Source: an uncultured Syntrophaceae bacterium (lineage in GTDB: Bacteria; Desulfobacterota; Syntrophia; Syntrophales; UBA2210). Taken from it: 62,830 bases of DNA. Positions 1 through 62,830 of this stretch are shown here, piece by piece (positions within the stretch are counted from its first letter, which is position 1; each line of letters opens with the position of its first letter). The position numbers were made by a program, and so were the translations under genes. The stretch lies in contig CAZINZ010000004.1 of the NCBI GenBank assembly GCA_964540715.1, forward strand, positions 1-62,830. Reading direction: 5' to 3'. Below the pieces are notes generated by a model, which was given only the letters and a program-made list of their open reading frames with translations, was not told the DNA's origin and ran no database searches.

Positions 1-7
1 CAAACAA

Positions 8-68
8 GTTGCCCACGGAGGGGCAACGCTACAAGGATATAACGTAGTGCGGGGGCTCTGTCCCCCGC
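8..68. repeat. Back-to-back pair of GTAG-type REP-like hairpins
   Basis: Minus strand 32..8 reads GTAG-C-GTTGCCC-CTCCGT-GGGCAAC; plus strand 44..68 reads GTAG-T-GCGGGGG-CTCTGT-CCCCCGC. Both have GTAG, 1 nt, a 7-bp stem and a near-identical 6-nt loop. Confidence 0.6.
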
Positions 69-114
69 AAACAGGCGGGTCGTGGACCTGACCGGGTTCT
101 TACATAGCTCTCAA

Positions 115-546
115 TTATATATGATACAGATCGTCACTCCACACTTTTATCCAATTATCTTCCATGATTTTCAAGGTCTTCTTAGCCGATACCACACCCA
201 GTACCATGACGGTGATGTCTCCAGTTCCCATGCAGGGGTATATGTAATCAAGGTTAATATTTGCGTCTTTTAAAAGCTTTAAGACGATATTCATTCCCCC
301 GGGGTGATGCGGCATTTCGCATGCTATAACCTGTTTTGTCTTTATCTTGTATCCTGCGGATTTTAACACATTTACAGCTTTGTCGGGATCGTTGGCAACA
401 AAGTAGAACAGGCCCTTTTCTTCATGTGTTGTCGCGTAACAGCAGGCTATTATGTTAATCCTGTTATCACTCAATATATCACTGATATCCGATAGTTGTC
501 CTGGTACATTGTTCAACCAGAGTTCGATTTGTTTTACCGTTTTCAC
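115..546 (-). CDS. ACT domain-containing protein (tandem ACT, amino-acid-binding regulator type)
   Basis: 143 aa; N-terminal 'VKQIELWLNNVPGQLSDI' and second repeat 'IACEMPHHPGGMNIVL' fit the tandem ACT family; start overlaps the gamma-subunit stop. Confidence 0.8.
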   Translation of the reverse strand: MKTVKQIELWLNNVPGQLSDISDILSDNRINIIACCYATTHEEKGLFYFVANDPDKAVNVLKSAGYKIKTKQVIACEMPHHPGGMNIVLKLLKDANINLDYIYPCMGTGDITVMVLGVVSAKKTLKIMEDNWIKVWSDDLYHI

Positions 547-1100
547 TATGAAGCTCCCTTTAAAATATATTCAGCGCCTTCGTCCAGACCCTTGCGATTC
601 AATTTCATTATGCCGGTTTTCCCGCCCTTCACGATTTCTGAAAGCCCGTTCATTATTGAGTCAAGAGACGTTATCTTTGTATGGGCCACAAATGCACCCA
701 GCATAACCATATTTACAACGCGTTCACTGCCCAGCTTCTTAGCGATGTCAATGGCAGGTATCTTTATGGCAGTCAGGTTGTCTCTTGTCAATTCTCTGTC
801 CACGTGATTTGAATTTAGAAAGATAACGCCACCTTCTCTCATCGTGCCCTCATATTTAAGCAGAGAAGGTTTGTTCATAATCACCGCTAAATCGGGCGAA
901 GACGCTACAGGAGAGAAGATCTCTTCATCCGAAACAACGACTGTGCAATTTGCCGTGCCTCCACGCATCTCCGCACCGTAGGCAGGAAGGTAGGTTACTT
1001 CTCTGCCGTCGCGCATTGCCGCCACCGCGAAAACATAACCCATCATCAGGACACCCTGTCCGCCGAATCCCGCAAAGACAGTTTTTTTCATAAGAGCCAA
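546..1100 (-). CDS. 2-oxoacid:ferredoxin oxidoreductase gamma subunit
   Basis: Motifs 'AGFGGQGV', 'PAYGAEMRGGTANC', 'NMVMLGA'. Confidence 0.93.
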   Translation of the reverse strand: MALMKKTVFAGFGGQGVLMMGYVFAVAAMRDGREVTYLPAYGAEMRGGTANCTVVVSDEEIFSPVASSPDLAVIMNKPSLLKYEGTMREGGVIFLNSNHVDRELTRDNLTAIKIPAIDIAKKLGSERVVNMVMLGAFVAHTKITSLDSIMNGLSEIVKGGKTGIMKLNRKGLDEGAEYILKGAS

Positions 1101-1106
1101 CCCTCT

Positions 1107-1850
1107 TTAACTTGTTTCGTCTTTTATAATCTTAAGGGGAAATGTCTGCATAACACTGTCATCTATCCACCTGCAGGCATCTACCGGAGACATTTTCCAG
1201 TTGGTAGGGCAGGGCGAAAGAATCTCGACAAGTGAAAATCCCAGACCCGCCATCTGTATCTTGAAGGCTTTTGTAATGGCCTTTTTGGTTTTTCTTATGT
1301 TTTTTATGGAATTTACCGCTGTTCGTTCTATATAGACAGCTCCACGTGTTATTGCCAGCATTTCGCTCAAATCGATAGGGGTTCCATCACGATTTTTATC
1401 GCGACCGCCTGGCGTGGTGGTAGAATTCTGGCCGAGCAGGGTGGTTGGAGCCATCTGCCCACCCGTCATACCGTAACAATTGTTATTGACAAAAATAACG
1501 GTAATATTTTCACCCCTGTTGGCTGCGTGGATAGTTTCAGCGGTTCCGATAGCAGCTATATCTCCGTCGCCCTGATAGGAAAACACTATTCTGTCAGGGA
1601 GAATACGTTTTAGCCCGGTAGCCAGCGCCGCGCCTCTTCCGTGAGGAGCCTCTCCCATATCTATGTCAAAGTAATCATAGGCCAGTACCGCGCAACCGGC
1701 CGGAGGAACACCGATTGTTTTTTCGCCTATGTCAAGTTCTTCAATAACTTCAGCCACCAATCGATGGATAATACTGTGCCCACATCCGGGACAGTAGTGA
1801 AACGGCGCCTCCTTCATATATTCTGGCCTTTTAAAGACAACCTTTTCCAT
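1107..1850 (-). CDS. 2-oxoacid:ferredoxin oxidoreductase beta subunit (TPP-binding, Vor/Kor type)
   Basis: Motifs 'YCPGCGH', 'YQGDGD', 'NNNCYGMTGGQMAPTT', 'LSPCPTNW'. Confidence 0.93.
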   Translation of the reverse strand: MEKVVFKRPEYMKEAPFHYCPGCGHSIIHRLVAEVIEELDIGEKTIGVPPAGCAVLAYDYFDIDMGEAPHGRGAALATGLKRILPDRIVFSYQGDGDIAAIGTAETIHAANRGENITVIFVNNNCYGMTGGQMAPTTLLGQNSTTTPGGRDKNRDGTPIDLSEMLAITRGAVYIERTAVNSIKNIRKTKKAITKAFKIQMAGLGFSLVEILSPCPTNWKMSPVDACRWIDDSVMQTFPLKIIKDETS

Positions 1851-1853
1851 CTG

Positions 1854-2933
1854 TTAATCCTCTTCCAGGTGCTGGCGGTAATAGAGGCTGCTTATCACCT
1901 TGGCTATTTCATCAGGGGTTGAAACAATCCCCCCCGGCCGTCCATAGAAGTGCACGTTGCTTCTTCCCTCCAGGGATAGTTTTACATCATCCAGCATCTG
2001 TCCTGTATTCATTTCAACGACGAGGAAATCCTTAACTGATCTGCTCATTTCCCTGATGACACGTTCAGGAAAAGGCCACAGGGTAACAGGTCTTAAAAGA
2101 CCCACCCTAAGTCCCATCTCGCGCGCTCTTTTTATGCCGCCTTTGGCTATCCTTGCTGCAGTCCCGTAAGCGACAACCACAAGTTTGGCATCTTCAGTCA
2201 TGTAAGTTTCCGCATCCGCGATTTCCCTGGAAATAATCTCGTATTTTCTTGCGAGCTTCCAGTTGTGTTCTTCCATCTCCACCGTGTTCAGGATCAAGGA
2301 TTTTATTATTCTACTTGGTCTTCCATTTGCCCCGTTCAGTACCCATGGCTTGGGGGGCAGCTCAGTGAGATCGATGGGATCAGGAAAGATAACAGGTTCC
2401 ATCATCTGGCTCATCATGCCGTCGGCCAGTATCATAACAGGTGTCCGGTATCTGTCCGCGTATTCAAAGGCTTTTCTTGTGAGATCCGCTATCTCCTGGC
2501 CGTAAGCTGGAGCCAGAACTATAGTACGATAATCTCCGTGTCCTCCGCCCCTTGTAGCCTGAAAGTAATCTCCCTGAGAAGGTGCTATATTGCCGAGACC
2601 TGGCCCACCACGCATGCTGTTTACAATTACCGCGGGAAGTTCCGATGCTGCCAGAAATGATATACCCTCCTGCTTGAGGCTTATACCCGGGCTGGATGAA
2701 CTGGTCATTGCCCTCGCACCCGCCATGGATGCCCCGAGTACCATGTTTATAGCGGCGATTTCACTTTCGGCCTGAATGAAGGTGCCGTCATCCAGTTTGG
2801 CCATGGCGCTGGACATGAATTCCGGGAGTGCATTCTGCGGTGTTATGGGATAACCAGCATAAAAATTACATCCGGCGCGTATGGCTGCCTCACCGATTAC
2901 CTCGCTTCCTTTCATTAACAGCTTTTTATCCAC
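1854..2933 (-). CDS. vorB: 2-oxoacid:ferredoxin oxidoreductase alpha subunit (3-methyl-2-oxobutanoate dehydrogenase VorB-like)
   Basis: Motifs 'AGYPITPQ', 'QAESEIAAINM', 'SSSPGISLKQE', 'RGGPGLGNIAPSQGDY', 'VEMNTGQM'. Confidence 0.9.
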   Translation of the reverse strand: MDKKLLMKGSEVIGEAAIRAGCNFYAGYPITPQNALPEFMSSAMAKLDDGTFIQAESEIAAINMVLGASMAGARAMTSSSSPGISLKQEGISFLAASELPAVIVNSMRGGPGLGNIAPSQGDYFQATRGGGHGDYRTIVLAPAYGQEIADLTRKAFEYADRYRTPVMILADGMMSQMMEPVIFPDPIDLTELPPKPWVLNGANGRPSRIIKSLILNTVEMEEHNWKLARKYEIISREIADAETYMTEDAKLVVVAYGTAARIAKGGIKRAREMGLRVGLLRPVTLWPFPERVIREMSRSVKDFLVVEMNTGQMLDDVKLSLEGRSNVHFYGRPGGIVSTPDEIAKVISSLYYRQHLEED

Positions 2934-3174
2934 GATAGACCTCTATTGCGATATCAGGGCAGATAACCGCGCACATGGCACAGCCTGTACATTTGCGATT
3001 TTTGTCGGCATTTGTTTCTGTGAATTCGGCAGGATGATACCCCTTTTCGTTTAATTCAGTAGAAATGACAATAAGCTTGCTCGGACATACCGACATGCAG
3101 AGATAACATCCCTTGCACAGTTTACTGTCGATTACTATTCTGCCTTTTTTCGGGTTCATGGTCATAAGTTCCAC
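2926..3174 (-). CDS. 2x[4Fe-4S] ferredoxin, oxidoreductase delta subunit
   Basis: CKGCYLCMSVC and CTGCAMCAVIC motifs; first gene of the operon. Confidence 0.93.
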   Translation of the reverse strand: MELMTMNPKKGRIVIDSKLCKGCYLCMSVCPSKLIVISTELNEKGYHPAEFTETNADKNRKCTGCAMCAVICPDIAIEVYRG

Positions 3175-3249
3175 TCAGATTAAATGCTATTGTGAATTTC
3201 CCGGCAACAGGGTGTAAAAAGTTGGACTTCCTTTCAAACGTAGCGTTGC

Positions 3250-3278
3250 AACATATTCTCACCATCTTGTTTTGTCAA
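3250..3278 (-). promoter_or_regulatory. Putative sigma70 promoter of the oxidoreductase operon
   Basis: Minus strand TTGACA (3278-3273), 17 nt, TATGTT (3255-3250). Confidence 0.6.
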
Positions 3279-3656
3279 GGCTTTTATTGGTACTTAGTTT
3301 TATTGGTACTGTCAGAAGCAATTAATATGTCCGGAGTTGTAGCACGTAAACTGTCCGGTTAAGATGAGTCATCGGGAGCTGACTCATGAGATGGACAGAG
3401 ATACTATCTGATAAATCAGACGATGCTGAATATTTATTCGACGTGAATATGCGCCGGCTAAATCACCTGTCAGTTTTTCATAAGGAGGTGGAACTTTATA
3501 TGGGTTTTTGCGCAGGATATTAATCAATGCTTCAGCTTTCTGTTTGAGGCCGGAAGCAGATAGTTTAGTTGCATCCCTCCTCAGGAATCAGTTGCAGGTT
3601 TGTTCAGGAATGGGTGGCAGGTTTGGGCAAGAATCTGCAAAGAATGTCGAAATTAT

Positions 3657-4262
3657 CTATTGCCCCGCAGCGGTCGCAACCGTTTCATTTGTCCTGTTGT
3701 ACTCCAGAATTTCGGCGAAACAGTTATCCGGTCCAAGAAGAGATTCGATGTTTGCGGGAGAAAAGGGACAGAAACGAAACAGACGATCCTCCATTTTTTT
3801 TGTTTTTTCATAGAGTATCTGAATATATTCCCTGCTCTTTGAGTCTGTTCCATATCTTTCGATTATGTAATCTTTTCGTTGTGAGAGGGTTGCCACTTTG
3901 TCGTGAACCACACGTTTATCCGCGTAATTAACCACATCCGCTTCTGTCGGACTGTCGGAGGCGAAGTATTCGCTCAGACGAACATGTTGTCCGACGATGT
4001 TTCCAACTTCGGGATAACCCAGGTTGATGAGCAACTCTTGTCCAGTCTGTGCGTGATTCTCATGGGTCTGGATGCTTCTCGTTTTGGTTATATCGTGCAT
4101 CAATGCAGCAGCCTGGACAAGGTCCGGGTTGAGGTTTGTCTCAATGGACCTCGTGAGGAACATGGCTACGCGGCAGACCTGAAGTGAGTGGGCCACGATA
4201 TGGTCCATCATTTCCATTTCATACATGATATGAAAACATTCGTGCCTGGTTGGTATCCGCAT
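3657..4262 (-). CDS. HD (HDIG) domain phosphohydrolase
   Basis: 'HIVAHS...AALMHDITK...HA..G...HV...ADKRV' HD motifs; start taken at MRIPTRHEC (the ORF track extends to GTG 4286). Confidence 0.85.
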   Translation of the reverse strand: MRIPTRHECFHIMYEMEMMDHIVAHSLQVCRVAMFLTRSIETNLNPDLVQAAALMHDITKTRSIQTHENHAQTGQELLINLGYPEVGNIVGQHVRLSEYFASDSPTEADVVNYADKRVVHDKVATLSQRKDYIIERYGTDSKSREYIQILYEKTKKMEDRLFRFCPFSPANIESLLGPDNCFAEILEYNRTNETVATAAGQ

Positions 4263-4354
4263 ATATGCCCGTCCTTTGTGATGCACTTTGTAACAGAAAG
4301 ATTAAAAAAATGCGAGGCAGATCTTCTGGTCACACTGACAGTAAGGGGGATGGT

Positions 4355-4780
4355 TTAAAAAAAGCCGTTTCCGAATGAAAGAGTTCCACGCTCGCCGGTG
4401 AGTCTTGTGTCTATGTGTGTGGGTGGAAATGTTGTGCCGTACATGCCGGCAGCGGTTGCCACGGAATCGCCCATTTCCAGGGCGTTCGCATCAAGATCAT
4501 GGGCAATTAAGGAACATCCGAATTTTTCTTTAAAATATGGCGCCGAACCGATGTGATCTATGTGACAATGGGTTAGGATCAGCGTTGATATTCTGGCTGG
4601 GTCCCTGTCGAGGGCTTTTATATTTTTCACAAGTCGATGCGAAGTCCTGCCCGCTCCGGAATCAATCATAATCAACTCATCACTGCAATCGATAATAAAA
4701 GAGGTTGCGTCCTCCGGGTGTGATATGTCGGGTCCCCCTGTTATATATACGCAATCGGCAATTTTTCTCTCCTGTTTCAT
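4355..4780 (-). pseudogene. C-terminally truncated metallo-beta-lactamase-fold hydrolase
   Basis: 141 aa with 'IDSGAG' and 'THCHIDHIG' motifs, but stops before the downstream H(T)PGH and D/H metal ligands; I found no continuation in the other two frames. Confidence 0.65.
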
Positions 4781-4796
4781 GATGATTCACCACTTC

Positions 4797-4841
4797 ATTT
4801 CATGTAAAGGGTGTTATTTTGAATGTTAATAATGACTCAAC
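4797..4841. repeat. 45-bp exact direct repeat, copy 1
   Basis: ATTTCATGTAAAGGGTGTTATTTTGAATGTTAATAATGACTCAAC, identical to 5275-5319. Confidence 0.97.
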
Positions 4842-4885
4842 ATAAGATTGCTGGTTGATCCGGCATGGTTACTTTTTCAAAAGAA

Positions 4886-4913
4886 ACCCGGGAAGTAGCT
4901 GCGCTTCCCGGGT
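4886..4913 (-). terminator. Intrinsic terminator
   Basis: 10-bp perfect stem ACCCGGGAAG/CTTCCCGGGT, 8-nt loop, followed on the minus strand by TTCTTTT. Confidence 0.8.
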
Positions 4914-5015
4914 AAGAATGTGCTCGCCGATCAGGATTTCGTCGGACTTGATTTAGCCGGCCTTACAGGGTTTAAGCTCGAATCGGAGGAGGTTTGATTC
5001 GTTCTTGAGTAATTA

Positions 5016-5197
5016 GTACAGCAAACTTCGTGTCAGAGATCGGGTGTCTGTCTAAGTGTCTGAAATATAGTTATCCTTTTTACAGGTACCATGATAATTG
5101 ATTTTCTGGTTACCTGGAATGGTGGAACAAAATGTCGAAATAAACCGAAGTGCATGTGAAAATACCGTAAGAAAATAAAGATCAGAGTTTGCTGTAC
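5016..5197. mobile_element. 182-bp segment bounded by a perfect 12-bp inverted repeat (MITE-like, unassigned)
   Basis: GTACAGCAAACT at 5016-5027 and AGTTTGCTGTAC at 5186-5197; no ORF spanning it and no clear target-site duplication. Confidence 0.35.
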
Positions 5198-5274
5198 AGT
5201 TGAATGGTTAAGTCGTTTAGGAAATAAGGGAGTCAAATCAATACATTAGAATTTCAATTCAATCGAGTGTCTGA

Positions 5275-5319
5275 ATTTCATGTAAAGGGTGTTATTTTGA
5301 ATGTTAATAATGACTCAAC
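5275..5319. repeat. 45-bp exact direct repeat, copy 2
   Basis: Identical to 4797-4841; runs into an 8-nt tandem array ACTCAACT-ACTCAACT-ACATAACT (5313-5336). Confidence 0.97.
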
Positions 5320-5547
5320 TACTCAACTACATAACTACTTATCGATGTCTGAACTTCATGTTCGGGAGGCCTTCGGGCAAAAAACGACATAATTGTCGAG
5401 CCGGGGAAAACGGGGCCAATCCCTTGATAGAAATAACATCGGTCCTGGAACATGGGAGATATCAGTATCTGGGCAGTCTGAATTCCGACAGAAAAGGAAA
5501 GTATATGCTGTCGTAAGGGCGCACCCATTTTTTATTATTCTGAACAA

Positions 5548-7257
5548 TTACAGAATCACATTCAATATTCCCCCGACTGCGAGGGACGATGTCAGCATTA
5601 TGCCGGTCGATTTCATAAAGTCTTTCAAGCCCAGCTCTCTGAACAGTACCACGACGGTGGCAATACATGGAAAAGACATGGTCAGGACAACGCTGCCTAC
5701 GACCATCTGTTTGGCCGTCATCGGGGATAATGCCAGCATTCCGAGAGCGGCATCCTTGCGGAGTAATCCTATAATAATCGCTGTAACCGACTCTTCTGGC
5801 AGGCCAAGTACACCCTTTATTACGGGAGCTGTGAAGTCGGCTATATAGTTGAATATTCCTGAGACAAAAAGTATGTTAATAACCAGCACCGCCGCCAATA
5901 TTATCGGGACGGCCTCTATTAGAAAACCGCGTGTCCTTCCCCAGAGCTTCTGTATGATCGTGCCCCATGGAGGGATGCGGTATGGGGGAATTTCGATGAG
6001 GAGTTCGGGGCTGAATCCCTTTAACAGTCGATTAAGAATTATTCCCAGGATTATCCACACGAGAAGCAACGTCGCATAAACGATTGCCACATATTGTCCG
6101 CCATACTTTCCAACCAGACCGAAAATCATTGCCTGGGCGGAAGCGCAGGGTACCGCTATCGATATCAGCGTTGCGGCTATGAACCGCTCCCTTTTGCTTT
6201 CAAGTACTCGTGTTGCCATTACGGCCGGCACATTGCATCCAAACCCCAGCAGGGATGGTATAATCGCGAAGCCGTGCAACCCGACTTTATGCATTGCGGT
6301 GTCGAGAAGTACCGCGAGACGTGGCAGGTACCCGGTGTCTTCAAGGATACCGAGGATAACATAAAAGGATATGATATATGGGAGTACCATGGCAAGGGGC
6401 ACATAAAGGCCGCTGCTCAACAGGCCAAAGGATTCAATGAAGTGGATTTCTCCGTCAAACAGTTTGCCTACTATGACATCATGCAACAAGCCGCTCTTCC
6501 CCATTAACGCGCTGAGTTTCATCAACGCTGGCAGCCACAGGAAATTGAATATGGGATCAAACAAATAGTTTATCAGGAATTCGCCTAAGAAGCGTATTAC
6601 TATAAAAGAGCCTGACAGGACTGCCGCGGCCATAAATATACCCGATACAGGCTTTACGCTTGCGTCCTCGAGACGTTCAAACCATCGGTGATGCCTGTGT
6701 GATCTCTGCTGTACCTGATTTGTTATATACCCTACGAAGGACCAGCGTTCATCGCGGTTTCTCACCGTAGAAGATGGTGATACGGCTTTGGAAATACCTG
6801 TTACAAGATCCTTTATTCCCTGACCGGTCAGACCTGATGTGGGGATAACAGGTATTCCGAGGATTTCGTTGAGTTTTTCAAGGTTGATGCTTATCCCGCG
6901 ATGTTTTGTGTCGTCCCACATATTCAGGGCGATTATCATGGGGATTTCCTTTTCCATTAACTGTAGTGTCAGGTAGAGATTTCTTTCGAGGTTTGTCGAG
7001 TCAACGACATTAATTACAATATCGCCCGTCTTGAGCATTTCAGAGGCAATTCTTTCGGCTTCACATGTGGGCTCAAGGGTATATGTTCCGGGCACATCAA
7101 TGATCTCAACCTGCCTGCCGTCTATTTTCATGAAACCGCTTGTATAGTTGACAGTAGTCCCGGGATAATTGGATGAGATAACGCGTACCCCCGTGAGCCG
7201 GGAAAAGACGACACTTTTGCCGACATTCGGATTGCCCATAAGCAGGATTTTCATCAT
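5548..7257 (-). CDS. feoB: Ferrous iron transporter B
   Basis: G1 'GNPNVGKS', G2 'NYPGTTV', G3 'DVPGTY', 'NMWD'; membrane part with 'GFGCNVPA' and 'PCASAQ' gate motifs. Confidence 0.95.
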   Translation of the reverse strand: MMKILLMGNPNVGKSVVFSRLTGVRVISSNYPGTTVNYTSGFMKIDGRQVEIIDVPGTYTLEPTCEAERIASEMLKTGDIVINVVDSTNLERNLYLTLQLMEKEIPMIIALNMWDDTKHRGISINLEKLNEILGIPVIPTSGLTGQGIKDLVTGISKAVSPSSTVRNRDERWSFVGYITNQVQQRSHRHHRWFERLEDASVKPVSGIFMAAAVLSGSFIVIRFLGEFLINYLFDPIFNFLWLPALMKLSALMGKSGLLHDVIVGKLFDGEIHFIESFGLLSSGLYVPLAMVLPYIISFYVILGILEDTGYLPRLAVLLDTAMHKVGLHGFAIIPSLLGFGCNVPAVMATRVLESKRERFIAATLISIAVPCASAQAMIFGLVGKYGGQYVAIVYATLLLVWIILGIILNRLLKGFSPELLIEIPPYRIPPWGTIIQKLWGRTRGFLIEAVPIILAAVLVINILFVSGIFNYIADFTAPVIKGVLGLPEESVTAIIIGLLRKDAALGMLALSPMTAKQMVVGSVVLTMSFPCIATVVVLFRELGLKDFMKSTGIMLTSSLAVGGILNVIL

Positions 7258-7493
7258 GTCTGCTTGTCCACCTCAATAAATATCTTTCCGGCCATGCCGA
7301 AACCTATAGCCACTTTTGTTGTGTCTATCCGGATAGTGACGGGTCCATGTAACAACATTGAACTTACTTTTGATATCTTTTTGCCCGTTCTGATTCCAAG
7401 AGAGTTAAGACGGTTAATCAATCCCTGTCCGCCCCTGATTTCATGTACGATGCCGCTCTCTTCTGTGTTCATATCATTCAGAGATTTAATCAC
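7254..7493 (-). CDS. feoA: Ferrous iron transport protein A
   Basis: 79 aa SH3-like FeoA pattern 'RLNSLGIRTG...GPVTI...VAIGFGMA'; 4-bp overlap with feoB. Confidence 0.92.
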   Translation of the reverse strand: MIKSLNDMNTEESGIVHEIRGGQGLINRLNSLGIRTGKKISKVSSMLLHGPVTIRIDTTKVAIGFGMAGKIFIEVDKQT

Positions 7494-7666
7494 TATATAC
7501 AGTTTTCCTTCCTTGAAACAATCAGAGGACAGGCAACTTCAAGCCCCATAACTCAAAGGATCCTGTCCCCATATTCTGACATGCTACCACATCTACACGA
7601 CTATATGTAAGTGGTGGTACAAAAATGTTTGTTTGTAATGATTGTTCGAATCAGGCCGGTGTTTGG

Positions 7667-7867
7667 CTAAGCTGGCATAACATTTTTTGCCTGTAAACCG
7701 CGGTTGGTTTCCTCCACATCAAAGATAACTTCGTCACCTTCGACAATTGTCTTGAAACCGTCCATGTTAATCGAAGAATAATGCACGAATAAATCCTGAC
7801 CATCTTCCTGTTGAATAAAACCGAACCCTTTCTTCTCATTAAACCATTTTACGATTCCCTTTGCCAA
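7667..7867 (-). CDS. csp: Cold-shock protein (CspA family)
   Basis: 'KGIVKWFNEKKGFGFI...DLFVHYS'; TTG start at 7867 behind an AGGAGG SD gives 66 aa. Confidence 0.95.
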   Translation of the reverse strand: MAKGIVKWFNEKKGFGFIQQEDGQDLFVHYSSINMDGFKTIVEGDEVIFDVEETNRGLQAKNVMPA

Positions 7868-7921
7868 GATCACAATCCTCCTTCTTAAAAGTAATTGTCG
7901 CCCCCACCCCAAACACACGAA

Positions 7922-7950
7922 TTCATATATTGTGTTATGTTGCTCGTCAA
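7922..7950 (-). promoter_or_regulatory. Putative sigma70 promoter of csp
   Basis: Minus strand TTGACG, 17 nt, TATGAA. Confidence 0.5.
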
Positions 7951-8135
7951 GAAAAAAGTGCCTTAATTTTTTCTAAAATTGCGTAATTCCTGTTCTTTTA
8001 ATATCCACAAGGTCGACAGGGTAATAAACAGGTTTTGTGACTTGCCTTTTTATCGATCGTATTATAAACCTGACACAATTATGCAATGGCCGTACCGCAA
8101 ATTCTTGTACTTGCTGGAGGAATACAAAGACAGAA

Positions 8136-9008
8136 ATGAAATATGAGGGAATGGTAATAAGACCACCAAGCGAGGCAGGGAGTCTCCTGTTGCAGGTGAC
8201 TGTAGGGTGTTCGCATAATAAGTGTACATTTTGCCCGACGTATAAAGGGGAAAGGTTTCGAATCAAGACCTTTGACGAGATTGAGGAGGATATTTTAGAG
8301 GCATCCGGATATGGTTATATTGACAGGATATTTCTTTGTGATGGTGATGTCCTGATTATGCCCATGAGAAAGCTGGCGCCGGTTCTCGAATCCATCAACA
8401 GTAATATAAAGGGTGTAAATAGGATCGGACTCTACGCGAACGCGAAGAGCATTCTCCGCAAGACACCTGAAGAACTCCTGGAATTGAGAAATCTCGGTGT
8501 AAAAATAGCCTATCTTGGTGTGGAGACAGGAAACGACGAGATCCTCGAAACAATCCAAAAGGGGGCAAATGCTCGACAGATGGTGGAAGCGGGACAGAAG
8601 ATAAAAGCGGCGGGTATAAAGCTTTCGGTCACTGTGCTCCTCGGAATCGGAGGAAAGACCAAAAGCATGGACCATGCCCTCGATACAGCGAGGGTGTTGA
8701 CAGAAATCGACCCCGATTATGTTGGGGCGCTTACTGTCATGGTGGTCCCGGGAACTACCCTTTATGAAGAACAGATGTCTGGAAAGTTCGAACTGCCTGA
8801 CAAATTTGGATTTCTTGAAGAGCTTGGGATTATGGTAGCGAATTCTGATTTTACAGAATGTTTTTTTACCTCTAATCACGCCTCAAACTACCTGCCGATA
8901 CGTGCAAGAATGCCGCAGGAAAAAAATGAAACAACTGAATTGATACAAAGTGTTATCGAGTCTTCAAATAAAAAGATGCTCAGACCCGAATATATGAGGG
9001 GACTGTAG
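8136..9008 (+). CDS. Radical SAM protein of unknown function
   Basis: CxxxCxxC 'CSHNKCTFC'; N-terminus 'MKYEGMVIRPPSEA' and C-terminal 'SNHASNYL' typical of a widespread anaerobe family. Confidence 0.88.
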   Translation: MKYEGMVIRPPSEAGSLLLQVTVGCSHNKCTFCPTYKGERFRIKTFDEIEEDILEASGYGYIDRIFLCDGDVLIMPMRKLAPVLESINSNIKGVNRIGLYANAKSILRKTPEELLELRNLGVKIAYLGVETGNDEILETIQKGANARQMVEAGQKIKAAGIKLSVTVLLGIGGKTKSMDHALDTARVLTEIDPDYVGALTVMVVPGTTLYEEQMSGKFELPDKFGFLEELGIMVANSDFTECFFTSNHASNYLPIRARMPQEKNETTELIQSVIESSNKKMLRPEYMRGL

Positions 9009-9167
9009 GGAGTGTATTTTTGTTGCCTCTCAATGAGATGTTTGCAATAATCACAGGCATCTCAGAATCCATCGCAGATGACTTTCGTGACACGGTAATG
9101 TGTCATGTACGATTCAATCTAAGTGAGCCCTTTTACAGGGCCTTTCGGGTGTCAATCAGACAGGGGG

Positions 9168-10056
9168 ATGAATCATTTTACCGGAAAAAATCAAAAGGTG
9201 GATCTGCACACTCTTTCCGTGGGCAGTTGGAACAAAAAGTCTCACTTTACTCGAAGAGAGAATACAATCCATTGTCAGTGCGGGCGAGAAAAACGGGCTA
9301 ATTGACAGGCAGTCTGGTGAGATGATTCAGAGTATTCTTGAGTTGCGTGAGACTGTTGCCCGGGAAGTAATGGTGCCGAGAACGGAAATAGTTGCCATTA
9401 ATGACAATTCCACAATAGAAGACATACTGGCGCTGATCCTGAAACACGGACATACCCGGATGCCCTTTTACAATGATAATATTGATAATATTGTTGGAAT
9501 ATTGAATGTGAAAGATCTCCTGAGGTTCTGGTTTGAACCATTCCAGAGGGATGATATTATCTCTATCCTTAGAAAGACCTATTACATTCCTGAGACCAAG
9601 AATACCCATCTCCTGCTGCACGAACTCAAAGAAAAAAAGTCGCATATGGCCATAGTAATTGATGAGTATGGTGGAACCTCCGGCCTCGTAACGTTAGAGG
9701 ACCTGATAGAGGAGATAGTCGGCGAGATTCACGATGAACACGATATTGATGAAAATCCCTTCACAATACTCCCCGATGGTGAGATTCTTGTGGACAGCAG
9801 GGTCGAGATCGAAGAGTTTGAAGAGTATTTCGGCATGGAAGTTCCCGAAGGGCAGTTTGAAACACTTGGAGGATTTATCTTCTATCTTATCAAGAAGATC
9901 CCGGTTGTCGGTGAAACCATTACATACGAAAACCTTGAGATTGCAATAGAAGTAGCCGATGAAAGAAGTATTAAGAAGGTAAGGATAAAACGAACCGGAG
10001 AAACGACTTCACAGGCCGGCAACAAGAAAGAAAAGACACGCGAACACAATGAATAA
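9168..10056 (+). CDS. corC: CorC/HlyC-family CBS-domain protein (Mg/Co efflux associated); N-terminus joined only by removing one base in an A6 run
   Basis: 'ETVAREVMVPRT', 'GHTRMP', 'IVIDEYGGTSGLVTLEDLIEEIVGEI', C-terminal 'FETLGG'. Frame is open from 9172 without a canonical start until 9322; an SD+ATG at 9168 is one frame off. Confidence 0.85.
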
Positions 10057-11581
10057 AAAGACCCTGTTGCTCTCTCTGATTTCCGGCCTTCTTATCGTTC
10101 TGTCTTTTCCTAAAGCGGATATAGGCCTTCTTGCCTGGATCGCCCTTGTACCGCTCCTGCTTGCCATAGAGAATACAGACCTTCCGGGTGCATTCCTGAC
10201 TGGATTAGTAACTGGCCTTGTGTATAATACAGGTCTGATATACTGGGTTGTGTTTGTTGTTGTACACTATGGCTATCTCCCTTTCTATACCGGTGTTTCG
10301 GTCATGCTTCTACTGGCCGCCTACCTGAGCCTGTATCCGGCGCTGTTCTGTGTCGGGGTTGTATATTTCAGAAGGATGGGGTTCAGTGCGGTAATAATTG
10401 CCCCGTTACTCTGGACCTCACTTGAGTATTTGAAGGCCCATCTTTTTACCGGATTTCCATGGGAAAACCTTGCCTATTCGCAACATGAATACCTTTCCAT
10501 GATACAGGTTGCCGATATTACAGGAATCTACGGCATCACTTTTCTGATAGTACTGTTGAACTGTATTGTTTATGACTGTATCAGTGTCCTGCTTTTCTCC
10601 TCCGGCGGCAAAAAAAAACAACTTATGACCGAGATTGGTATCGGATTAGCTCTCCTGTTACTTGTCACCGGTTACGGTATATACCGTATAGACAACCTGA
10701 AGGATGCCACAAAACAGCTTGATTCCGTGGATGTCCTGCTTGTTCAGGGAAATATTGACCAGTCGATTAAATGGAGTCCGGAATTCAAGACAGAAACTTT
10801 GAATATTTACAGAGATATTACCACCCATGAATCGAAACGCGGCGTGTCGTTGACCGTGTGGCCTGAAACAGCAGTTCCATTCTTTTTTCAAAATTATGAT
10901 GACAGATCAAGGAGCATAATAGATACAGCAAGAGAAACAAAATCCTGGCTGCTGTTCGGATCTCCGGGCTACGAGAGGGAAGTTGGAAAATCCTCCTATT
11001 ACAACAGCGCCTACCTGATATCTCCGGAAGGTGTCACCTCCGGAAGATATGATAAGGTCCACCTCGTGCCATTTGGCGAATATGTACCACTGCAGGATAT
11101 ACTCTTCTTTGTCGATAAACTGGTGGAAGGCGCCGGAAATTTTACGCCCGGCAGGCAAATTGCGCCACTTTCGATGAGTGACAGAAAGTTGGGTGTGCTT
11201 ATATGTTATGAGGGGATATTCCCTGAAATCAGTCGAGAATATCGTCTTAAAGGAGCGGAGCTTCTTGTCAATATTACCAATGACGCGTGGTATGGAGATA
11301 CATCCGCCCCGTATCAGCATCTGACTATGGCGGCCTTCAGGGCTGTAGAAAATCGCATTTATCTGATAAGGGCTGCAAATACCGGGATAAGCGCCATAGT
11401 GGACCCAACCGGGCGAATTGTATCCAGAACGGATCTGTTTAAAAGAACATCCTTGAGTGGCACGGTATCATTTACCAGCCATGATACCTTTTACACAAGA
11501 TATGGTGACCTATTTGCTTGTTCTTGTGTCGTGTTTCTGTTAATGGCCTTACTAATTTCATTCAGGAGGAAGAATAGATGA
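10049..11581 (+). CDS. lnt: Apolipoprotein N-acyltransferase
   Basis: 'FTGFPW', 'QGNIDQ', 'VWPET', 'YDKVHLVPFGEY', 'ICYE', 'NITNDAW', 'RAANTGIS'. Confidence 0.96.
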   Translation: MNKKTLLLSLISGLLIVLSFPKADIGLLAWIALVPLLLAIENTDLPGAFLTGLVTGLVYNTGLIYWVVFVVVHYGYLPFYTGVSVMLLLAAYLSLYPALFCVGVVYFRRMGFSAVIIAPLLWTSLEYLKAHLFTGFPWENLAYSQHEYLSMIQVADITGIYGITFLIVLLNCIVYDCISVLLFSSGGKKKQLMTEIGIGLALLLLVTGYGIYRIDNLKDATKQLDSVDVLLVQGNIDQSIKWSPEFKTETLNIYRDITTHESKRGVSLTVWPETAVPFFFQNYDDRSRSIIDTARETKSWLLFGSPGYEREVGKSSYYNSAYLISPEGVTSGRYDKVHLVPFGEYVPLQDILFFVDKLVEGAGNFTPGRQIAPLSMSDRKLGVLICYEGIFPEISREYRLKGAELLVNITNDAWYGDTSAPYQHLTMAAFRAVENRIYLIRAANTGISAIVDPTGRIVSRTDLFKRTSLSGTVSFTSHDTFYTRYGDLFACSCVVFLLMALLISFRRKNR

Positions 11582-12667
11582 TTGCAGATATTTCCGAACA
11601 GTTAAAGGATCTGAAGAAGAGGATAGACAATCTCAGAGGTTGTCTTTGACATAGAAGCCAATGAAGAAAAGATTGATAAACTGGATAAACAAATCCTCAG
11701 AGAGGGCTTCTGGAATGATCAGGATACTGCCAGGAATATATTGAAGGAAAAAAGCAGTGCGGAAGGCACGGTCCGTGGTTGGAGGAAATTGAATAATTCC
11801 CTTCAGGACATGCAGATACTCTTTGAAATGGCAAGTAATGAACACGACGAAAGTGTTCTCCATGATATAGAAAAGGATATTACTGATCTTGAATCGCTGG
11901 TCAGTGCAGATGAATTCAGGATGATGCTGGGCAATGAGGAAGATCCCGGCAACGCTATCATGACGATTCATGCCGGAGCCGGTGGCACGGAAGCGCAGGA
12001 CTGGGCGCAGATGCTCTTGCGGATGTACTTGAGATGGTGTGAGAGAAAGGGTTTTGAAACAAAGATTGTTGATCTCCAGCCTGGTGATGAGGCAGGTATT
12101 AAAAGCACAACCCTGACAGTGGATGGAGAATACGCCTATGGATATGCCAAGGCGGAAGTAGGAATACACAGACTTGTGCGTATATCGCCCTTTGATGCCG
12201 GCGGGAGGAGGCACACTTCATTCGCGTCGGTTTTTGTATATCCGGAGGCATCTGGTGATATAGATGTTGAGATTAATGATAATGACTTACGGGTTGATAC
12301 CTACAGATCCAGTGGAGCCGGGGGACAGCATGTAAACAAGACAGATTCCGCAGTAAGGATCACACATATAGCTACGGGAATAGTTGTTCAATGCCAGAAT
12401 GAGAGGTCTCAGCACAAGAACAGGGCCATGGCCTTGAAGGTATTGAAGTCAAGGCTCTACGAAATGAGGCTTTGTGAAAAGGCCGAAGAGTTGGACGAGG
12501 TCAATAAGACGAAAAAGAAGATAGCCTGGGGAAGTCAGATACGTTCCTATATTCTTCACCCCTATAAGCTGATAAAGGACCACAGGACAAATATGGAAGT
12601 TGGCAATGTGGAAAAAGTGTTGGATGGTGATATAGACGGTTTTATTGAGGCGTATCTGATAAGTTGA
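11578..12667 (+). CDS. prfB: Peptide chain release factor 2 with programmed +1 frameshift
   Basis: ATG 11578, 23 codons to CTT-TGA-C (11644-11650) with internal SD-like AGAGGT 3 nt upstream; +1 frame contains SPF and 'GAGGQHVNKT'. Confidence 0.97.
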
Positions 12668-12805
12668 TGAATGAGAGATAACTGATCCCGGTGAGTTATC
12701 TTTAATGAAGCCGAAGTAAAGACGCTGTCTGCAGTTGATAAAAAAGGGTCCGGGCGTATGTGCTCGCTGTTTAATTTAATGCACTTTCTACGGGAGTTTG
12801 AATTT

Positions 12806-14623
12806 ATGTTTGCATTCAAGAGACTGTCAATAACAGTTTTTCTGGTCGTATTCCTGTCCTCATGTATTCTGCCGCCTGGTTTCATCCGTTCATCCTCCCC
12901 CGGTTCGGATAAATCAGAAATTCCTGTGGAACAAATACCAGAATCTCATTCGGTATTTCAGGAGAATGACGAAGACGGTATCATTGAAGGAAACCTTTCA
13001 GATGAACCTGCTTTTGACTCATCTGAAGTGGTTAATTCCTCTGAGCAGTCACTATCGAGTGGAAAACCTCTCAATCAGAACAATAAGCAGGTGATTATGG
13101 ATGAGGCCCTCGATTTTCTGGCCCAGTCCCAACTTCTCTGGGAAGAAGGGGAGATCGACAAGGCACTGACTATCCTTGACGAGGCATATTCTCTTCTGCT
13201 GGATGTAAATGGTGACCCGGAGATTACCTGGCAAAAAGATGACCTGCGCATGATGATAGCAAAGAAGATTGTGGAGATATACGCATCAAGAAGCAATGTC
13301 GCTGCGGGTTACCAGAGCGAGATACCGCTTGTTATGAATGACGATATAGCCAAGGCGATAAAACGTTTTCAGCGCGGTGAACGTAAATTCTTTATTTCTT
13401 CATATATGCGCTCCGGCAGGTACCGCCCGATGATATTAAAACAGTTGAAGGACGCGGGACTGCCTGAAGAACTTTCATGGCTCCCGCTTGTTGAAAGCGG
13501 CTTTAAGATAAGAGCTCTTTCATCGGCGCGTGCCCTTGGTCTCTGGCAGATAATACCTTCGACCGGGTATATGTACGGGCTGAAGCGAGATCACTGGATT
13601 GATGAACGTATGGATCCGGAAAAATCCACCAGAGCGGCCATTGCCTATCTGAAGGAACTCCATGGGATATTCGGTGACTGGCTGACGGTACTGGCGGCGT
13701 ACAATTGTGGAGAGGGGAGGGTGCTCAAGACCATATCAAGGCAGAAAATGAATTATCTTGACAACTTCTGGGATCTCTATCGCCAGCTTCCACGGGAGAC
13801 ATCTAACTATGTTCCACGATTTCTCGCGACGATAGAAATTATAAAAGATCCTGAGAAATACGGGATCGACTTGAAACGGGAGCATGATATACCCGTTCCC
13901 TTTGCTACGGTTAAGACGGGAAAAAGTGTCAGGCTCAAGGATGTGGCAAAGAGTCTTAGTATTGAGCAGAAAACGTTGAATCTTTTAAACTCGGAACTCA
14001 GATATAAAACAACCCCTAAGACTTACGATCTGAAGATACCAGCAGGTATGGAAGAAAAATTTGCCCTGATTATCGACAAGGTCGCGAAGGCGAAGAGGCC
14101 CGGAGGTCCACGGTATATACGCTATAAGATTAAGAGAGGCGATACCCTGTCAGTTCTGGCTCGGAGATACAAAAGTTCGGTAAATGGTATCATGGCGGCC
14201 AATCGCCTTTCCGGCAAACACCGCATCAGAGCGGGCAGGTGGCTGAAGATACCTTCTCGCGGGTATGTCTATACTAAAAAGGTGCGGAAGTCCGCGCTTA
14301 AAGCGGGTGACGTGGCGGCTTACAGGGTAAAGAAGGGTGATTCTCTATGGCTCATTGCAAGGCGGTTTGGTACAACCGTCTCAGAGATAAAAAGGTTAAA
14401 CGGTCTGCGGCGAAATAATCTCAGCATAGGCCAGGTAATCAGGATAAGAAGCAGCTCCGCGGGAAAGAATGCAATATCGACAAAGACCAGCGTCGTAAAA
14501 AAAGGCGATACCCTTTCTGAAATAGCGTTAAGAAACGGGGTTGCTCTCGACAAACTCCTTAAACTGAACAACTTCAACATAAATACCGCCATTTACCCCG
14601 GACAGATGGTGGTAGTAAGGTAG
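12806..14623 (+). CDS. mltD: Membrane-bound lytic murein transglycosylase D-like lipoprotein (SLT + 3 LysM)
   Basis: Lipobox-like 'FLSSC'; SLT 'LPLVESGF', 'GLWQII', 'AAYNCGEG'; three LysM repeats 'YKIKRGDTL', 'YRVKKGDSL', 'VKKGDTL'. Confidence 0.88.
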   Translation: MFAFKRLSITVFLVVFLSSCILPPGFIRSSSPGSDKSEIPVEQIPESHSVFQENDEDGIIEGNLSDEPAFDSSEVVNSSEQSLSSGKPLNQNNKQVIMDEALDFLAQSQLLWEEGEIDKALTILDEAYSLLLDVNGDPEITWQKDDLRMMIAKKIVEIYASRSNVAAGYQSEIPLVMNDDIAKAIKRFQRGERKFFISSYMRSGRYRPMILKQLKDAGLPEELSWLPLVESGFKIRALSSARALGLWQIIPSTGYMYGLKRDHWIDERMDPEKSTRAAIAYLKELHGIFGDWLTVLAAYNCGEGRVLKTISRQKMNYLDNFWDLYRQLPRETSNYVPRFLATIEIIKDPEKYGIDLKREHDIPVPFATVKTGKSVRLKDVAKSLSIEQKTLNLLNSELRYKTTPKTYDLKIPAGMEEKFALIIDKVAKAKRPGGPRYIRYKIKRGDTLSVLARRYKSSVNGIMAANRLSGKHRIRAGRWLKIPSRGYVYTKKVRKSALKAGDVAAYRVKKGDSLWLIARRFGTTVSEIKRLNGLRRNNLSIGQVIRIRSSSAGKNAISTKTSVVKKGDTLSEIALRNGVALDKLLKLNNFNINTAIYPGQMVVVR

Positions 14624-14664
14624 GGCTGTGATTCCGAGGCAGGGGATCATGAACCGGCGGACCC

Positions 14665-15111
14665 TTATTCTATGTGATATTTCTTCAGAGCAAAAAAGAT
14701 TTCTTTTTCTTTTTTTTGCATTCTTTCAGCCTCCTCGGATATTTCATGATCATATCCCTGCAGGTGCAGAATGCCGTGGATCATCAGGTAATCGATCTCA
14801 TCTTCAAGGGAAAGGCCTCCGGTCTTCGCGTCCCTTAAGGCTGTTTCAGTGGATATAATAATGTCTCCGAGCATATAGGGATTAACGTCTCCGAATTCTC
14901 CCTCGTTCATGGAGAATGCTATCACGTTCGTGGGATAATCCCTGCCGAGGTATTGTCTGTTTATTTCTGTTATGCCTTCATCATCCAGCAGAGTCAGGCT
15001 GATTTCGCTGTCTTCATTCTCAATAACACTCAGAATTATACTTAACGAATGTTCAGTTCGCGGAAGGTCTATTTCTACCTTTGTTTGCCTGTTGTTTGCA
15101 AGAATCTTCAT
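14665..15111 (-). CDS. ybeY: rRNA maturation endoribonuclease YbeY
   Basis: 'NRQYLGRDYPTNVIAF', 'LGDIIIS', 'HGILHLQGYDH'. Confidence 0.95.
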   Translation of the reverse strand: MKILANNRQTKVEIDLPRTEHSLSIILSVIENEDSEISLTLLDDEGITEINRQYLGRDYPTNVIAFSMNEGEFGDVNPYMLGDIIISTETALRDAKTGGLSLEDEIDYLMIHGILHLQGYDHEISEEAERMQKKEKEIFFALKKYHIE

Positions 15112-15117
15112 TGATTG

Positions 15118-17415
15118 TTATCTTGAAGGTTGTTGATACTCTATCCGGCGATGGAATATACCGGTAAGGATCCTCGTAAATGTCTCGTTAATCTTTTTCA
15201 GTTCGCGGAAGGTGAGGTCTGATTCATCGAGTTGTCCTTCTTCCATCGCATATTTTATCCTGTCGTCAACGAGATTCTTTATCCTTGCGGGTGTTGGATT
15301 GGTCAGGGTCCTTGACGAGGCCTCCACGATATCTGCGAGAAGGACAAGGCCAGCCTCTTTATTCTGAGGCCTTGGGCCTGAATATCGAAAATCATTTTCC
15401 TGGACTGACTGACCGGAATCTTTGCTGTCCTCTTTAGCTTTGTCATAGAAATAGCGTACAAGCCCCGTCCCGTGGTGCTGTTTAATAATATCCGCTATTG
15501 GCTTTCCCAGATTATGCTCATTCGCGAGTTCACATCCATCCTTGACATGCGAAATAATGACGAGGCTACTCATTTGGGGGGAAAGGTTATCATGTCTGTT
15601 TTTCCAGCCAGACTGATTTTCTATAAAATACTGTGGCTTTCTCATCTTTCCGATATCATGATAATAGGCGCTTACCTTTGCCAGCATAGAGTTTGCACCG
15701 ATTTCTTCCGCTGCCGCCTCCGCGAGAGATGCCACGATTACACTGTGGTGATATGTCCCTGGCGCCACCATGAGCAATTCCTGGAATATCGGTTGATTCA
15801 GGTTGGCCAGTTCGAGGAGTTTGATGTCTGTTGTATAGCCAAACAGGGATTCAAATAGAGGGACAAGACCTGAGACCATAAACCCTGATAAAATACCCCC
15901 TGTGAGACCCATTGCCAGTTTTAAGGGTGTCTCAATTATAAAGAGGTTGCCGGAGAGAAGAGAGAGACAGACTATAGTTCCCGTGTTGACTATACCAACA
16001 AGCAGCCCGGTTTTGAAAAATGCCGAACGTCGCTCGCAATGGATAATACAGTGCGCCGCAACTGCGCTTCCAACGAGAGAAAGCAGAAATATTGAAGACT
16101 TGTTTTCAAACAGAAAAGCTATCACGAGGGAAGAAAAGACTGAAAATATCAAACCTTCGTTTCTGCCGATAAGGATTGCAACGAGCATAGTGCCGATGGT
16201 GAAAGGTATGGCGTAAACAAAGATGGATGCCGGGGCAAGCTTGGACGTGATATCTATGGAGTCGCATATGAATATGCCCGCTTTTACGATGATTACCTGA
16301 AGTATAATCGCAATGCTCATGAAGATAACATCGGTGACTACAGTTTTTCCCAAGCGGAATCGTAAGCTGGCCATACGGTAAAAAATGACTGACAGAAGCA
16401 CAATTGTAAGAAATATTCCTGAAAATATGGAGATATTTATAAACTTGTTTCCCTCTTGGCCTTTATAAAATGCGTCCAGCTTATCGAGATCATCTGGTGT
16501 GATTTTCTCGCCTTCCCGAATAATCATTTCGTTTTTTTGAAGTTTGTACAGTGCTGGTTTTACATTATCGAAGACGAATTGTTTGCTTTTCTCTGTCGCG
16601 TTTTTCGCAAATGTGAGATTAGGTATCACGGCCTTTTGGGCAAGCGATATTACAATTCTATTCGGTCTTTTGGGCTTGAAGATTGTCTTTGCTTTGTTAC
16701 GCAGGATGGTGTTCATTTTTCCTGCGTCCAGTATCGACGACAGTTCATCCAGTCCCCGTTCCTCCTGATTATCGATGTCACGTATTATGATGCCTTTAAC
16801 ATTATGGAGACTCAAAATGTCCCAGCTGCTTATCAGGCTGTCTTCATAGGAGGAATAAACAAGCTTTGCAATGTCGCTATATAAATCAAGGGGGAACCCT
16901 TTCTTGCTAAGTGTTTTAAACTCATAGGCTGTAAGGTTTATTCCAGAAATATCTTCGAATTCCTTTTTTAGATTTGCGGCAGTTTTTTTCCTGTCAGGCA
17001 ATTTAGATTTTTCCTCTGCATTTTCTCTCATGTATAGGAATGCCTTTGACATGGCCGCATCGATCTTTGCTGGTATGTTGCTGTCATAATCATAGATGGG
17101 CCTTGTGTTTTCGATGGCCTCCGCCCTTTTCAGTTCTGTGGCCGCCTTGTCTACCACGAGGAAGTCACGATCAGCCTGTATATCCTGCGAAATAATCGAT
17201 CCCACTTTGTATTCGGGTGGAGCCATATTAAGAATTTGTGGATAAAGCATGATGGCAAGAATCAGGCTCATGGAAAATGCAATGGCGGACTTCCATGAAT
17301 AGATCTCGGCGGCAAACCAGTCCACACCTTTGATTCCTGATGCTCCGTTATTTCGTATTCGTGTAAGGGGGGTAGTTTTTAAGGTCATAGATTTGTTGTT
17401 GTGCCGATTACTCAA
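15118..17415 (-). CDS. 7TM-HD (7TMR-HDED/HDIG) membrane phosphohydrolase, PgpH/YqfF family
   Basis: Large extracytoplasmic region, about 7 TM helices, 'APGTYHHS', 'YYHDIGK', 'YFIENQ', 'QHHGT', 'LADIVEA'. Confidence 0.92.
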   Translation of the reverse strand: MSNRHNNKSMTLKTTPLTRIRNNGASGIKGVDWFAAEIYSWKSAIAFSMSLILAIMLYPQILNMAPPEYKVGSIISQDIQADRDFLVVDKAATELKRAEAIENTRPIYDYDSNIPAKIDAAMSKAFLYMRENAEEKSKLPDRKKTAANLKKEFEDISGINLTAYEFKTLSKKGFPLDLYSDIAKLVYSSYEDSLISSWDILSLHNVKGIIIRDIDNQEERGLDELSSILDAGKMNTILRNKAKTIFKPKRPNRIVISLAQKAVIPNLTFAKNATEKSKQFVFDNVKPALYKLQKNEMIIREGEKITPDDLDKLDAFYKGQEGNKFINISIFSGIFLTIVLLSVIFYRMASLRFRLGKTVVTDVIFMSIAIILQVIIVKAGIFICDSIDITSKLAPASIFVYAIPFTIGTMLVAILIGRNEGLIFSVFSSLVIAFLFENKSSIFLLSLVGSAVAAHCIIHCERRSAFFKTGLLVGIVNTGTIVCLSLLSGNLFIIETPLKLAMGLTGGILSGFMVSGLVPLFESLFGYTTDIKLLELANLNQPIFQELLMVAPGTYHHSVIVASLAEAAAEEIGANSMLAKVSAYYHDIGKMRKPQYFIENQSGWKNRHDNLSPQMSSLVIISHVKDGCELANEHNLGKPIADIIKQHHGTGLVRYFYDKAKEDSKDSGQSVQENDFRYSGPRPQNKEAGLVLLADIVEASSRTLTNPTPARIKNLVDDRIKYAMEEGQLDESDLTFRELKKINETFTRILTGIFHRRIEYQQPSR

Positions 17416-18406
17416 TGCCTGCTGTCGATTTATTTCTGTCGATATGGTTATATGCCCGTATTATATCCGGGACGAGACGGTGTCTTACCACATCTATCTC
17501 AGAAAAGTAAACAAAACGGATGCCCTTCACCTTTTTCAGAATACTCTCCGCTTCTACGAGACCGGAGATCTTACCGGATGGAAGGTCGGTCTGGGTCACG
17601 TCACCGGTTATGACGGTCTTCGACCCTAAACCGAGTCTCGTTAGAAACATTTTCATCTGTTCCGAGGAGGTATTCTGGGCCTCATCAAGGATTACAAAGG
17701 AATCATTCAATGTCCTTCCCCTCATGAACGCCAGCGGAGCAACCTCGATTGTTCCCTTGCTTATCAATGCAGACGCCCTTTCGAAATTCATCATATCGTA
17801 GAGGGCATCATACACGGGTCTCAAGTAGGGATTAACCTTTTCAGATAAATCGCCAGGGAGGAATCCAAGCTTTTCCCCGGCCTCAACAGCGGGTCGCGTG
17901 AGTATTATCCGGTTTACACTTTTTTCGAGCAGTGCCCCAACAGCCATGGCCATGGCAAGATAGGTCTTGCCGGTTCCAGCAGGGCCTATACCGAAAACCA
18001 TGTCGTATGTTCTGATAGAATCTATATACGATTTCTGCGCCATACTTTTTGGAGTGATTACCTTCTTTTTTGACGACACAAAGACGGTGTCAAGAAAGAC
18101 GGACTCAAGATTAGCGGAGCTGTTTGTTGAAAGTATCCTGTGTGCATAATCTATGTCGGTGGGATAGACAGGGTAGCCTTTTTCAATGATGCTATATAAT
18201 TGAGACAAAAGATTCTTTACGAGATCGCAGGCAAGCTTGTCTCCCGATATGAAAACTGTGCTTCCCCTGGAGTTTAGCGTCACTCCTCCAAGCTTTTCGA
18301 CAACCTTTCGGTTCCTGTCATATTCTCCCAGAAGTATCTTCAGATTGTCGTTGTCCGGGAAGGTTATCTCTCTGGCAGAAACGTTTTGATGGGTTTTTGC
18401 TTCCAA
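17408..18406 (-). CDS. phoH: PhoH-family ATPase
   Basis: 'GPAGTGKTYLA', 'LTRPAVEAGEKLGFLPGD', 'LDEAQN', 'DVVRHRLV'; start (TTG 18406) is uncertain. Confidence 0.93.
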   Translation of the reverse strand: MEAKTHQNVSAREITFPDNDNLKILLGEYDRNRKVVEKLGGVTLNSRGSTVFISGDKLACDLVKNLLSQLYSIIEKGYPVYPTDIDYAHRILSTNSSANLESVFLDTVFVSSKKKVITPKSMAQKSYIDSIRTYDMVFGIGPAGTGKTYLAMAMAVGALLEKSVNRIILTRPAVEAGEKLGFLPGDLSEKVNPYLRPVYDALYDMMNFERASALISKGTIEVAPLAFMRGRTLNDSFVILDEAQNTSSEQMKMFLTRLGLGSKTVITGDVTQTDLPSGKISGLVEAESILKKVKGIRFVYFSEIDVVRHRLVPDIIRAYNHIDRNKSTAGIE

Positions 18407-18567
18407 ATAATGTGCAACCTGTCTGCGTGATGGCTTAATCCTATCACACCTTAAACACATATCCAACAGGTATTGTCTGATACAGGAGACGGGGATACAT
18501 AGGCAGATACTCACTGTCAATGCCAATTGACATTACCCGAAACAGAATGCAGACGGGGTAATTCAAA

Positions 18568-18596
18568 TTGACAAAACAGGAAGTACCTGATAGATA
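18568..18596 (+). promoter_or_regulatory. Putative sigma70 promoter for 18782-19774
   Basis: TTGACA (18568-18573), 17 nt, TAGATA (18591-18596). Confidence 0.55.
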
Positions 18597-18781
18597 TCTC
18601 GCATAGATTAGTAGATTTACAGAGTAAATCTGACCTGAAAAAATGTCGCAGGGACATTAGCTGTCAGAACTTTGATGTCCCGTGTCGCATGAACGGGGGA
18701 ATGCGTGAGTCTTCAACTCAATATTGAGTCAGCTTTTCATTGGAGATAAATTCTGTATTACTGAAAGGAGGTATTGACCAA

Positions 18782-19441
18782 ATGTTCAAAAGTAAGGGGG
18801 TATTGTTCCTGTCCTTTTTTTCCATTATGCTTTTTATTATCACTTTGACCATTGCATCTGCAGACGTGGTGATATTCCTCAAGAATGGCGAGGTTGTCGA
18901 GGTTCCTGTAAATAAGGAGGACATCATCGGGATTTCATTCGAGGGGAGTGGAGGAACTGGTGCCAGTGTTGCCTGGGATTTTGAAACTGGAACTCTGGCA
19001 GGATGGGAAAGTAAGGGGTCGTCTTTTGATAATCAGCCTACATACGGAGACAACCCGACGGCACGTAATCGAGGACAAGCCTCTGGGCATGAGGGAAACT
19101 ACTGGATCGGCACATTTGAAAACCGCCTCAAGGCCGAAGACAATGCGGGAGCAGTCCAAGGTGATGGCCCGAAGGGAGTGCTCACGTCTGAATCTTTTGT
19201 CATCGAGAAACGCTCCATCACATTTCTCATAGGGGGAGGGTGTGATATGAACGCGGTACGGGCTGAACTTTTAATCAATGGAGCGGCTGTTCTCAAGACC
19301 ACGGGAAAATGTACGGAAACGATGGAACGTCAGACATGGGATGTTTCTCCATACATAGGTCAAACCGCCCGGATAAGGCTCATCGACGCATCCAGTGGCG
19401 GGTGGGGTCATATAAACTTTGATGATGTGAGATTCAAATAA
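18782..19441 (+). CDS. Secreted protein with C-terminal jelly-roll/CBM-like domain, function unknown
   Basis: AAGGAGGT SD; signal peptide ending 'IASA-D'; short N-domain, GSGGTGAS linker, then 'WDFETG...FLIGGGC...WDV...GGWGHINFDD'. Confidence 0.85.
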   Translation: MFKSKGVLFLSFFSIMLFIITLTIASADVVIFLKNGEVVEVPVNKEDIIGISFEGSGGTGASVAWDFETGTLAGWESKGSSFDNQPTYGDNPTARNRGQASGHEGNYWIGTFENRLKAEDNAGAVQGDGPKGVLTSESFVIEKRSITFLIGGGCDMNAVRAELLINGAAVLKTTGKCTETMERQTWDVSPYIGQTARIRLIDASSGGWGHINFDDVRFK

Positions 19442-19489
19442 GTCCGACGTGTTATGCCCGTGAGAGATTAACGGAAGGAGGCATCACGA

Positions 19490-19774
19490 ATGCATGTAGT
19501 GAGTATTGAGAAGCTTGGAGAAAAGATATATGGCTGCCTCGATGACGGTGTCAACTATTGTACTTTTTCCATTGAGCCTGATGGCGTAATTGAATATGAA
19601 CAGAGTTATTATAAGAGTGAATACAACGACTATGATAGCTTTGTGCTTTCCTACGCAGAGACAGATCCCGGCACGTGTTTTCTTGAACATCCGGTGGAAA
19701 TAGGTAGCAGTGACATGAAAAGCCTGACTTATGAAATTGTGCTGGGTGTATGGAAGGATATCTGGGAAGGTTAG
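19490..19774 (+). CDS. Hypothetical acidic protein (94 aa)
   Basis: AAGGAGG SD 8 nt before ATG; D/E/Y-rich; same strand, 48 bp after the secreted-protein gene. Confidence 0.75.
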   Translation: MHVVSIEKLGEKIYGCLDDGVNYCTFSIEPDGVIEYEQSYYKSEYNDYDSFVLSYAETDPGTCFLEHPVEIGSSDMKSLTYEIVLGVWKDIWEG

Positions 19775-19784
19775 GGTGTTTAAT

Positions 19785-20237
19785 TTAAGTACTTTGCCGC
19801 AAGCGAAAGTAGTCTGAAAGTATCTCACCGTGATCAAACACAATGGGATTCGGAAGGGTATCTTCAGTAAAAAACCCGATTTCGGCGGCATCATCCGCGG
19901 CCATGGGGATACCCCTTCCAGTAGCAATAAACACGGTGGTTATGGTGTGCTGGCGCGGGTCCCTGTCGGGTCTCGAGTATGTTCGCATCTGACATTTAAT
20001 GATCACATCAAGGGAAGTTTCTTCCCTTGCTTCCCTGACGGCGGCGTCCTCCAGCGATTCTCCATAATCGACAAAACCTCCCGGGATCGCCCAGCCTGTT
20101 GGTTCATTTTTTCTCATTATTAATGCGATTCCCTTTCCCTCGACCTCGATAATGATATCAACCGTTGGCGTTGGGTTACGGAAGGACTCCAACTCCGCAC
20201 CGCACTTCCAGCAAATATTCTTTGATTTTATACCCAT
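19785..20237 (-). CDS. NUDIX hydrolase (ADP-ribose pyrophosphatase-like)
   Basis: Nudix box '[24 protein letters not shown]'; 'RDPRQHT'. Confidence 0.93.
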
Positions 20238-20469
20238 TGAGATACAAGCCCATCTATAGTTTCTGAGCGACTGCTCACATAGTCACTCTGATGTTACGTT
20301 TCAAATGAAGAGCAGAATTGCCGTCTGGCAAAGGAACTGGGTTCTCCCCTATCAGATACAGCTCCAAAATGCACCGTATTTTTCTTTTTTTCTAAGACAG
20401 TCTTGTCGGGCAGCCTGTTCATCTTTTTAGCTATATTGTAGATTGACATCATTTCAAGGACGGATTTTC

Positions 20470-20498
20470 TTGACATGGGTAGGTTATTTATTTACTGT
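20470..20498 (+). promoter_or_regulatory. Putative sigma70 promoter of the PTS-rimI-pyr operon
   Basis: TTGACA (20470-20475), 17 nt, TACTGT (20493-20498). Confidence 0.5.
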
Positions 20499-20534
20499 CC
20501 ATGCAAAATTGGATATTCGGGGAGGGGGGGGGAG

Positions 20535-20945
20535 ATGATAGGTGTACTGATTATAACTCACGGCAATCTCGGGTATGAGATGATAAAGGTTGCCGAGATG
20601 ATAAAAGGTGATATGCAAGGGATTACCCCGGTTTCGCTCGACGCGACAAAGGGTGTGGATGATATCAAGAAGGAGATTACCTCGGCGATAAAAAAAGCTG
20701 ATTCGGGGAAAGGTGTGCTTATTATGACGGATCTGTTTGGTGGTACGCCTTCAAATATCTCGTTATCATTCCTGAAAAAGGGAAAGGTAGAGGTTGTTAC
20801 CGGTGTGAATCTTCCAATGCTGCTCAAGATATCAGATATCAGAGAGGAAAATAAGCTTGCTGAATTTGCCGATCTCGTGAAAGTTTATGGTAGAAAGAAC
20901 ATCTATCTCGCCAGCGAGATATTAAACCGTAAAGCCGATGATTGA
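20535..20945 (+). CDS. PTS mannose/fructose-family EIIA
   Basis: 'IITHG' phospho-His, 'TDLFGGTPSN', 'TGVNLPML'. Confidence 0.93.
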   Translation: MIGVLIITHGNLGYEMIKVAEMIKGDMQGITPVSLDATKGVDDIKKEITSAIKKADSGKGVLIMTDLFGGTPSNISLSFLKKGKVEVVTGVNLPMLLKISDIREENKLAEFADLVKVYGRKNIYLASEILNRKADD

Positions 20946-21474
20946 TCCTCGTGACTCTCCCACAGTTAGTTTCTCCCCCCTGATAAGAATTGACAACAGG
21001 CTTGTACATGGTCAGATACTCGAGGCGTGGATCCCCTTTATCAGTGCCTCGCACATAGTTGTGGTGAATGACGATGTCGCGGACGACCCGTTCAGGGAAT
21101 CGATCATTAAGATGGCGGTGCCCCGGGAAATCGAAATACGTATCTATAACATTGAGGAGTTCGCCAGAAACATCACCTGCGAGAACTACACAGAAAAGGG
21201 GATCGTTTTGTTTTGCAGTATCGGCGATCTGATGCTGGCATACAGGTTTGGTTTCAGATTCAGCAGCTTGAATATAGGCAATGTTTATAATGATGACTAT
21301 GTGTGTCAGCCGACAACTTCAGTATCTTTGAGTGAAAATAATATGCAGGATCTGATGTTGCTTTCTGAATCAGGTGTCATGATTGAGATTAGATGTGTTC
21401 CGAGGGACAAGCCTGTTGATTTCCTTGATGTGGTAAGGCAGTTAGATAATTCCTCACACAGCCAGGATATATGA
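20938..21474 (+). CDS. PTS mannose/sorbose-family EIIB
   Basis: 'RIDNRLVHGQI' with the catalytic His; 'LNIGN'. Confidence 0.9.
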   Translation: MIDPRDSPTVSFSPLIRIDNRLVHGQILEAWIPFISASHIVVVNDDVADDPFRESIIKMAVPREIEIRIYNIEEFARNITCENYTEKGIVLFCSIGDLMLAYRFGFRFSSLNIGNVYNDDYVCQPTTSVSLSENNMQDLMLLSESGVMIEIRCVPRDKPVDFLDVVRQLDNSSHSQDI

Positions 21475-21475
21475 T

Positions 21476-22162
21476 ATGTGGTTGAATTTCCTTGAAGTGG
21501 CCCTTCTGGGTGGAGTTATATGTCTGGACAGAGTGGCTTTGCAGGTCATGATATCTCGGCCCCTTGTTGCTGGCACTGTCATAGGGCTTGCGCTTTTGGA
21601 ACCATTCACGGGACTGATAGTAGGGGCATTCATAGAGTTGTTGTGGATCGACAGATCGCCGGTTGGGTTGTATATACCACCCAACGATACAATCGCCGCC
21701 GTACTGGCAACGGCAGGGGCAATACTTGCTGGAAGAGATATGGTCTCTCATCCACGCGAAATGATCGCCCTGGCGATCATTTTGTTTCTCCCTTTCGGTT
21801 TCCTTGCTCAACGGGTTGATACATGGATAATAAAATCAAACGTCAGAATTTCCGAAAGGGTTGTTGAGTATGCCCGGCTGGGCGATATCAAACGGCTTGC
21901 AAGGACGCATATGAATGGCCTTGTGAAAACATTTGTGGGTGCATTTTTTGTTATTCTTGTATGTCTTGCGCCGGGTGTAGCGATTCTTAATTGGGCATTT
22001 CCCATCCTTCCTGAAAGAGTTCTCAAGGTCCTTTTGTATGCCTACTTCTTTATTCCCATCCTCGGTATCGCAGTAGCCTTGAGCACCATTAAACTGCGTG
22101 GCGCTGTCCCGGTATTCGCAGGACTTTTCCTTCTGGCCACTCTGATTTTGAAGATCTTTTAG
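21476..22162 (+). CDS. PTS mannose-family EIIC
   Basis: 'ISRPLVAGTVIG', 'GAFIELLW', 'GLYIPP'; multiple TM helices. Confidence 0.85.
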   Translation: MWLNFLEVALLGGVICLDRVALQVMISRPLVAGTVIGLALLEPFTGLIVGAFIELLWIDRSPVGLYIPPNDTIAAVLATAGAILAGRDMVSHPREMIALAIILFLPFGFLAQRVDTWIIKSNVRISERVVEYARLGDIKRLARTHMNGLVKTFVGAFFVILVCLAPGVAILNWAFPILPERVLKVLLYAYFFIPILGIAVALSTIKLRGAVPVFAGLFLLATLILKIF

Positions 22163-22177
22163 ACGGGAGATGCCGGC

Positions 22178-22648
22178 ATGGCGATTATGCCTGTAAATTT
22201 TGAAACGCGCGATATGACTGCTGACGATATGGTTGATGTCCTGTCGATTGAATCTGTTTCCTTTCCCACACCATGGTCAGAAGGCATGTTTCGGGAGGAG
22301 ATGCAACACCCCTTCTGTCATGATCTTGTGGCCCATGTAGCGGATCATATTGTCGGTTATATATGTTTTGCGATAGTCTCCGATGAGGTTCATCTCAGAA
22401 ATCTCGCTGTCCTTGAAGACTGGAAGAGGCAAGGGGTGGCCTCAACTCTCCTGTCGGGGATGATAGCAATAGTCTCCGGCACAGGCGCCCGATACGGCAC
22501 TCTCGAGGTAAGAAAATCGAATATGGGTGCATTAGAGTTATACAATAAATTCGGTTTTGTGATAAAAGGAATAAGACCTTCATATTACTCAGATACACGC
22601 GAAGACGCACTTATTATGTGGGCGGATTTTCAGATGATAAAACCATGA
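22178..22648 (+). CDS. rimI: Ribosomal protein S18 alanine N-acetyltransferase
   Basis: 'SFPTPWS', 'RQGVAS', 'LEVRKSN', 'IRPSYYSDTREDALIM'. Confidence 0.93.
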   Translation: MAIMPVNFETRDMTADDMVDVLSIESVSFPTPWSEGMFREEMQHPFCHDLVAHVADHIVGYICFAIVSDEVHLRNLAVLEDWKRQGVASTLLSGMIAIVSGTGARYGTLEVRKSNMGALELYNKFGFVIKGIRPSYYSDTREDALIMWADFQMIKP

Positions 22649-23466
22649 AATCATATATCTCCGCGACAGTTTTTTCTCAGAGGGAAACAGCCAGAGGGCA
22701 TTTTCTGATGGCCTTAAAGACGTCCGCATCTTTCAGAGAATCTCTTCCAGGTCAGTTCATCATGGTGAGAACGGATACCAACGACGGCCTGTTTCTTCCC
22801 AGACCTTTCAGTATCTATTCCGTGTATTCCCGCGGTGGCGATACTTTTGTTGAGATACTTTACAAGGTTGTGGGGAAGGGGACAGAGGTCTTTTCCGGTT
22901 TTACTCAGAACGATGTCCTGAACATACTCGGGCCCCTTGGAGGAGGATTTGACGTCCCGTCGGCATGCAAAAAAATATTTCTGATAGCCGGTGGTGTCGG
23001 TATAGCCCCCCTTTCGTTTCTGGCCCAGCGCTGCAGGAAAGAGATTCATGGTGCGGAAATTACCTGCTACATGGGAGCGGCAAGTTCGGAAGCGCTTTTG
23101 GGGGTGGACAGAATTGAGGAGAGTTGCTCTGTGGTGAAAATAAGCACGGATGATGGAAGCAGGGGGTATTCCGGTCCGGTAACAGAGCTCTTCAGGTGCG
23201 ATATGGACCTCTACGTGGATGATACCGTACATATATATTCATGCGGTCCGAATCCAATGCTCAGAAGCCTGCACGAATTATTGAAGGGTCGTCAGATTGC
23301 CTGCGAGGTTTCTCTTGAAGAGCGTATGGCATGCGGCATAGGGGCCTGTCTCGGGTGTGTTGTGAAAACAAAATCCGGGGGGGTGAGCGACGGTCCGGCA
23401 AGAGTCTGTAAGGAAGGGCCGGTGTTTGATATCAACAGTGTAGATTTTGGTGACGACAGCGGATAG
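22645..23466 (+). CDS. pyrK: Dihydroorotate dehydrogenase electron transfer subunit
   Basis: 'PGQF', 'RPFSI', 'GPLG', 'AGGVGIAP', 'CGPNPM', '[11 protein letters not shown]...VCKEGPVF'. Confidence 0.93.
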
Positions 23467-23470
23467 TGAC

Positions 23471-24385
23471 ATGAAATTAAAAATGGGTGTTGATATAGGA
23501 GGCCTGGCGCTGAAAAACCCGGTCATGACCGCATCGGGCACATTCGGTTATGGTGAGGAATATGCCGATTATCTTGACCTTAATCGTCTCGGTGCCATCG
23601 TTGTCAAGGGATTGTCCCTAAATCCGAGAGAGGGAAATTTGTCGCCGAGGACCATGGAAACAGCCTCCGGAATGCTCAACGCCGTCGGCCTTCAGAACGT
23701 GGGTGTAAGGGCCTTTATTGACGACAAACTGCCCTGGCTCAGCAGGGTCGATTCCGCAGTAATTGTAAATATATTCGGAGAGAGTCTTGAGGATTACGTG
23801 AAGGTTGCGGAGATTCTCAGCAATGCCGAGGGGGTGGCCGCGGTTGAAGTAAACATATCCTGTCCCAATGTCAAGAGGGGAGGGATCGCATTCGGTTCCG
23901 ACCCGGTAGTCGCCGGGGAGGTGACACGGGCGGTGAAGGATGTCTCGCGGATTCCCGTCATCGTGAAGCTGACTCCGAACGTGACGGACATAACTGAAAT
24001 CGCCAGAAGTGTTGAATCCGCCGGGGCTGACGCCATTTCTCTCATCAACACGATTACTGGAATGTCGGTGGATATCGAAAAGAGAATGCCGCACCTGGAA
24101 AACATCACCGGCGGCCTGTCCGGACCGGCAATAAAACCGGTCGCACTCAGGATGGTGTGGGAAGTTGTGAACGCGGTTTCCATCCCGACTATAGGCGTAG
24201 GTGGAATAATGAACGCTCGCGACGCCATCGAATTTCTCATTGTGGGTGCAAAAGCAGTCCAGGTCGGAACGGCTAATTTTCTTAATCCGGGAGTAACCGC
24301 CGACATTATCGATGATATTGAAAGGTTCATGTCTGAGAATGGTATTGGTGATATAAACGACCTGACAGGGACACTCAGGATATAG
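23471..24385 (+). CDS. pyrD: Dihydroorotate dehydrogenase 1B catalytic subunit
   Basis: '[11 protein letters not shown]', 'MLNAVGLQN', 'NISCPNV', 'KLTPN', 'INT', '[10 protein letters not shown]'. Confidence 0.96.
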
Positions 24386-24445
24386 CGGGTTTTCTGAAAG
24401 TTCCAGCGGTACTATCATTTTCAACCCCTGGAAAACGGAGCCGTA

Positions 24446-25849
24446 GTGACAGCAACAGTGAAGACAGAAGCGTACGATGTGATAATACTCGGTGCGGGAC
24501 CTGGAGGATATGTCGCCGGTATCCGGGCCGGTCAGCTTGGTCTGAAGGCCTGTATTATAGAAAGGGACACCCTTGGGGGTGTGTGTCTGAACCGGGGATG
24601 CATTCCCACGAAGAGCCTCATTCACCAGGCCGGGATTTTTCATTCTCGTCTTGAGCTGGAAAAGATGGGGCTTGCCATTGATTCTAAAAAGTTTGATTAC
24701 GGATATGTGCAGGATCAATCCAGGGCGGCAGTCCGGTCACTGGTTAAAGGTGTCGAGTATCTGCTGAAAAAAAACAAGGTTGATCATATCCATGGCACAG
24801 CCAGAATCGTTTCAGGAAACAGTGTGATGCTTGATGATCAAACCGAAATCACAGGGAAAAATATTGTAATTGCAACGGGATCACGCCCTTCGCAGATACA
24901 GGGTTTCGAGTTTGATGAAAAACAGGTTCTTTCTTCGAATGGAATCCTTTCTATCAATGAGCTCCCCGACAGTCTGATTATACTTGGAGCGGGTGCCATC
25001 GGATGCGAGTTTGCCTATATCATGAACCGATTCGGTGTAAAGGTGCATCTCGTTGAGATGGAAAAACATATTCTGCCTGTTGAAGATGCACGGGTAGTTG
25101 CCGTTCTCGAAAGGTCATTTAAGGATAGCGGCATTAATGTGATTACCGGGGCACGCGCGAATTCCTTAGAGAAGGCATCCGGGAAGGTGGCTGTTTCCCT
25201 TACGGACAAAGATGGCAACTCATTGAAAATAGATGCGGAAAAAGTTTTATGTGTGTTCGGGAGGACTCCGAATACCGATAAAATCGGCCTGGAAAATATC
25301 GGGTTGAAAACCGAAAAGGGCTATATCCCGGTTGGCGATTACTATCAGACACTTATTGGGGGGGTCTATGCCGTCGGGGACGTGGTAAAAACGCCGCTTC
25401 TGGCTCATGTCGCTTCTAAGGAAGGTGAAATTGTCAGTGAATATATTGCCGGCCGTTCACCTCAGTCTCGAATTGATTTAAATGAAATACCTTCAGCTGT
25501 TTATTGTGAGCCGCAGCTGGCAAGTTTCGGCCTTAGAGAAAACCAGGCAAAAGAACAGAACATCCCCTACAAAAAGGCGATTTATCCGTACAGGGGAGTG
25601 GGTAAAGCTGTTGCAATTGGTAAAATCGAAGGCGTTGTTAAAACCCTCTATGACCCGGAGACAAATGAGATTTTAGGCGCCCATATCGTGGGGCATGATG
25701 CCACGGAACTGATCCATGAGATCCTTCTGGCAAAAACTTCTGGATTGTTGCCTGAAAATATTGCCGGGATGATCCATGCGCATCCAACCATGTCCGAGGT
25801 AGTGATGGAACAGATGCGTGCAGTTGATGGTCAGCCGATACATATGTAG
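24446..25849 (+). CDS. lpdA: Dihydrolipoyl dehydrogenase
   Basis: 'GAGPGGYVA', redox disulfide 'GGVCLNRGCIPTK', 'GAGAIG', C-terminal 'HAHPTMSE'. Confidence 0.95.
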   Translation: MTATVKTEAYDVIILGAGPGGYVAGIRAGQLGLKACIIERDTLGGVCLNRGCIPTKSLIHQAGIFHSRLELEKMGLAIDSKKFDYGYVQDQSRAAVRSLVKGVEYLLKKNKVDHIHGTARIVSGNSVMLDDQTEITGKNIVIATGSRPSQIQGFEFDEKQVLSSNGILSINELPDSLIILGAGAIGCEFAYIMNRFGVKVHLVEMEKHILPVEDARVVAVLERSFKDSGINVITGARANSLEKASGKVAVSLTDKDGNSLKIDAEKVLCVFGRTPNTDKIGLENIGLKTEKGYIPVGDYYQTLIGGVYAVGDVVKTPLLAHVASKEGEIVSEYIAGRSPQSRIDLNEIPSAVYCEPQLASFGLRENQAKEQNIPYKKAIYPYRGVGKAVAIGKIEGVVKTLYDPETNEILGAHIVGHDATELIHEILLAKTSGLLPENIAGMIHAHPTMSEVVMEQMRAVDGQPIHM

Positions 25850-25876
25850 GATTTGATTAAAAAAGTGCCGGTATCC

Positions 25877-26026
25877 TCATAGCTTCTTTTTCAGGACCAG
25901 GCGGGCGAAGTGTTCAAAAGACCTGTCGAAACAGCAGCAGGGGAGGTCCCGAATTTTCAGGTGTTACCTTATGCTTATGCAGTCGCAGCATGTTCCCTTG
26001 TGGCGCAGCGTGGTCTCTAATTCCAT
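25877..26026 (-). pseudogene. Decayed small Cys-rich protein gene (DUF6485-like, from memory)
   Basis: One frame reads MELETTLRHKGTCCDCISIR*HLKIRDLPCCCFDRSFEHFARLVLKKKL* with an internal TAA at 25966-25964. Confidence 0.5.
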
Positions 26027-26049
26027 TACGAATGCCCTGATTCATACCG

Positions 26050-27522
26050 CTATTTTTTCAATCTGTTTATCGCATTCAATCCCGCCGAAAGCATTTTAAC
26101 CGCCAGAGGGCCGGATTCCTGATCCGAGCCGGTTGACAGGGGCGGCATGATACATTGCGGACCGTAAAGATCGTTCATCATTTTGGCAACTTCTTTTTTA
26201 ACAAGCGCGCGGAAAGGGACATGCGCGATCATGCCGTACATGGCCGCGTTACCGCTTGTCGCCAGTTCGGGATTACGACGTACAGCCTCCACACCTTTTT
26301 GAAGGTCTGCCAGATATTGATCTGCAATGGCGGCATGCCGCGGTGTTATCATGCAGTGCAGGGCATCAGGTCTCTGGAGACGGTCCACCAGCCAGCCCTT
26401 TTCTTCGAGCTGGTCGCCTACGGCAAAAATATTCACATCTTTATCTTCTGATGTATAGGCGAAAACACCCATGGCGGGTTTTCCCAGAATCTTGAGCCCG
26501 CCGATGGCCTCAATCCCGGCTTTGAGTTTATCGGTGGTATCCATGATGGCGCGGGCAATATTCAGATAACCGTCCATGCCGATGGCGTTCAGTGCAGCCC
26601 AAGCGGCCGCAATGGCACCGCCGGGACGGGTACCAAGAAGGGCGGGGGAAGCAAAGACTCCGCCGGGCCAGTCCGTACAGATAAAAAACTGATGCTTCAG
26701 ATAGTCAATATTGCGGTAGAGCAAAGTTGAGGCGCCCTTGGCGCTGAAGGCATACTTGTGGACGTCGGCCGAGATCGAAGTCACGCCGGGAACCCTGAAA
26801 TCAAAAGGCGGCACCTCATAACCCAACCGCTCGACAAAGGGCAGCAGAAATCCTCCCAGACAGCTGTCCACGTGAAAAGGAATCCCGCGCGAAAGTGCGA
26901 TCTCTCCCAGCTGCTCAATCGGATCGATCACCCCGTGCGGGTAGGATGGGGCTGAAGCAACTATCATGATGGTATTGCGGTTGATTTTCTTTCGCACGAC
27001 ATTTACATCGGCCCGGCAGTCGCTATCTACCGGCACATGCACCATCTTGACACCGAAATATTTCGCGGCCTTTTCCCAGGCGACATGAATAGTCTCAGGA
27101 GCGATCATTTCCGGCCGGCGCAATGGAATTACGCGTCTGGCGCTGGCCATCTCGCGGTAGGCAAGTACAGGTAACAGACAGCTTTCGGTGCCGCCTGAAG
27201 TCATGACGCCAGCTACCTGGTCGTCACCGTTCAACATCGAAGCGGTCATGCGCACCACCTCGTGTTCAAATCGCTTCAGACTGCGAAAGGCCATCGGGTT
27301 CAGGGCATTTTCACTGAAATACATACCATAGGCCTCTTTCAGAAAATCGGTATGTTCTTCACCCAGATAATACACAAGACTGAATATTTTATTATCGCGG
27401 TAGTTCACATCTTCTCCGGCAAAGCCTTGCAGCCTGTCCAGCACCTCTTTACGCGGGATGCCTTTTTCTGGGATGCTCTTCATAGTATTCTCCCTTTCTG
27501 CAGTATCTGTTTGTTTCGTCAT
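26050..27522 (-). CDS. Group II PLP-dependent enzyme, sphingosine-1-phosphate lyase (SPL/Dpl1)-like
   Basis: 'ENALNP', 'MTSGGTES', 'HVAWEKAA', 'SAPSYPHGVIDPI', 'HVDSCLGGF', PLP lysine in 'SADVHKY', 'GTRPGG'. Confidence 0.88.
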   Translation of the reverse strand: MTKQTDTAERENTMKSIPEKGIPRKEVLDRLQGFAGEDVNYRDNKIFSLVYYLGEEHTDFLKEAYGMYFSENALNPMAFRSLKRFEHEVVRMTASMLNGDDQVAGVMTSGGTESCLLPVLAYREMASARRVIPLRRPEMIAPETIHVAWEKAAKYFGVKMVHVPVDSDCRADVNVVRKKINRNTIMIVASAPSYPHGVIDPIEQLGEIALSRGIPFHVDSCLGGFLLPFVERLGYEVPPFDFRVPGVTSISADVHKYAFSAKGASTLLYRNIDYLKHQFFICTDWPGGVFASPALLGTRPGGAIAAAWAALNAIGMDGYLNIARAIMDTTDKLKAGIEAIGGLKILGKPAMGVFAYTSEDKDVNIFAVGDQLEEKGWLVDRLQRPDALHCMITPRHAAIADQYLADLQKGVEAVRRNPELATSGNAAMYGMIAHVPFRALVKKEVAKMMNDLYGPQCIMPPLSTGSDQESGPLAVKMLSAGLNAINRLKK

Positions 27523-27543
27523 TCATTGGTTCCGGCAAATCAT

Positions 27544-28701
27544 TTATCCCAGCATAGCTTTGAAGGCATACGCCAGACTGATCCCAAGGTAGTTGCCGAC
27601 GGCATAACCGATAATGCCGGTGGTAAGACCCGAAAGGATGATTTCCTTGTTTTTGAGGGCAGCGGCTACAACGGGCACAAAAGGCGGTGAACAAATGGCC
27701 GAGACCGATGTAATTATGTAGGTATCGGTGTCAATCTTCAATATCCGGCAAAAGATTCCATGCAGCAAAAGGGAGCCGAAGATACAGAAGCACACAAAAA
27801 ACATTATACTCCAGTTAATATTGATAAGATCCTTCAGATTGGCCATTGACCCCACCACCAGGCAGAAAACCAGAATGATATACATGCCTAACTGGAAGGT
27901 TTTCTCAAGATTTCTGATTTTCGGAATAAACGAGCAGGCAATGCCGCCGGTAGTGATGGTAAGGATAGCCATCGAAGTGGCATAACTTTGGGGAACGAGC
28001 CCCGCCAGCCCCATAGCCATACCCACGATCAGCAGCGATAGAAGGGTAGCGCCGCCCATAGCCAGAACCGTTCCGCGGCGGAACATTCCGGCATAGGACT
28101 GAATATCTTCGGTTTCCATTGTGCCATTAATCCCGCCGCTGTTATTGGCCACCAGGCTGAAGCGCGGCAGCCAGATATTGAAGATCCGCTGGGCAACCGA
28201 CATGCAGAAGATGAGATAGATCAGAGAGATGAAGGTATCATACGTATGTATAATGATAAAGGTGGTTGAATCCACGTTAAGGGCGGTCTTGATGGCAGCC
28301 AGATTGGGAGTACCGCCGGTATAGACACCGATGGCCATCCCGCCCAGTTTCCAGGCATCCGGGGTCTGATCGTTGATTATGGCGTAGCCGACAAAGGCAA
28401 CAGCAATGATGGTTATGGTAGCCACCAGCATGGATAAAAGCGCCTTGCCGGCAATCCGCAACCAGTGCCTGACGTTCATGGAGAATAGCAGCAGAGGCAG
28501 TGCCAGAGCCACGGCGGCTTCACTGATGCTTTCCTGTACATGGAAGACCGATTCGGGAATGATGCCGATGTTGCCGACAGTGATCCCCACGAGGTAGCAG
28601 ATGATAACAGCGCCGATCTTGTTGAAAAAATTATAGCGGAAACAGAGCCAGATTGCCAACACGGGAAACAGGATATAAAACCCTATCAGGATAACGGCCA
28701 T
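27544..28701 (-). CDS. DUF819-family multi-pass membrane protein (putative transporter)
   Basis: About 10-11 TM helices; 'GVYTGGTPNLAAI', 'SVSAICSPPFVP', 'GIIGYAVGNYLG'. Confidence 0.82.
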   Translation of the reverse strand: MAVILIGFYILFPVLAIWLCFRYNFFNKIGAVIICYLVGITVGNIGIIPESVFHVQESISEAAVALALPLLLFSMNVRHWLRIAGKALLSMLVATITIIAVAFVGYAIINDQTPDAWKLGGMAIGVYTGGTPNLAAIKTALNVDSTTFIIIHTYDTFISLIYLIFCMSVAQRIFNIWLPRFSLVANNSGGINGTMETEDIQSYAGMFRRGTVLAMGGATLLSLLIVGMAMGLAGLVPQSYATSMAILTITTGGIACSFIPKIRNLEKTFQLGMYIILVFCLVVGSMANLKDLININWSIMFFVCFCIFGSLLLHGIFCRILKIDTDTYIITSVSAICSPPFVPVVAAALKNKEIILSGLTTGIIGYAVGNYLGISLAYAFKAMLG

Positions 28702-29165
28702 TTCGCCCCCCCCTTTTTTTTGCTGAATGTATTTAATGGGAATGATTTAATAAACTCTCTTTTTCTCATTATAGCACTTCTCTGGTGAGGATGCATAGCA
28801 TTTAACATCCTATTGTGGTTTTTTCTTGATTTGTAAGACCATCCCGCTATATTTTCATGCTGTTGGAATTATTTTGGATTACTGATTCTGCCGGAATTAC
28901 AGCGAAACTGAATTTACAGTAAGGAATGTCAATCCGTTACTGAAAACTTAGGGCTCTCAAATAACATTGTATGTCGCTCCGCATTTATTCAAGGGATAAT
29001 CTTGTGGAGTGAACGATCTTTCAACAGCGGGAAATTTTGGGTTGAGTCACGGGTAATATTAATGTAGTAGAGTTGGTGTGGCAGATAGTATTCAGGGGTC
29101 AGTATTTTCGTATTGCGTTCGTTCAGGAAAACAATGCAGGATTGTTGCAAATAAAGGGGGAGAAT

Positions 29166-30029
29166 ATGACCTATTCGCACTGCACCGATCCAGATGTGAG
29201 GGTGGATGAAGATTATCTTACGCTTTCAGATGGTGTTGAGCTCAGGATGATCGATTTTGCTCCGGCCTGTGACACCCCCGGGAAACCGATGGTTGTCTTT
29301 GTTGCCGGCTGGATATCCCTTATTGATGGTTGGAAGGATGTGTTGAGGATTCTTACCCCCTGCTACAGGACGCTGTATGTGGAGACTCGGGAAAAAGTCA
29401 GTGCCAGGCTTCCGGAACGCGCCCGCGTGGATTTTTCCATGCCCCGTATGAGTCTGGATATCAGAGAAATTCTTGAGTCTAAGGTTGCTGCGGATAAGAA
29501 GTTCTGTTTTGCGGCCAGTTCTCTTGGCTCGACCGTTGTATTGGATTACCTGAGTATGGGATTGAGACAGCCGGAACAGTCATTTCTGATAGCTCCTATT
29601 TGTGAACTTCCTTATCCATTCTGGCTTCCTCTTGTATTAAGGCCGTTTCCGCCAGTGCTGTATAATATTATTAAGCCTTCTCTGAAGTGGTACCTGCGTA
29701 ATATCAGGCTGGACAAACATAAAGAGCCGGAACAGGTAAAAAAGTATGAAGGCACGCTGGATGCCGCCGAACCGAGGAGGCTCAAGTCGAATGCGTTCGC
29801 GATAAAGGACTACAGCGTCTGGGGACAACTTCCGAATGTCAGATCTCCAGCGCTGATTATCGGTGCGCAGAGCGATACCCTGCATGGCCTTGATGTTATG
29901 AATAGAATGGTTGATCTTATGCCCGACGCGGACATGGAAATGATGTCCAGTAACAGAGAAACTCACAGTGAGACGATGGGAAAACTGATCGTTGACCGCT
30001 TGGCCGGTTTCAAAAATGTGGAAAGGTGA
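29166..30029 (+). CDS. Alpha/beta hydrolase
   Basis: 'FVAGW' oxyanion loop, nucleophile elbow 'ASSLG', 'SDTLH', late His 'ETH'; GGGGAG SD before MTYSH. Confidence 0.75.
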   Translation: MTYSHCTDPDVRVDEDYLTLSDGVELRMIDFAPACDTPGKPMVVFVAGWISLIDGWKDVLRILTPCYRTLYVETREKVSARLPERARVDFSMPRMSLDIREILESKVAADKKFCFAASSLGSTVVLDYLSMGLRQPEQSFLIAPICELPYPFWLPLVLRPFPPVLYNIIKPSLKWYLRNIRLDKHKEPEQVKKYEGTLDAAEPRRLKSNAFAIKDYSVWGQLPNVRSPALIIGAQSDTLHGLDVMNRMVDLMPDADMEMMSSNRETHSETMGKLIVDRLAGFKNVER

Positions 30030-30032
30030 TGT

Positions 30033-30317
30033 ATGGCTTCAGATGTTAATGAGATTTCGATAAAATATGAGGAAGATGGTATTTTGATAGTCAATGAACT
30101 TGACAAGGTGATCCTGTCAAAGGGTGCCTGGTCGACAATTATATTCAGATATCAGGATTGGAACCGAACGAAGGGTGAATATGGACCGGAACGTTTCACT
30201 ATCCGCCGGTACCGTAAATTGAATGACGAATACCGCCAGCAGAGTAAATTTAATATTTCGAGCGCAGATCAGGCCTTAAAGATTGTAGGTGCGCTTCAGA
30301 AATGGATTGATGCGTAA
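30033..30317 (+). CDS. Hypothetical protein (94 aa)
   Basis: Clean ORF with SD, 3 bp after the hydrolase; protein-like composition ('KGAWSTIIFRYQDW', 'RRYRK', 'SKFNISS'). Confidence 0.8.
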   Translation: MASDVNEISIKYEEDGILIVNELDKVILSKGAWSTIIFRYQDWNRTKGEYGPERFTIRRYRKLNDEYRQQSKFNISSADQALKIVGALQKWIDA

Positions 30318-30364
30318 CCTGATTTGTCTTGCTTAACAAATGTAACACTCAGGAGGTTGTAATC

Positions 30365-30712
30365 GTGGGCACTCTTATCGATTATCTGTCAGCTCATCCT
30401 GTGGCGCTTATTATAACGGGCGCTGTTGTGCTTTTATTAATATACTCTTCTTTCAAGCTACTGATGAAGATGTTGTTGATAACCAGTCTCGTGTTTATCT
30501 CACTTTGTGGCTATAACTATTACAAGGCGCCTGATGAATTTCCCGGAAATGTAAGAGAAATGGCAGCCATGGTTGGAGATTATAGCGATGACATGATAGA
30601 GGCGGGAAAGGACGTCGTGGAAAAGGGAAAGAGTATGATAGATAAGGGGAGGGTACTGGTCGATAAGGTTGGAGAATCTGTTAAAAAGAAGAAAAAAGCC
30701 TTAACCGATTAG
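30365..30712 (+). CDS. Hypothetical membrane protein with basic amphipathic tail
   Basis: CAGGAGG SD before GTG 30365; two N-terminal hydrophobic segments. Confidence 0.7.
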   Translation: MGTLIDYLSAHPVALIITGAVVLLLIYSSFKLLMKMLLITSLVFISLCGYNYYKAPDEFPGNVREMAAMVGDYSDDMIEAGKDVVEKGKSMIDKGRVLVDKVGESVKKKKKALTD

Positions 30713-30713
30713 C

Positions 30714-31124
30714 TTATAAAAGGTTGATCTCCATTGCTCTGGGGGGACAGGCCTTGACGCATAATGCGCAACCGTTACACTTTTCAGGATCGAACTTAAC
30801 TTTCATTGTTTCCTTGTCTATAAACAGGGCGCTTGTCGTGCAGAAGGCCAGACAGGCGCCGCAGTGCACGCATTTGTCGATATTTTGAACAACACTTTTG
30901 GAAAGCGGTTCAACATTCAGGCCCAGATTCTTGAGATAGCGGATGGCCCGGTCAAAGTTTTTCTTTTTTCCTGTAAGGTCAAGTACCACCAGTCCTTCGC
31001 GTCTCGGCGATATCCTCGCCCTCATTATATTGAAGGCAAGATCAAAGTCCTTTACGAGGCTGTATACTATGGGTTTATCGACGATATCTGCCTCGTAGCG
31101 AATGACTATTTTCTTTGAATACAT
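30714..31124 (-). CDS. NIL domain plus 2x[4Fe-4S] ferredoxin
   Basis: N-terminal NIL ('VDKPIVYSLVKDFDLAFNIMRARI'); CVHCGACLAFC and CNGCALCVKAC. Confidence 0.9.
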   Translation of the reverse strand: MYSKKIVIRYEADIVDKPIVYSLVKDFDLAFNIMRARISPRREGLVVLDLTGKKKNFDRAIRYLKNLGLNVEPLSKSVVQNIDKCVHCGACLAFCTTSALFIDKETMKVKFDPEKCNGCALCVKACPPRAMEINLL

Positions 31125-31173
31125 ATCAAGTCTCCGTCAGTTCGGTTATCCTAATTTTATATGGGTGTCAAGA

Positions 31174-31203
31174 TGCTAATCACCGAGCTGCTAATCACCG
31201 AGC
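31174..31203. repeat. 15-bp perfect tandem duplication
   Basis: TGCTAATCACCGAGC twice, covering the stop codon of the minus-strand hydrolase. Confidence 0.95.
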
Positions 31204-31670
31204 AGGTTGATCCAGTTAAGTGAATCGAAAGTTTTACTTAGTGGATGGTCATCGTTCACAACCCGGTGGCTCAGGTTTGTGAAAACCTTTGAGGCGATTC
31301 CATGCACCGGTTTCAGGGGCACGACATCATCCAGGCTCCCGTGATATAGTATGACAGGAACCTCGATCCTCCGGTTCAGATAAGGTTTGAATTCTTCGAG
31401 ATTGAGAGCCGGAGCAAGCAGAATGAGCCTTTTGATCCGATCCTCATTATCACAGACGTACATGGCTGCCATCAGGCCTCCATAGCTTGAACCGACCAGC
31501 ACAAGATCCTTTTTATCTGAAAGTATCCCTCTGAGTTTCTCCATTCTGCTGTCAAGACTTCCTGGATAATCCTCTATAATCATATCAGGGTACCTTTCCC
31601 TGAAATAGGTGCCCTTGTTTCCCCGGCTGCTGCTTTCAAGACCATGTATAAAGACCCTGTTTGTCATCAT
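31191..31670 (-). CDS. YqiA/YcfP-like alpha/beta hydrolase (esterase)
   Basis: 'FIHGLESS', 'VGSSYGG', 'LLAPAL', 'HGSLDDVVP', 'DDHPL'. Confidence 0.85.
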   Translation of the reverse strand: MMTNRVFIHGLESSSRGNKGTYFRERYPDMIIEDYPGSLDSRMEKLRGILSDKKDLVLVGSSYGGLMAAMYVCDNEDRIKRLILLAPALNLEEFKPYLNRRIEVPVILYHGSLDDVVPLKPVHGIASKVFTNLSHRVVNDDHPLSKTFDSLNWINLLGD

Positions 31671-31859
31671 ATTGCTGTTATATCCTTTCGCCTTTCCGCC
31701 TTGAGGAGGATTCATACTATTCAAATGAACTTTTTGCAAGGGTCGGTCATTAAATAAGCTGTCGCGGGTGGCTGAATGCATCGGCAGATTCTCTGCAAAC
31801 ATATTGCTTTCATGCTGTTTACTGTGTTACAAAGTTTTAGAATAACGATTTGAAGAGGG

Positions 31860-33107
31860 ATGGTTACGATGGTTGTTGTGACTCCATTCAGGGCAGTCAG
31901 GCCAGCGAAGAAATACGTGAAGGAGGTTGCATCATATCCATATGATGTAATTGATTCGCGAGAGGCGAGGTTGCTTACCCGCGAGAACATAAAAAGTTTT
32001 CTGCGTATCGTGAAATCGGAGGTGGATTTCCGGAATAATGGAGTCCCTTTTGAGAGGGTGTATGAGAAGGCACGAGAAAACCTGTACGATTTTCTACAGA
32101 GGGATATCCTGTTTCAGGATGCGCGCGAATGCTTTTATATCTACAGACAGAAGATGGGTGTTCATGTCCAGGATGGAATTGTTGCCTGTGTCAATGTGGA
32201 GGATTACGAGTCGGGACTTATCAAGAGACATGAATCGACGAGGAAAGACAAGGTGTTGGACAGGACAAGACATATAAGCAGTGTAAATGCGCACACAGGG
32301 CCCGTATTCCTGACTTATAAGGCTTCGCAGGCAATTAATATGACAGTCGAAGATATCGTAAAAGGTAATCCGGAGTATGACTTTACAGCCGATGATGGAA
32401 TAGAACACACTGTTTGGATTGTGGATGATGATAATCACATTGAAAAGATAAAACAGGGATTCGAAAACCTGAATTCCCTGTATATAGCCGATGGTCACCA
32501 CAGGGCAGCAGCAGCAGTTGCAGTTGCCGGAATGCGCCGTGAAAATAACAAAGATCATAATGGAAGCGAAGAATATAACCGGATGATGGTTTTGATCTGT
32601 CCTCACGACCAGCTTAACGTCATGGATTACAACAGGGCAATCAAAGATCTGGGTGGACTTGATGAGGGACAATTCATCAGGAAAATAAAAGACAGCTTTA
32701 TACTGTCGGATGATTTCAAGGAAAGATCGCCACGCAGACAGGGTGAATTTGGAATGTATATGAATGGCAAATGGCGCTGCCTGCAGGCAGCTGAAGATGA
32801 TATTCGCGGGAATGACCCCGTCGGGATGCTGGATGTATCTATCCTGCAGGACAGGCTGTTAAAACCGGTGCTGGGCATTGATGATCCAAGGATTGATGAC
32901 AGAATAATCTTCGTGGGTGGTATAAGGGGAATGAATGAACTGGAACGTCTCGTGGATTCAGGAGAATATACGGTGGCCTTTGCCATGTATCCTACGGGTA
33001 TTGTTAAGCTTATGGAGATTGCGGACATGGGCAATATTATGCCCCCAAAATCCACATGGTTTGAGCCGAAGCCCCGCAGCGGTATATTTGTTCATCTGCT
33101 GGATTAA
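31860..33107 (+). CDS. DUF1015-family protein
   Basis: 'SYPYDV', 'IKRHESTR', 'LYIADGHHR', 'IMPPKSTWFEPK'. Confidence 0.92.
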   Translation: MVTMVVVTPFRAVRPAKKYVKEVASYPYDVIDSREARLLTRENIKSFLRIVKSEVDFRNNGVPFERVYEKARENLYDFLQRDILFQDARECFYIYRQKMGVHVQDGIVACVNVEDYESGLIKRHESTRKDKVLDRTRHISSVNAHTGPVFLTYKASQAINMTVEDIVKGNPEYDFTADDGIEHTVWIVDDDNHIEKIKQGFENLNSLYIADGHHRAAAAVAVAGMRRENNKDHNGSEEYNRMMVLICPHDQLNVMDYNRAIKDLGGLDEGQFIRKIKDSFILSDDFKERSPRRQGEFGMYMNGKWRCLQAAEDDIRGNDPVGMLDVSILQDRLLKPVLGIDDPRIDDRIIFVGGIRGMNELERLVDSGEYTVAFAMYPTGIVKLMEIADMGNIMPPKSTWFEPKPRSGIFVHLLD

Positions 33108-33166
33108 CCTGTATGCGAGTATAATATGTGACTTGAGACCTGAAGTGAAAGGAATGCTGATAGCAA

Positions 33167-33754
33167 GTGATGGTTCGCGATAATATATATCTCCCAGTTC
33201 TCGTTGCGGTGCTTGTCCTGTTTTCCGCAGTTCCGTTTCTGCACGCGGATATCTATGTGTACGTCGATCAGGAGGGTACTACCTGTTTTACAAACTTTGT
33301 GCCGCCGACACCCGAATATCAGGTAATTATAAAGGAAAGAACAAAATTCTCCAGTTTACGTTCGATAAACAGGTATGACGAACATATCAGGGAGGCATCC
33401 GGAGTACACGGCATCTCCTTTTCGCTTTTGAAGGCCATAATGAAGGCGGAATCTAATTTTAATCCGAAAGCGGTATCGAAAAGAGGGGCGAAGGGACTTA
33501 TGCAGATAATGCCCTCAAATTTCAAGATGCTCGGGATAAAAGATCCCTTTGATCCAAGGGAGAGCATCATGGCAGGGGCGCTCTATATCAAACAACTGCT
33601 GGATCGTTTCGACGGCAAGATTCACCTCGCGCTTGCCGCTTATAATGCTGGGCCTGATAGTGTTGACCGCTCCAGCGGAATCCCTCAAATAAGGGAGACT
33701 GAAGACTACGTAAACAAGGTTATTGGATATTACAGGATGTTCCAGAAAGGATAA
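33167..33754 (+). CDS. Lytic transglycosylase (DUF4124 + SLT)
   Basis: Signal peptide, 'ADIYVYVDQEG', 'KAESNFNP', 'GAKGLMQIMP', 'LAAYNAG'. Confidence 0.9.
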   Translation: MMVRDNIYLPVLVAVLVLFSAVPFLHADIYVYVDQEGTTCFTNFVPPTPEYQVIIKERTKFSSLRSINRYDEHIREASGVHGISFSLLKAIMKAESNFNPKAVSKRGAKGLMQIMPSNFKMLGIKDPFDPRESIMAGALYIKQLLDRFDGKIHLALAAYNAGPDSVDRSSGIPQIRETEDYVNKVIGYYRMFQKG

Positions 33755-33817
33755 GTATAGCCGGAGAGTCTATATGCCATTGCAGTTTTTTGTCTTTTGC
33801 CATACCCCTTGAACCTT

Positions 33818-35177
33818 CTATAATCTCATCAGTCTGCGCATCTCTATTCTTATCCAGACAAGTATTATGGAGAATGATATGATATTTGTGACGGGTTGTG
33901 CCATCCACACACCGTCCAGACCGAAGTATATTGGCAATAGGTAAATCAGCGGTACTATAAACAGAAACTGGCGGCCGACCATCAATATCATGGCGGTCAA
34001 GCCCTTTCCCATGCCAAGCAGGATGTTGATCCATACGATCATTGGACCTGTGAGTACCTGTGTCGCGATATATATCCTCAAAGCAGGAACGGCGATCGAA
34101 AGAAGTTCAGGGTCGTTGGTAAAGGCTGCCAGCAACGGACGCGCAAATATTTCTATAAAGAGAAAACTCACCCCTCCTGTAAGTACCGAAAATTTTGTTG
34201 TGACGCGGGCTATTTCTCTGATGCGGGTGTAATTGCGTGCACCGAAATTAAAGCCTGTCAGAGGCATTACCCCGTGCCCTATCCCAAAGAGTACCATCAT
34301 GAGCACCCCGTTTATCCTGAAGTTCACCCCGAGAGTGGCAATTGCCAGATGCCCGAAACTCCCCAGCTTGTGATTATAGATTATAAGCACCGCGCTCATC
34401 GCTATATTGGTGATAAAGGATGGGAAACCGACTTGATAGATAGGTAATATAATAGACCATTTCGGGATGATATCTTTTAATCCTACATGATAACGGGAGT
34501 GACGGGAGAAAAGAAAGTACATGGACAGGAAAAAGGTCGAAAACTGAGCGATTACACTTGCGAGGGCCGCACCCCTGATCCCAAGTTCAGGGAAGGGTCC
34601 CCCATCCGAAAATCAGAAAAGGGTCGAGAATTGCATTCAATACTGCCGACGTTATGATGACGAACATGGGTACAGTCGGATTACCCTCCGCACGAAAGAG
34701 ATAATCCGACATCATCATGAAGAACAAAAATGGTGCGCCAATCACGGCTATCTCAAGATATTTCCGGGAAAGAGGGAGGATGATTTCCGTTGTGCCGAAG
34801 AATCTCAGAACCGGATCACAGAAGATAGTACCTGAAATGATAGTTATTATTCCGAGGAATGTGGAAAGAAAGATAATCTGTCCTGCAGCACCGTTAGCCC
34901 TTGAATATTTTTCCGCGCCAAACATGCGGGATGCAAAGGAGCCCGCGCCAACTCCTGTCCCGACCCCTATACCACCAAGCAGCATCTGGATAGGAAAACA
35001 GATGGTAAGCGCAGCTATGGACTCCGGGCTGATCTTGGCTATCCAGAAAGTATCGACCACGTTGTACATTGCCATAACAAGCATCGCCACCACTGATGGC
35101 AGACTCATTTTAAAGAGCAGTGGGACAATGGGATCTTTTCCGAGGTCGAGATGTTTTTTTTCTTTATATGTCTTCAT
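33818..35177 (-). pseudogene. MATE-family efflux transporter split by one extra base in a G5 run
   Basis: N-half 'LLFKMSLP...YNVVDT...LDPFLIFGW' and C-half are in different frames; deleting one G (plus-strand C run 34599-34603) restores 'FGWGPFPELGIRGAALASVIAQ'. Confidence 0.85.
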
Positions 35178-35294
35178 ATGTTGTGTAGTAACTGTCCTGA
35201 GTGTAAAATGCCGCACGGTGGTTCAGGAATAGCGAACATGGCCGGATATCAAATTGAAACATGTCATACATTAAAAAAAGTGATTCGTAAACAG

Positions 35295-36218
35295 ATGAAA
35301 AGGGAAGGGTGCAATCTAATAGTCATACTGGGGCCCACTGCGTCCGGTAAGACAAGGATGGCCGCCAGACTCGCGAGGGAACTTGGTTCGGAGGTTATCT
35401 CCGCCGATTCGCGTCAGGTTTACAGGGGGATGGACCTTGGAACCGGCAAAGACACCGCGGAATTTCTGGTCGATGGTGTCGCGGTTCCCTGTCACCTGAT
35501 AGATATCGTTGATACAGACCATGAGTTTAATCTTTTTGAGTATCAGAAGAGGTTTTACCGCTGTTTTTCAGATATCTCCGGTCGTGGGATTATCCCGGTT
35601 ATGGCAGGCGGAACAGGACTCTATCTCGAAGCGATAATCAAAGGTTACCGCATGCTTGAGGTCCCGGAAGATCCAGCTCTTCGTGAAAGTCTCCGGAAAA
35701 TGGATATGGATGTCATGCGGGATCGTTTATTCAAAACCAATTGTGCTATTCACAATACGACGGACACGCAGGACAGAGAACGCCTCGTCCGTGCCATTGA
35801 AATTGCTGAGTACTCAAAAATGAATGAAGTTGTTGATGGATGGAATCCTCCTCTGATCGATCCCTTTATCATCGGCATACGCCTCGACAGAACTGTTCTT
35901 CGCGACAGAATTACAATGCGCTTGAAAGAGCGTATAGACGCTGGAATGATTGAAGAGGTTCGGAATCTGCATAATCAGGGGACAGGCTGGGAGAGGCTGG
36001 ATTCTTTCGGACTGGAATATCGTTACGTGAGCCGTTACCTTCAGGGAAAGGTGGATTATGATGTGATGCTCAGCGAGTTGAACACACGAATACACCAGTT
36101 CTCAAAGAGGCAGATGACATGGTTCAGACGCATGGAGCGGCAGGGATTTGTTATTCACTGGACGGATAATTTTGATTATGATCATGTCAGGCGGCTGGTT
36201 GAGGAGAACATCCGGTGA
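35295..36218 (+). CDS. miaA: tRNA dimethylallyltransferase
   Basis: 'GPTASGKT', 'ISADSRQVYRGMDLGTGK', 'GGTGLY', 'FSKRQMTWFR'. Confidence 0.95.
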   Translation: MKREGCNLIVILGPTASGKTRMAARLARELGSEVISADSRQVYRGMDLGTGKDTAEFLVDGVAVPCHLIDIVDTDHEFNLFEYQKRFYRCFSDISGRGIIPVMAGGTGLYLEAIIKGYRMLEVPEDPALRESLRKMDMDVMRDRLFKTNCAIHNTTDTQDRERLVRAIEIAEYSKMNEVVDGWNPPLIDPFIIGIRLDRTVLRDRITMRLKERIDAGMIEEVRNLHNQGTGWERLDSFGLEYRYVSRYLQGKVDYDVMLSELNTRIHQFSKRQMTWFRRMERQGFVIHWTDNFDYDHVRRLVEENIR

Positions 36219-37543
36219 CTGTCGAAGGAAACATTAAGAAATATCTGGCGAATTACTCCATCAGCGACAGGTGGAGTATCATTTCGGAATCTTTTGATGG
36301 AATTGATAATGTTGTGGTGATCCCCGCACTTGCCGAATCGAACCATATCTTCAAGACCCTTTCCAGTCTTTCAAAGAACCCGAGCGCCGAGCTTGCACGC
36401 ACGCTGGTTGTCTGTGTAATAAACAACGCTAAGGTGGACAGTGTGCCTGCGAATGAGTTTACTGACAATCAGTACACTCTGAAGGTGCTGGATAACAGGG
36501 AACAACCCCCGGCTTTATTCGACGGCATCAGGCAAAGCGGACTGCGTATTGCGTATATCGACGCCTCCTCACCGGGAAAGGAAATGCCTGAAAAGACTGC
36601 TGGTGTGGGCCTTGCGAGAAAGATCGGCATGGATCTCGCCCTGGGTGTATTTAACCGCGATATGGATTGCCAGAAACTTCTTTTCTGTCTCGACGCCGAC
36701 ACGCTGGTGGAGCATAACTACCTTTCTGCCGTGCGTGAATTCTTCGAGATGGAGAATCCCGCCGCATCTGTAATTGGCTTTGCGCACCAGGAGGCGGACT
36801 CTGTTGACGAACAGGCCGCCATCTGTTGTTACGAGATATTTCTCCGTTATTATGTTCTTGGCCTGAGCTGGGCCGGATCGCCATATGACTTTCATTCCAT
36901 AGGCTCCACCATGGTTTGTACCGCCGGGGGATACGCAACCGTGAGAGGTATGAATAAAAGGAAGGCTGGGGAGGACTTCTACTTTCTTGACAAGCTCGCG
37001 AAGATCGGACGGATGGGAAGAATAAGCACAACCACGGTTTACCCCTCTTCGAGACGGTCGCACCGAGTCCCCTTCGGCACCGGCAAGCGAGTCATCAGTT
37101 TTACAGATGGAGAGGGAATCAATTACACCCTTTACAACCCCCTGTCTTTTGCGGTGCTGAAGGGATGGTTTGACTACATGTCATCATGCCGTGATATCAA
37201 TTCAGAGTCAATTCTGGCAGCTGCCGAAGGAATACACCCTTCTCTTGCCACGTTCCTGCGCGTGAATCGTTTCGGCGAAATATGGCGCCGGCTCGCAGAG
37301 AACAGCGGTGACCGCGCCCATCTTTGCGGTCATTTTTTTCGGTGGTTCGATGGATTCAAGACCTTTAAGCTGATCCGTCACCTTACGGATAACGGTTTTC
37401 CTCTGGTGGATATGTTTGCCGCCCTGAGACAACTGATGGAGGTGACGGGAAAGAAACTTCCGGTTGAAATTATTCCCGGAGCCATCCCTCCACTCCAGGA
37501 CCAGATGGAGGTGCTTGATTTTCTCAGAAAGATTGACAGGTAA
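36215..37543 (+). CDS. GT-A fold (GT2-like) glycosyltransferase, function unknown
   Basis: 'VVIPALAE', 'GVGLARKIGMD', DxD-like 'LDADT', 'AGEDFYFL'; GTGA overlap with miaA. Confidence 0.75.
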   Translation: MTVEGNIKKYLANYSISDRWSIISESFDGIDNVVVIPALAESNHIFKTLSSLSKNPSAELARTLVVCVINNAKVDSVPANEFTDNQYTLKVLDNREQPPALFDGIRQSGLRIAYIDASSPGKEMPEKTAGVGLARKIGMDLALGVFNRDMDCQKLLFCLDADTLVEHNYLSAVREFFEMENPAASVIGFAHQEADSVDEQAAICCYEIFLRYYVLGLSWAGSPYDFHSIGSTMVCTAGGYATVRGMNKRKAGEDFYFLDKLAKIGRMGRISTTTVYPSSRRSHRVPFGTGKRVISFTDGEGINYTLYNPLSFAVLKGWFDYMSSCRDINSESILAAAEGIHPSLATFLRVNRFGEIWRRLAENSGDRAHLCGHFFRWFDGFKTFKLIRHLTDNGFPLVDMFAALRQLMEVTGKKLPVEIIPGAIPPLQDQMEVLDFLRKIDR

Positions 37544-37676
37544 GTACACTTTGTTTTTTCAAGAGGTGATCAAGGGTGAATGGTTCACACCAAAAGCACC
37601 AAATGTGATATCCAATAAATAATCATTCAAAAGCCGTTCATTCTCTTCTCTGCAATTTTTTGCAGATCGCGGATTT

Positions 37677-38186
37677 TCACGAATCCTCGCCGGAGAAAAA
37701 TTTTGTCTGTATGAAGATCCCTGACAGGGTCAGGATAATGACTATAGCCGTTTCGATTCTCGGGTCAAGTGCAAAGGTATTAACAATAACCAGGGAGCCG
37801 ACTATGGATGAAAGAGCGATAAGAACCCAGTCGAAAAGGAAAAACAGGAGTACGATTCCGGCGATGCCACCGGCGATACACGTGATCCAGAACACACCAT
37901 GAGGGATGAGTTCGAAGAAGATTAAAATCTTATAGGCTATGTAAGAACCCGCTAAAAATCCGGCCATAAATATGGCCAGGCTTTGCATGGAGATGGCGAT
38001 GAATATGCCGATAATCCCCAGTATAATACCAGCCGCCAGCGCAACAGTGATTGAGTCGACATTCAGGATTTGATCGGCGAAGGTAAAGCCTGTGATGAAG
38101 CCTATGGCCGCCACGAAAAACCAGAAGAATCTTCGGCCTCCTGCGATCAGGAGAATACCAGCCACAACATGTATTAGTGATATCAT
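37677..38186 (-). CDS. DUF4203/TM7S3-like membrane protein
   Basis: Almost entirely hydrophobic, about 6 TM, Gly-rich 'GFLAGSY', 'SSIVGS', 'GIFIQ'. Confidence 0.75.
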   Translation of the reverse strand: MISLIHVVAGILLIAGGRRFFWFFVAAIGFITGFTFADQILNVDSITVALAAGIILGIIGIFIAISMQSLAIFMAGFLAGSYIAYKILIFFELIPHGVFWITCIAGGIAGIVLLFFLFDWVLIALSSIVGSLVIVNTFALDPRIETAIVIILTLSGIFIQTKFFSGEDS

Positions 38187-38308
38187 AATGGTCCTTTCCC
38201 TCCTTTAGCACTATGATCGTCAGTTAGGTGAGTTGAAGAGGTGGAGAAGAAGCACAGCAAATCAGCATCCTTCAAAATCATATTGGAACAACCCGCCAAT
38301 CAGGTGAA

Positions 38309-39478
38309 CTACCGTTTGAGTCGTTCCTTGAGTCCCATTATCCTGTTGTAGGAATCATCTATTCTTTCAGGGCCTATCTCTCCGTCGATTACGAGCTTCT
38401 TTATGATTCCTGTGGCCCGTCCGGCAATATCTTCATCAAATACGGAATTGTTTGCGAAGATGAGTATATCACAACCGGCACCTATTGCCAGCTTGATTGC
38501 CATTTCGAGTCCATAAAAGGAACGTATTGCATTCATTTGCATATCATCGGAAATGACGACGCCATTGAACCCCATATCATCTCTCAGGATCCCACCGATT
38601 ATTTTGTGAGAAAGGGTTGCCGGCAGCAGGGGGTCAAGCCTGGCGTTAAAAATGTGGGCTGTCATTACCATATCGCAGTTCCCTGACTGAATGACTGTCT
38701 TGAAGGGCTTAAATTCTTCTGGAGACCAGCTCTCAGTAACATCCACGAATCCCTCATGGGAGTCAGCCATGGAGCTTCCGTGGCCGGGAAAGTGTTTGAT
38801 CGCCGAAAGTACGCCATACTTGTGGAGCATCTCGATACAGACAATTGAATGCCTCGCCACGATATCCGGATCAGCTGAAAAACTCCTCTCAATCTTTCCT
38901 ATTACTGGGTTGTCGGGGTTTATGTTTAGATCAACAACGGGTGCAAAGTTCATGTTTATTCCAAGGCCGGCGAGGGTCTCTGCCGTTCTCTCGGCGTATT
39001 TTTTAGTGACTTCAAGATCATCCATTTCCCCGAGATACCCCCCAGAGACAGTTGGCGGAAAGCCGAACCTCTCTTTGAGCCTGTTTACCTTCCCACCCTC
39101 CTGATCGATTGCGATAAAAAGGGGGATGGAAGATGCACCTTGCAAAGCATTAACGAGGGATCGCACCTGATCAGGAGATTTGATATTTCTGAGGGGGGAT
39201 CCCGAGGGAACATCATAGTCAAAGAGGACGACACCACCTATGTTCCGCTTACGTATGTCGTCTATCACGGGGCTTGTGTCGTCGACGGAAAGCCCCCGGA
39301 ATCCGATCATGATCATCTGGCCGATTTTTACATCGAGTGTATCATGTTTACCGATTGATTCTCTTGAGAGAGAAATGGATGGCGTTGCGAAGATGCACAC
39401 AGACGCAATCAAGACCAAGAGAGAGGGCATTCGAAGATGATTCGACAGGGAACATGGAGTTTTTTTGGATATGACCAT
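38309..39478 (-). CDS. Exported GH3 beta-N-acetylhexosaminidase (NagZ-like)
   Basis: Signal peptide; 'IDQEGGKVNRL', 'NFAPVVD', 'KHFPGHGS...DSH', 'ISDDMQM'. Confidence 0.9.
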   Translation of the reverse strand: MVISKKTPCSLSNHLRMPSLLVLIASVCIFATPSISLSRESIGKHDTLDVKIGQMIMIGFRGLSVDDTSPVIDDIRKRNIGGVVLFDYDVPSGSPLRNIKSPDQVRSLVNALQGASSIPLFIAIDQEGGKVNRLKERFGFPPTVSGGYLGEMDDLEVTKKYAERTAETLAGLGINMNFAPVVDLNINPDNPVIGKIERSFSADPDIVARHSIVCIEMLHKYGVLSAIKHFPGHGSSMADSHEGFVDVTESWSPEEFKPFKTVIQSGNCDMVMTAHIFNARLDPLLPATLSHKIIGGILRDDMGFNGVVISDDMQMNAIRSFYGLEMAIKLAIGAGCDILIFANNSVFDEDIAGRATGIIKKLVIDGEIGPERIDDSYNRIMGLKERLKR

Positions 39479-39981
39479 TCAAAATCTCCCCGGGATATTA
39501 CATCACGACTGCGGATTGGAGATCGCAACCTCAGCCAGGAAATTGTGTAACATCGGTATAAACATCATACGTGTCATACATATACATTGATATGTTGAGA
39601 GGTCAAGTCTAACTTGTCTGCGTTCTAAAACATCTTTTTTAAGTCTAATCTTTTTCATTAATCCTGGTGCTCTGCGAAATTGTAAATCTTCTCTCAAAAA
39701 TACCGACTGCCTGATAAAACGCGGCATGTGATATCATTATAATTCTTGACAGAACCCCACTGTTAGTTCATAGACGAAGATAGATCATGTTTCGCTCCTG
39801 TTTAGACTTTCTCTGGTATCTGAATTAAACAGCCCCCCCTGTTTGCGGAGGGGGTGGAGAGCGAATAAAAAATAAACATTTTCCTTGACAATCGGAAACT
39901 CCCCGCAACTTGTCGGAGCAAAAGTGGTGATCCCGCTTATACGGGATGGCGGAGAGCTTCAATTAAGAGAGGAATCTTATC

Positions 39982-40545
39982 ATGTCGCAAAAGACTTTTT
40001 CTAAGAGGGTACTGATTCCCGCGGGCATTGTAATGTTTCTGATGATCCTGTCAATCAATGTCTATAATATATCCCCTGACATAGGTGTTAATTATCCGGC
40101 CATGGGCCGGCTAATGTCCAATATATCCGCACTATTTATGCTTGTCAGTATATGGTTTGGCGCTTTTATCGCGCACCCGCTTGCCTACAGGGCGGGCGCA
40201 AGTATGAGAGAGAGGGTGCTGGCGGGTCTGGCCACCCCCCTGGTCTGGTCGGCTAAGATGGTTTACGGCGCCGGGTGCATATATGCAGGATGGGAACTGG
40301 CCTACTGGTCTTTCCATCCTCTGATTGTGGGAGTAATAGGGGTCGCTTTACTTGAGATGGGTATTGCCGAAATCGTATGCAGACTGGCGTACAGGAAAAA
40401 AGCACCTATACCGGAGAAGGTTATGCAACCCTCCGTTGTAATCATGCTCCTTGCAGGCCTTATTCTTGTGCCCGTTGCCCTCTGGAACGGGGGGACCTTT
40501 CTGTTTTATATATTCGTGGACATATATACCACGCTCTTCTACTGA
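39982..40545 (+). CDS. Hypothetical multi-pass membrane protein
   Basis: 187 aa, about 5 hydrophobic segments, GAGAGG SD; 31 bp before the sulfatase. Confidence 0.8.
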   Translation: MSQKTFSKRVLIPAGIVMFLMILSINVYNISPDIGVNYPAMGRLMSNISALFMLVSIWFGAFIAHPLAYRAGASMRERVLAGLATPLVWSAKMVYGAGCIYAGWELAYWSFHPLIVGVIGVALLEMGIAEIVCRLAYRKKAPIPEKVMQPSVVIMLLAGLILVPVALWNGGTFLFYIFVDIYTTLFY

Positions 40546-40576
40546 TCCGGGAAGGATGTAAAGGAGGGAACCGGAC

Positions 40577-41989
40577 GTGGCAATAGGTGAAGACAATCTG
40601 TTCGAACGGAACATTTCCCGAAGGGAGATTCTCGAAATACTGGGTGGCATGGCGGTTGCGGGGATGCTGGACATATCTTTGCCGATACGCGCCCTTTCAG
40701 CTCCGGCCGTAAGGCCCAACATAATCTTTATCCTGAGTGACGATCACCGCTGGGATCATATGAGCTGTATGGGCCATCCGTTCCTTGAAACACCCAATCT
40801 CGACAGAATGGCGAATGAGGGGGTTCTTTGCGAGAATGCCTTTGTTACGTCGTCTCTCTGCAGCCCGAGCAGGGCGAGTTTCCTTACAGGGCAGTATGCT
40901 CATACCCATGGGGTGAAAAATAATATAACTCCCTGGAGCGATGAAAATGTAACTTTTATGGAATTGTTGAAAAGGGGCGGCTATGACACGGCATTCATCG
41001 GTAAATGGCACATGCCCGGCATAGGGTTGCCGAATCTGAGGGGAGTGGACAGGTTTATTTCTTTTACTATTCAGAGAGGGCAGGGCAGGTATTTTAACTG
41101 TCCTATGATAGTGGACGGAGTGGATACTCCTTCCAGAAAGGAATATATAACGGAGGAGCTTACCGATTATGCCCTGGATTTTATAAAGCAGGAGAGAAAC
41201 AATCCGTTCTGTCTGTATCTTTCAATGAAGGCGGTTCACCACCGCTGGCTGCCTCCGAAGGATCTGAAGGGGACGTACGGCAATATAACCGACCTACACC
41301 TGCCGCCGGAGGCCGACAACTGGATCGGTCTCGTGGATAATCACATTATTTACGGGACATTTGGTGGCCTGAAACAGATGTACAGAGGGTACTGTGAGAC
41401 CATCCTTGAAATAGACAGGGAAGTTGGTCGGATTCTCGATTATCTCGACGCGTCCGGGATTGCCGATGATACAGTCGTAATATACGCCGGTGATAACGGG
41501 ATATACTGGGGAGAGCATCGCCTTGTAGATAAACGATTTGCCTACGAAGAGGTTATACGTATCCCCTATATGTTTCGCTACCCGAAACTTATTAATAATC
41601 CGGGCAGAAGACTGTCTCAAATGGTGTTAAATATCGACCTGGCGCCTACGGTGCTGGAATTAGCAGGGCTCAATGTGCCGGGGAACATGCAGGGAATGAG
41701 CATCGCTCCCCTGCTTGCATCGAAGGATATACCGTGGAGAAAGTCGTGGCTTTATGAATATTTTGCCGATTTTCCTTACACGGTACCCCAGATGTATGCT
41801 CTTCGCACCAAGAACTACAAGTATATCGAATATCAAAGCGAGTGCTATCCACCGGAACTTTACAATATTTCATCTGATCCCAAAGAGAAAAAAGATCTCC
41901 ATAATACCGATCTGGCGGGCAGTATACTTCCGCAATTGCAGAGGGACTTGATAAGGCTCAAAAAGGAGACTGGTGTTCCCGGCATGTAG
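40577..41989 (+). CDS. Cys-type sulfatase with Tat signal (GlcNAc-6-sulfatase-like branch)
   Basis: 'SRREIL' twin-Arg; 'PNIIFILSDD'; FGly motif 'LCSPSRASFLTG'; 'GKWH', 'GDNG', 'EEVIRIP'. Confidence 0.93.
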   Translation: MAIGEDNLFERNISRREILEILGGMAVAGMLDISLPIRALSAPAVRPNIIFILSDDHRWDHMSCMGHPFLETPNLDRMANEGVLCENAFVTSSLCSPSRASFLTGQYAHTHGVKNNITPWSDENVTFMELLKRGGYDTAFIGKWHMPGIGLPNLRGVDRFISFTIQRGQGRYFNCPMIVDGVDTPSRKEYITEELTDYALDFIKQERNNPFCLYLSMKAVHHRWLPPKDLKGTYGNITDLHLPPEADNWIGLVDNHIIYGTFGGLKQMYRGYCETILEIDREVGRILDYLDASGIADDTVVIYAGDNGIYWGEHRLVDKRFAYEEVIRIPYMFRYPKLINNPGRRLSQMVLNIDLAPTVLELAGLNVPGNMQGMSIAPLLASKDIPWRKSWLYEYFADFPYTVPQMYALRTKNYKYIEYQSECYPPELYNISSDPKEKKDLHNTDLAGSILPQLQRDLIRLKKETGVPGM

Positions 41990-41992
41990 GCA

Positions 41993-43225
41993 TTATCCGG
42001 ATATCCTCATTATATTGGTTGCCGGCCTTTGATTATTCAGTTCGTTTGCCATGAATTTCATGGCCTTTGATGTATGACTGAAAAATGAGCGATAGCCCTC
42101 GCATAGATAATTAAGCTCAGCCTCTTCGTCATCGGTAAAAATAAATCTGTTCCTTGGGCACCCGCCGAAGCAGAGGTTGAGATGGTCGCAACTTCTGCAC
42201 TGTCCCGGCAATCTCTCCCATTTGTCATCCCCGAATCCGGTCTGTGATTTTGACCTTGCAAGTTTGGCAATGGGGGTTTCTTTTATATTGCCGAGTCTGT
42301 ATTCCGGATAGACAAAGTGATCGCAGGCGTAGATGTCTCCGTTGTGTTCCAGTACCAGCGATCTTCCGCATGTCCTGTTGAGAACGCAGAGCGCGGCAGG
42401 ATGGCCCATCCAGTTTGCGAGCGTATAATCGAAGATCTGAACAAAAATCCGTCCAACATCATTTTGCACCCAGCTGTCAAAAATCCCATTGAGAAACGTG
42501 CCGAATCCCTTCGGGGTTACACTCCATTCTGTCACCAACTCCGAATGTTTCCTGCCTTTATTTGTGGTCCATTTTTCTGAGTTTTTCTGAAAGGGTGCTT
42601 CCTTCTTGAAATTCTTTTCCTCCACTACGGGGATAAACTGCATGAAGTTGAAGTATCCCTTCAGGTAATCATAGATATACAATGGATTCTGGGCACTTAT
42701 ATCCGTTATACAAACGAGGGCATTGTAATCCACATTGTGTTTCCTGAGGTGTTCCACCCCCTTCATAACGCCGGCGAAGGAACCCCTTCCCGAGCTGTCC
42801 ACTCTGTAGCGGTTGTGGATATCCTCAGGACCGTCGATGCTTACACCGATCAGAAAATTGTTTTCTCTGAAAAACTCTGCCCATTTAGAATCTATCAGCG
42901 TAGCATTGGTTTGAAAAGCGTTGGTTATTTCCTGATTGGGCATCTTGTATTTTTTTTGCAGTTCCACTGCGTTTCTGAAAAAATCAAGGCCCATCAGGCA
43001 GGGTTCTCCTCCCTGCCATACGAATTGAACGGGATATGCCCGAGGCTGGGACTGGATGTAGTCCCTTACAAAGACCTCCAGGATATCATTATCCATCTTC
43101 CAGTTGTATGAGAGGTCGCACCCATTTTGTTTGTAGTTATAGAAGCAGTAGACACAGTCAAGATTGCACAGTGGGCCGCAGGGTTTTGCCATAATCTCGA
43201 ATGGATATTGTTTATTATTGGTCAT
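41993..43225 (-). CDS. anSME: Anaerobic sulfatase maturase (radical SAM-SPASM)
   Basis: 'AKPCGPLCNLDCVYCF', 'WQGGEP', 'QTNATL', 'SIDGP'; SPASM 'CDHF' and 'CRSC..LNLCFGGCPRNR'. Confidence 0.93.
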   Translation of the reverse strand: MTNNKQYPFEIMAKPCGPLCNLDCVYCFYNYKQNGCDLSYNWKMDNDILEVFVRDYIQSQPRAYPVQFVWQGGEPCLMGLDFFRNAVELQKKYKMPNQEITNAFQTNATLIDSKWAEFFRENNFLIGVSIDGPEDIHNRYRVDSSGRGSFAGVMKGVEHLRKHNVDYNALVCITDISAQNPLYIYDYLKGYFNFMQFIPVVEEKNFKKEAPFQKNSEKWTTNKGRKHSELVTEWSVTPKGFGTFLNGIFDSWVQNDVGRIFVQIFDYTLANWMGHPAALCVLNRTCGRSLVLEHNGDIYACDHFVYPEYRLGNIKETPIAKLARSKSQTGFGDDKWERLPGQCRSCDHLNLCFGGCPRNRFIFTDDEEAELNYLCEGYRSFFSHTSKAMKFMANELNNQRPATNIMRISG

Positions 43226-43385
43226 AGTTGAGCTTTCTGGGCATGGATATTGACTTTCACGGGCATATTTTGTTTGAATTCTGGCAGGAAAATTCGGTAT
43301 AGTCAATAGCAATAACCCCGATTTTCCCAGATGAAACTTGTAATCCAGGGGGGAATCTTTTAGGCTTTCTTACATTTTTGACGGA

Positions 43386-44282
43386 GTGGAATCAGTGTAT
43401 CATCTTGTTGACCGGTACCTTAATTTTCTCGCGATTGAAAAAGGTGTTTCTCTCAACACCATGGAGGCTTACAGCAGGGACCTGAACCGGTATTTGGAGT
43501 TTGTCGAACAGGCGGGAATTAAGGATATCAGAGGAATTTCTCCCGACAATGTTATCTCATTTCTTGGAAACCTGAAGGGCGCGGGTCTTGCTACCAGTTC
43601 CATCAACCGGTCGCTAGCAGCTATCCGGGGATTTTACAAATATCTCCTGACCGAAAAAGCTGTTGATGAAAATCCGGTAGCCAATATTGAACTCGCCAGG
43701 GCATGGATGCATCTTCCCGATACGCTCAGCAGGGAGGAGACGAACCTTCTCCTGAAAATGCCTGGCACGCAAAACCCGCTTGCTGTCAGAGATACCGCCA
43801 TGCTGGAACTTCTGTACGCTACGGGTATTCGCGCATCGGAACTGATTTCTCTATCCATGAGCAACATAAACTGGCAGGCGGGCTATCTAATCGTTGTTGG
43901 AAAGGGAAACAAGGAGAGAATCGTTCCGATCGGAAGGATGGCTTTTGACTGTCTGAACCGGTATGTTGAAGGCTCAAGGCGTAATTTATCCAAAGGACGA
44001 TCGGTTAACGCCATCTTCCTGAACAGATCTGGAACCGGGCTGACACGTCAGGGGTTCTGGAAGATTGTAAAAAAGTATGTTAGGAAGGCAGGACTACAGA
44101 AGAAGGTCTATCCTCATACGTTCCGACATTCGTTTGCGACACACCTTCTCGAGGGGGGAGCTGATTTGCGTTCCGTACAGATGATGCTGGGTCACGCCGA
44201 TATTTCCACCACGCAAATATACACGCATGTCACTCGTGAGAGATTGAAGGAAATTCACAAGAAATTTCATCCAAGAGGTTAG
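43386..44282 (+). CDS. xerD: Site-specific tyrosine recombinase XerD
   Basis: 'YATGIRASEL', 'GKGNKER', 'LTRQGFW', 'PHTFRHSFATHLL', 'LGHADISTTQIY'. Confidence 0.95.
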   Translation: MESVYHLVDRYLNFLAIEKGVSLNTMEAYSRDLNRYLEFVEQAGIKDIRGISPDNVISFLGNLKGAGLATSSINRSLAAIRGFYKYLLTEKAVDENPVANIELARAWMHLPDTLSREETNLLLKMPGTQNPLAVRDTAMLELLYATGIRASELISLSMSNINWQAGYLIVVGKGNKERIVPIGRMAFDCLNRYVEGSRRNLSKGRSVNAIFLNRSGTGLTRQGFWKIVKKYVRKAGLQKKVYPHTFRHSFATHLLEGGADLRSVQMMLGHADISTTQIYTHVTRERLKEIHKKFHPRG

Positions 44283-46279
44283 TGATGGACTACTATCGCA
44301 GTTCTAATGAAAAGAAGAAAAAAGTCAGAGAACCCCGGACAGGGAAAAGCCGGACTCCTCACTCGGGAATAATCTTTGTCGTTCTACTATCTTTTGTAGT
44401 TGGAGTTTTATTCAGCTCGCTTACGTCAAACCTTGGAGCGTTCTCCTGGCTGTCAAGAATGAAAGCCACTATTCTTGTTACGTTCGGTGGAGATACCCCC
44501 CAAACCTATTACATCGATATCGAAAAGAATGGGAAGGACTATAAATTAAAGCAAGGAGACCGGTTTGAAGTCTCGTATCGCGACGAGTTTGTTATAAAGC
44601 ATGTATCGACAGATTCTCCCTTTAACAGGGGAATTACGGTTGATATTGAAGAAATTGGAACCTCAAACGATTTGGAGAAGCTGTTAAACGGGATTGACCT
44701 GGTTGACAGAAAGATAGCGAACGACAGCAAGGCTTTCGGAATCAATGTCCTTTACCGGGGTAATGTCATTACATCCATTCCGATAGATGTTGAGATTATG
44801 CCCCAGGACTGGTTGAGATTTGCAAGAGGATCCAAGACGGAGAAATCGAGGATTGAGTATCTTGAGCGGGCTGTTCGTATGAAAAAGGATGACATAAACG
44901 CGCGCAAGATGCTGGCAAGACTCTATGTTAAATCCGGAATGACCAGTAAAGGGATTTTGGAATACAAATGGATATTAAAGCAAAAACCCGATGATTTGAT
45001 TTCTCTTATCGAGCTCTCCAGGATGTACATGAAGTTGAAGCAGTACAATAATGCCTTAAGCATTCAACGTAAAATTATCAAAATAGACAGCAAAGATGAT
45101 GTTACCTACGCAAATATTGCCTACTCCTACGCGAAAACGGGAAAGTGGAAGCGTTCTGTCGCCAATTATGAGGTTTCGCTCCGGCTTAATCCCGACAGCA
45201 CCACGGTTCGATACAACCTGGCTGAGGCGTATGAGAAAACTGGCCGGGATAAGAAAGCAATTGAACAGTATAACAAGGTATTGAAGAAAATGCCCGGTGA
45301 CGTGAATGTTATGATCGCTTTTGCCGATACGTACCTCAGAACAGGCAGATATGACGATGCCATAAAAATGTATAGAAAGGTCTTAAAGAAACAGCCGAAA
45401 AACGCCTCTGCATATGCCAACATAGGACTTGCTTACGGAAACAAAGGGCTTCTTGCAAAAGAGATAGAAAATTATAAGAAGGCCATCTCTCTCAGGCCAA
45501 ATGATCCGGCAATACATTTCAATCTTGGCATGGCATATGATAAAGCGAAGCTTCGTGACAGGGCTGCTCAGGAATATCGAAAGGTGTTGAGCATAAAGCC
45601 GGGTGACATTGATGCCAGATTACGTCTTGCCGGTCATTACATGGCGATAAAAGACTATGGCAAGGCGACGGATATGTATGACAAATTGTCAAAAACTAAA
45701 TCAAAGGATCCATCCTTATACGAAAAAATAGGTTTTGCGTATGGAGAATTAAAGGAATATGAAAAGGCTGTTACTAATTATGAAAAGGCTTTAAAGTATG
45801 GATCTAAGAGCAAATACATACACTATAATCTTGCTGTTGCCTGTGATAAGGCTGGCAGAAAGAGACAGGCAATCTCTGAATATGAAAAGTTTGCTTCGCG
45901 TTTCCCCACTATTGAGGTGCTGTCTATTCTGGCCGAATATTACATGAAAGAGAAACAATACGACAAAGCCGTGGACGCATATAAAAAAATGATCAAGATC
46001 GACTCAAAAGAAGCCGGCCTGTATTCGAGTATAGGATATGCGTGCAGTCTGAAAGGGGATATAGACAGGGCGATCGCCAACTATAAGGTTTCGCTCCGTT
46101 ACGACAGCGAAGATGATACGGTATACTGTCGTCTCGGCAATGCATATGAGAAGAAGGGTATGTACGAAGAGGCGCTCAGGGAATATACAAATGCGTACCA
46201 GATTAATCCTGGTTCCAACGAAGCGTCTCGAAAGATACCGCAGATGAGGATTCGAATGCTTCAGCAGAAGCATCGATAG
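44282..46279 (+). CDS. Membrane-anchored tetratricopeptide repeat protein
   Basis: One N-terminal TM, a beta-rich region, then more than 10 TPR-like repeats ('AIEQYNKVLKKMP', 'AIKMYRKVLKKQP'). Confidence 0.88.
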   Translation: MMDYYRSSNEKKKKVREPRTGKSRTPHSGIIFVVLLSFVVGVLFSSLTSNLGAFSWLSRMKATILVTFGGDTPQTYYIDIEKNGKDYKLKQGDRFEVSYRDEFVIKHVSTDSPFNRGITVDIEEIGTSNDLEKLLNGIDLVDRKIANDSKAFGINVLYRGNVITSIPIDVEIMPQDWLRFARGSKTEKSRIEYLERAVRMKKDDINARKMLARLYVKSGMTSKGILEYKWILKQKPDDLISLIELSRMYMKLKQYNNALSIQRKIIKIDSKDDVTYANIAYSYAKTGKWKRSVANYEVSLRLNPDSTTVRYNLAEAYEKTGRDKKAIEQYNKVLKKMPGDVNVMIAFADTYLRTGRYDDAIKMYRKVLKKQPKNASAYANIGLAYGNKGLLAKEIENYKKAISLRPNDPAIHFNLGMAYDKAKLRDRAAQEYRKVLSIKPGDIDARLRLAGHYMAIKDYGKATDMYDKLSKTKSKDPSLYEKIGFAYGELKEYEKAVTNYEKALKYGSKSKYIHYNLAVACDKAGRKRQAISEYEKFASRFPTIEVLSILAEYYMKEKQYDKAVDAYKKMIKIDSKEAGLYSSIGYACSLKGDIDRAIANYKVSLRYDSEDDTVYCRLGNAYEKKGMYEEALREYTNAYQINPGSNEASRKIPQMRIRMLQQKHR

Positions 46280-46330
46280 ATTACTGTCCGGGGACACGAT
46301 CCCGAGAAATCTGATCGTTTCGCCAGATAA

Positions 46331-47173
46331 ATGGGAGTGATTATAATGAGACAGATTATCCTGGGGGACATTACTATCGGTGGAGAGGCCCCTTTTGTGC
46401 TGATTTCGGGTCCATGTGTTATTGAAGATGGTGTAAAGACGGAGCAAATAGCCTTGTACCTGAAGAATCTGGCGGGTGAGCTTAATATCCCTTTTATCTT
46501 CAAGGCATCCTATGACAAGGCAAACAGAAGCTCAATAAACTCTTTCAGGGGACCCGGATTTAAGGAAGGTCTTGATATCCTCAGGGGGATAAAAGACGGG
46601 CTTTCAATTCCCGTTCTTTCTGACGTTCATCGATATGAAGAGATTGAAGAAGCGTCCAAGGTTCTGGATGTGATTCAGATCCCGGCATTTTTGTGTCGGC
46701 AGACCGATTTTGTGATCGAAGTTGCCAGGGCTGCCGGGATAATTAATGTAAAGAAGGGTCAGTTTCTCGCTCCATGGGATGTGTCGAATATCTTTGACAA
46801 GATAACCTCCACTGGTAATGAAAACATAATTATTACCGAGAGGGGAGTAAGCTTCGGCTACAATAATCTTGTTGCAGACATGAGATCAATACCAATACTC
46901 AGGGGAATGGGGTATCCGGTTGTATTTGACGCCACCCACAGTGTACAGCTTCCTGGTGGTGCCGGCAGTTCGTCCGGCGGCAACCGGGAGATGGCGGTAT
47001 ATCTGTCAAGGGCGGCAGTCGCCACGGGAATTGACGGATTATTCCTTGAGGTTCATCCTGATCCTGAATGTGCCCTGTGCGATGGTCCCAATTCCCTTTA
47101 TTTGGATTCACTCCCGGACCTTCTCGGAATGCTGAAAAAAATTGATACGATCGTTAAAAACGCTAAAAATTGA
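46331..47173 (+). CDS. kdsA: KDO 8-phosphate synthase
   Basis: 'GPCVIE', 'FKASYDKANRSS', 'QIPAFLCRQTD', 'KKGQF', 'DATHSVQLPG'. Confidence 0.97.
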   Translation: MGVIIMRQIILGDITIGGEAPFVLISGPCVIEDGVKTEQIALYLKNLAGELNIPFIFKASYDKANRSSINSFRGPGFKEGLDILRGIKDGLSIPVLSDVHRYEEIEEASKVLDVIQIPAFLCRQTDFVIEVARAAGIINVKKGQFLAPWDVSNIFDKITSTGNENIIITERGVSFGYNNLVADMRSIPILRGMGYPVVFDATHSVQLPGGAGSSSGGNREMAVYLSRAAVATGIDGLFLEVHPDPECALCDGPNSLYLDSLPDLLGMLKKIDTIVKNAKN

Positions 47174-47187
47174 TAGAAAGATAATTT

Positions 47188-47727
47188 ATGGATAGATCAT
47201 TGTCTGAAAAGCTCAAGCTGATTGTTCTTCTGGTATTGGATGTTGATGGGGTACTGACAGACGGGAGGATAATTATTGATGATCTTGGAAATGAATCCAA
47301 GAACTTCAATGTCCGAGACGGACATGGCCTGAAGCTTCTGATGAGAGGTGGTATCGATGTTGCCTTGCTGACAGGTAGACAGTCAAAAGTTGTAATACAT
47401 CGTGCCGCTGAACTTGGAATCAAGCATGTTTATCAAGGTGTACATGATAAAGCAAAGTTGCTTGGCGAGATACTCGATGCAAGGGGAGTGTCTCGCGAGT
47501 GCGTTGCATATGTGGGTGATGACATAGTGGATGTCCCCGTGTTCAGAATGGTTGGGTTTTCGGTAGCCGTTGCGGATGCGCTCGATTATGTCAAGGCGGA
47601 ATCCGATTACGTCACCAAACAAAAAGGGGGTGGCGGAGCAGTGAGAGAAGTCTGCGAAATGATCCTCACCGCCAAGAATAAGTGGGACGATATAATTTCG
47701 AGATATGGGGTGATGATTGAACAATGA
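47188..47727 (+). CDS. kdsC: KDO 8-phosphate phosphatase
   Basis: 'LDVDGVLTDG', 'FNVRDGHG', 'YVGDD', 'GGGAVREVCE'. Confidence 0.95.
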   Translation: MDRSLSEKLKLIVLLVLDVDGVLTDGRIIIDDLGNESKNFNVRDGHGLKLLMRGGIDVALLTGRQSKVVIHRAAELGIKHVYQGVHDKAKLLGEILDARGVSRECVAYVGDDIVDVPVFRMVGFSVAVADALDYVKAESDYVTKQKGGGGAVREVCEMILTAKNKWDDIISRYGVMIEQ

Positions 47728-47736
47728 GACTATCGC

Positions 47737-47772
47737 TTTACATGCCCCAGGTTAAATGGTATATTTCTTGCT
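47737..47772 (+). promoter_or_regulatory. Overlapping sigma70-like and sigma54-like promoter motifs upstream of lptC
   Basis: TTTACA (47737-47742), 17 nt, TATATT (47760-47765); and TGGTATA-TTTC-TTGCT (47757-47772) with exact GG-N10-GC spacing. Confidence 0.5.
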
Positions 47773-47852
47773 AAAATACTCGGGAGAGTTTTAGGGTACA
47801 GTTTTTCTTTATCACGCCATTCAATTTTTAATGATCTCCCTGGATACAACCT

Positions 47853-48425
47853 TTGTTAGAGAAAATATCCGCAAAGAAACTTTTAATTGGAGGATGCATT
47901 CTCCTCGTTGGTGCGTTGCTTTTGCTCGTGCTCTACGCTGTCCACAGGGATGATGACACCGTTCTCAAAGTCCTTTCGGAGAGTGTTGATCTTCAAATAG
48001 AGGATTTTCACTATACCGAGGTAGGAGATCCTGATCTCACTTGGGAGATCAACGCCGATACCGCCAAGTACATCAAGAAAGATGCGGTCACTCTTTTTGA
48101 GACGATTAAAGTACAACTAATCTTTTCCAGTGGTGAGATATATACTATAACAGGCAAGAATGGTTCTATGTATACCGACACAAACGATATGGATATATAC
48201 GGGGATGTGGTTATCGTTTCAGGTAATGGTAATCGCATGGAGACGAGCAGGCTGAACTATACTGATGCTGATAGAAAAATCTATACGAAGGGTACAGTGG
48301 TGATGACTAGTCCCGGAGTCGATGTGAAAGGGATGGGCATGAATATATGGCTGGACGAGGGAAAAATATCCCTGTTGTCCAATATCAGTGCAGTGATAAC
48401 TGAAAACGGGTCATCTTCCGATTAG
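47853..48425 (+). CDS. lptC: LPS export ABC transporter periplasmic protein LptC
   Basis: N-terminal TM plus beta-jellyroll pattern; position directly before lptA-lptB. Confidence 0.85.
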   Translation: MLEKISAKKLLIGGCILLVGALLLLVLYAVHRDDDTVLKVLSESVDLQIEDFHYTEVGDPDLTWEINADTAKYIKKDAVTLFETIKVQLIFSSGEIYTITGKNGSMYTDTNDMDIYGDVVIVSGNGNRMETSRLNYTDADRKIYTKGTVVMTSPGVDVKGMGMNIWLDEGKISLLSNISAVITENGSSSD

Positions 48426-48486
48426 TTGTAGCTGAGAGACGGGAGATAAACCACAGAAAATAATTATAACAGGATGCTTACATGAT

Positions 48487-49002
48487 ATGAGAATAACAAC
48501 TTTACTGACGCTGTTTCTTATGTTGCTTTTCCCGCTTGGCACAGTATATGCGGCTGACGGACCAGATGGTTCGATACATATCACCTCCGATCGTCTGGAT
48601 GTTTATGATGACAAGGGCATCGTCCTTTTTTCCGGAAATGTTGTGGCTACTCAGGATATTACCGTGGCTAATTCGGACAAACTCTTTCTTTACTATGACA
48701 AGAAAAATGGTAAGGGAGAGTCACTTTCCGGTATCATGACTGATTCGGGAAAAATAGAGAGGATTGAGCTGGAGGGCAGAGTTATCGTAAAGAAGGGTGA
48801 ACGGACTGTCACCGGAGACAGAGGCATTTTCTACAATGCGGAGCAAAAAATCATTATGACAGGCAATGCAGTAATGATGGAGAAAGCCAATGTAGTCAGA
48901 GGCGACAGGATTACCGTCTTTCTTGATGAAAACAGGGGTGTTGTAGATAGTACCGGCGGGCAGAGAGTTACAGCTGTTATCTATCCTGATGATACTAAAT
49001 AG
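48487..49002 (+). CDS. lptA: LPS transport periplasmic protein LptA/OstA
   Basis: Signal peptide; 'IHITSDRL', 'FSGNVVATQ', 'GDRITV'. Confidence 0.88.
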   Translation: MRITTLLTLFLMLLFPLGTVYAADGPDGSIHITSDRLDVYDDKGIVLFSGNVVATQDITVANSDKLFLYYDKKNGKGESLSGIMTDSGKIERIELEGRVIVKKGERTVTGDRGIFYNAEQKIIMTGNAVMMEKANVVRGDRITVFLDENRGVVDSTGGQRVTAVIYPDDTK

Positions 49003-49043
49003 GAAACATGTCCAGTTACTATCTATTGGAGTAAATTGAATTC

Positions 49044-49766
49044 ATGGAAAAGCTGCTTGCGACAGAGCTGGTAAAAACCTACAACGGGCGATGTGTTGTT
49101 GATAAGGTCAATCTGGAGGTTCGAAGAGGGGAAGTGGTCGGTCTTCTTGGGCCTAACGGTGCGGGTAAGACAACTACCTTTTATATAATAGTCGGACTGA
49201 CGCTTCCGGATGATGGAAGTGTTATGTTGAACGGGGAAGATATCAGCCAGTTCCCGATGTATATGAGGGCCCGAAGGGGGATAAATTACCTTCCCCAGGA
49301 GCCGTCGGTATTCAGAAGACTGACAGTGGAAGAGAATATAATGGCTATTCTGGAAACACTGGATCTCAGTAAAGAGGAACGAGAGGAAAGGTTGTGCGGG
49401 CTTCTCGAAGAACTTGACCTGACGGGTCTCGCAAGAAATATGGCATATTCCCTTTCAGGTGGCGAACGCAGGAGGGTGGAGATTACAAGGGCGCTTGTCA
49501 CATCGCCGCAGTACATGTTGCTCGACGAGCCCTTTGCCGGAATTGATCCGATTGCTTTAGCGGATATTCAGAGTATTATACGTAAATTACGATCCAAGGG
49601 AATTGGAGTTCTGATTTCCGATCATAATGTTAGAGAAACTCTCAAGGTTTGTGACAGGGCGTATATCGTCAACGAGGGCGCTATCCTGGTTGAAGGTGAG
49701 CCTGATTATATAGCCGGCAGCGAAATTGCCCGTAAGTTTTATCTCGGGGAAGATTTCGATCTATAG
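49044..49766 (+). CDS. lptB: LPS export ABC transporter ATP-binding protein
   Basis: 'GPNGAGKTT', 'YLPQEPSVFR', 'LSGGERRRVEI', 'LLDEPFAGIDP'. Confidence 0.97.
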   Translation: MEKLLATELVKTYNGRCVVDKVNLEVRRGEVVGLLGPNGAGKTTTFYIIVGLTLPDDGSVMLNGEDISQFPMYMRARRGINYLPQEPSVFRRLTVEENIMAILETLDLSKEEREERLCGLLEELDLTGLARNMAYSLSGGERRRVEITRALVTSPQYMLLDEPFAGIDPIALADIQSIIRKLRSKGIGVLISDHNVRETLKVCDRAYIVNEGAILVEGEPDYIAGSEIARKFYLGEDFDL

Positions 49767-49834
49767 ATGATATCCTTCTGAAAATACACTTCCCTTGAAA
49801 AGTATTATTGCCGAATGAGAATACAGGCGAAATA

Positions 49835-51271
49835 ATGGTTTTTGAACTCAAACAGAATCTTAAACTGACTCAGCAGTTGATCATGACGCCGCAACTGCAG
49901 CAGTCGATCAGGCTTCTCCAGCTTTCGAGATTAGAGTTGATTTCTGCAATAAGCCAGGAACTTGAAGAAAATCCCCTCCTTGAAGAGCAATCTCCCGGTA
50001 ATGATCCTGAGACGGAAATTGTCCCGGAACTTGACGATATGAAGATTGAAACAAAGACGAGGGAAATCACAGGTGAAGGGGATGGAAAAGAGGATTTTGA
50101 CTGGGAAAGCTATATAGAAGATTTTGGACCTATGGGTGTACCCATTCATCAAGAGGATACAGACGCACCCCCTTTCGAGAATATGATTACCGAAACAAGT
50201 TCTCTCTCAGATCATCTCCTGTGGCAGCTTAACCTGTCCCGATTTACCGATGTGGAAAGACGTGTGGGGGAGCAAATAATCGGCAACTTAAACACTGAAG
50301 GATATCTCATGGCAACCACTGATGAGATTGCATCAATAGAAGATGTGGATCCGTACATGATTGAAGAAGTCCTTAATCGTGTGCAAAAATTTGATCCACT
50401 GGGTGTTGCTGCGAGAGATTTGAAGGAGTGTCTGCTCACACAGATAAGTTTTCTGGATGTTGATTCATCACTTACAGGTAAGATTATAGAATACCACCTG
50501 AAGGATCTTGAGACGAGAAATTACAACAATATAGCGAGGAAACTGAAGGTTTCTGTTGATGAAGTCGAGCAGGCGGCGTTGCTGATACTAAAACTGAATC
50601 CTAAACCCGGACTCCTTTACAACGAGGAAAGGTCACATTATATAATTCCTGATGTATTCGTTTTTAAGGTTGGTGACCTGTACAGGATTGTCCTGAATGA
50701 TGACGGCCTTCCGAAACTGAGGATAAGCAACTTTTATAAGAAAATTATGGGTGATACTCAAAATCACGACGGAGAAAAGTGTAAGGAATATATCAAGGAC
50801 AAAATGCAATCCGCAGCCTGGCTGATAAAAAGTATTCAGCAAAGGCAAAAAACGATCTACAGGGTCTCGGAGAGTATCGTCGAGCATCAGATGGAGTTTC
50901 TTGAAAATGGTATCAGTTATTTAAAGCCCATGGTTCTGAGAGATATTGCCGATGATATAGAGATGCATGAATCAACAATCAGCAGGGTCACTGCTAATAA
51001 ATACATGCATACGCCGAGGGGAATATTTGAACTTAAATATTTTTTTAATAGTGGGATAAACAGGATTGGCAATCTGCAGATAGCATCGCAAAGTGTCAAG
51101 GAAAAGATCAGTGAGATAGTCAGCGGGGAAGATGAAAAAAAACCTTATAATGACAGTCAGATAGTTGATATTCTCTCTGGATACAAAATATCCATAGCAA
51201 GAAGAACCGTAGCGAAATACAGGGAAATGCAGGGAATACTCCCATCATCCAAGAGGAAAAAATATTTCTGA
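49835..51271 (+). CDS. rpoN: RNA polymerase sigma-54 factor
   Basis: Gln/Leu-rich region I 'MTPQLQQSIRLLQL', 'HESTISR', RpoN box 'ARRTVAKYR'. Confidence 0.98.
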   Translation: MVFELKQNLKLTQQLIMTPQLQQSIRLLQLSRLELISAISQELEENPLLEEQSPGNDPETEIVPELDDMKIETKTREITGEGDGKEDFDWESYIEDFGPMGVPIHQEDTDAPPFENMITETSSLSDHLLWQLNLSRFTDVERRVGEQIIGNLNTEGYLMATTDEIASIEDVDPYMIEEVLNRVQKFDPLGVAARDLKECLLTQISFLDVDSSLTGKIIEYHLKDLETRNYNNIARKLKVSVDEVEQAALLILKLNPKPGLLYNEERSHYIIPDVFVFKVGDLYRIVLNDDGLPKLRISNFYKKIMGDTQNHDGEKCKEYIKDKMQSAAWLIKSIQQRQKTIYRVSESIVEHQMEFLENGISYLKPMVLRDIADDIEMHESTISRVTANKYMHTPRGIFELKYFFNSGINRIGNLQIASQSVKEKISEIVSGEDEKKPYNDSQIVDILSGYKISIARRTVAKYREMQGILPSSKRKKYF

Positions 51272-51288
51272 TTTTGGTAAAATGTCGA

Positions 51289-51317
51289 TTGACTTTTACT
51301 GCTGGCTCAAATATAAG
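51289..51317 (+). promoter_or_regulatory. Putative sigma70 promoter of hpf
   Basis: TTGACT, 17 nt, TATAAG. Confidence 0.55.
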
Positions 51318-51365
51318 GCGGAACTTCGCTGTGTTTGAGATTACTGATTAAGAGGAGAAATACCT

Positions 51366-51899
51366 ATGCAAACTACTTTTACATTTCGGAATATGGAAGC
51401 AGGTGAGTGGCTGAAAGAATATGCTGAAAAAAAGCTTTCCAGGATTGAGCGATATGTGGATAAGCCTGTAAGCGCCACTGTGATACTGTCAATGGAAAAA
51501 TTCAGGAATGTTGCGGAAATAAAACTATCTGCCAGGAATATAGTCCTTCAGGGTAGCGAAGAGGCGAAAGAAATGACCCTTGCTATCGACAATGTTATAG
51601 ATAAGATTGAACGTCAGATAAAAAAGATTAAGCAAAAGACACGGAATCACAAGGATGTTGCGTCCAGGGCAGAAGGCATGGATACGGGCGCTGAAGAATT
51701 TGATGAATTTGATGAGACCTCCAAAGTGGCGGAGACAAAGAAGATCATACTTGAACCCATGTCACTCGAAGATGCGATTCTGGAAATGGACGATTCAAGA
51801 AAAATGTTTATTATTTATAGAGATTCTTCCTCCGAAAAAGTGAGTATCATCTACCGTCGGGATGACGGAAAATATGTCCTGATTGAGACCAACAGCTAA
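51366..51899 (+). CDS. hpf: Ribosome hibernation promoting factor (long HPF)
   Basis: S30Ae N-domain ('AIDNVIDKIERQIKK') plus C-terminal 'PMSLEDAILEM...IYRRDDG'. Confidence 0.93.
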   Translation: MQTTFTFRNMEAGEWLKEYAEKKLSRIERYVDKPVSATVILSMEKFRNVAEIKLSARNIVLQGSEEAKEMTLAIDNVIDKIERQIKKIKQKTRNHKDVASRAEGMDTGAEEFDEFDETSKVAETKKIILEPMSLEDAILEMDDSRKMFIIYRDSSSEKVSIIYRRDDGKYVLIETNS

Positions 51900-51917
51900 A
51901 ATAGCAGGTAAAACATA

Positions 51918-52382
51918 ATGAATATTCAGGACATGCTTAAAAAAGAATTTGTCATAGGTGATCTGAAATCCAGAACCAAGAAAGAGGTTCTCATTGAACT
52001 TACGGATGTCTTTCAGCACGGTGATACAGGTATTGATCGTAACGCCGTGATTGATGTGTTGCTGGAAAGGGAAAAACTTGGAAGCACGGGAATAGGTGAT
52101 GGTATTGCCATTCCTCATGGGAAGCTTCCAGTCCTTGACAAGCTTGTTGTTTCATTCGGAAGAAGTGTGACGGGGGTTGATTTTGATTCCCTCGATGGCA
52201 GGCCAGTGCATATCTTCTTTTTGCTTTTGGCGCCAGAAAATTCCGCGGGATTGCATTTGAAGGCTTTGGCCAGGATATCCCGGATGTTGAAAGATGTTTC
52301 TTTCAGAGAGTCTCTTATCAATGCCGACTCACCTGAAAGTATTTATAATCTGATAGTTGAAAAGGACCCCGCAGACATTTAA
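51918..52382 (+). CDS. ptsN: PTS EIIA(Ntr)
   Basis: 'EREKLGSTGIGDGIAIPHGK', 'FDSLDGRPV', 'HLKALARISR'. Confidence 0.93.
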   Translation: MNIQDMLKKEFVIGDLKSRTKKEVLIELTDVFQHGDTGIDRNAVIDVLLEREKLGSTGIGDGIAIPHGKLPVLDKLVVSFGRSVTGVDFDSLDGRPVHIFFLLLAPENSAGLHLKALARISRMLKDVSFRESLINADSPESIYNLIVEKDPADI

Positions 52383-52510
52383 AAGAATTGAATCAATTTC
52401 AGTTGAAGTTTTTATGGGTGAGTCATTGCGATTATAGGCCCGGTTGACGCAAGGGGTTAATGGTTCAATGATTCGAATTGATTTATGATTAAGAAGTACG
52501 CGGAGGCTCA

Positions 52511-53377
52511 ATGAATAATTTTCGTGTAGTCATTGTGACCGGCCTGTCGGGTTCAGGAAAGAGCACGGCGTTAAGGGCTCTTGAAGACGTCGGTTTCTTT
52601 TGCGTAGATAACCTTCCTGTCCTCCTTCTTCCTAAGTTTCTCGATCTGCAGACCGGTGCAACGTCCGAAGTTTCGAAAATAGCGCTTGTCATGGATCTGC
52701 GTGAGAAACACTTCCTTGAAAAGTATCTCGAAGTCTTCTCCCGATTGAGGAGAAAGAGATACAATCTCGAGATACTCTTCCTTGATACAAATAACAACAT
52801 CCTTCTGCGAAGGTTCAGCGAGACGAGGAGAACGCATCCACTATCGGATGGCAAGACCATTCTTGAAAGCATAAAGCTGGAACGGGATAAACTGAACGAA
52901 TTGATGGGGATGGCAGACAATGTCATTGACACGTCCAACTATACTGTTCACCAGCTGAAGGAACGTGTTCAGGGCCTCTATCTTGCTCCCGGCTCAGGCA
53001 ATAAACTTCATATTAATCTGATATCGTTCGGATATCGTTTCGGTCTGCCCCCGGATGTAGATGTCGTGATGGATGTCAGATTCCTCCCAAATCCATATTT
53101 TGTTAAGGACCTCAAAGACCACAATGGCAATGAAAAGGTCGTGGAAGAATATGTTATGCGATGGGATGACACCGAACAGTTTCTTTTAAATCTCTTCAGT
53201 ATGATGACTTTTCTTACGCCACTGTACGAAAAAGAAGGCAAATCATACCTGAATATCGGTATAGGATGTACTGGCGGAAGACACCGGTCGGTTGTTATTC
53301 TCAATCAATTGGCAAACTATTTTTCGGACAGGGAATACGCAACAAATGTTAGCCACCGGGATATAGACAGGACGTGA
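52511..53377 (+). CDS. rapZ: RNase adapter RapZ
   Basis: 'TGLSGSGKS', 'CVDNLP', 'RRTHPL', 'DVRFLPNP', 'GCTGGRHRSV'. Confidence 0.96.
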   Translation: MNNFRVVIVTGLSGSGKSTALRALEDVGFFCVDNLPVLLLPKFLDLQTGATSEVSKIALVMDLREKHFLEKYLEVFSRLRRKRYNLEILFLDTNNNILLRRFSETRRTHPLSDGKTILESIKLERDKLNELMGMADNVIDTSNYTVHQLKERVQGLYLAPGSGNKLHINLISFGYRFGLPPDVDVVMDVRFLPNPYFVKDLKDHNGNEKVVEEYVMRWDDTEQFLLNLFSMMTFLTPLYEKEGKSYLNIGIGCTGGRHRSVVILNQLANYFSDREYATNVSHRDIDRT

Positions 53378-53403
53378 AAATAAAAGGTAACTACTCAGGT
53401 TGT

Positions 53404-53475
53404 TTAGACTGTAGGCTGAAGGCATTTAGTTTACAAAAAGGCTAACAGTCTTTAGCCTGATAGCCCTCAGTCTAA
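53404..53475. repeat. Imperfect inverted repeat built from about 7-nt units between convergent genes
   Basis: TTAGACTG (53404-53411) / CAGTCTAA (53468-53475), with TAGACTG-TAGGCTG on the left and ACAGTCT-TTAGCCT-..-TCAGTCT on the right. Confidence 0.55.
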
Positions 53476-53540
53476 TCCCGACTCGTTGGGACAGTCTGAC
53501 TGTGTGAGTAATTGCAACAAAAGGATTAAGGGCTTACTCC

Positions 53541-54866
53541 TTACGGAGATGCCAGCTTTCTTGTTATATTATCCTTTATCCAGTGTGGATCCCACCATTC
53601 CACGGGGTTTACAAATTTTTCTCCTACGATCATACTGAAGTGGAGGTGATCACCTCCTGCCATGCCGGTGTTACCTGTGCGACCGATCATCTCTCCTTTT
53701 CCGACTGCTTGTTCTTTATTTACGCTTACCGACGAGAGATGACTATAAAGGCTGAAGATTCCCATGCCGTGATCTATGATTATTGTATTGCCGTAGATTC
53801 CGAGATATCCTGTAAAGGTGACAATGCCCCCGTTTGACGCCTCCACCGGCGCGTTTCTCGTGGATGCGAGATCAACTCCCATATGCACGCTTTTACTTAT
53901 TTCCCTGCCGTCATTATAATAAGTTCTCCTGTCACCGAAGGTTGCCATAGTGGCGGCATTTTTCATCCGGAGGAATGTTCCTTCCCAGAGTTGCTCCGGC
54001 CGCGTATCTTTGCATGTTGTCTCAATGGTTTTCAGATTGTCCGCTCTCATTTCCCTGTTTATGCGCGAGAAGGCTTCGATCAGAGTTGTTCCTCTCAAGT
54101 CTTTGTATCTGTTCTGAAACTCCGGCATCTTCATTTCCAGGAAACGCTGACTGATATTCATCCTGTCGCTGCGGAATTTCTTGTTTCTTATATGAAAAGA
54201 GACCGGACAGAGTGAAGTATTTCCGGCATTGTCTTCAGCCAGGATACTTATCTTCAAGGTTTTCTTTGCGGCATCCATGGGTATGGCAAAATAAGATATA
54301 TGACGTATTCTGCCCGCTGTGGTTTCCGGATATGAGGGAAAGAAATCGTTGCCGACCTGTACGCCGCTTAGAGGTACACCCTCGGAAAGATTGTAGGCTA
54401 TGACGCACGACCCCCCCGGGTTTATATAGTTAGAAAAACTCACAGGGGATATCCGGGGCGGTAGGGTATCTATAACTACTTCAAATATAACGGTACTTGT
54501 ATTCTTCCTGAGCGAATGGTCTGTAACGACTATGTCGATTGTGGCGGTTCCATCATGGAGTTTCAGCTCTTCCGGGAATACATCAATTGTCAGGGTTTCC
54601 TTGTTTATCTTCTTTTGAGGCAGGTTCAGAGAGCCTAATGTGTATTTCTTTCCATCCTGTAAGATATCGACGGAAACATTTCGAAGGCCACTCTTTCTGT
54701 CAATGCAGGTGACATCAAAGGTTGTTTCCTGCCCTATCATCTTGATATCACGGCTTAATATTATCTCCGGGTTTTCTCCCTCCCAATAGACCATAAAGGC
54801 CCAGATTCCCACACTCACCAGTGCGATCAACACAATAGAGAACAGATATCTCAGATACTTTTTCAT
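53541..54866 (-). CDS. M23-family metallopeptidase
   Basis: N-terminal anchor; 'HMGVDLA', 'IYGNTIIIDHG', 'SLYSHL', 'GDHLHFS'. Confidence 0.93.
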   Translation of the reverse strand: MKKYLRYLFSIVLIALVSVGIWAFMVYWEGENPEIILSRDIKMIGQETTFDVTCIDRKSGLRNVSVDILQDGKKYTLGSLNLPQKKINKETLTIDVFPEELKLHDGTATIDIVVTDHSLRKNTSTVIFEVVIDTLPPRISPVSFSNYINPGGSCVIAYNLSEGVPLSGVQVGNDFFPSYPETTAGRIRHISYFAIPMDAAKKTLKISILAEDNAGNTSLCPVSFHIRNKKFRSDRMNISQRFLEMKMPEFQNRYKDLRGTTLIEAFSRINREMRADNLKTIETTCKDTRPEQLWEGTFLRMKNAATMATFGDRRTYYNDGREISKSVHMGVDLASTRNAPVEASNGGIVTFTGYLGIYGNTIIIDHGMGIFSLYSHLSSVSVNKEQAVGKGEMIGRTGNTGMAGGDHLHFSMIVGEKFVNPVEWWDPHWIKDNITRKLASP

Positions 54867-55048
54867 ATAATCCTCTCTTTTATGATTTCATCAAATCTTC
54901 TCAATTTTATCCAACCCTTTCACAGTTGACCTTATATTTAATAACTGTTATGTTTTTCAATATATTCTGACACCATATTGGATTTTTGAGAAAGAGCTGA
55001 CAGCATAAATTATTTTTACATATTACTCGTGAATGCAGGGGCAGTACC

Positions 55049-56254
55049 ATGCTGAATGACAAAAATGTTGTTCTCGGGATAACAGGCGGTATCGCCGCAT
55101 ATAAGGCTGCGGAGCTGACTAGGGAGCTTCTGAAGCGAGGAGCTACAGTGAAGGTCATCATGACAGAAAATGCGGCCAGATTCATAGGCCCGCTTACCCT
55201 GCAGACGCTCTCCGGTAATCCGGTTTACAGCGACATGTTCTCTCTCGCAGCTGACTCTGAGATACCTCATATATCTCTGGCACAGTCTGCCGATATAATC
55301 GTTGTGGCTCCGGCAACGGCCAATATAATCGGCAAAATCGCGTCTGGTATTGCCGACGATCTTCTCTCTACGACAATAATAGCCACAAAGGCCCCCGTGT
55401 TGATATGTCCGGCTATGAATTCAAATATGTATGACAATCCCATCCTGAGATCCAATATTGATAAACTTTCCTCGCTGGGCTATCTCTTTGTGAACGCCGG
55501 ATATGGAGAACTTGCCTGCAAGTCACGAGGTCCCGGAAGATTGCCGGACCCCGGAGATATTGCTGAAGAGGTAGAGGTGGTTCTGACAGAGAACAATCTG
55601 GAAGGCCACAGGATACTGATAACAGCAGGCCCTACCATAGAATCGTTTGATCCGGTAAGGTATATATCAAATCACTCATCAGGGAAGATGGGATACGCCC
55701 TGGCCATAATGGCGAGGAGGAGGGGCGCGGATGTCACGCTGATCAGTGGGCCCACCGCGCTTTCCATGCCGGCTGGTGTCAAATTTATAGGAGTATTGAG
55801 TGCTGAGGAGATGAGAGAGGCTGTAATGGAGCATCTTGAAGATTCGACAGTTATTATCAAGGCTGCCGCGGTAGCCGACTACCGCCCACCCACTGCCTCG
55901 GATTCCAAGATAAAGAAAAAAGATGAGGAGCTGGATGTTCGCCTTGAGAGAACGCCCGATATAATATCCGAAGTCAGCGACAGAAAAGAGAATCGCATAC
56001 TCGTAGGATTTGCCATGGAGACGGAAAATCTTGCTGAAAATGCGAAAAGCAAGATGATTGCCAGGGATATGGATCTGATAGTGGCGAACGAACTTGGCCG
56101 TCCCGGTTCCGGATTTCAGCACGACACAAATATTGTAAAGATAATAGACAGAGCAGGCGGCATCGAAGAATTGCCCCTTATGGACAAAAAAGATGTGGCG
56201 GACAGGATTTTGGACAGGGTTCTGGAAATCTCCGGCAGAAGGGGTGAAAAATGA
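55049..56254 (+). CDS. coaBC: Bifunctional phosphopantothenoylcysteine decarboxylase/ligase
   Basis: 'GITGGIAAYK', 'APATANIIGK', 'PAMN', 'TAGPT.E..DPVRYISNHSSGKMG', 'GFAMET'. Confidence 0.97.
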   Translation: MLNDKNVVLGITGGIAAYKAAELTRELLKRGATVKVIMTENAARFIGPLTLQTLSGNPVYSDMFSLAADSEIPHISLAQSADIIVVAPATANIIGKIASGIADDLLSTTIIATKAPVLICPAMNSNMYDNPILRSNIDKLSSLGYLFVNAGYGELACKSRGPGRLPDPGDIAEEVEVVLTENNLEGHRILITAGPTIESFDPVRYISNHSSGKMGYALAIMARRRGADVTLISGPTALSMPAGVKFIGVLSAEEMREAVMEHLEDSTVIIKAAAVADYRPPTASDSKIKKKDEELDVRLERTPDIISEVSDRKENRILVGFAMETENLAENAKSKMIARDMDLIVANELGRPGSGFQHDTNIVKIIDRAGGIEELPLMDKKDVADRILDRVLEISGRRGEK

Positions 56255-56973
56255 GAGACGAACTTCTGGAACTGACAAGTGCCCTGAAAAATCAGATAAT
56301 ATCCGAAAAAGAAGCAAGAAGTGGCCTTTACGGTAAGTTGTACATAAAAGGAAATTCGGGTGCATTAACATCCGCGCCTGTTGATACCGCGGTGAACAAC
56401 AGTGTGGCTCATGTTCCATCCATCACGCTGGAGGATATAGAAAAAGAACTCGGGGACTGCAAAAGGTGCAAATTGCACAGTGAAAGGCACCACATTGTCT
56501 TCGGAGAGGGCAGCTCCACCTCCGACCTTGTACTTGTCGGTGAGGCGCCGGGAAGAGACGAAGACATGCGGGGGAAACCCTTTGTGGGCCGGGCCGGGCA
56601 GCTGCTTACTGACATTATAAAGGCCATGGGGCTGGAGAGGAAAGATGTGTATATATGCAATATATTAAAATGCCGTCCCCCAAAAAATCGCAACCCGGAG
56701 CCTGATGAGATCGCCGCGTGTGAGCCCTTTTTGATCAAACAGCTTGATGTCATACAACCTCGCGTTATTTGTGCGATGGGTAAATTTGCGGCTCAGACCC
56801 TTCTCAAGACAGGCACAGCCATCTCCATGCTGCGTGGCAGATTTCATTCCTATCACGGGATAAAACTGATGCCTACATACCATCCTGCTTACCTTCTGAG
56901 GAATCCCGGAGCAAAGAAACACGTCTGGGAAGATGTGCAGATGATAATGGAAGATTTTAAGCAGAAGGCATAA
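56251..56973 (+). CDS. udg: Uracil-DNA glycosylase, family 4
   Basis: Fe-S 'CKRCKL', 'GEAPG', 'FVGRAG', 'KCRPPKNRNP', 'HPAYLLR'. Confidence 0.93.
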   Translation: MRDELLELTSALKNQIISEKEARSGLYGKLYIKGNSGALTSAPVDTAVNNSVAHVPSITLEDIEKELGDCKRCKLHSERHHIVFGEGSSTSDLVLVGEAPGRDEDMRGKPFVGRAGQLLTDIIKAMGLERKDVYICNILKCRPPKNRNPEPDEIAACEPFLIKQLDVIQPRVICAMGKFAAQTLLKTGTAISMLRGRFHSYHGIKLMPTYHPAYLLRNPGAKKHVWEDVQMIMEDFKQKA

Positions 56974-57053
56974 GGCGGGAATCATGAAGCAAAAGATCCC
57001 CAATATGCCGTTTCGGAAAAGCAGGAATCCGGATATATTATCGGGAGGACTCC

Positions 57054-58361
57054 ATGAAAAATAGAATACGTCCATATTTTGTCTTATTTATGACTATTTT
57101 ACTTCTTATCGCTGCTGGAGCGGTGCAATCATTTGGTGAGGATGAAAAAAGTGTCTTTGATGTGGTTACAATCGATTCGGCTATTACCCCTCCAGTCGCG
57201 AACCATATTATAAAGAGTATAGACCTGTCATATGAGGACAATTCCGCCGGGGTCATAATCCTTCTGGACACCCCGGGCGGGCTTGATCTGGCCATGAGGG
57301 ACATAGTTAAGAAACTTTTGAACCCTCCGTTGCCTGTCATTGTATTCGTTTATCCTTCCGGAGCACGTGCGGCGTCCGCCGGGGTTATGATAACCATGTC
57401 GGCCCCCGTGGCAGCCATGGCCCCCGGAACAAACATAGGTGCCGCTCACCCGGTGGCAATGGGTGTCGGCGGCAAAATGGATGATACAATGGCGAAAAAG
57501 GTTGAAAATGACGCTATTGCCTACGCCAGAGGAATTGCAAATAAGAGGGTGCGCAACGCAGATTGGGCCGAGAAGGCCGTAAAAGAGAGCGTCTCCATCA
57601 CGGCTAAGAGAGCCCTCGAATTGAATGTTATTGACGTAATCGCTTCGGATATTGAAGATCTGTTGAAAAAGATAGACGGAACGACGATTCTCCTCCCGTC
57701 GGGAAATATGACCCTTGATACGAAAGGGGCCGTCATCAATAAACGGGATATGGGATTACGGGAGAGAATCCTTGTGACCCTGAGCAATCCAAATATAGCC
57801 TATCTCCTGATGATGATAGGGCTGGCCGGTCTCTATTTTGAATTTTCCAATCCGGGTGCGATTCTGCCCGGTGTTGTCGGGGCGATTTCACTTATATTAG
57901 CCTTCTTTGCCATGCAGACTCTTCCCGTGAATTATGCCGGTGTTGCACTGATAATTTTCGGTATAATCCTCTTTATCGCGGAGATAAAGATAGTAAGCCA
58001 CGGCATGCTAAGCGTGGCTGGTGTTATTTCCCTTGTCCTTGGTTCTGTTTTGTTATTTGATTCTTCCGTCCCGGCTCTCAGGGTATCGTTTAGTGTTATG
58101 ATTCCAACAATACTCATAGTATCACTTTTCTTTATTGCAGTTGTGTCACTTGCTGTGAAGGCCCAGTTGACGAAGCCTTTCACGGGTAAAGAGGGTATGA
58201 TCGGCCGGGAAGGGACAACAATAACCCCAGTACAGGCTGATGGAAAGGTGCTTATAAAAGGAGAACGATGGAATGCCTCATGTGGGAAATTGATAGAGGA
58301 AGGGGCGGACGTACGCGTAATCAGTGTCAAGGGATTAAATCTTGTGGTGGAAAAGATTTAA
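57054..58361 (+). CDS. nfeD: NfeD-family membrane-bound serine protease (long form)
   Basis: 'LDTPGG', 'AASAG', 'PGTNIGAAHPV', TM region, C-terminal OB fold 'GERWNA'. Confidence 0.93.
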   Translation: MKNRIRPYFVLFMTILLLIAAGAVQSFGEDEKSVFDVVTIDSAITPPVANHIIKSIDLSYEDNSAGVIILLDTPGGLDLAMRDIVKKLLNPPLPVIVFVYPSGARAASAGVMITMSAPVAAMAPGTNIGAAHPVAMGVGGKMDDTMAKKVENDAIAYARGIANKRVRNADWAEKAVKESVSITAKRALELNVIDVIASDIEDLLKKIDGTTILLPSGNMTLDTKGAVINKRDMGLRERILVTLSNPNIAYLLMMIGLAGLYFEFSNPGAILPGVVGAISLILAFFAMQTLPVNYAGVALIIFGIILFIAEIKIVSHGMLSVAGVISLVLGSVLLFDSSVPALRVSFSVMIPTILIVSLFFIAVVSLAVKAQLTKPFTGKEGMIGREGTTITPVQADGKVLIKGERWNASCGKLIEEGADVRVISVKGLNLVVEKI

Positions 58362-58391
58362 AAATATAGAATACATACAGGAGGGTAAGAT

Positions 58392-59147
58392 ATGTACACA
58401 TTAATTACATTGGTTGTCCTGGTAGTGATGTTCCTCGCTGCCGCGATAAGGGTGCTCAACGAGTACGAAAGAGGCGTGATATTTCGTTTGGGGAGGATTA
58501 TAGCCACTAAGGGGCCCGGTCTTATCATTCTGATACCAGTAATAGACAGGATGGTAAAGGTGGACATGAGGATCATAACGATGGATGTTCCTCCTCAGGA
58601 TGTGATAACGAGGGACAACGTATCCATCAAGGTAAACGCGGTGATTTACTTCAGGGTACTGACGGCCAACAGCGCCGTCATTGAGGTTGAAAACTTCCTC
58701 TACGCCACATCCCAGTTAGCGCAGACCACCCTGAGGAGTGTCTGCGGGCAGGTTGAACTCGACGAACTCCTCGCCGAGCGGGAAAAGATAAATGCCCAGC
58801 TGCAGGAAATACTCGATCGAAGCACCGACCCGTGGGGGATAAAGGTGTCGACCGTTGAGGTTAAGCACATTGACCTCCCACAGGAAATGCAGCGTGCGAT
58901 GGCGAAACAGGCAGAGGCCGAAAGAGAAAGAAGGGCAAAGGTCATCAGCGCGGAGGGAGAATTCCAGGCCGCGACGAAGCTTACAGCAGCGGGTAAAATG
59001 ATGGCAGAACAGCCAATATCGCTGCAACTCCGCTACCTCCAGACACTTGCAGTAGTGGCAGCGGAAAACAATTCGACGACACTCTTTCCCATACCGATCG
59101 ACCTGTTCAAACCCTTTATGGAGCTTGCGCAAAAGAAGGGGAAATAG
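58392..59147 (+). CDS. SPFH/stomatin-family protein
   Basis: '[12 protein letters not shown]', 'QDVITRDNV', 'AQTTLRS', '[10 protein letters not shown]', 'LQLRYLQTL'. Confidence 0.95.
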
Positions 59148-59252
59148 AAAGAAAGTGCCGGGGGGCTATATAATATTCACGACGGGCATGGCCATGAAAT
59201 GAGATTGCCGTGATAAGTTCCGTGAAAATTTGGACCTTAGCAACGAGAGAAT

Positions 59253-60467
59253 ATGACTTTTAATGAACAGCAAGATAAATTATCATTTGAAGAACTCCTG
59301 AATGAAAGTGCCGGCGCAACGGGGTGGCTGGAGCCGGGAGAGCGGGTGGATCTGCCAATTGTTGACATTGGCTCCGACTGGGTCTTCCTGGGCCTGAGCG
59401 GAAAGAGTGACGCCCTCATCGATAAGAAGGAGCTTATCAATGAAAACGGGGACCTTCCGTTCAAGATAGGCGATACGATTGCTGCATATTTCATGTCGTC
59501 ACGGCAAGGCGAATATCTTTTTACTACGCAGATCACAACCGGTGAGGCGGGCCGGAACTACCTTGGTCATGCCTGGGATAACAAGATCCCTGTTGAGGGA
59601 TTGGTGGAAACGGAGACAAAAGGTGGATTCCGGGTCAAAATCGCGGGCGGAATGATGGCCTTTTGCCCGTATTCCCAGATGGGACTGCGGCGGGTGGAAG
59701 ATTCTTCCGAATATATGGGGCATCGAATGTCCTTTATCATTACGGAATATGGAGAGGATGGTCGGAATGTAGTCCTTTCCAACAGGGCCATACTGGAAGA
59801 GGAATTGCGCGAAAAGAAGGAAGAACTCAAGGAGAAATTGAGCGAGGGCATGAAGGTCACCGGGACGATCGCATCGATTCACGACTTTGGCGCCTTTATC
59901 GATATAGGCGGTATCCAGGGACTGCTCCCCATTTCGGAAATCGGATGGGCGCGAGTCGATGATATTAACGACATACTCTCCATCGGCCGGGAACTTGAAC
60001 TGGTGATTCTGAACCTTGACTGGGAAAATGACCGGGTGGCGCTCAGCCTCAAGGCGACCCTTCCCGATCCCTGGGATCAGGTTGAAAAAAAATATCCCGC
60101 AGGATCTTCCCATGTCGGAACGGTGGCGCGTCTGACTAAATTCGGAGCATTCGTGACCCTTGAAGGGGGCGTAGACGGGCTCATTCATATCTCAATGCTG
60201 GGTGGTGGAAAACGAATTAATCATCCTAATGAAGTGCTGGAACAGGGACAGGCCTTGGAGGTGACCGTTGAAGCGGTTGACCTTGAAAAAAAGCGAATTT
60301 CTTTGGCGCTGGAGCACGAAGAAAAGGTGGGAAATGAATCGGAAATGGCAGATGATTATCGTGAATACCTTCAAAATGCACCCACCTCGATGGGGACACT
60401 CGGTGATATTCTGCAAGACAAGCTTTCCCTTTTAGTAAAGAAGAAGAATGTAAAGAAAAGAAAGTGA
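59253..60467 (+). CDS. Ribosomal protein S1-like RNA-binding protein (about 4 S1 domains)
   Basis: S1 repeats 'AFCPYSQM', 'DFGAFIDIGGIQGLLPISEI', 'KFGAFVTLEGGVDGLIHISML'; 404 aa. Confidence 0.88.
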   Translation: MTFNEQQDKLSFEELLNESAGATGWLEPGERVDLPIVDIGSDWVFLGLSGKSDALIDKKELINENGDLPFKIGDTIAAYFMSSRQGEYLFTTQITTGEAGRNYLGHAWDNKIPVEGLVETETKGGFRVKIAGGMMAFCPYSQMGLRRVEDSSEYMGHRMSFIITEYGEDGRNVVLSNRAILEEELREKKEELKEKLSEGMKVTGTIASIHDFGAFIDIGGIQGLLPISEIGWARVDDINDILSIGRELELVILNLDWENDRVALSLKATLPDPWDQVEKKYPAGSSHVGTVARLTKFGAFVTLEGGVDGLIHISMLGGGKRINHPNEVLEQGQALEVTVEAVDLEKKRISLALEHEEKVGNESEMADDYREYLQNAPTSMGTLGDILQDKLSLLVKKKNVKKRK

Positions 60468-60734
60468 GAAAATAGTCCCGGCTCTTTATCTGGAAAATCC
60501 TGAAAACTACTTTACTTTCAGGGGTTGAAGTTCCTGGGTTCTCAACCATCTCATTGTTTCCGCTAAACCATCCGTGAAAGAAACCGGGAGATCCCACTGG
60601 AGTTCCCGGCTCGCCTTTTCTATGGAAAACTGTAGTCGAGAGCCGAGGCTCTTAACCGTATAAGTTGTCAGAAGGGGACGGGTCTTTAACCTTAATTGAG
60701 GTCAGAAATTTTCTATCGGGTTCAGAACCGGGTT

Positions 60735-61657
60735 CTAGAAAAGTGTAACGGCCCCTTCGCGATTCGGCTTCGGAACGAAATAGGAATTTTTTACCCGGAA
60801 GTAGCATCGCATCAAAAACAGCATCGGTTTGCGAACGGGATAGATTCTTTTCGGGAAAAACGTGATCTTGTTGAATTTTTCAAAACCCTCTATCATGTTG
60901 TTCGCATCCCACTCAATGACTTTCCCTGTCTGATCGAAATTCCATGTATTATATTTATCCGCCAGGTTCCTGTCACGGAAAATGACCCTGAAATGGAGCG
61001 GTCCCGAAATGACAAGCGGTTTCATGTCGTGCGCATCAAGTACCGCAGCCGCGGCTGTTTCCCTAAGTCTTTTCCTCCCATCAGAAAGATATTTGATGCT
61101 TTTCTCTCCTGATGTGTAGGTATTTTTTTGCTTATCAACGATAACCGATTTTGCCCAGGGAAGAGCATCAAGGGCCTGCCCTACCGCTATGTCTTCCCCT
61201 GAAACAAAACCTATCGGCACACCGAATTCACCGAGGTACGCGCCATAGACGTCCATCTCACAGGCAAGCTTTCCGTTTATCCTGACCTCGGAAAAAATCC
61301 CGTAATGGGTATGGGGGGGGGGAATGCATCAGGCGTACCCGATGCGGCGTGTATCGCCACATAAAAAATGAGATCATAATCTTCTACACTTCCGAAGAAT
61401 GATGGATTTACGAAATGTCCTCCCACGTAACTGGCGCGACTGTCCAACTTGTTAATCAGGCAATTAAATCCGACCTCATGAGTATCCTTTACAGTAACCC
61501 TGTCAGCCCCTCCGTCAAAGGCTCCACGGATCACATGGTTAACATCCTCGGTCAGGCACTCTCTGCCGTACACCCACTCGGGAGTTCCCATACGACATTG
61601 ACGCATGCGCCAGACACCAAAACTCCCCTCAATATCAGCAAATATCGCAACGTGCAT
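60735..61657 (-). pseudogene. M55 (DppA-like) D-aminopeptidase split at a C10 tract
   Basis: N-half 'ADIEG', 'VKDTH', 'HAASG'; C-half 'GVPIGFVSGE'. With 11 or 8 C instead of 10 (plus-strand G 61313-61322) the frames join as '..PHTHYGIFSEVRINGKLACEMDV'. Confidence 0.85.
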
Positions 61658-61787
61658 TCCGGTTCTGTTACCTCCATTTAGTACAATCTATTGACGGCGA
61701 GGATTTTTTAATGGTGTACGTAAATCTGATCCGTTGAGATACAGATTAATTTATTTAGGAGACTAACACCAGCAGCACCCGCCCTGT

Positions 61788-62486
61788 CTATTCGATCCGC
61801 ATCAGGGAGTTCCACCGTTCAAGCTCCGTCGCGACCGGAAGCCCGTTTTGTTTAAGAAAGGCGATAATGGCGGGGTCGTTGAATCTGAGATAGGGATTCA
61901 TTTGGCACTCTTCCGCCAGAGTAGAGAATACATGCGCCGGATTGTACTTTTCCAGAAACGAGTTGATTGCCTCGTTTTCAGGGTCAAGATATCGCGCGAA
62001 GATCAGCGAATCGCGCACATAATCATGCCCGGCATAGACGACCGTGGAATCAGGCAGGGCGAGCAGTTTTTTGATGGAATGATAATACCCCCGCAGATCT
62101 CCTGAAAAACAGTTTCCGATGGTCCCGTTGAAGAGGGTATCCCCGGTTATGATCAAGCTGTCCACCCGGAGGCAGATCGAGTCCTCCGTATGACCTGGTG
62201 TGTGATACACCTCGATTTTTTCATTATCCAATTCAATAATCTGGCCTGAACGCAGTGTCTGATTGTCTATGAAGGCCGCTCCGGTCTGGTCGATCAGTTC
62301 CCTGTTTTCGCTGGTATGGTCCATGTGCACGTGGGTATTAGTGACGATTTCCAGCTTCAAACCCTGCGACTTGATGAACGCGCACATTTCCTGTACGGCG
62401 CCGCCGTCTATGGCCAGGGCGGACCGTTCTGTGTACAGGACATACCCAAAATTATCTGCTGCATATCGAAACTGTTTGACGCGCAT
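61788..62486 (-). CDS. gloB: Hydroxyacylglutathione hydrolase (glyoxalase II)-like MBL-fold protein
   Basis: 'ADNFGY', 'THVHMDHT', 'HTPGHT', 'TGDTLF..GNC', 'YAGHDY', 'NPYLR'. Confidence 0.85.
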   Translation of the reverse strand: MRVKQFRYAADNFGYVLYTERSALAIDGGAVQEMCAFIKSQGLKLEIVTNTHVHMDHTSENRELIDQTGAAFIDNQTLRSGQIIELDNEKIEVYHTPGHTEDSICLRVDSLIITGDTLFNGTIGNCFSGDLRGYYHSIKKLLALPDSTVVYAGHDYVRDSLIFARYLDPENEAINSFLEKYNPAHVFSTLAEECQMNPYLRFNDPAIIAFLKQNGLPVATELERWNSLMRIE

Positions 62487-62830
62487 ACCCGCCTTCTTGT
62501 TGTTAAACTCCAGTATAGTGTATATATTGAGTGGTGAGGAGAGTATTTTCTTTCGCACCACATGGGACTGTGAGGGCTTTCATATTTCTTACGAATTACG
62601 GCAATTGATACCTCTTCTGAAGCTACCACTGTATAAAATGAAAACAAAGGAAAAATTTACAGAATGGCCCTCATTCAGGGTAAATTTCAGGGAGAGTATT
62701 CCTATATTAAACCTGTAATGGCTGGTGGAGAACTATGTACGTAAGTCTTACTAGATTTTGTCTTGTTTTTCTCCGCGGATAAGATATTATTGCGCCCATA
62801 ACAAATCAATATAACCCGGGGATGCATCCT

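Follow-up and report, generated by a model that had tools for sequence, protein, structure and literature searches.

The window analysed here is a stretch of 62,830 nucleotides, contig C4 of a metagenome-assembled genome (MAG) of 128 contigs, 2.52 Mb and 47% G+C. On its minus strand lie feoA (7254–7493), feoB (5548–7257), a gene for an MBL-fold protein of 141 aa and an HD-domain gene (3657–4286), and the region between feoB and the MBL gene (Table 1) is the subject of this study. An earlier note had pointed there to two identical 45-mers enclosing a segment with no convincing gene. The repeat search bore out the 45-mers: copies 1 and 2 are 100% identical over 45 nt, with starts 478 bp apart and 433 bp between them, and an exact 45-mer cannot occur twice by chance. 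When the complete 2.52-Mb assembly was searched on both strands with up to 8 substitutions tolerated, the 45-mer was found at these 2 sites only. No piece of 4781–5560 or of the interior was found elsewhere in the genome by blastn-short. The BLASTN comparison of 45-mer and interior that the earlier note had proposed separated the two, the interior being conserved in relatives and the 45-mer being absent from the approximately 25 relatives searched.

The full form is carried by all four assemblies, that is, by the window genome and three assemblies from other samples. JGI contig Ga0075123_10007142 equals window 3297–7899 without difference, both 45-mers included, and contigs of ENA ERZ27315977 (k141) and JGI 3300005932 are 100% identical across 5600–4301. 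In the assembly collection, 74 indexed blocks contain the 141-aa MBL product in exactly this form. Upstream of feoA, on the minus strand at 7722–7795, a match to the cspA thermoregulator is weak (16 bits, E=0.63), falls far short of the gathering score and is probably a chance match; a cold-shock-domain gene is called there in other assemblies.

Table 1. Features of the feoB–MBL region in window coordinates
Feature	Position	Strand	Evidence or remark
UAS1 (putative), palindrome TCGACAATTATGTCG(T)	5384..5399	-	arms kept, centre variable in ~25 relatives
Insertion E, ~177–183 bp	about 5180..5359	-	absent in all relatives; splits UAS1 from UAS2; carries copy 2
Copy 2 (R2) of the 45-mer	5275..5319	-	exact identity; embedded in species-specific insertion E
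UAS2 region, blocks TTTACGGTATTTTCAC and TTTATTTCGACATTTTGTTCC (half-site TCGACA)	5124..5179	-	alignments with relatives
Conserved ATTTCAGACACTTAG block between UAS and promoter	5050..5069	-	alignments
Sigma-54 promoter position, TGACAC-N5-TTGC here	5019..5036	-	TGGCAC-N5-TTGC in relatives
Predicted sRNA gene, ~130 nt	about 4880..5010	-	covariance model R1, 117 bits; structure, covariation, terminator
SL1	4979–5001	-	5-bp stem, loop AAACCUCCUCC
Invariant linker AGCUUAAACCCUGUAA	4963–4978	-	
SL2	4926–4962	-	10-bp stem in consensus fold
Intrinsic terminator	4879–4913	-	hairpin CCCGGGAAG...CTTCCCGGG, then T run
Segment q, ancestral distal MBL 5' UTR	4842..4878	-	28/37 identical to L039, counted by hand
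Copy 1 (R1) of the 45-mer	4797..4841	-	exact identity; clean ~45-nt insertion in MBL 5' UTR, 16 nt before ATG
Truncated MBL-fold gene, 141 aa (226 aa in relatives)	4355..4780	-	internal deletion, junction 4357–4383

The statement that the interval holds no convincing gene is correct for protein genes, since no small ORF of the interval has a Pfam match, and fails for RNA. Every one of the 13 genomes of the genus conserves window positions 4879–5184, at 69–75% DNA identity and at the feoB–MBL/HD locus, and an exact-pattern scan of GTDB genomes identified the carriers as MAGs of uncultured Syntrophales or 'Syntrophaceae'. Searches of the region with Rfam (E up to 1) and ARAGORN returned nothing relevant. 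From this comparison, the interval is the site of a resident, conserved gene for a predicted small RNA (sRNA), of a previously undescribed family that has no match in Rfam.

The consensus fold of the RNA consists, in order, of SL1, the invariant single-stranded GAGCUUAAACCCUGUAA, SL2 and the terminator. The loop of SL1 displays an anti-Shine-Dalgarno sequence, CCUCCUCC, and the invariant GCUUAAACCCUG comes after it. Terminator prediction confirmed the strong minus-strand terminator that the earlier note had placed at 4886–4913. Changes on both sides are seen in 18 of the 26 pairs, counted in an alignment of 24 sequences that was fitted to the covariance model itself; in the same model-fitted alignment 93% of the cells are paired, as against 21–54% when the partners are slid by 1–3 columns. 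The SL1 and linker of the window genome are the same as in relatives, so that the seed is intact. Its SL2 contains a single C·A mismatch and is absent from the minimum-energy fold computed for the local sequence.

A single copy per genome was detected by covariance model R1 in 12 of the 13 genomes of the genus. Across the order, 34 of the 301 genomes sampled gave matches, and these extend to other genera and to two additional families. The neighbors of the sRNA in the distant families are unrelated (a NUDIX gene; squalene synthase and histidine kinase genes; a solute-binding protein gene), which argues for a free-standing sRNA and not a leader of the HD/MBL genes. A cis-acting leader of these genes had been suggested by synteny within the genus and was rejected as the main reading because of these contexts. 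The family has what is expected of a trans-acting sRNA: its own promoter (in the relatives), an intrinsic terminator, no conserved ORF and a structure supported by covariation. Its most probable mode of action is in trans, at ribosome-binding sites. When the seed was compared with crude translation-initiation regions in a genome-wide duplex-energy scan, the pairing was unspecific because an anti-Shine-Dalgarno sequence pairs with many Shine-Dalgarno sequences, and we claim no target.

Upstream of the RNA, the alignments have a constant order on the minus strand: the palindrome TCGACAATTATGTCGA, approximately 45 nt, the blocks TTTACGYYATTTTCAC and TTTATTTCGACATTTTRTTCC, the ATTTCAGACACTTAG block, the promoter and the sRNA. 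The promoter of the relatives, CTGGCAC-N5-TTGCW, is a textbook sigma-54 promoter, and the transcript would begin about 12 nt past its GC. The corresponding position in the window lies approximately 250 bp downstream of copy 2. The −24 GG is GA in the window genome and in the three other assemblies, so the window sequence does not have the −24 GG/−12 GC pair, at 10-nt spacing, that marks a sigma-54 promoter. Both GG and GC, in TGGCAC-N5-TTGC or a close variant, are kept in every other member examined. Upstream activator sites are present in the window genome, which also carries rpoN and about 10 bEBP genes. The window that contains the sRNA locus also contains the rpoN gene, on the plus strand at approximately 49800–51270 (Sigma54_DBD 206 bits, 490-aa open frame). 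We regard the locus as a sigma-54 unit by descent; the activity of the promoter in the window genome is uncertain. A second lineage with a damaged-looking sigma-54 promoter is a relative (L017 / L052; G009, JAFDAI010000023.1) that has lost approximately 28 nt, including the −12 TTGC and the predicted sRNA start, and retains TGGCAC and the remaining RNA.

The arms of the UAS1 palindrome, TCGACA...TGTCGA, are invariant across approximately 25 relatives, distant families among them, and its centers vary (ATTA, ATTG, TTTG, AAAG, TTTT and CTTT). In one complete genome an RmuC gene stands between UAS1 and feoB, with the palindrome still next to the sRNA. Invariant arms, a variable center and a palindrome that stays with the sRNA away from feoB are the behavior of a protein-binding site and not of a weak feoB terminator, as had been suggested earlier for UAS1. 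We therefore treat UAS1 as a putative site for an enhancer-binding protein. The ATTTCAGACACTTAG block appears IHF-site-like, with a resemblance to WATCAANNNNTTR seen by inspection only. The spacer between feoB and UAS1 is itself variable: in L012/L039/L040 and L021 it contains, on the opposite strand, a strictosidine-synthase-like gene or an RmuC gene or fragment.

Within its own genome the palindrome is found at 6 sites with at most 1 mismatch and TTCGACATTTT at 4 sites; a scan for the palindrome at up to 2 mismatches was uninformative, with 408 matches. The palindrome and TTCGACATTTT come together only at the sRNA locus and on contig C43. The latter site, outside the window (C43:1558–1900, locus L055), has the sites CGACAATTTTGTCG and TTTCGACATTTT, a sigma-54 promoter GTGGCATGAAGATTGCT and an RNA of approximately 100 nt. 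In this RNA the hairpin CCGGAAA-CUCCCUCCUG-UUUUUCCGG precedes CUUAGGCCCUGAAA, after which comes a terminal hairpin. Its loop, CUCCCUCCUG, is an anti-Shine-Dalgarno sequence, and the motif CUUAnnCCCUG is common to both RNAs; its alignment to covariance model R1 is weak (13 bits). Of 13 sister genomes, 9 conserve the C43 RNA along with the UAS and promoter that belong to it. It is divergent from genes for a histidine kinase (1959–3809) and an NtrC-type regulator (3806–5170; Response_reg, Sigma54_activat and HTH_8). Going by the co-occurrence of motifs only, this regulator probably activates both RNAs.

The window genome differs from its relatives in the arrangement of these elements. Among relatives whose MBL gene is intact, the nearest (L039, GCA_030588265.1; MBL 87% identical in amino acids) has the canonical layout, with approximately 45 nt between UAS1 and UAS2, then CTGGCACACAAATTGC, the sRNA, a spacer of approximately 160 nt and an MBL gene of 226 aa, and has no copy of the 45-mer. 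A further relative (L040) has the same canonical layout, again without the 45-mer. The insertion that separates the activator sites in the window genome, E, is a patchwork. It contains an imperfect 20-nt direct repeat, X1/X2 (5341–5359 and 5262–5281), an 8-mer tandem at 5313–5338, a TTCAGACACT duplicated from the conserved block at 5055–5064 and a 12-nt inverted copy (5186–5197) of the promoter −12 region (5016–5027). The 8-mer tandem ACTCAACT (5313–5340) also has 18-nt matches of 94% on contig C100, at 8–33 and 1516–1541, in what appear to be tandem arrays.

On the other side of the sRNA, approximately 105 nt after the terminator are missing, where relatives have a conserved TTTCCAATATAC block and the MBL upstream region. 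Because of this loss, segment q is fused directly to the sRNA terminator. Segments q and u (4781–4796) are contiguous in L039, and copy 1 stands exactly between them in the window, which makes it a clean insertion of approximately 45 nt; no microhomology is evident at its junctions. The deletion within the MBL gene joins two TTTCC.T..GGAAA microhomologies. An independent truncation, to 115 aa, is found in L040 (L040:2780–2850), and the MBL gene is altogether absent from most relatives. Given the independent truncations and the absence from most sister species, the MBL gene looks dispensable and decaying. The two MBL deletions share an end point, a GGAAACGGC hairpin just past the ancestral stop (window 4355–4383; L040). 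Local alignment of R and E to the sRNA–MBL spacers of six relatives, evaluated with shuffles, gave nothing significant (best p=0.03, 1 of 12 tests) and yielded no derivation of R from the ancestral spacer. Judged against the relatives, both copies of the 45-mer are derived and confined to this species.

The account that we favor, and consider reasonably probable, is that the sRNA gene is the resident of this locus and the 45-bp repeat is a recent templated copy, produced by a local rearrangement in this species only. Ancestrally, as in the relatives, the sRNA would be made from a sigma-54 promoter and end at the strong terminator, with an NtrC-type response regulator presumably activating it through the two upstream sites (TCGACA-N4-TGTCGA and TTTCGACATTTT). 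Several small, homology-poor events would then have remodeled the locus in this species alone: a patchwork insertion of approximately 180 bp, E, would have arisen between the two activator sites, approximately 105 nt would have been lost downstream of the terminator, and the MBL gene would have been hit by a microhomology deletion. In the simplest history, E arose first, and a 45-nt piece of it would later have been duplicated into the MBL 5' UTR, 478 bp downstream and with its orientation kept. The ends of the repeat coincide with the ends of the insertion at copy 1 and fall inside a larger novel segment at copy 2, which points to copy 2 (or E) as the template and copy 1 as the product. The short direct and inverted copies, together with a microhomology deletion, suggest template switching during replication or templated break repair. 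We infer in this way the mechanism of copying and its direction, and also that no function has to be assumed for the repeat itself.

As to timing, the earlier note had read the exact identity as a sign of a recent event or active homogenization, and the recent event is supported. Segment q is approximately 24% diverged from the nearest relative, yet the two copies agree at 45 of 45 positions, which suggests a very late copy or homogenization. With 90 sites at risk, the 95% bound would be about 0.03 substitutions per site. Selection or homogenization would also fit an exact 45/45 identity.

A different possibility is that the 45-mer is a duplicated regulatory module, a promoter or operator that places the sRNA and MBL units under one control. 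The upstream copy would replace or supplement the crippled sigma-54 promoter and give a transcript of approximately 390 nt, and the copy at the MBL gene would replace the deleted upstream region. Several observations agree with it: the −24 GG is lost only here while the sRNA seed stays the same as in the relatives, the native MBL upstream region is deleted with copy 1 now close before the start codon, and both copies are oriented toward downstream units. A candidate promoter can also be picked out by inspection within the 45-mer, TTAACA-N17-TACATG, which is the best internal one, scores 8/12 and is without the final T. However, a scan of 4200–5800 with a sigma-70-type consensus (cut-off 9/12, 16–18 nt spacing, −11 A and −7 T) gave only one site, at 4808–4779, which takes the end of copy 1 as its −35 and the region of the MBL start codon as its −10. 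The same scan found no site of at least 9/12 in the context of copy 2. The TTGAGT that the earlier note had read as a −35-like box has no acceptable −10 partner. Nor does the likeness to a Fur box survive, as the best match to GATAATGATAATCATTATC (19-bp consensus) is 11/19 and 38% of the AT-matched 45-mers of the genome score 11 or more, so that there is no match above background. The 45-mer contains no TCGACA activator site, and the MBL gene is a truncated remnant with little to regulate. We therefore find a promoter or regulatory role of the 45-mer unsupported at the level of sequence, and consider the duplicated module unlikely.

The proposal of a duplicated promoter that drives an RNA of about 380 nt was right in one respect, as there appears to be an unannotated RNA that ends at the terminator noted before. 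It does not hold in the others: the predicted RNA is approximately 130 nt long and has its own sigma-54 promoter in relatives, and no sigma-70-type match of at least 9/12 was found in the context of copy 2. Loss of the −24 GG, taken with the new sequence upstream, might mean that the sRNA now depends on a promoter brought in with E, in which case the repeat would have a function. The boldest form of the idea is that the 45 nt are a portable regulatory module, whose templated copying put the GG-less sRNA under sigma-54-independent control and made the downstream MBL-remnant/HD unit respond to the same signal. This we regard as quite improbable; if true, it would be promoter capture for a regulatory RNA caught in the act.

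The insertion of both copies relative to the relatives could also be explained if a small mobile element, either a MITE or an IS fragment, had inserted at the locus on two occasions and decayed afterwards. The locus is indeed a hotspot for insertions and deletions, with genes that vary among relatives (RmuC, the strictosidine-synthase-like gene, and MBL present or absent). But there are two copies only in the genome and none in the relatives or viral contigs; a 26-mer from the repeat had no match in viral contigs and, among JGI metagenome contigs, matched the same locus and no other. The similarity stops abruptly at 45 nt, and there is neither a transposase nor, at copy 1, a terminal inverted repeat or target-site duplication. 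We give this explanation little credence.

The earlier note had also offered an attL/attR scar or excisable cassette, in which recombination would delete or circularize the sRNA gene and, with it, UAS2. At 45 bp, exact direct repeats have the length needed for an occasional RecA-dependent deletion. Against this reading, the interior is ancestral at the site and is present without repeats in approximately 25 relatives, and since both repeat copies are derived, they cannot be the attL and attR of an inserted cassette. No empty site was found: the sRNA gene stands at the same locus, without repeats, in 12 of the 13 genomes of the genus and in further genera. No integrase or recombinase gene is present among the neighbors (FeoA/B, MBL, HD, POR subunits and a radical SAM protein), and all four assemblies have the full form. 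Attachment sites or programmed excision are thus highly improbable here. An assembly artefact, in which a repeated k-mer would have produced a spurious loop such as a 128-contig MAG might contain, was named as a refuting outcome by the earlier note and is already effectively refuted by the three agreeing assemblies from other samples, one of which was built with a k of 141, larger than 45.

Several sRNAs of other bacteria depend on sigma-54, among them Qrr (with LuxO), GlmY (with GlrR) and CrcZ (with CbrB). The Syntrophales family, with its orphan sigma-54 promoter, upstream activator sites and short terminated transcript without an ORF, resembles these and the noncoding RNAs of Desulfovibrio vulgaris, where four are included in the sigma-54 regulome and some lie beside their regulators (Kazakov et al. 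2015, PMC4641369). The C43 paralogue shares the latter trait, as its RNA gene adjoins its two-component NtrC-type regulator. What sets the Syntrophales family apart from those sRNAs is its seed, in which the invariant GCUUAAACCCUG comes after an anti-Shine-Dalgarno CCUCCUCC loop. The family shows no relationship to them in sequence or in Rfam, and the copy in the window has no regulator gene linked to it.

Template switching, whether at quasipalindromes or mediated by microhomology, yields templated or ectopic short duplications. The remodeled locus is like its products in having short exact direct and inverted copies of nearby sequence clustered with microhomology deletions, and differs in that no clear microhomology is seen at the junctions of the 45-nt copy. 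As in attL/attR pairs and integron-type cassettes, exact direct repeats bracket a segment that does not code for protein; here, unlike in those systems, the bracketed DNA is resident, the repeats themselves are new, and there is no integrase and no polymorphism of empty and occupied sites.

The repeat that drew attention to this locus is, by the account that we favor, an ordinary but well-documented scar, an example of a regulatory intergenic region that was reshaped, within a single species, by short templated copies and by deletions at microhomologies. What is new is a predicted sRNA family of uncultured Syntrophales, absent from Rfam, with a sigma-54 promoter, a pair of activator sites and an anti-Shine-Dalgarno loop. 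The species, in which 180 bp split the activator sites and the −24 GG is gone, offers a natural variant for comparison with its relatives. Together with the RNA on contig C43, the family suggests a testable regulon of two sRNAs in energy-limited syntrophs, and the two-component regulator on C43 probably controls both.

Follow-up and report, generated by a model that had tools for sequence, protein, structure and literature searches.

The DNA analyzed here (the window) is a stretch of 62,830 nucleotides (nt) from an uncultured Syntrophaceae bacterium. It contains a short gene for a predicted secreted protein that had been likened to extracellular modules of animals. This raises the question of what such a protein does in a bacterium, and whether the likeness reflects a shared history. 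The gene is an ORF of 219 amino acids (aa) on the forward strand, located at positions 18782-19441 when read from its ATG. The ORF list also offers an alternative TTG start at 18740; the ATG is favored because the Shine-Dalgarno sequence AGGAGG lies 10 nt upstream of it. All motifs quoted in the original prediction were found in this ORF, namely DVVIFLKNGEVVEVPVNKEDIIGISF (residues 28-53), WDFETG, FDNQPTYGDNPTARNRGQ, QGDGPKGVLTS, FLIGGGC, TGKCTETM and GGWGHINFDD, together with the linker EGSGGTGAS. The gene is indeed flanked by phoH (17408-18526, reverse strand) and a NUDIX gene (19785-20237, reverse strand), as had been described. The features of the locus are listed in Table 1.

Table 1. Features of the domain gene locus (window coordinates)
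Feature	Position	Strand	Remarks
Candidate promoter	18568-18596	+	TTGACA 18568-18573, 17-nt spacer, TAGATA 18591-18596; poor -10; not called by the promoter scan
5' leader, ~185 nt	18597-18781	+	Shine-Dalgarno AGGAGG 18766-18771; two inverted repeats capable of forming hairpins
Signal peptide (read from the sequence)	18782-18862	+	Residues 1-27; predicted SPase I site ASA↓D; no lipobox
N-terminal mini-domain	18863-18943	+	Residues 28-54, 27 aa; family consensus DMKIFLKDGRVIKVPVNKEDIVSISFEE; two short strands
Gly/Ser-rich flexible linker	18944-18967	+	Residues 55-62
Jelly-roll beta-sandwich domain	18968-19438	+	Residues 63-219, ~157 aa; uncurated family
Stop codon	19439-19441	+	Nucleotide similarity to relatives stops here
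94-aa ORF (ORF94)	19490-19774	+	Between the domain gene and the NUDIX gene

The layout of the ORF and the AlphaFold models bear out a stand-alone, secreted beta-sandwich protein. Its N terminus (MFKSK, a hydrophobic stretch and ASA↓D) was recognized by eye as the signal peptide that the original prediction had proposed, and the model of the full protein has a helix at residues 4-20 within it. The cleavage context IASA↓DVV contains no lipobox Cys and residues 1-60 contain no Cys at all, which does not fit the bacterial lipoprotein pattern. Judging from these export signals, the product is probably a Sec-exported, non-lipidated protein of ~21 kDa that would be located in the envelope or outside the cell. 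In the model, the mini-domain has strands at residues 29-32 and 38-41 and pLDDT values of 61-79 (means of 10-residue blocks), and residues 55-60 of the linker have a pLDDT below 50. Modeled alone, residues 63-219 were predicted to form a beta-sandwich of the jelly-roll type with high scores (pLDDT 95.9, pTM 0.91). A scan of the window with the family profile found no second copy of the domain.

We then considered whether the gene belongs to a larger system, since the original prediction had seen in it the best candidate in the window for an undescribed one, with a 94-aa partner gene. In contigs of the same population, obtained from salt-lake metagenomes, the order ybeY-HD/7TM-phoH, domain gene, ORF94, NUDIX gene and PTS EIIA-EIIB-EIIC genes is constant. 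In other species the neighbors of the homologous gene differ in every case, and a gap of ~260-1100 nt precedes it. Even the closest homologues, at loci L003 to L005 (85% aa identity) and L012 (83% aa identity), have none of the neighboring genes of the window. A sister population (L097) retains the NUDIX gene (79%), the EIIA gene (89%) and, beside the NUDIX gene, ORF94 (81%), and the domain gene is absent there. ORF94 was also absent beside the homologues of the domain gene at all 12 loci tested. ORF94 is thus a real small gene linked to the NUDIX gene. It can be dismissed as a partner for the domain gene, because L097 keeps the ORF94-NUDIX pair without the latter.

The domain gene was also said to be inserted between phoH and the NUDIX gene. 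What is observed is a synteny breakpoint and a different context in each relative: synteny between L097 and the window ends at ~19455 and resumes at 57.8-60.4 kb of the window. Insertion at this locus is possible. Signs of a mobile element at the gene were limited to short repeats consistent with chance, and the composition is unremarkable.

The sequence that the gene shares with its relatives extends upstream of the coding sequence (CDS). L003 to L005 share the CDS and ~220 nt upstream of it at ~83% nucleotide identity (window ~18561-19441). The blastn match of L012 starts within the CDS, and part of its leader can be aligned too. The similarity block common to L003 and L012 opens at ATTCAAATTGACA, just 5' of the TTGACA hexamer of the candidate promoter. 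The promoter scan called instead TTTACA-N17-AAAAAT at 18616-18644. The inverted repeats of the leader are located at ~18610-18628 and ~18680-18700. No Rfam match or riboswitch was found in the 255-nt gap upstream of the gene, no Rfam family or tRNA was found anywhere in the window, and no intrinsic terminator was predicted 3' of the domain gene. The sequencing runs found for this population are all DNA runs from salt-lake metagenomes, with no RNA runs among them. With an upstream block of its own and without conserved neighbors, the gene acts alone: it is an autonomous single unit at a rearrangement breakpoint. Instead of an undescribed system, the locus holds one monocistronic-looking gene, an ordinary gene for a single secreted protein. 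This protein is the free-standing form of a jelly-roll accessory or lectin-like module, and no multi-gene system surrounds it.

To place the domain structurally, models were searched against the PDB with Foldseek, and the full-length and domain-only models yielded the same neighbors. The proposed resemblance to animal extracellular modules was corroborated, as MAM domains were among the nearest folds, beside bacterial adhesin and CBM modules. The top neighbors were the cleaved-adhesin domains K1-K3 of gingipain Kgp (4itc, 3m1h, 3km5; best E = 2e-5, TMq 0.55). Like the window protein, these are secreted bacterial jelly-roll modules, and they represent the closest fold, but identity to them is 16% at an rmsd of ~7 Å. 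The MAM domains of neuropilin-1 (5l73), scavenger receptor-C, RPTPmu (2c9a), meprin and enteropeptidase matched with a TM of ~0.5 (E 4e-5 to 8e-4, TM 0.48-0.51, rmsd 6-7 Å), which is borderline for the same fold. They appear to belong to the same jelly-roll topology class, but their Cys pattern differs, and the relationship of the domain to MAM is at the superfamily level at most. Further neighbors were CBM35, CBM6 and CBM27, hyaluronan- and porphyran-binding modules, reelin repeats and the Stig cyclase 6a9f. With the CBM35/CBM6/CBM27 modules and the Stig cyclases, the domain shares the fold class (TM 0.37-0.51) and sequence echoes below the cut-offs; as with modules of these CBM types, members of the domain family are appended to glycoside hydrolases. 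All fold matches were borderline (TM 0.5-0.55 at best, rmsd 6-7 Å, identity ≤19%), and by sequence no PDB chain was detectable with the single sequence or with the family profile (best E = 0.27). The models place the domain among the jelly-rolls of the MAM/adhesin/CBM neighborhood, without a close solved relative.

At the sequence level, no model of the local Pfam copy reached its threshold for the window protein, and the local NCBIfam copy gave no match. The best Pfam match, HpiC1-like (PF22825), was confined to the last 40 residues and scored 18.2 bits, below the cut-off of 27; in a relative with two domain copies, the same model reaches 26.7 bits. CBM_4_9 matched relatives at the N-terminal strand with 20.8-23.3 bits (cut-off 25.9), and the Pfam models CBM_4_9, CBM6 and CBM35 did not match the window protein. 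MAM (PF00629) and Cleaved_Adhesin (PF07675) were not listed for it at E≤1, and the GH32 catalytic beta-propeller (PF00251) was not found in it by Pfam scan. PF26817.1 is probably not a model of the domain: in precomputed annotation it appears on two multi-copy proteins only, other listed members are without it, and the match is probably marginal. PF26817.1 is not contained in the local Pfam copy, and a literature search found no mention of it.

In contrast to the curated models, the profile built from the family itself matched the window domain with E = 1.6e-87 over profile positions 2-158, and the full motif set was present. A word-indexed protein search returned 683 homologues at E≤1e-3. The similarity is far beyond chance, because both the E value and this number of homologues speak for it. 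An exhaustive profile search retrieved 4,954 clusters (50% identity) at E≤1e-3 and 736 at E≤1e-30, and at least 593 loci were confirmed in species-representative genomes. The nearest full-length relatives are encoded in Syntrophaceae MAGs (83%), followed by Desulfobacteraceae and Nitrospinota (52-63%). At 35-50% identity, copies were found in Planctomycetota, Verrucomicrobiota, Nitrospira, Cyanobacteria, Myxococcota, Acidobacteriota (Vicinamibacterales), Bacteroidota, Poribacteria and others; the family spans at least 10 bacterial phyla. The source names are nearly all "hypothetical protein"; a search started from a GH32-linked copy gave 13 proteins, also with uninformative names. Literature searches by accession or keyword returned nothing specific, and family members were not mentioned by accession. 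The domain family is thus large but uncurated, and no member is characterized.

The motif set common to the family is FE / QPT·GDNP / YWIG·E / GD·P·G·L·S / FLIGGG / E·M / G·WGHIN·D. The invariant residues are Q85-P86, D90, R95, W108, E113, D128, the F148-L149-x-G-G-G turn, E179 and D202, followed in the C-terminal part by W208-G209-H210-x-N212 and D214. Two Cys residues, Cys154 (19241-19243) and Cys177 (19310-19312), divide the family. Both positions are occupied by Cys in 243 of 434 domain copies, neither is in 189, and only one of them is in 2. Such coupling is the signature of an extracytoplasmic disulfide, and this strict co-occurrence supports the disulfide suggested by the original prediction: C154 and C177 are probably bonded to each other.

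With a Cys after FLIGGG and a second one in TG·C, the window protein belongs to the Cys-type subfamily. This subfamily comprises Syntrophaceae/Desulfobacteraceae-type proteins, CsgG/LpoB fusions and 31 of the 32 copies from named cnidarian proteins. A long variant with QPTYGDNP..RNRGQ and two Cys residues had been associated with cnidarian and other eukaryotic proteins. The association is correct for the Cys pair, which marks the cnidarian-type subfamily; it does not hold for QPT·GDNP···R, which is family-wide and is also present in the GH32-, PASTA-, PKD- and M19-linked copies of a cross-architecture alignment.

The architectures of the homologues show that the ~157-residue domain is a mobile module. 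Among 80 reference-genome loci, it was encoded in the same ORF as DUF7133 at 32 (23 of these also with a 3-keto-disaccharide hydrolase domain), as GH32 at 10 and as PASTA repeats at 5. Pfam scans showed that the GH32 fusions carry the GH32 catalytic and C-terminal domains, and that DUF7133 fusions can carry cytochrome c, HEAT and 3-keto-disaccharide hydrolase domains. In the GH32 fusions of Planctomycetota and Verrucomicrobiota, the domain is N-terminal to the catalytic domain, in agreement with the original prediction that it occurs as an accessory module of GH32-type enzymes. Additional bacterial partners found by Pfam scans are PKD repeats, F5/8 type C, CsgG/LpoB/TolB_N/FlgO-like envelope domains, PEP-CTERM, peptidase M19, caspase-like C14, ankyrin repeats and PMT_2. 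Apart from the sugar-active enzymes and PASTA, the partners PKD, F5/8-C, CsgG/LpoB/TolB_N, PEP-CTERM, M19, C14 and PMT_2 are extracytoplasmic. A single protein can contain up to nine matched stretches of the domain, and a long tandem array is found in the hexacoral genus Actinostola (see below).

The window protein is homologous to the N-terminal modules of the GH32 and DUF7133/3-keto-disaccharide hydrolase proteins, with all signature motifs in common and 35-50% identity. It differs from these enzyme-linked modules in that it has no catalytic partner, carries the 27-aa mini-domain and contains the Cys154-Cys177 pair, which the enzyme-linked copies lack. Of the 151 family members compared that are no longer than 260 aa, 108 contain the mini-domain; beyond these, the compared sequences gave only three matches of 262-318 aa (one protein and two stop-to-stop ORF fragments). 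It therefore appears to be specific to short stand-alone bacterial proteins.

What, then, is the function of the module? We propose that it is a disulfide-stabilized carbohydrate-recognition (lectin/CBM-like) module, and we give glycan binding about even chances. We arrived at this reading because the protein is predicted to be extracytoplasmic and has a jelly-roll of the adhesin/MAM/CBM type, and because the family shows recurrent sugar-enzyme and envelope or surface-repeat partners, tandem repetition and stand-alone forms. The CBM echoes below threshold point in the same direction, with HpiC1-like matching the C-terminal strand and CBM_4_9 matching relatives at the N-terminal one. So do the cnidarian fusions to EGF, PAN, ShK, F5/8-C, fibrinogen-C and mucin-like regions, which are typical of secreted recognition proteins. 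Several observations argue against glycan binding: the lack of a characterized member and of a solved structure matched by sequence, the borderline fold matches, and the invariant polar residues D90, R95, E113, D128, E179, D202, H210, N212 and D214. The density of these residues and the ~57% identity between bacterial and coral copies are above the usual CBM level. In addition, the ligands of MAM and cleaved-adhesin domains include proteins and not only glycans.

If the carbohydrate-recognition reading is correct, the signal peptide would be cleaved at ASA↓D, and the jelly-roll would bind a glycan via loops that carry the family-wide invariant residues, on the assumption that these residues cluster into one site. 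By analogy with CBM- and MAM-type jelly-rolls, in many of which a structural Ca2+ is present, such an ion would probably be held by E68, located in the first-strand "FE", and by D214 of the last strand. The mini-domain on its flexible linker would probably tether the module to an envelope partner, because a CsgG/LpoB/TolB-N-like envelope domain fills the same position in sister proteins. The module would be portable, serving elsewhere as an N-terminal appendage of sugar-active enzymes and in PASTA/PKD surface proteins, and the window protein would be its free-standing form. The GH32 and 3-keto-disaccharide partners hint at fructosides or disaccharides as ligands in the Planctomycetota/Verrucomicrobiota branch, which need not hold for the Cys-type proteins.

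Two other functions stay alive because the invariant polar residues are unusually dense. Such a density would be equally compatible with an enzyme, or with a site of high specificity for a small ligand. The domain itself could be a jelly-roll that catalyzes a reaction on a sugar or another small substrate, and the stand-alone protein a small secreted enzyme; we consider this rather unlikely. Such an enzyme would account for the conservation of H210, with the acidic residues and N212 listed above, across phyla and corals, and for the frequent stand-alone copies. Moreover, CBM-like folds can be catalytic, as the Stig cyclase among the fold neighbors and the weak HpiC1-like match recall, and 3-keto-disaccharide hydrolase, a frequent fusion partner, is a jelly-roll enzyme itself. 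However, the fusions place the domain N-terminal to catalytic domains that already exist (GH32, M19, C14), the multiple stretches per protein and the Actinostola array are typical of binding repeats, and the top fold neighbors are binding modules.

The domain could also be a protein-protein adhesion or oligomerization module of the MAM/cleaved-adhesin type, which would act as a scaffold or adhesin with a protein partner in the bacterial envelope and in cell adhesion or matrix in cnidarians. We judge this improbable as well. The arguments for it are that gingipain adhesin and MAM domains gave the best Foldseek matches, and that fusions connect the domain to envelope-anchoring CsgG/LpoB/TolB_N domains and to cnidarian EGF and mucin-like regions. 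A strand pattern of MAM-type jelly-rolls also seems to recur in the domain, as "DFE·G···W" near the N terminus and "I·FDD" near the C terminus. These arguments are countered by the missing Pfam matches to MAM and Cleaved_Adhesin at E≤1, by TM values of only ~0.5, and by sugar-active enzymes as the dominant bacterial partners. Furthermore, no conserved neighbor gene points to a protein partner.

The likeness to animal proteins was followed up using searches with cnidarian queries and look-ups of cluster names, by which cnidarian membership was established. The proposed occurrence in cnidarians was verified: the domain is present in hexacoral proteins, with 45-68% identity to bacterial copies. 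The carriers are Porites, Stylophora, Pocillopora, Acropora, Oculina, Desmophyllum, Exaiptasia, Actinostola, Nematostella and Actinia, all of them Hexacorallia; they make up at least 10 genera, and Oculina has at least 10 paralogues. The domain thus belongs to an uncharacterized family with eukaryotic affinity, and not to a characterized one without it.

The hexacoral proteins, among them Oculina ACROYT_G017106, Stylophora LOC111340271 and the Nematostella protein named "mucin-5AC" (XP_048578279.1), belong to the same Cys-pair subfamily as the window protein. They differ from it by introns (in Scleractinia), tandem duplication and their fusion partners. Their C terminus is extended by a "…GDI·C·" tail, and the mini-domain of the bacterial proteins is missing. 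The Oculina gene occupies 8.8 kb of a 64-Mb chromosome, and its neighbors on the two sides are CHGN-, EGF- and thyroglobulin-type genes. An intron splits every domain copy at the same position, and the adjacent gene carries a further copy. An intron at the matching position was found in Desmophyllum. The Actinostola array is uninterrupted, with no intron within the domain. The cnidarian fusions mentioned above are in frame. The cnidarian genes are genuine animal genes, because they have introns, a location on a 64-Mb chromosome and in-frame fusions to animal domains. Contamination of the coral assemblies by bacteria, or convergence, with no cross-domain history, is highly improbable: although coral holobiont assemblies are often contaminated and the bootstrap support given below is weak, contamination is contradicted by the intron-bearing Oculina gene, the intron shared with Desmophyllum, the in-frame fusions and the number of hexacoral genera, and convergence is excluded by a mean identity of 57% over ~157 residues together with the common Cys pair.

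The cnidarian copies are closer to the bacterial Cys-type copies (mean identity 57%, range 42-68%) than to the non-Cys copies (44%); the mean within the bacterial Cys-type is 63%. Neighbor joining (NJ) grouped the Cys-type sequences in a single clade and nested the cnidarian sub-clade among bacterial sequences, with bootstraps below 35% at all key splits. The bacterial Cys-type sequences were monophyletic without the cnidarians in 0-8% of the NJ bootstrap replicates. An old transfer from bacteria to hexacorals is probable, with the direction itself as a candidate, because the bacterial distribution is broad and deep and Hexacorallia are the only carriers among named eukaryotes, and because both sides have the derived Cys pair in common and intronless arrays exist. 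Dating the transfer by the common intron position was tried and abandoned: the position matches in the two scleractinians, but the domain copies of the Actinostola array are intronless. The cuticle proteins SWT and PPOD of Hydra were rejected as carriers of the same domain derived by horizontal gene transfer, since the SWT peptides are without any of its motifs and PPOD is a beta-trefoil.

Tentatively, these data can be joined into one scenario, which we regard as possible but doubtful. A secreted glycan-recognition domain of Desulfobacterota-like bacteria of the Syntrophaceae type would have entered an early hexacoral and given rise to an expanded family with roles in mucus, matrix or immune recognition, and the same ligand would still be recognized by the bacterial and the animal proteins. 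If so, the retained ligand would explain why ~57% identity persists between domains of life. Among free-living models for the uncharacterized lectins of corals, the window protein would be the closest one, and it would be the type of a new CBM-like family. Identification of the ligand would annotate thousands of "hypothetical" proteins and explain the accessory module of the GH32 and sugar-dehydrogenase-type enzymes of Planctomycetota and Verrucomicrobiota. It would also give entry to an expanded gene family of hexacorals, including reef-building corals. The locus is a clean candidate for inter-domain transfer, with intron gain, tandem duplication and domain shuffling as the later steps. The size of the family, the absence of characterized members and its distribution over bacteria and corals make the domain a worthwhile target.

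Some family members of Acropora and Nematostella bear the automated name "putative glycosyl hydrolase ecdE". Membership of the fungal EcdE in the family rests on such automated names, and the papers say only "glycosyl hydrolase". An orthogroup automatically named "glycosyl hydrolase ecdE", which is linked to the family by this name only, is reported to rise in corals exposed to white plague (PMC9524840).

Compared with L097, a sister population that lacks the domain gene at this site, the window has a synteny breakpoint at ~19455. Collinearity runs from window ~25.8 kb down to this position, past which L097 carries on with the genes of window 57.8-60.4 kb (57800-60437). Because L097 jumps from ~19455 to these genes, the comparison implies a ~38 kb rearrangement between the two populations, and one end of this rearrangement lies where the domain gene ends (3' side).

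The 94-aa ORF on the collinear side of the breakpoint is a real and conserved small gene. Its L097 copy shares 81% identity and adjoins the NUDIX gene, and among the contigs collected for the window's population, 81 blocks have the ORF as a called gene. No family match was found for it. Among the other neighbors (see the table), no EIID was called beside the phosphotransferase system (PTS) genes in L092/L093; the PTS genes are followed by an acetyltransferase and by dihydroorotate dehydrogenase subunits. The phoH trio is a common one. Across the window (1-62830; 62.8 kb), neither tRNA genes nor Rfam families at gathering score were detected.

The 5' leader of the domain gene had no Rfam match and contains two repeats capable of forming hairpins. 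In L003, which carries a close homologue, the equivalent of the second repeat reads CCCCGC…GCGGGG, a changed sequence in which pairing is still possible. The leader of L012, another such locus, is without this segment.

Features of the window and of the cnidarian loci
Feature	Locus	Position	Strand	Detail
phoH / 7TM-HD (7TMR-HDED) / ybeY	window	14665-18526	-	directly upstream of domain gene, divergent
5' leader of domain gene	window	18597-18781	+	nucleotide-level conservation with L003-L005, partial with L012
Leader repeat 1	window	~18610-18628		AGATTTAC-AGA-GTAAATCT, hairpin-capable
Leader repeat 2	window	~18680-18700		CCCGT…ACGGG, hairpin-capable
94-aa ORF	window	19490-19774	+	
PTS EIIA, EIIB, EIIC (mannose family)	window	20475-22162	+	consecutive; PF03610, PF03830, PF03609 (L092/L093 gene calls)
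Long tandem domain array	L177	3001-7646		Actinostola sp., JAUJYZ010001177.1; one continuous reading frame
Neighbor of two-domain gene	L011	21767-26747		Oculina patagonica, CM126638.1; further domain copy

In the cnidarian Actinostola sp., the array repeats a unit of ~1,370 nt containing two domains, and it is covered by two adjacent gene models. In Oculina patagonica, the gene adjoining the two-domain gene has another domain copy with an identical exon split, which indicates that the gene was duplicated locally in tandem. The opposite flank of the two-domain gene is occupied by a chondroitin N-acetylgalactosaminyltransferase-type gene. In the precomputed annotation, PF26817.1, an accession of a later Pfam than the copy searched here, was assigned only to P0270 and P0271, two multi-copy members of the domain family.

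Follow-up and report, generated by a model that had tools for sequence, protein, structure and literature searches.

A conserved gene pair encoding a DUF819 membrane protein and a sphingosine-1-phosphate-lyase-like enzyme in an uncultured Syntrophaceae bacterium

Closest described systems and layout of the gene pair

Bacterial relatives of sphingosine-1-phosphate (S1P) lyase are usually interpreted as sphingolipid enzymes or as effectors that target a host. Their solved structures include StSPL from Symbiobacterium thermophilum (PDB 3MAD/3MAU), a soluble bacterial form, and human SGPL1 (4Q6R). Small operons that join a transporter to a PLP-dependent or decarboxylating enzyme in variable genomic surroundings are described as well, for example the GadB/GadC, AspD/AspT and MleS/MleP modules, and carriers of the CitS family (2HCT) include precursor/product exchangers of decarboxylation pathways. 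DUF819 membrane proteins occur from bacteria to plant chloroplasts, and none of the papers that we found assigns them a function. Taurine catabolism proceeds through Tpa, Ald and Xsc, and we know of no taurine pathway that begins with an S1P-lyase-like enzyme.

The 62,830-nt stretch of DNA analyzed here (the window) comes from an uncultured Syntrophaceae bacterium whose source habitat is a salt lake. An initial annotation had described a two-gene minus-strand unit in it, and both open reading frames, a DUF819 gene followed by a PLP enzyme gene, are present. We put at roughly 0.5 the probability that this unit imports and then cleaves, at a C–C bond, an anionic 2-amino-3-hydroxy compound other than S1P. 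Its features are as follows:

28702–29072, minus strand: 5' region of the unit, also the upstream region of the divergent gene
27544–28701, minus strand: gene for a DUF819 (PF05684) polytopic membrane protein of 385 amino acids, first gene of the unit
27484–27543, minus strand: intergenic spacer containing the ribosome-binding site GAAAGGGAG (27498–27490)
26050–27483, minus strand: gene for an S1P-lyase-like group II PLP enzyme of 477 amino acids, counted from the likely start Met14
26050–27522, minus strand: longest open reading frame of the enzyme, overlong relative to the likely coding sequence 26050–27483

The start of the enzyme was read from the sequence. The strong ribosome-binding site GAAAGGGAG lies 6 nt ahead of ATG 27483 and so precedes Met14, and homologues in the databases, 477 amino acids in length, begin at the equivalent methionine; ATG 27483 is therefore the likely start. 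The real coding sequence is probably 26050–27483, which leaves an intergenic gap of 60 nt, whereas the 21-nt gap given initially holds for the longest reading frame alone. At its N-terminus the predicted protein is about 55 residues shorter than StSPL; it is soluble and has no N-terminal anchor. No terminator-like site was found between the two genes. A G-rich ribosome-binding site stands ahead of the DUF819 start (ATG 28701), and matches to promoter consensus sequences, which is all that they are, occur about 70 nt upstream of this start (the extended -10-like TGCTATAAT) and at 29024–28996 on the minus strand. An Rfam search of the leader at E values up to 1 found no riboswitch or known RNA and gave one chance-level match.

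The unit had also been called richer in GC than its neighbors. The direction of this claim is right but the excess is mild, and neither gene is an outlier in the genome: among this genome's reading frames of at least 200 amino acids, the enzyme gene (GC 0.529) falls at the 89th percentile and the DUF819 gene (GC 0.504) at the 70th, with a GC3 of 0.644 at the 97th. Composition lends no support to recent horizontal transfer, both genes lying inside the genome's GC and GC3 range. The enzyme is patchy, as the initial annotation held for bacteria, and is carried by 3 of 14 genomes of its genus. The genes that flank the pair differ between close relatives. The reading frame starting at 29166 resembles an alpha/beta hydrolase, with an Atlas score of 1.00 but a Pfam E value of just 0.011, and had been put forward as a supplier of the substrate; it is absent beside the pair in the closest relatives, and we discarded it as a partner because that neighborhood is not conserved. 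No follow-up enzyme adjoins the pair in the window.

Catalytic core and head-group pocket of the enzyme

The enzyme contains all the motifs on which its first assignment was based, in the form HVDSCLGGF (217–225), SADVHKY (251–257) and GTRPGG (297–302), and matches Pfam Pyridoxal_deC (E 2e-23). Its best structure-sequence matches are StSPL (3MAD, E 4e-125) and human SGPL1 (1e-113), which have the same fold and about 50% identity to it, and the matches to decarboxylases are far weaker (MfnA 6e-33, GAD 2e-25). MfnA is the nearest non-lyase relative, yet the enzyme stays under the NCBIfam equivalog cut-offs of both MfnA (TIGR03812, 252.5 versus 299.4 bits) and GAD (TIGR01788, 139.6 versus 380.4 bits). 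These results bear out its placement in the S1P-lyase superfamily, outside the GAD and MfnA decarboxylases.

Membership of the SPL/Dpl1 branch proper did not hold up. In a FastTree phylogeny of 241 rows, midpoint-rooted and with SH-like support only, the enzyme falls inside a clade that comprises 102 rows, has 99% support and reads N[AG]LNP / LVY / GTR throughout; the other half of the tree holds the StSPL-like and eukaryote-like rows with NPLH / GSR. By its placement in this tree, the enzyme's clade is a large sister group of the true S1P lyases with bacterial members only, and it is mostly environmental and anaerobic. A word-indexed search returned more than 7,800 relatives at E 0.001 among 8,000 candidates scored. 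A eukaryote-like clade with long N-termini, which includes one dictyostelid row, also reads NALNP, and its substrate could be S1P.

The catalytic apparatus is that of the S1P lyases. Lys256, the PLP Schiff-base lysine in SADVHKY, aligns with StSPL Lys311, and the enzyme shares with StSPL Asp219, His146 (a His stacking residue is among those kept), Gly111/Thr112, His255, Tyr51, Asn72, Lys262 and Tyr429. In total, 43 positions hardly vary in either clade, including the PLP lysine, Asp219, His146 and Gly111/Thr112. Tyr105, Asn126 and Lys317 of StSPL are SPL-specific substrate residues, and the roles assigned in that enzyme include phosphate binding by His129 and by Ser353 of the adjacent protomer (PMC10243590). 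The equivalent Tyr51, Asn72 and Lys262, together with the C-terminal YGM tyrosine (Tyr429), are near-invariant across both clades, and the first three are invariant in 14 aligned members of the enzyme's clade.

The phosphate-binding residues of StSPL tell a different story. Asn75 replaces His129 and Thr298 replaces Ser353 in all 96 distinct clade sequences, versus His and Ser in all 59 canonical-type representatives. The fixed differences between the clade and canonical sequences are S48/G (Gly102), N75/H (His129), F290/Y (Tyr345) and T298/S (Ser353), and Leu49, in place of StSPL Ala103, is also listed among the clade-fixed changes. Three of the five head-group ligands are retained. Judged from these alignments, the head-group pocket is rebuilt in the enzyme's clade while the catalytic apparatus is kept, and because the pocket that receives the C1 head group is rebuilt, that group is probably not a phosphate ester. 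A phosphate ester can still be bound in principle, since Asn is itself able to bind phosphate and the enzyme retains Lys262, Tyr51 and Asn72. The monomer model is of low quality just where the pocket would have to be read: pLDDT is below 50 at residues 39–57, 70–78 and 273–300, which are active-site loops at the dimer interface.

These changes weigh on the reading nearest to the first one, namely that the enzyme is a genuine sphingosine/sphinganine-1-phosphate lyase and that DUF819 takes up or flips the phosphorylated long-chain base, the products being phosphoethanolamine and a fatty aldehyde that would feed beta-oxidation. Its best matches are solved S1P lyases, and every catalytic residue and the three ligands are kept. 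Against it, His129 is invariantly Asn with co-varying S353T, Y345F and G102S, and the clade stands apart from every characterized lyase. The genomic context points the same way. At the one canonical-type bacterial lyase locus examined (L126), whose enzyme reads NPLHP/GSR, an FGGY kinase is encoded 15 nt upstream of the lyase gene and could supply the phosphate ester. This is likewise a two-gene unit around an SPL-family enzyme, but the partner in the window is a transporter and the pocket is altered. No FGGY kinase homologue was present in any of 111 related loci, and because one abuts the canonical lyase gene of L126, the phosphorylated substrate proposed initially is doubtful. We consider a genuine S1P lyase quite improbable. 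If S1P proved to be the substrate after all, the pair would show that bacteria without sphingolipids feed on sphingoid bases without a kinase.

The DUF819 carrier and its coupling to the enzyme

The product of 27544–28701 is a DUF819 protein, as first annotated, with a Pfam match above the gathering score (E 1.3e-41; 143.4 bits versus a cut-off of 27) that covers profile positions 9–379 of 379. A whole-genome profile search found this gene to be the only one of its family in the genome. The AlphaFold model (pLDDT 87.7) is all-helical with a disordered loop at residues 185–195, and its best solved folds are the CitS Na+/citrate symporters (PDB 5A1S, 5XAT and 9LSK), matched over its whole length at TM scores of 0.56–0.61 (Foldseek E 3e-5). 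Sequence identity to these structures is only 14–17%. Language-model neighbors in the Atlas are DUF819 and 2HCT clusters, whereas Pfam gives DUF819 only and the protein does not match its 2HCT family. On the strength of the model, the protein is presumed to be a CitS-like elevator-type secondary transporter and the importer of the unit. CitS carries small anions, which argues against the long-chain phosphorylated cargo suggested initially; a C18 molecule resembling a phospholipid would be an unexpected cargo for a CitS-like carrier.

The coupling of the two genes, also claimed initially, proved to be conserved. Of 30 genome loci, 21 have the DUF819 gene immediately upstream of the enzyme gene in the same orientation, and so do 65 of the 101 related loci with enough upstream DNA, or about two-thirds of the loci of a large clade with a rebuilt head-group pocket. 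The linked loci form 16 groups at 70% enzyme identity or more and come from Thermodesulfobacteriota, Bacillota, Spirochaetota and Leptospirales MAGs. Furthermore, the more two loci diverge in one of the proteins, the more they diverge in the other (Mantel r 0.89, with 0 of 999 permutations as high). DUF819 and the enzyme are thus a conserved functional unit, beyond chance adjacency, and no other gene is conserved throughout the related enzyme loci. About 30% of the related loci lack DUF819 and one genome (G041) has no DUF819 gene at all; the carrier is therefore dispensable or replaceable.

A self-contained two-gene module in variable surroundings is also the typical layout of a decarboxylase and its antiporter. 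The enzyme could then be an amino-acid decarboxylase and DUF819 its precursor/product exchanger, swapping an anionic amino acid such as cysteate or aspartate for the corresponding amine (taurine or beta-alanine) and so providing an energy-limited anaerobe with proton-motive force or pH relief. DUF819 shares its fold with CitS, whose 2HCT family includes such exchangers, and the enzyme family is group II decarboxylase-like, with MfnA closest outside the lyases. In addition, Asn75 aligns with a GadB residue that we take, from GadB structures, to bind the distal carboxylate. What separates the enzyme from the decarboxylases of these modules, besides its scores under their cut-offs, is the retention of lyase features. 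Lys262, Tyr51 and the YGM tyrosine are kept here and are absent from the GadB-type decarboxylase that this genome carries at another site, where the Lys262 equivalent is Leu. The genome thus already has such an enzyme, and some neighbors of the clade described below (acylases, an acyl-CoA ligase and an aldehyde dehydrogenase) would be senseless for a decarboxylation. We regard the decarboxylase-exchanger reading as unlikely.

Neighboring genes and the candidate substrate

Under the import-and-cleavage reading, DUF819 would import a 2-amino-3-hydroxy compound with a negative charge. In the cytoplasm, the PLP enzyme would bind the substrate amine as a Schiff base, displacing Lys256, and use a retro-aldol reaction like that of S1P lyase to break the C2–C3 bond, yielding an aldehyde and a 2-aminoethyl-X fragment. 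The direction of transport, the preference for retro-aldol cleavage over decarboxylation and the identity of the substrate are all inferred. As a first guess, the substrate may be a sulfonate, either cysteinolate or a long-chain base of the capnine type, so that the amine product would be taurine. Cysteinolate is an abundant algal osmolyte, and capnine is the base of bacterial sulfonolipids.

The genes beside related enzymes are in part those expected for taurine. A class-III aminotransferase is encoded downstream of the enzyme in eight loci; in three it lies directly downstream together with alanine dehydrogenase, as in the Tpa/Ald steps of taurine catabolism. In L031, the enzyme and aminotransferase genes lie 3.6 kb from a true Xsc (sulfoacetaldehyde acetyltransferase; TIGR03457, 833 bits versus a cut-off of 676), and a copy 85% identical to it adjoins the enzyme in a second locus (L089). 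In such genomes the omega-aminotransferase and alanine dehydrogenase, and sometimes Xsc, could process taurine further. A TauE gene and a sulfatase gene flank one sister-clade member; the sulfonate link is based on this TauE locus and the two Xsc loci. The second TPP gene of L051 was rejected as an Xsc, being only 28% identical to it. The comparison with taurine catabolism differs in that the aminotransferases match generic NCBIfam subfamilies only and that a profile search of this genome found no Xsc above the cut-off. We also found no EutB in this genome and identified no isethionate lyase, none of its eight glycyl-radical enzymes reaching any equivalog cut-off. The aminotransferase, alanine dehydrogenase and Xsc neighbors would suit cysteate decarboxylation equally well.

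Other neighbors recall lipid degradation. Acylases of the penicillin-amidase and C45 Ntn types, a FadD11-like ligase and an aldehyde dehydrogenase are spread over about 12 loci, and a 3-hydroxyacyl-CoA dehydrogenase also occurs beside clade members. The fatty-aldehyde product proposed initially is thus partly upheld, in that N-acyl amidases, a FadD-like acyl-CoA ligase and aldehyde dehydrogenase fit it in some related loci. All these genes would serve an S1P lyase too, and the secreted glycerophosphodiesterase that adjoins the enzyme in one relative points back toward phosphate lipids. Phosphoethanolamine phospho-lyase shares the class-III aminotransferase fold, but alanine dehydrogenase beside the aminotransferase implies true transamination and not a phospho-lyase reaction.

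Some loci contain genes for a universal stress protein, an MscS channel, an ATP-grasp ligase and GNAT acetyltransferases, as in osmolyte pathways. Together with the salt-lake habitat, they would suit a biosynthetic pair in which DUF819 exports a small amine or amino-alcohol, such as a compatible solute or lipid head group, that the enzyme has produced. The regulators found in related loci (TetR and GntR/HutC types), the omega-aminotransferase with alanine dehydrogenase, the acylases and the acyl-CoA ligase are instead catabolic signatures, and the transporter-first gene order and patchy distribution in the genus suit an accessory nutrient trait. A biosynthetic role therefore seems highly improbable.

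Import followed by cleavage remains our preferred reading, and its most specific form is that the clade is a new type of C–C lyase that converts sulfonated amino-alcohols (cysteinolate, capnine) to taurine and an aldehyde, with DUF819 as dedicated importer. We advance this form tentatively and at low odds; the literature that we found describes no SPL-family enzyme acting on either compound. If true, it would give DUF819 its first function and be an unrecognized anaerobic route into the taurine/sulfite pathway, and a sulfonate substrate would supply a missing link in the sulfur and carbon cycling of algal osmolytes or sulfonolipids in anoxic saline waters and guts. Either substrate, S1P or sulfonate, would give DUF819 its first substrate class.

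A cassette with a BAL/HACL-like TPP enzyme (TetR, Zn-dehydrogenase, DASS, TPP enzyme, SDR and SBF genes) adjoins the pair in L015, L051 and L089 and is also found on another contig of this genome (C11). We did not accept the cassette as an obligate partner, since it occurs in 9 of the 13 other genomes in the genus whether the pair is there or not, and one genome (G012) carries the pair but lacks the cassette. The metX/metY/metW/nadA block upstream of the pair in Desulfobacula reflects housekeeping synteny only.

The transporter–enzyme unit and its genome

The unit joins a DUF819 membrane protein to a PLP enzyme resembling sphingosine-1-phosphate (S1P) lyases (SPL-like):

27544–28701 (minus): DUF819 protein, 385 aa, full-length Pfam match (PF05684, E = 1.3e-41)
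26050–27522 (minus): SPL-like enzyme, a 490-aa ORF call adjoining the DUF819 ORF

Both ORFs and all three motifs quoted for the enzyme in the initial annotation (HVDSCLGGF, SADVHKY and GTRPGG) were confirmed. The ATG at 27483 has a strong ribosome-binding site 6 nt ahead of it, and 477-aa database homologues begin at the equivalent position. We therefore placed the start at Met14, so that the intergenic gap measures 60 nt instead of the 21 bp first reported. No terminator-like sites separate the two genes, and no known RNA elements were found in the unit's leader. The enzyme matches the solved S1P lyases of Symbiobacterium thermophilum (StSPL, E = 4e-125), human (SGPL1, 1e-113), Burkholderia (2.5e-102) and yeast (Dpl1p, 5e-96); its matches to the decarboxylases MfnA (6e-33) and GAD (2e-25) are far weaker and score under the curated cut-offs for both. 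The genome (G000) has a separate GadB-type glutamate decarboxylase (C7:56642–57721; L002:1459–2850, minus; E = 6e-190 to E. coli GadB); thus, the SPL-like gene is not the organism's glutamate decarboxylase.

The source MAG, of which the window is contig C4, is 2.5 Mb and 97% complete, and the stretch is present in approximately 20 salt-lake metagenome runs. A whole-genome search found a single DUF819 gene, that of the window. The GC and GC3 of both genes lie toward the high end yet within the genome's normal range, which upholds the GC-richness noted earlier but weakens any argument from it. The enzyme occurs in 3 of the 14 genomes of the genus, and flanking genes vary even between relatives whose enzymes are 92–93% identical. 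Judged by annotation, the neighbours in the window are unrelated: a divergent alpha/beta hydrolase on one side, and elsewhere pyrD-type genes and a convergent gene resembling lipoamide dehydrogenase. The hydrolase, once proposed to supply the substrate, leads a group that is not kept beside the pair in relatives, leaving that link weak:

29166–30712 (plus): three co-oriented genes divergent from the unit, encoding an alpha/beta-fold hydrolase (287 aa from an inner start) and two ORFs of 94 and 127 aa without family match

Glycyl-radical enzymes number eight in the genome: four are tandem paralogues (C53:1696–12606, L136), and others lie at C2:354–5785, C1:92321–94717 and C12:6146–8713. All are of the PFL2/glycerol-dehydratase class but score below every NCBIfam equivalog cut-off, coming closest to the model for sulfopropanediol dehydratase HpsG (~530–565 bits against a cut-off of 1000).

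Enzyme clade and head-group pocket

We placed the enzyme in a midpoint-rooted FastTree phylogeny (local support) that combined the locus proteins with 139 representatives taken from an exhaustive search without profiles. It groups in a clade of 102 rows (99% support), all bacterial and all reading N[AG]LNP, LVY and GTR, and not in the SPL/Dpl1 branch to which it had been assigned. Rows with NPLH and GSR, a signature carried by StSPL, human SGPL1 and a Chloroflexota-type bacterial cluster, make up most of the tree's other half. On this phylogeny, the enzyme's clade is sister to the S1P lyases rather than part of them. A eukaryote-like clade (row P0253 and its neighbours) with long N-termini, one member being from the dictyostelid Synstelium, also has NALNP in place of NPLHP. 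Asn thus replaces His outside bacteria as well, perhaps marking a second class of substrate in amoebae.

Column-by-column comparison of 96 distinct clade sequences with 59 canonical-type (NPLH/GSR) representatives identified 43 near-invariant positions common to both, among them all cofactor ligands and four SPL-specific residues (Tyr51, Asn72, Lys262 and Tyr429). Fixed differences are limited to eight positions; half of these lie in elements that contact phosphate or phosphoethanolamine in StSPL (PMC10243590):

Ser48 in the window clade, Gly102 in StSPL (adjoining Tyr105)
Asn75 in the window clade, His129 in StSPL
Thr298 in the window clade, Ser353 in StSPL
Phe290 in the window clade, Tyr345 in StSPL

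The phosphate-binding His129 and Ser353 are thus replaced throughout the clade. The His129 column holds Asp in the genome's own GadB-type decarboxylase and Tyr or Asp in other SPL-like clades, and appears to behave as a specificity position of the whole superfamily. We read the alignment as suggesting that the bond-breaking chemistry was retained and the head group changed. The structural model of the enzyme was too poor to show the pocket itself.

Conservation of the pair and its neighbours

Of 30 genome loci whose enzymes are 50–93% identical, 21 have DUF819 as the immediately preceding gene on the same strand. In a larger set of 111 non-independent loci that includes metagenome contigs, this holds for 65 of the 101 with enough upstream DNA, and DUF819 is nearby in six more. 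Among linked loci, the 54 in which both genes are complete form 16 groups at ≥70% enzyme identity. Linked loci come from Thermodesulfobacteriota, Bacillota (Acutalibacteraceae), Spirochaetaceae and Turneriella, and the data point to Actinomycetota and Marinimicrobia as well. Across pairs of loci, enzyme divergence correlates with transporter divergence (Mantel r = 0.89, 0/999 permutations), so the two genes have largely travelled together. The pairing is real and old, and no third gene is kept throughout the loci. As a subfamily, the enzymes are well defined, widespread and uncharacterised, and their partner is fixed.

Variants of the layout were also observed. Two Candidatus Desulfobacula maris loci (L029 and L080, ~5656–6013) retain only ~360 nt where DUF819 is missing but otherwise share the gene order of other Desulfobacula (Usp, small ORF, enzyme), which looks like a clean transporter loss. 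Gut and rumen Acutalibacteraceae have ~465-aa partners (L033–L038, e.g., L033:4600–5997) with an extra ~80-aa segment after the first helices, and one locus (L116) has two tandem DUF819 genes ahead of the enzyme gene.

Neighbours were named from Pfam, NCBIfam or PDB matches. In 8 loci a class-III aminotransferase is the next gene downstream or close to it; 3 of these loci have a GntR/HutC regulator before it and alanine dehydrogenase after it. This aminotransferase–alanine dehydrogenase layout matches the one known for pyruvate-dependent omega-transamination, for example in taurine catabolism. Two loci carry sulfoacetaldehyde acetyltransferase (Xsc):

L031:11010–12749 (G041:C7:618323–620020), converging on the SPL-like gene: Xsc, 833 bits on the equivalog model (cut-off 676), 3.6 kb from the enzyme–aminotransferase pair
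L089:6111–7856, converging on the SPL-like gene beside it: Xsc, 85% identical to the L031 copy

The SPL-like proteins of these loci are only 58% identical; a shared 399-aa gene (cluster c75) precedes Xsc in both. Flanking genes of one sister-clade enzyme encode a sulfatase and a TauE-family protein. Penicillin-amidase-family and/or C45 Ntn acylases occur in ~12 loci and TetR or GntR regulators in ~18. In one marine lineage (7 loci) the next downstream gene is a FadD11-like acyl-CoA ligase, with aldehyde dehydrogenase a few genes further in 6. In another lineage, DUF819 shares an operon with a signal-peptide protein resembling an outer-membrane barrel, and this operon runs divergently from the enzyme gene. 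Single-lineage neighbours include LtaE/GntG-type threonine aldolase, ATP-grasp, GNAT, methylamine methyltransferases and a secreted glycerophosphodiesterase. The window's own genome has no follow-up enzyme adjoining the pair and lacks Xsc.

A canonical-type bacterial lyase gene (NPLHP/GSR; L126:1920–4969, one locus) is preceded by an FGGY kinase gene that stops 15 nt short of it; in contrast, none of the 111 window-clade loci has an FGGY homologue. This makes a substrate that needs prior phosphorylation unlikely, except one taken up in phosphorylated form. Family resemblance, lipid-type neighbours and the one phosphodiesterase are consistent with a true S1P lyase, yet we consider this very doubtful. 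The initial annotation is partly supported: uptake-and-cleave itself stays likely, but the pocket changes and missing kinase cast doubt on a phosphorylated sphingoid substrate.

Transporter fold and proposed function

Among solved structures, the confident DUF819 model (pLDDT 87.7) is closest to several states of the Na+/citrate symporter CitS (TM 0.56–0.61), then to Na+/H+ antiporters, and 2HCT clusters adjoin DUF819 in a language-model search. The predicted fold is that of an elevator-type carrier of small anions. The superfamily sharing it also contains bile-acid carriers, so the substrate may instead be an amphiphilic anion. Literature mentioning DUF819 assigns it no function. This CitS/2HCT fold and the self-contained two-gene layout would also suit a decarboxylase working with an exchanger, a reading made unlikely by the lyase-specific residues of the enzyme and by the acylase, ligase and aldehyde-dehydrogenase neighbours.

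We favor, with a probability of about one half, import and SPL-type cleavage of an anionic amino-alcohol other than S1P. DUF819 would import a 2-amino-3-hydroxy compound, free or released from an N-acyl lipid depending on lineage, and the enzyme would split it by retro-aldol cleavage, because catabolic regulator, importer, SPL-type enzyme and amine- or aldehyde-processing neighbours combine. The accompanying steps would be either omega-transamination of a small amine or the reactions of acylase, ligase and aldehyde dehydrogenase. Much more tentatively, the head group could be a sulfonate, which would account together for the loss of the cationic His129, the lack of a kinase, the taurine-type enzymes for later steps and the two Xsc loci. 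Candidate substrates are cysteinolate (2-amino-3-hydroxypropane-1-sulfonate), a major algal osmolyte, and capnine, the base of Bacteroidota sulfonolipids. The sole described anaerobic route of cysteinolate breakdown uses other enzymes (PMC12814064).

We also identified a cassette encoding TetR, a Zn-dependent dehydrogenase, a DASS transporter, a benzaldehyde-lyase/2-hydroxyacyl-CoA-lyase-like TPP enzyme and an SDR, whose presence does not track that of the pair within the genus. A divergent bile-acid:Na+ symporter-family gene accompanies it. Its locations are:

G000 C11:20103–27121 (L140): cassette in the window's own genome
L015:7597–9926, L051:10902–16259 and L089:1591–6090: cassette beside the DUF819–enzyme pair in three distant loci
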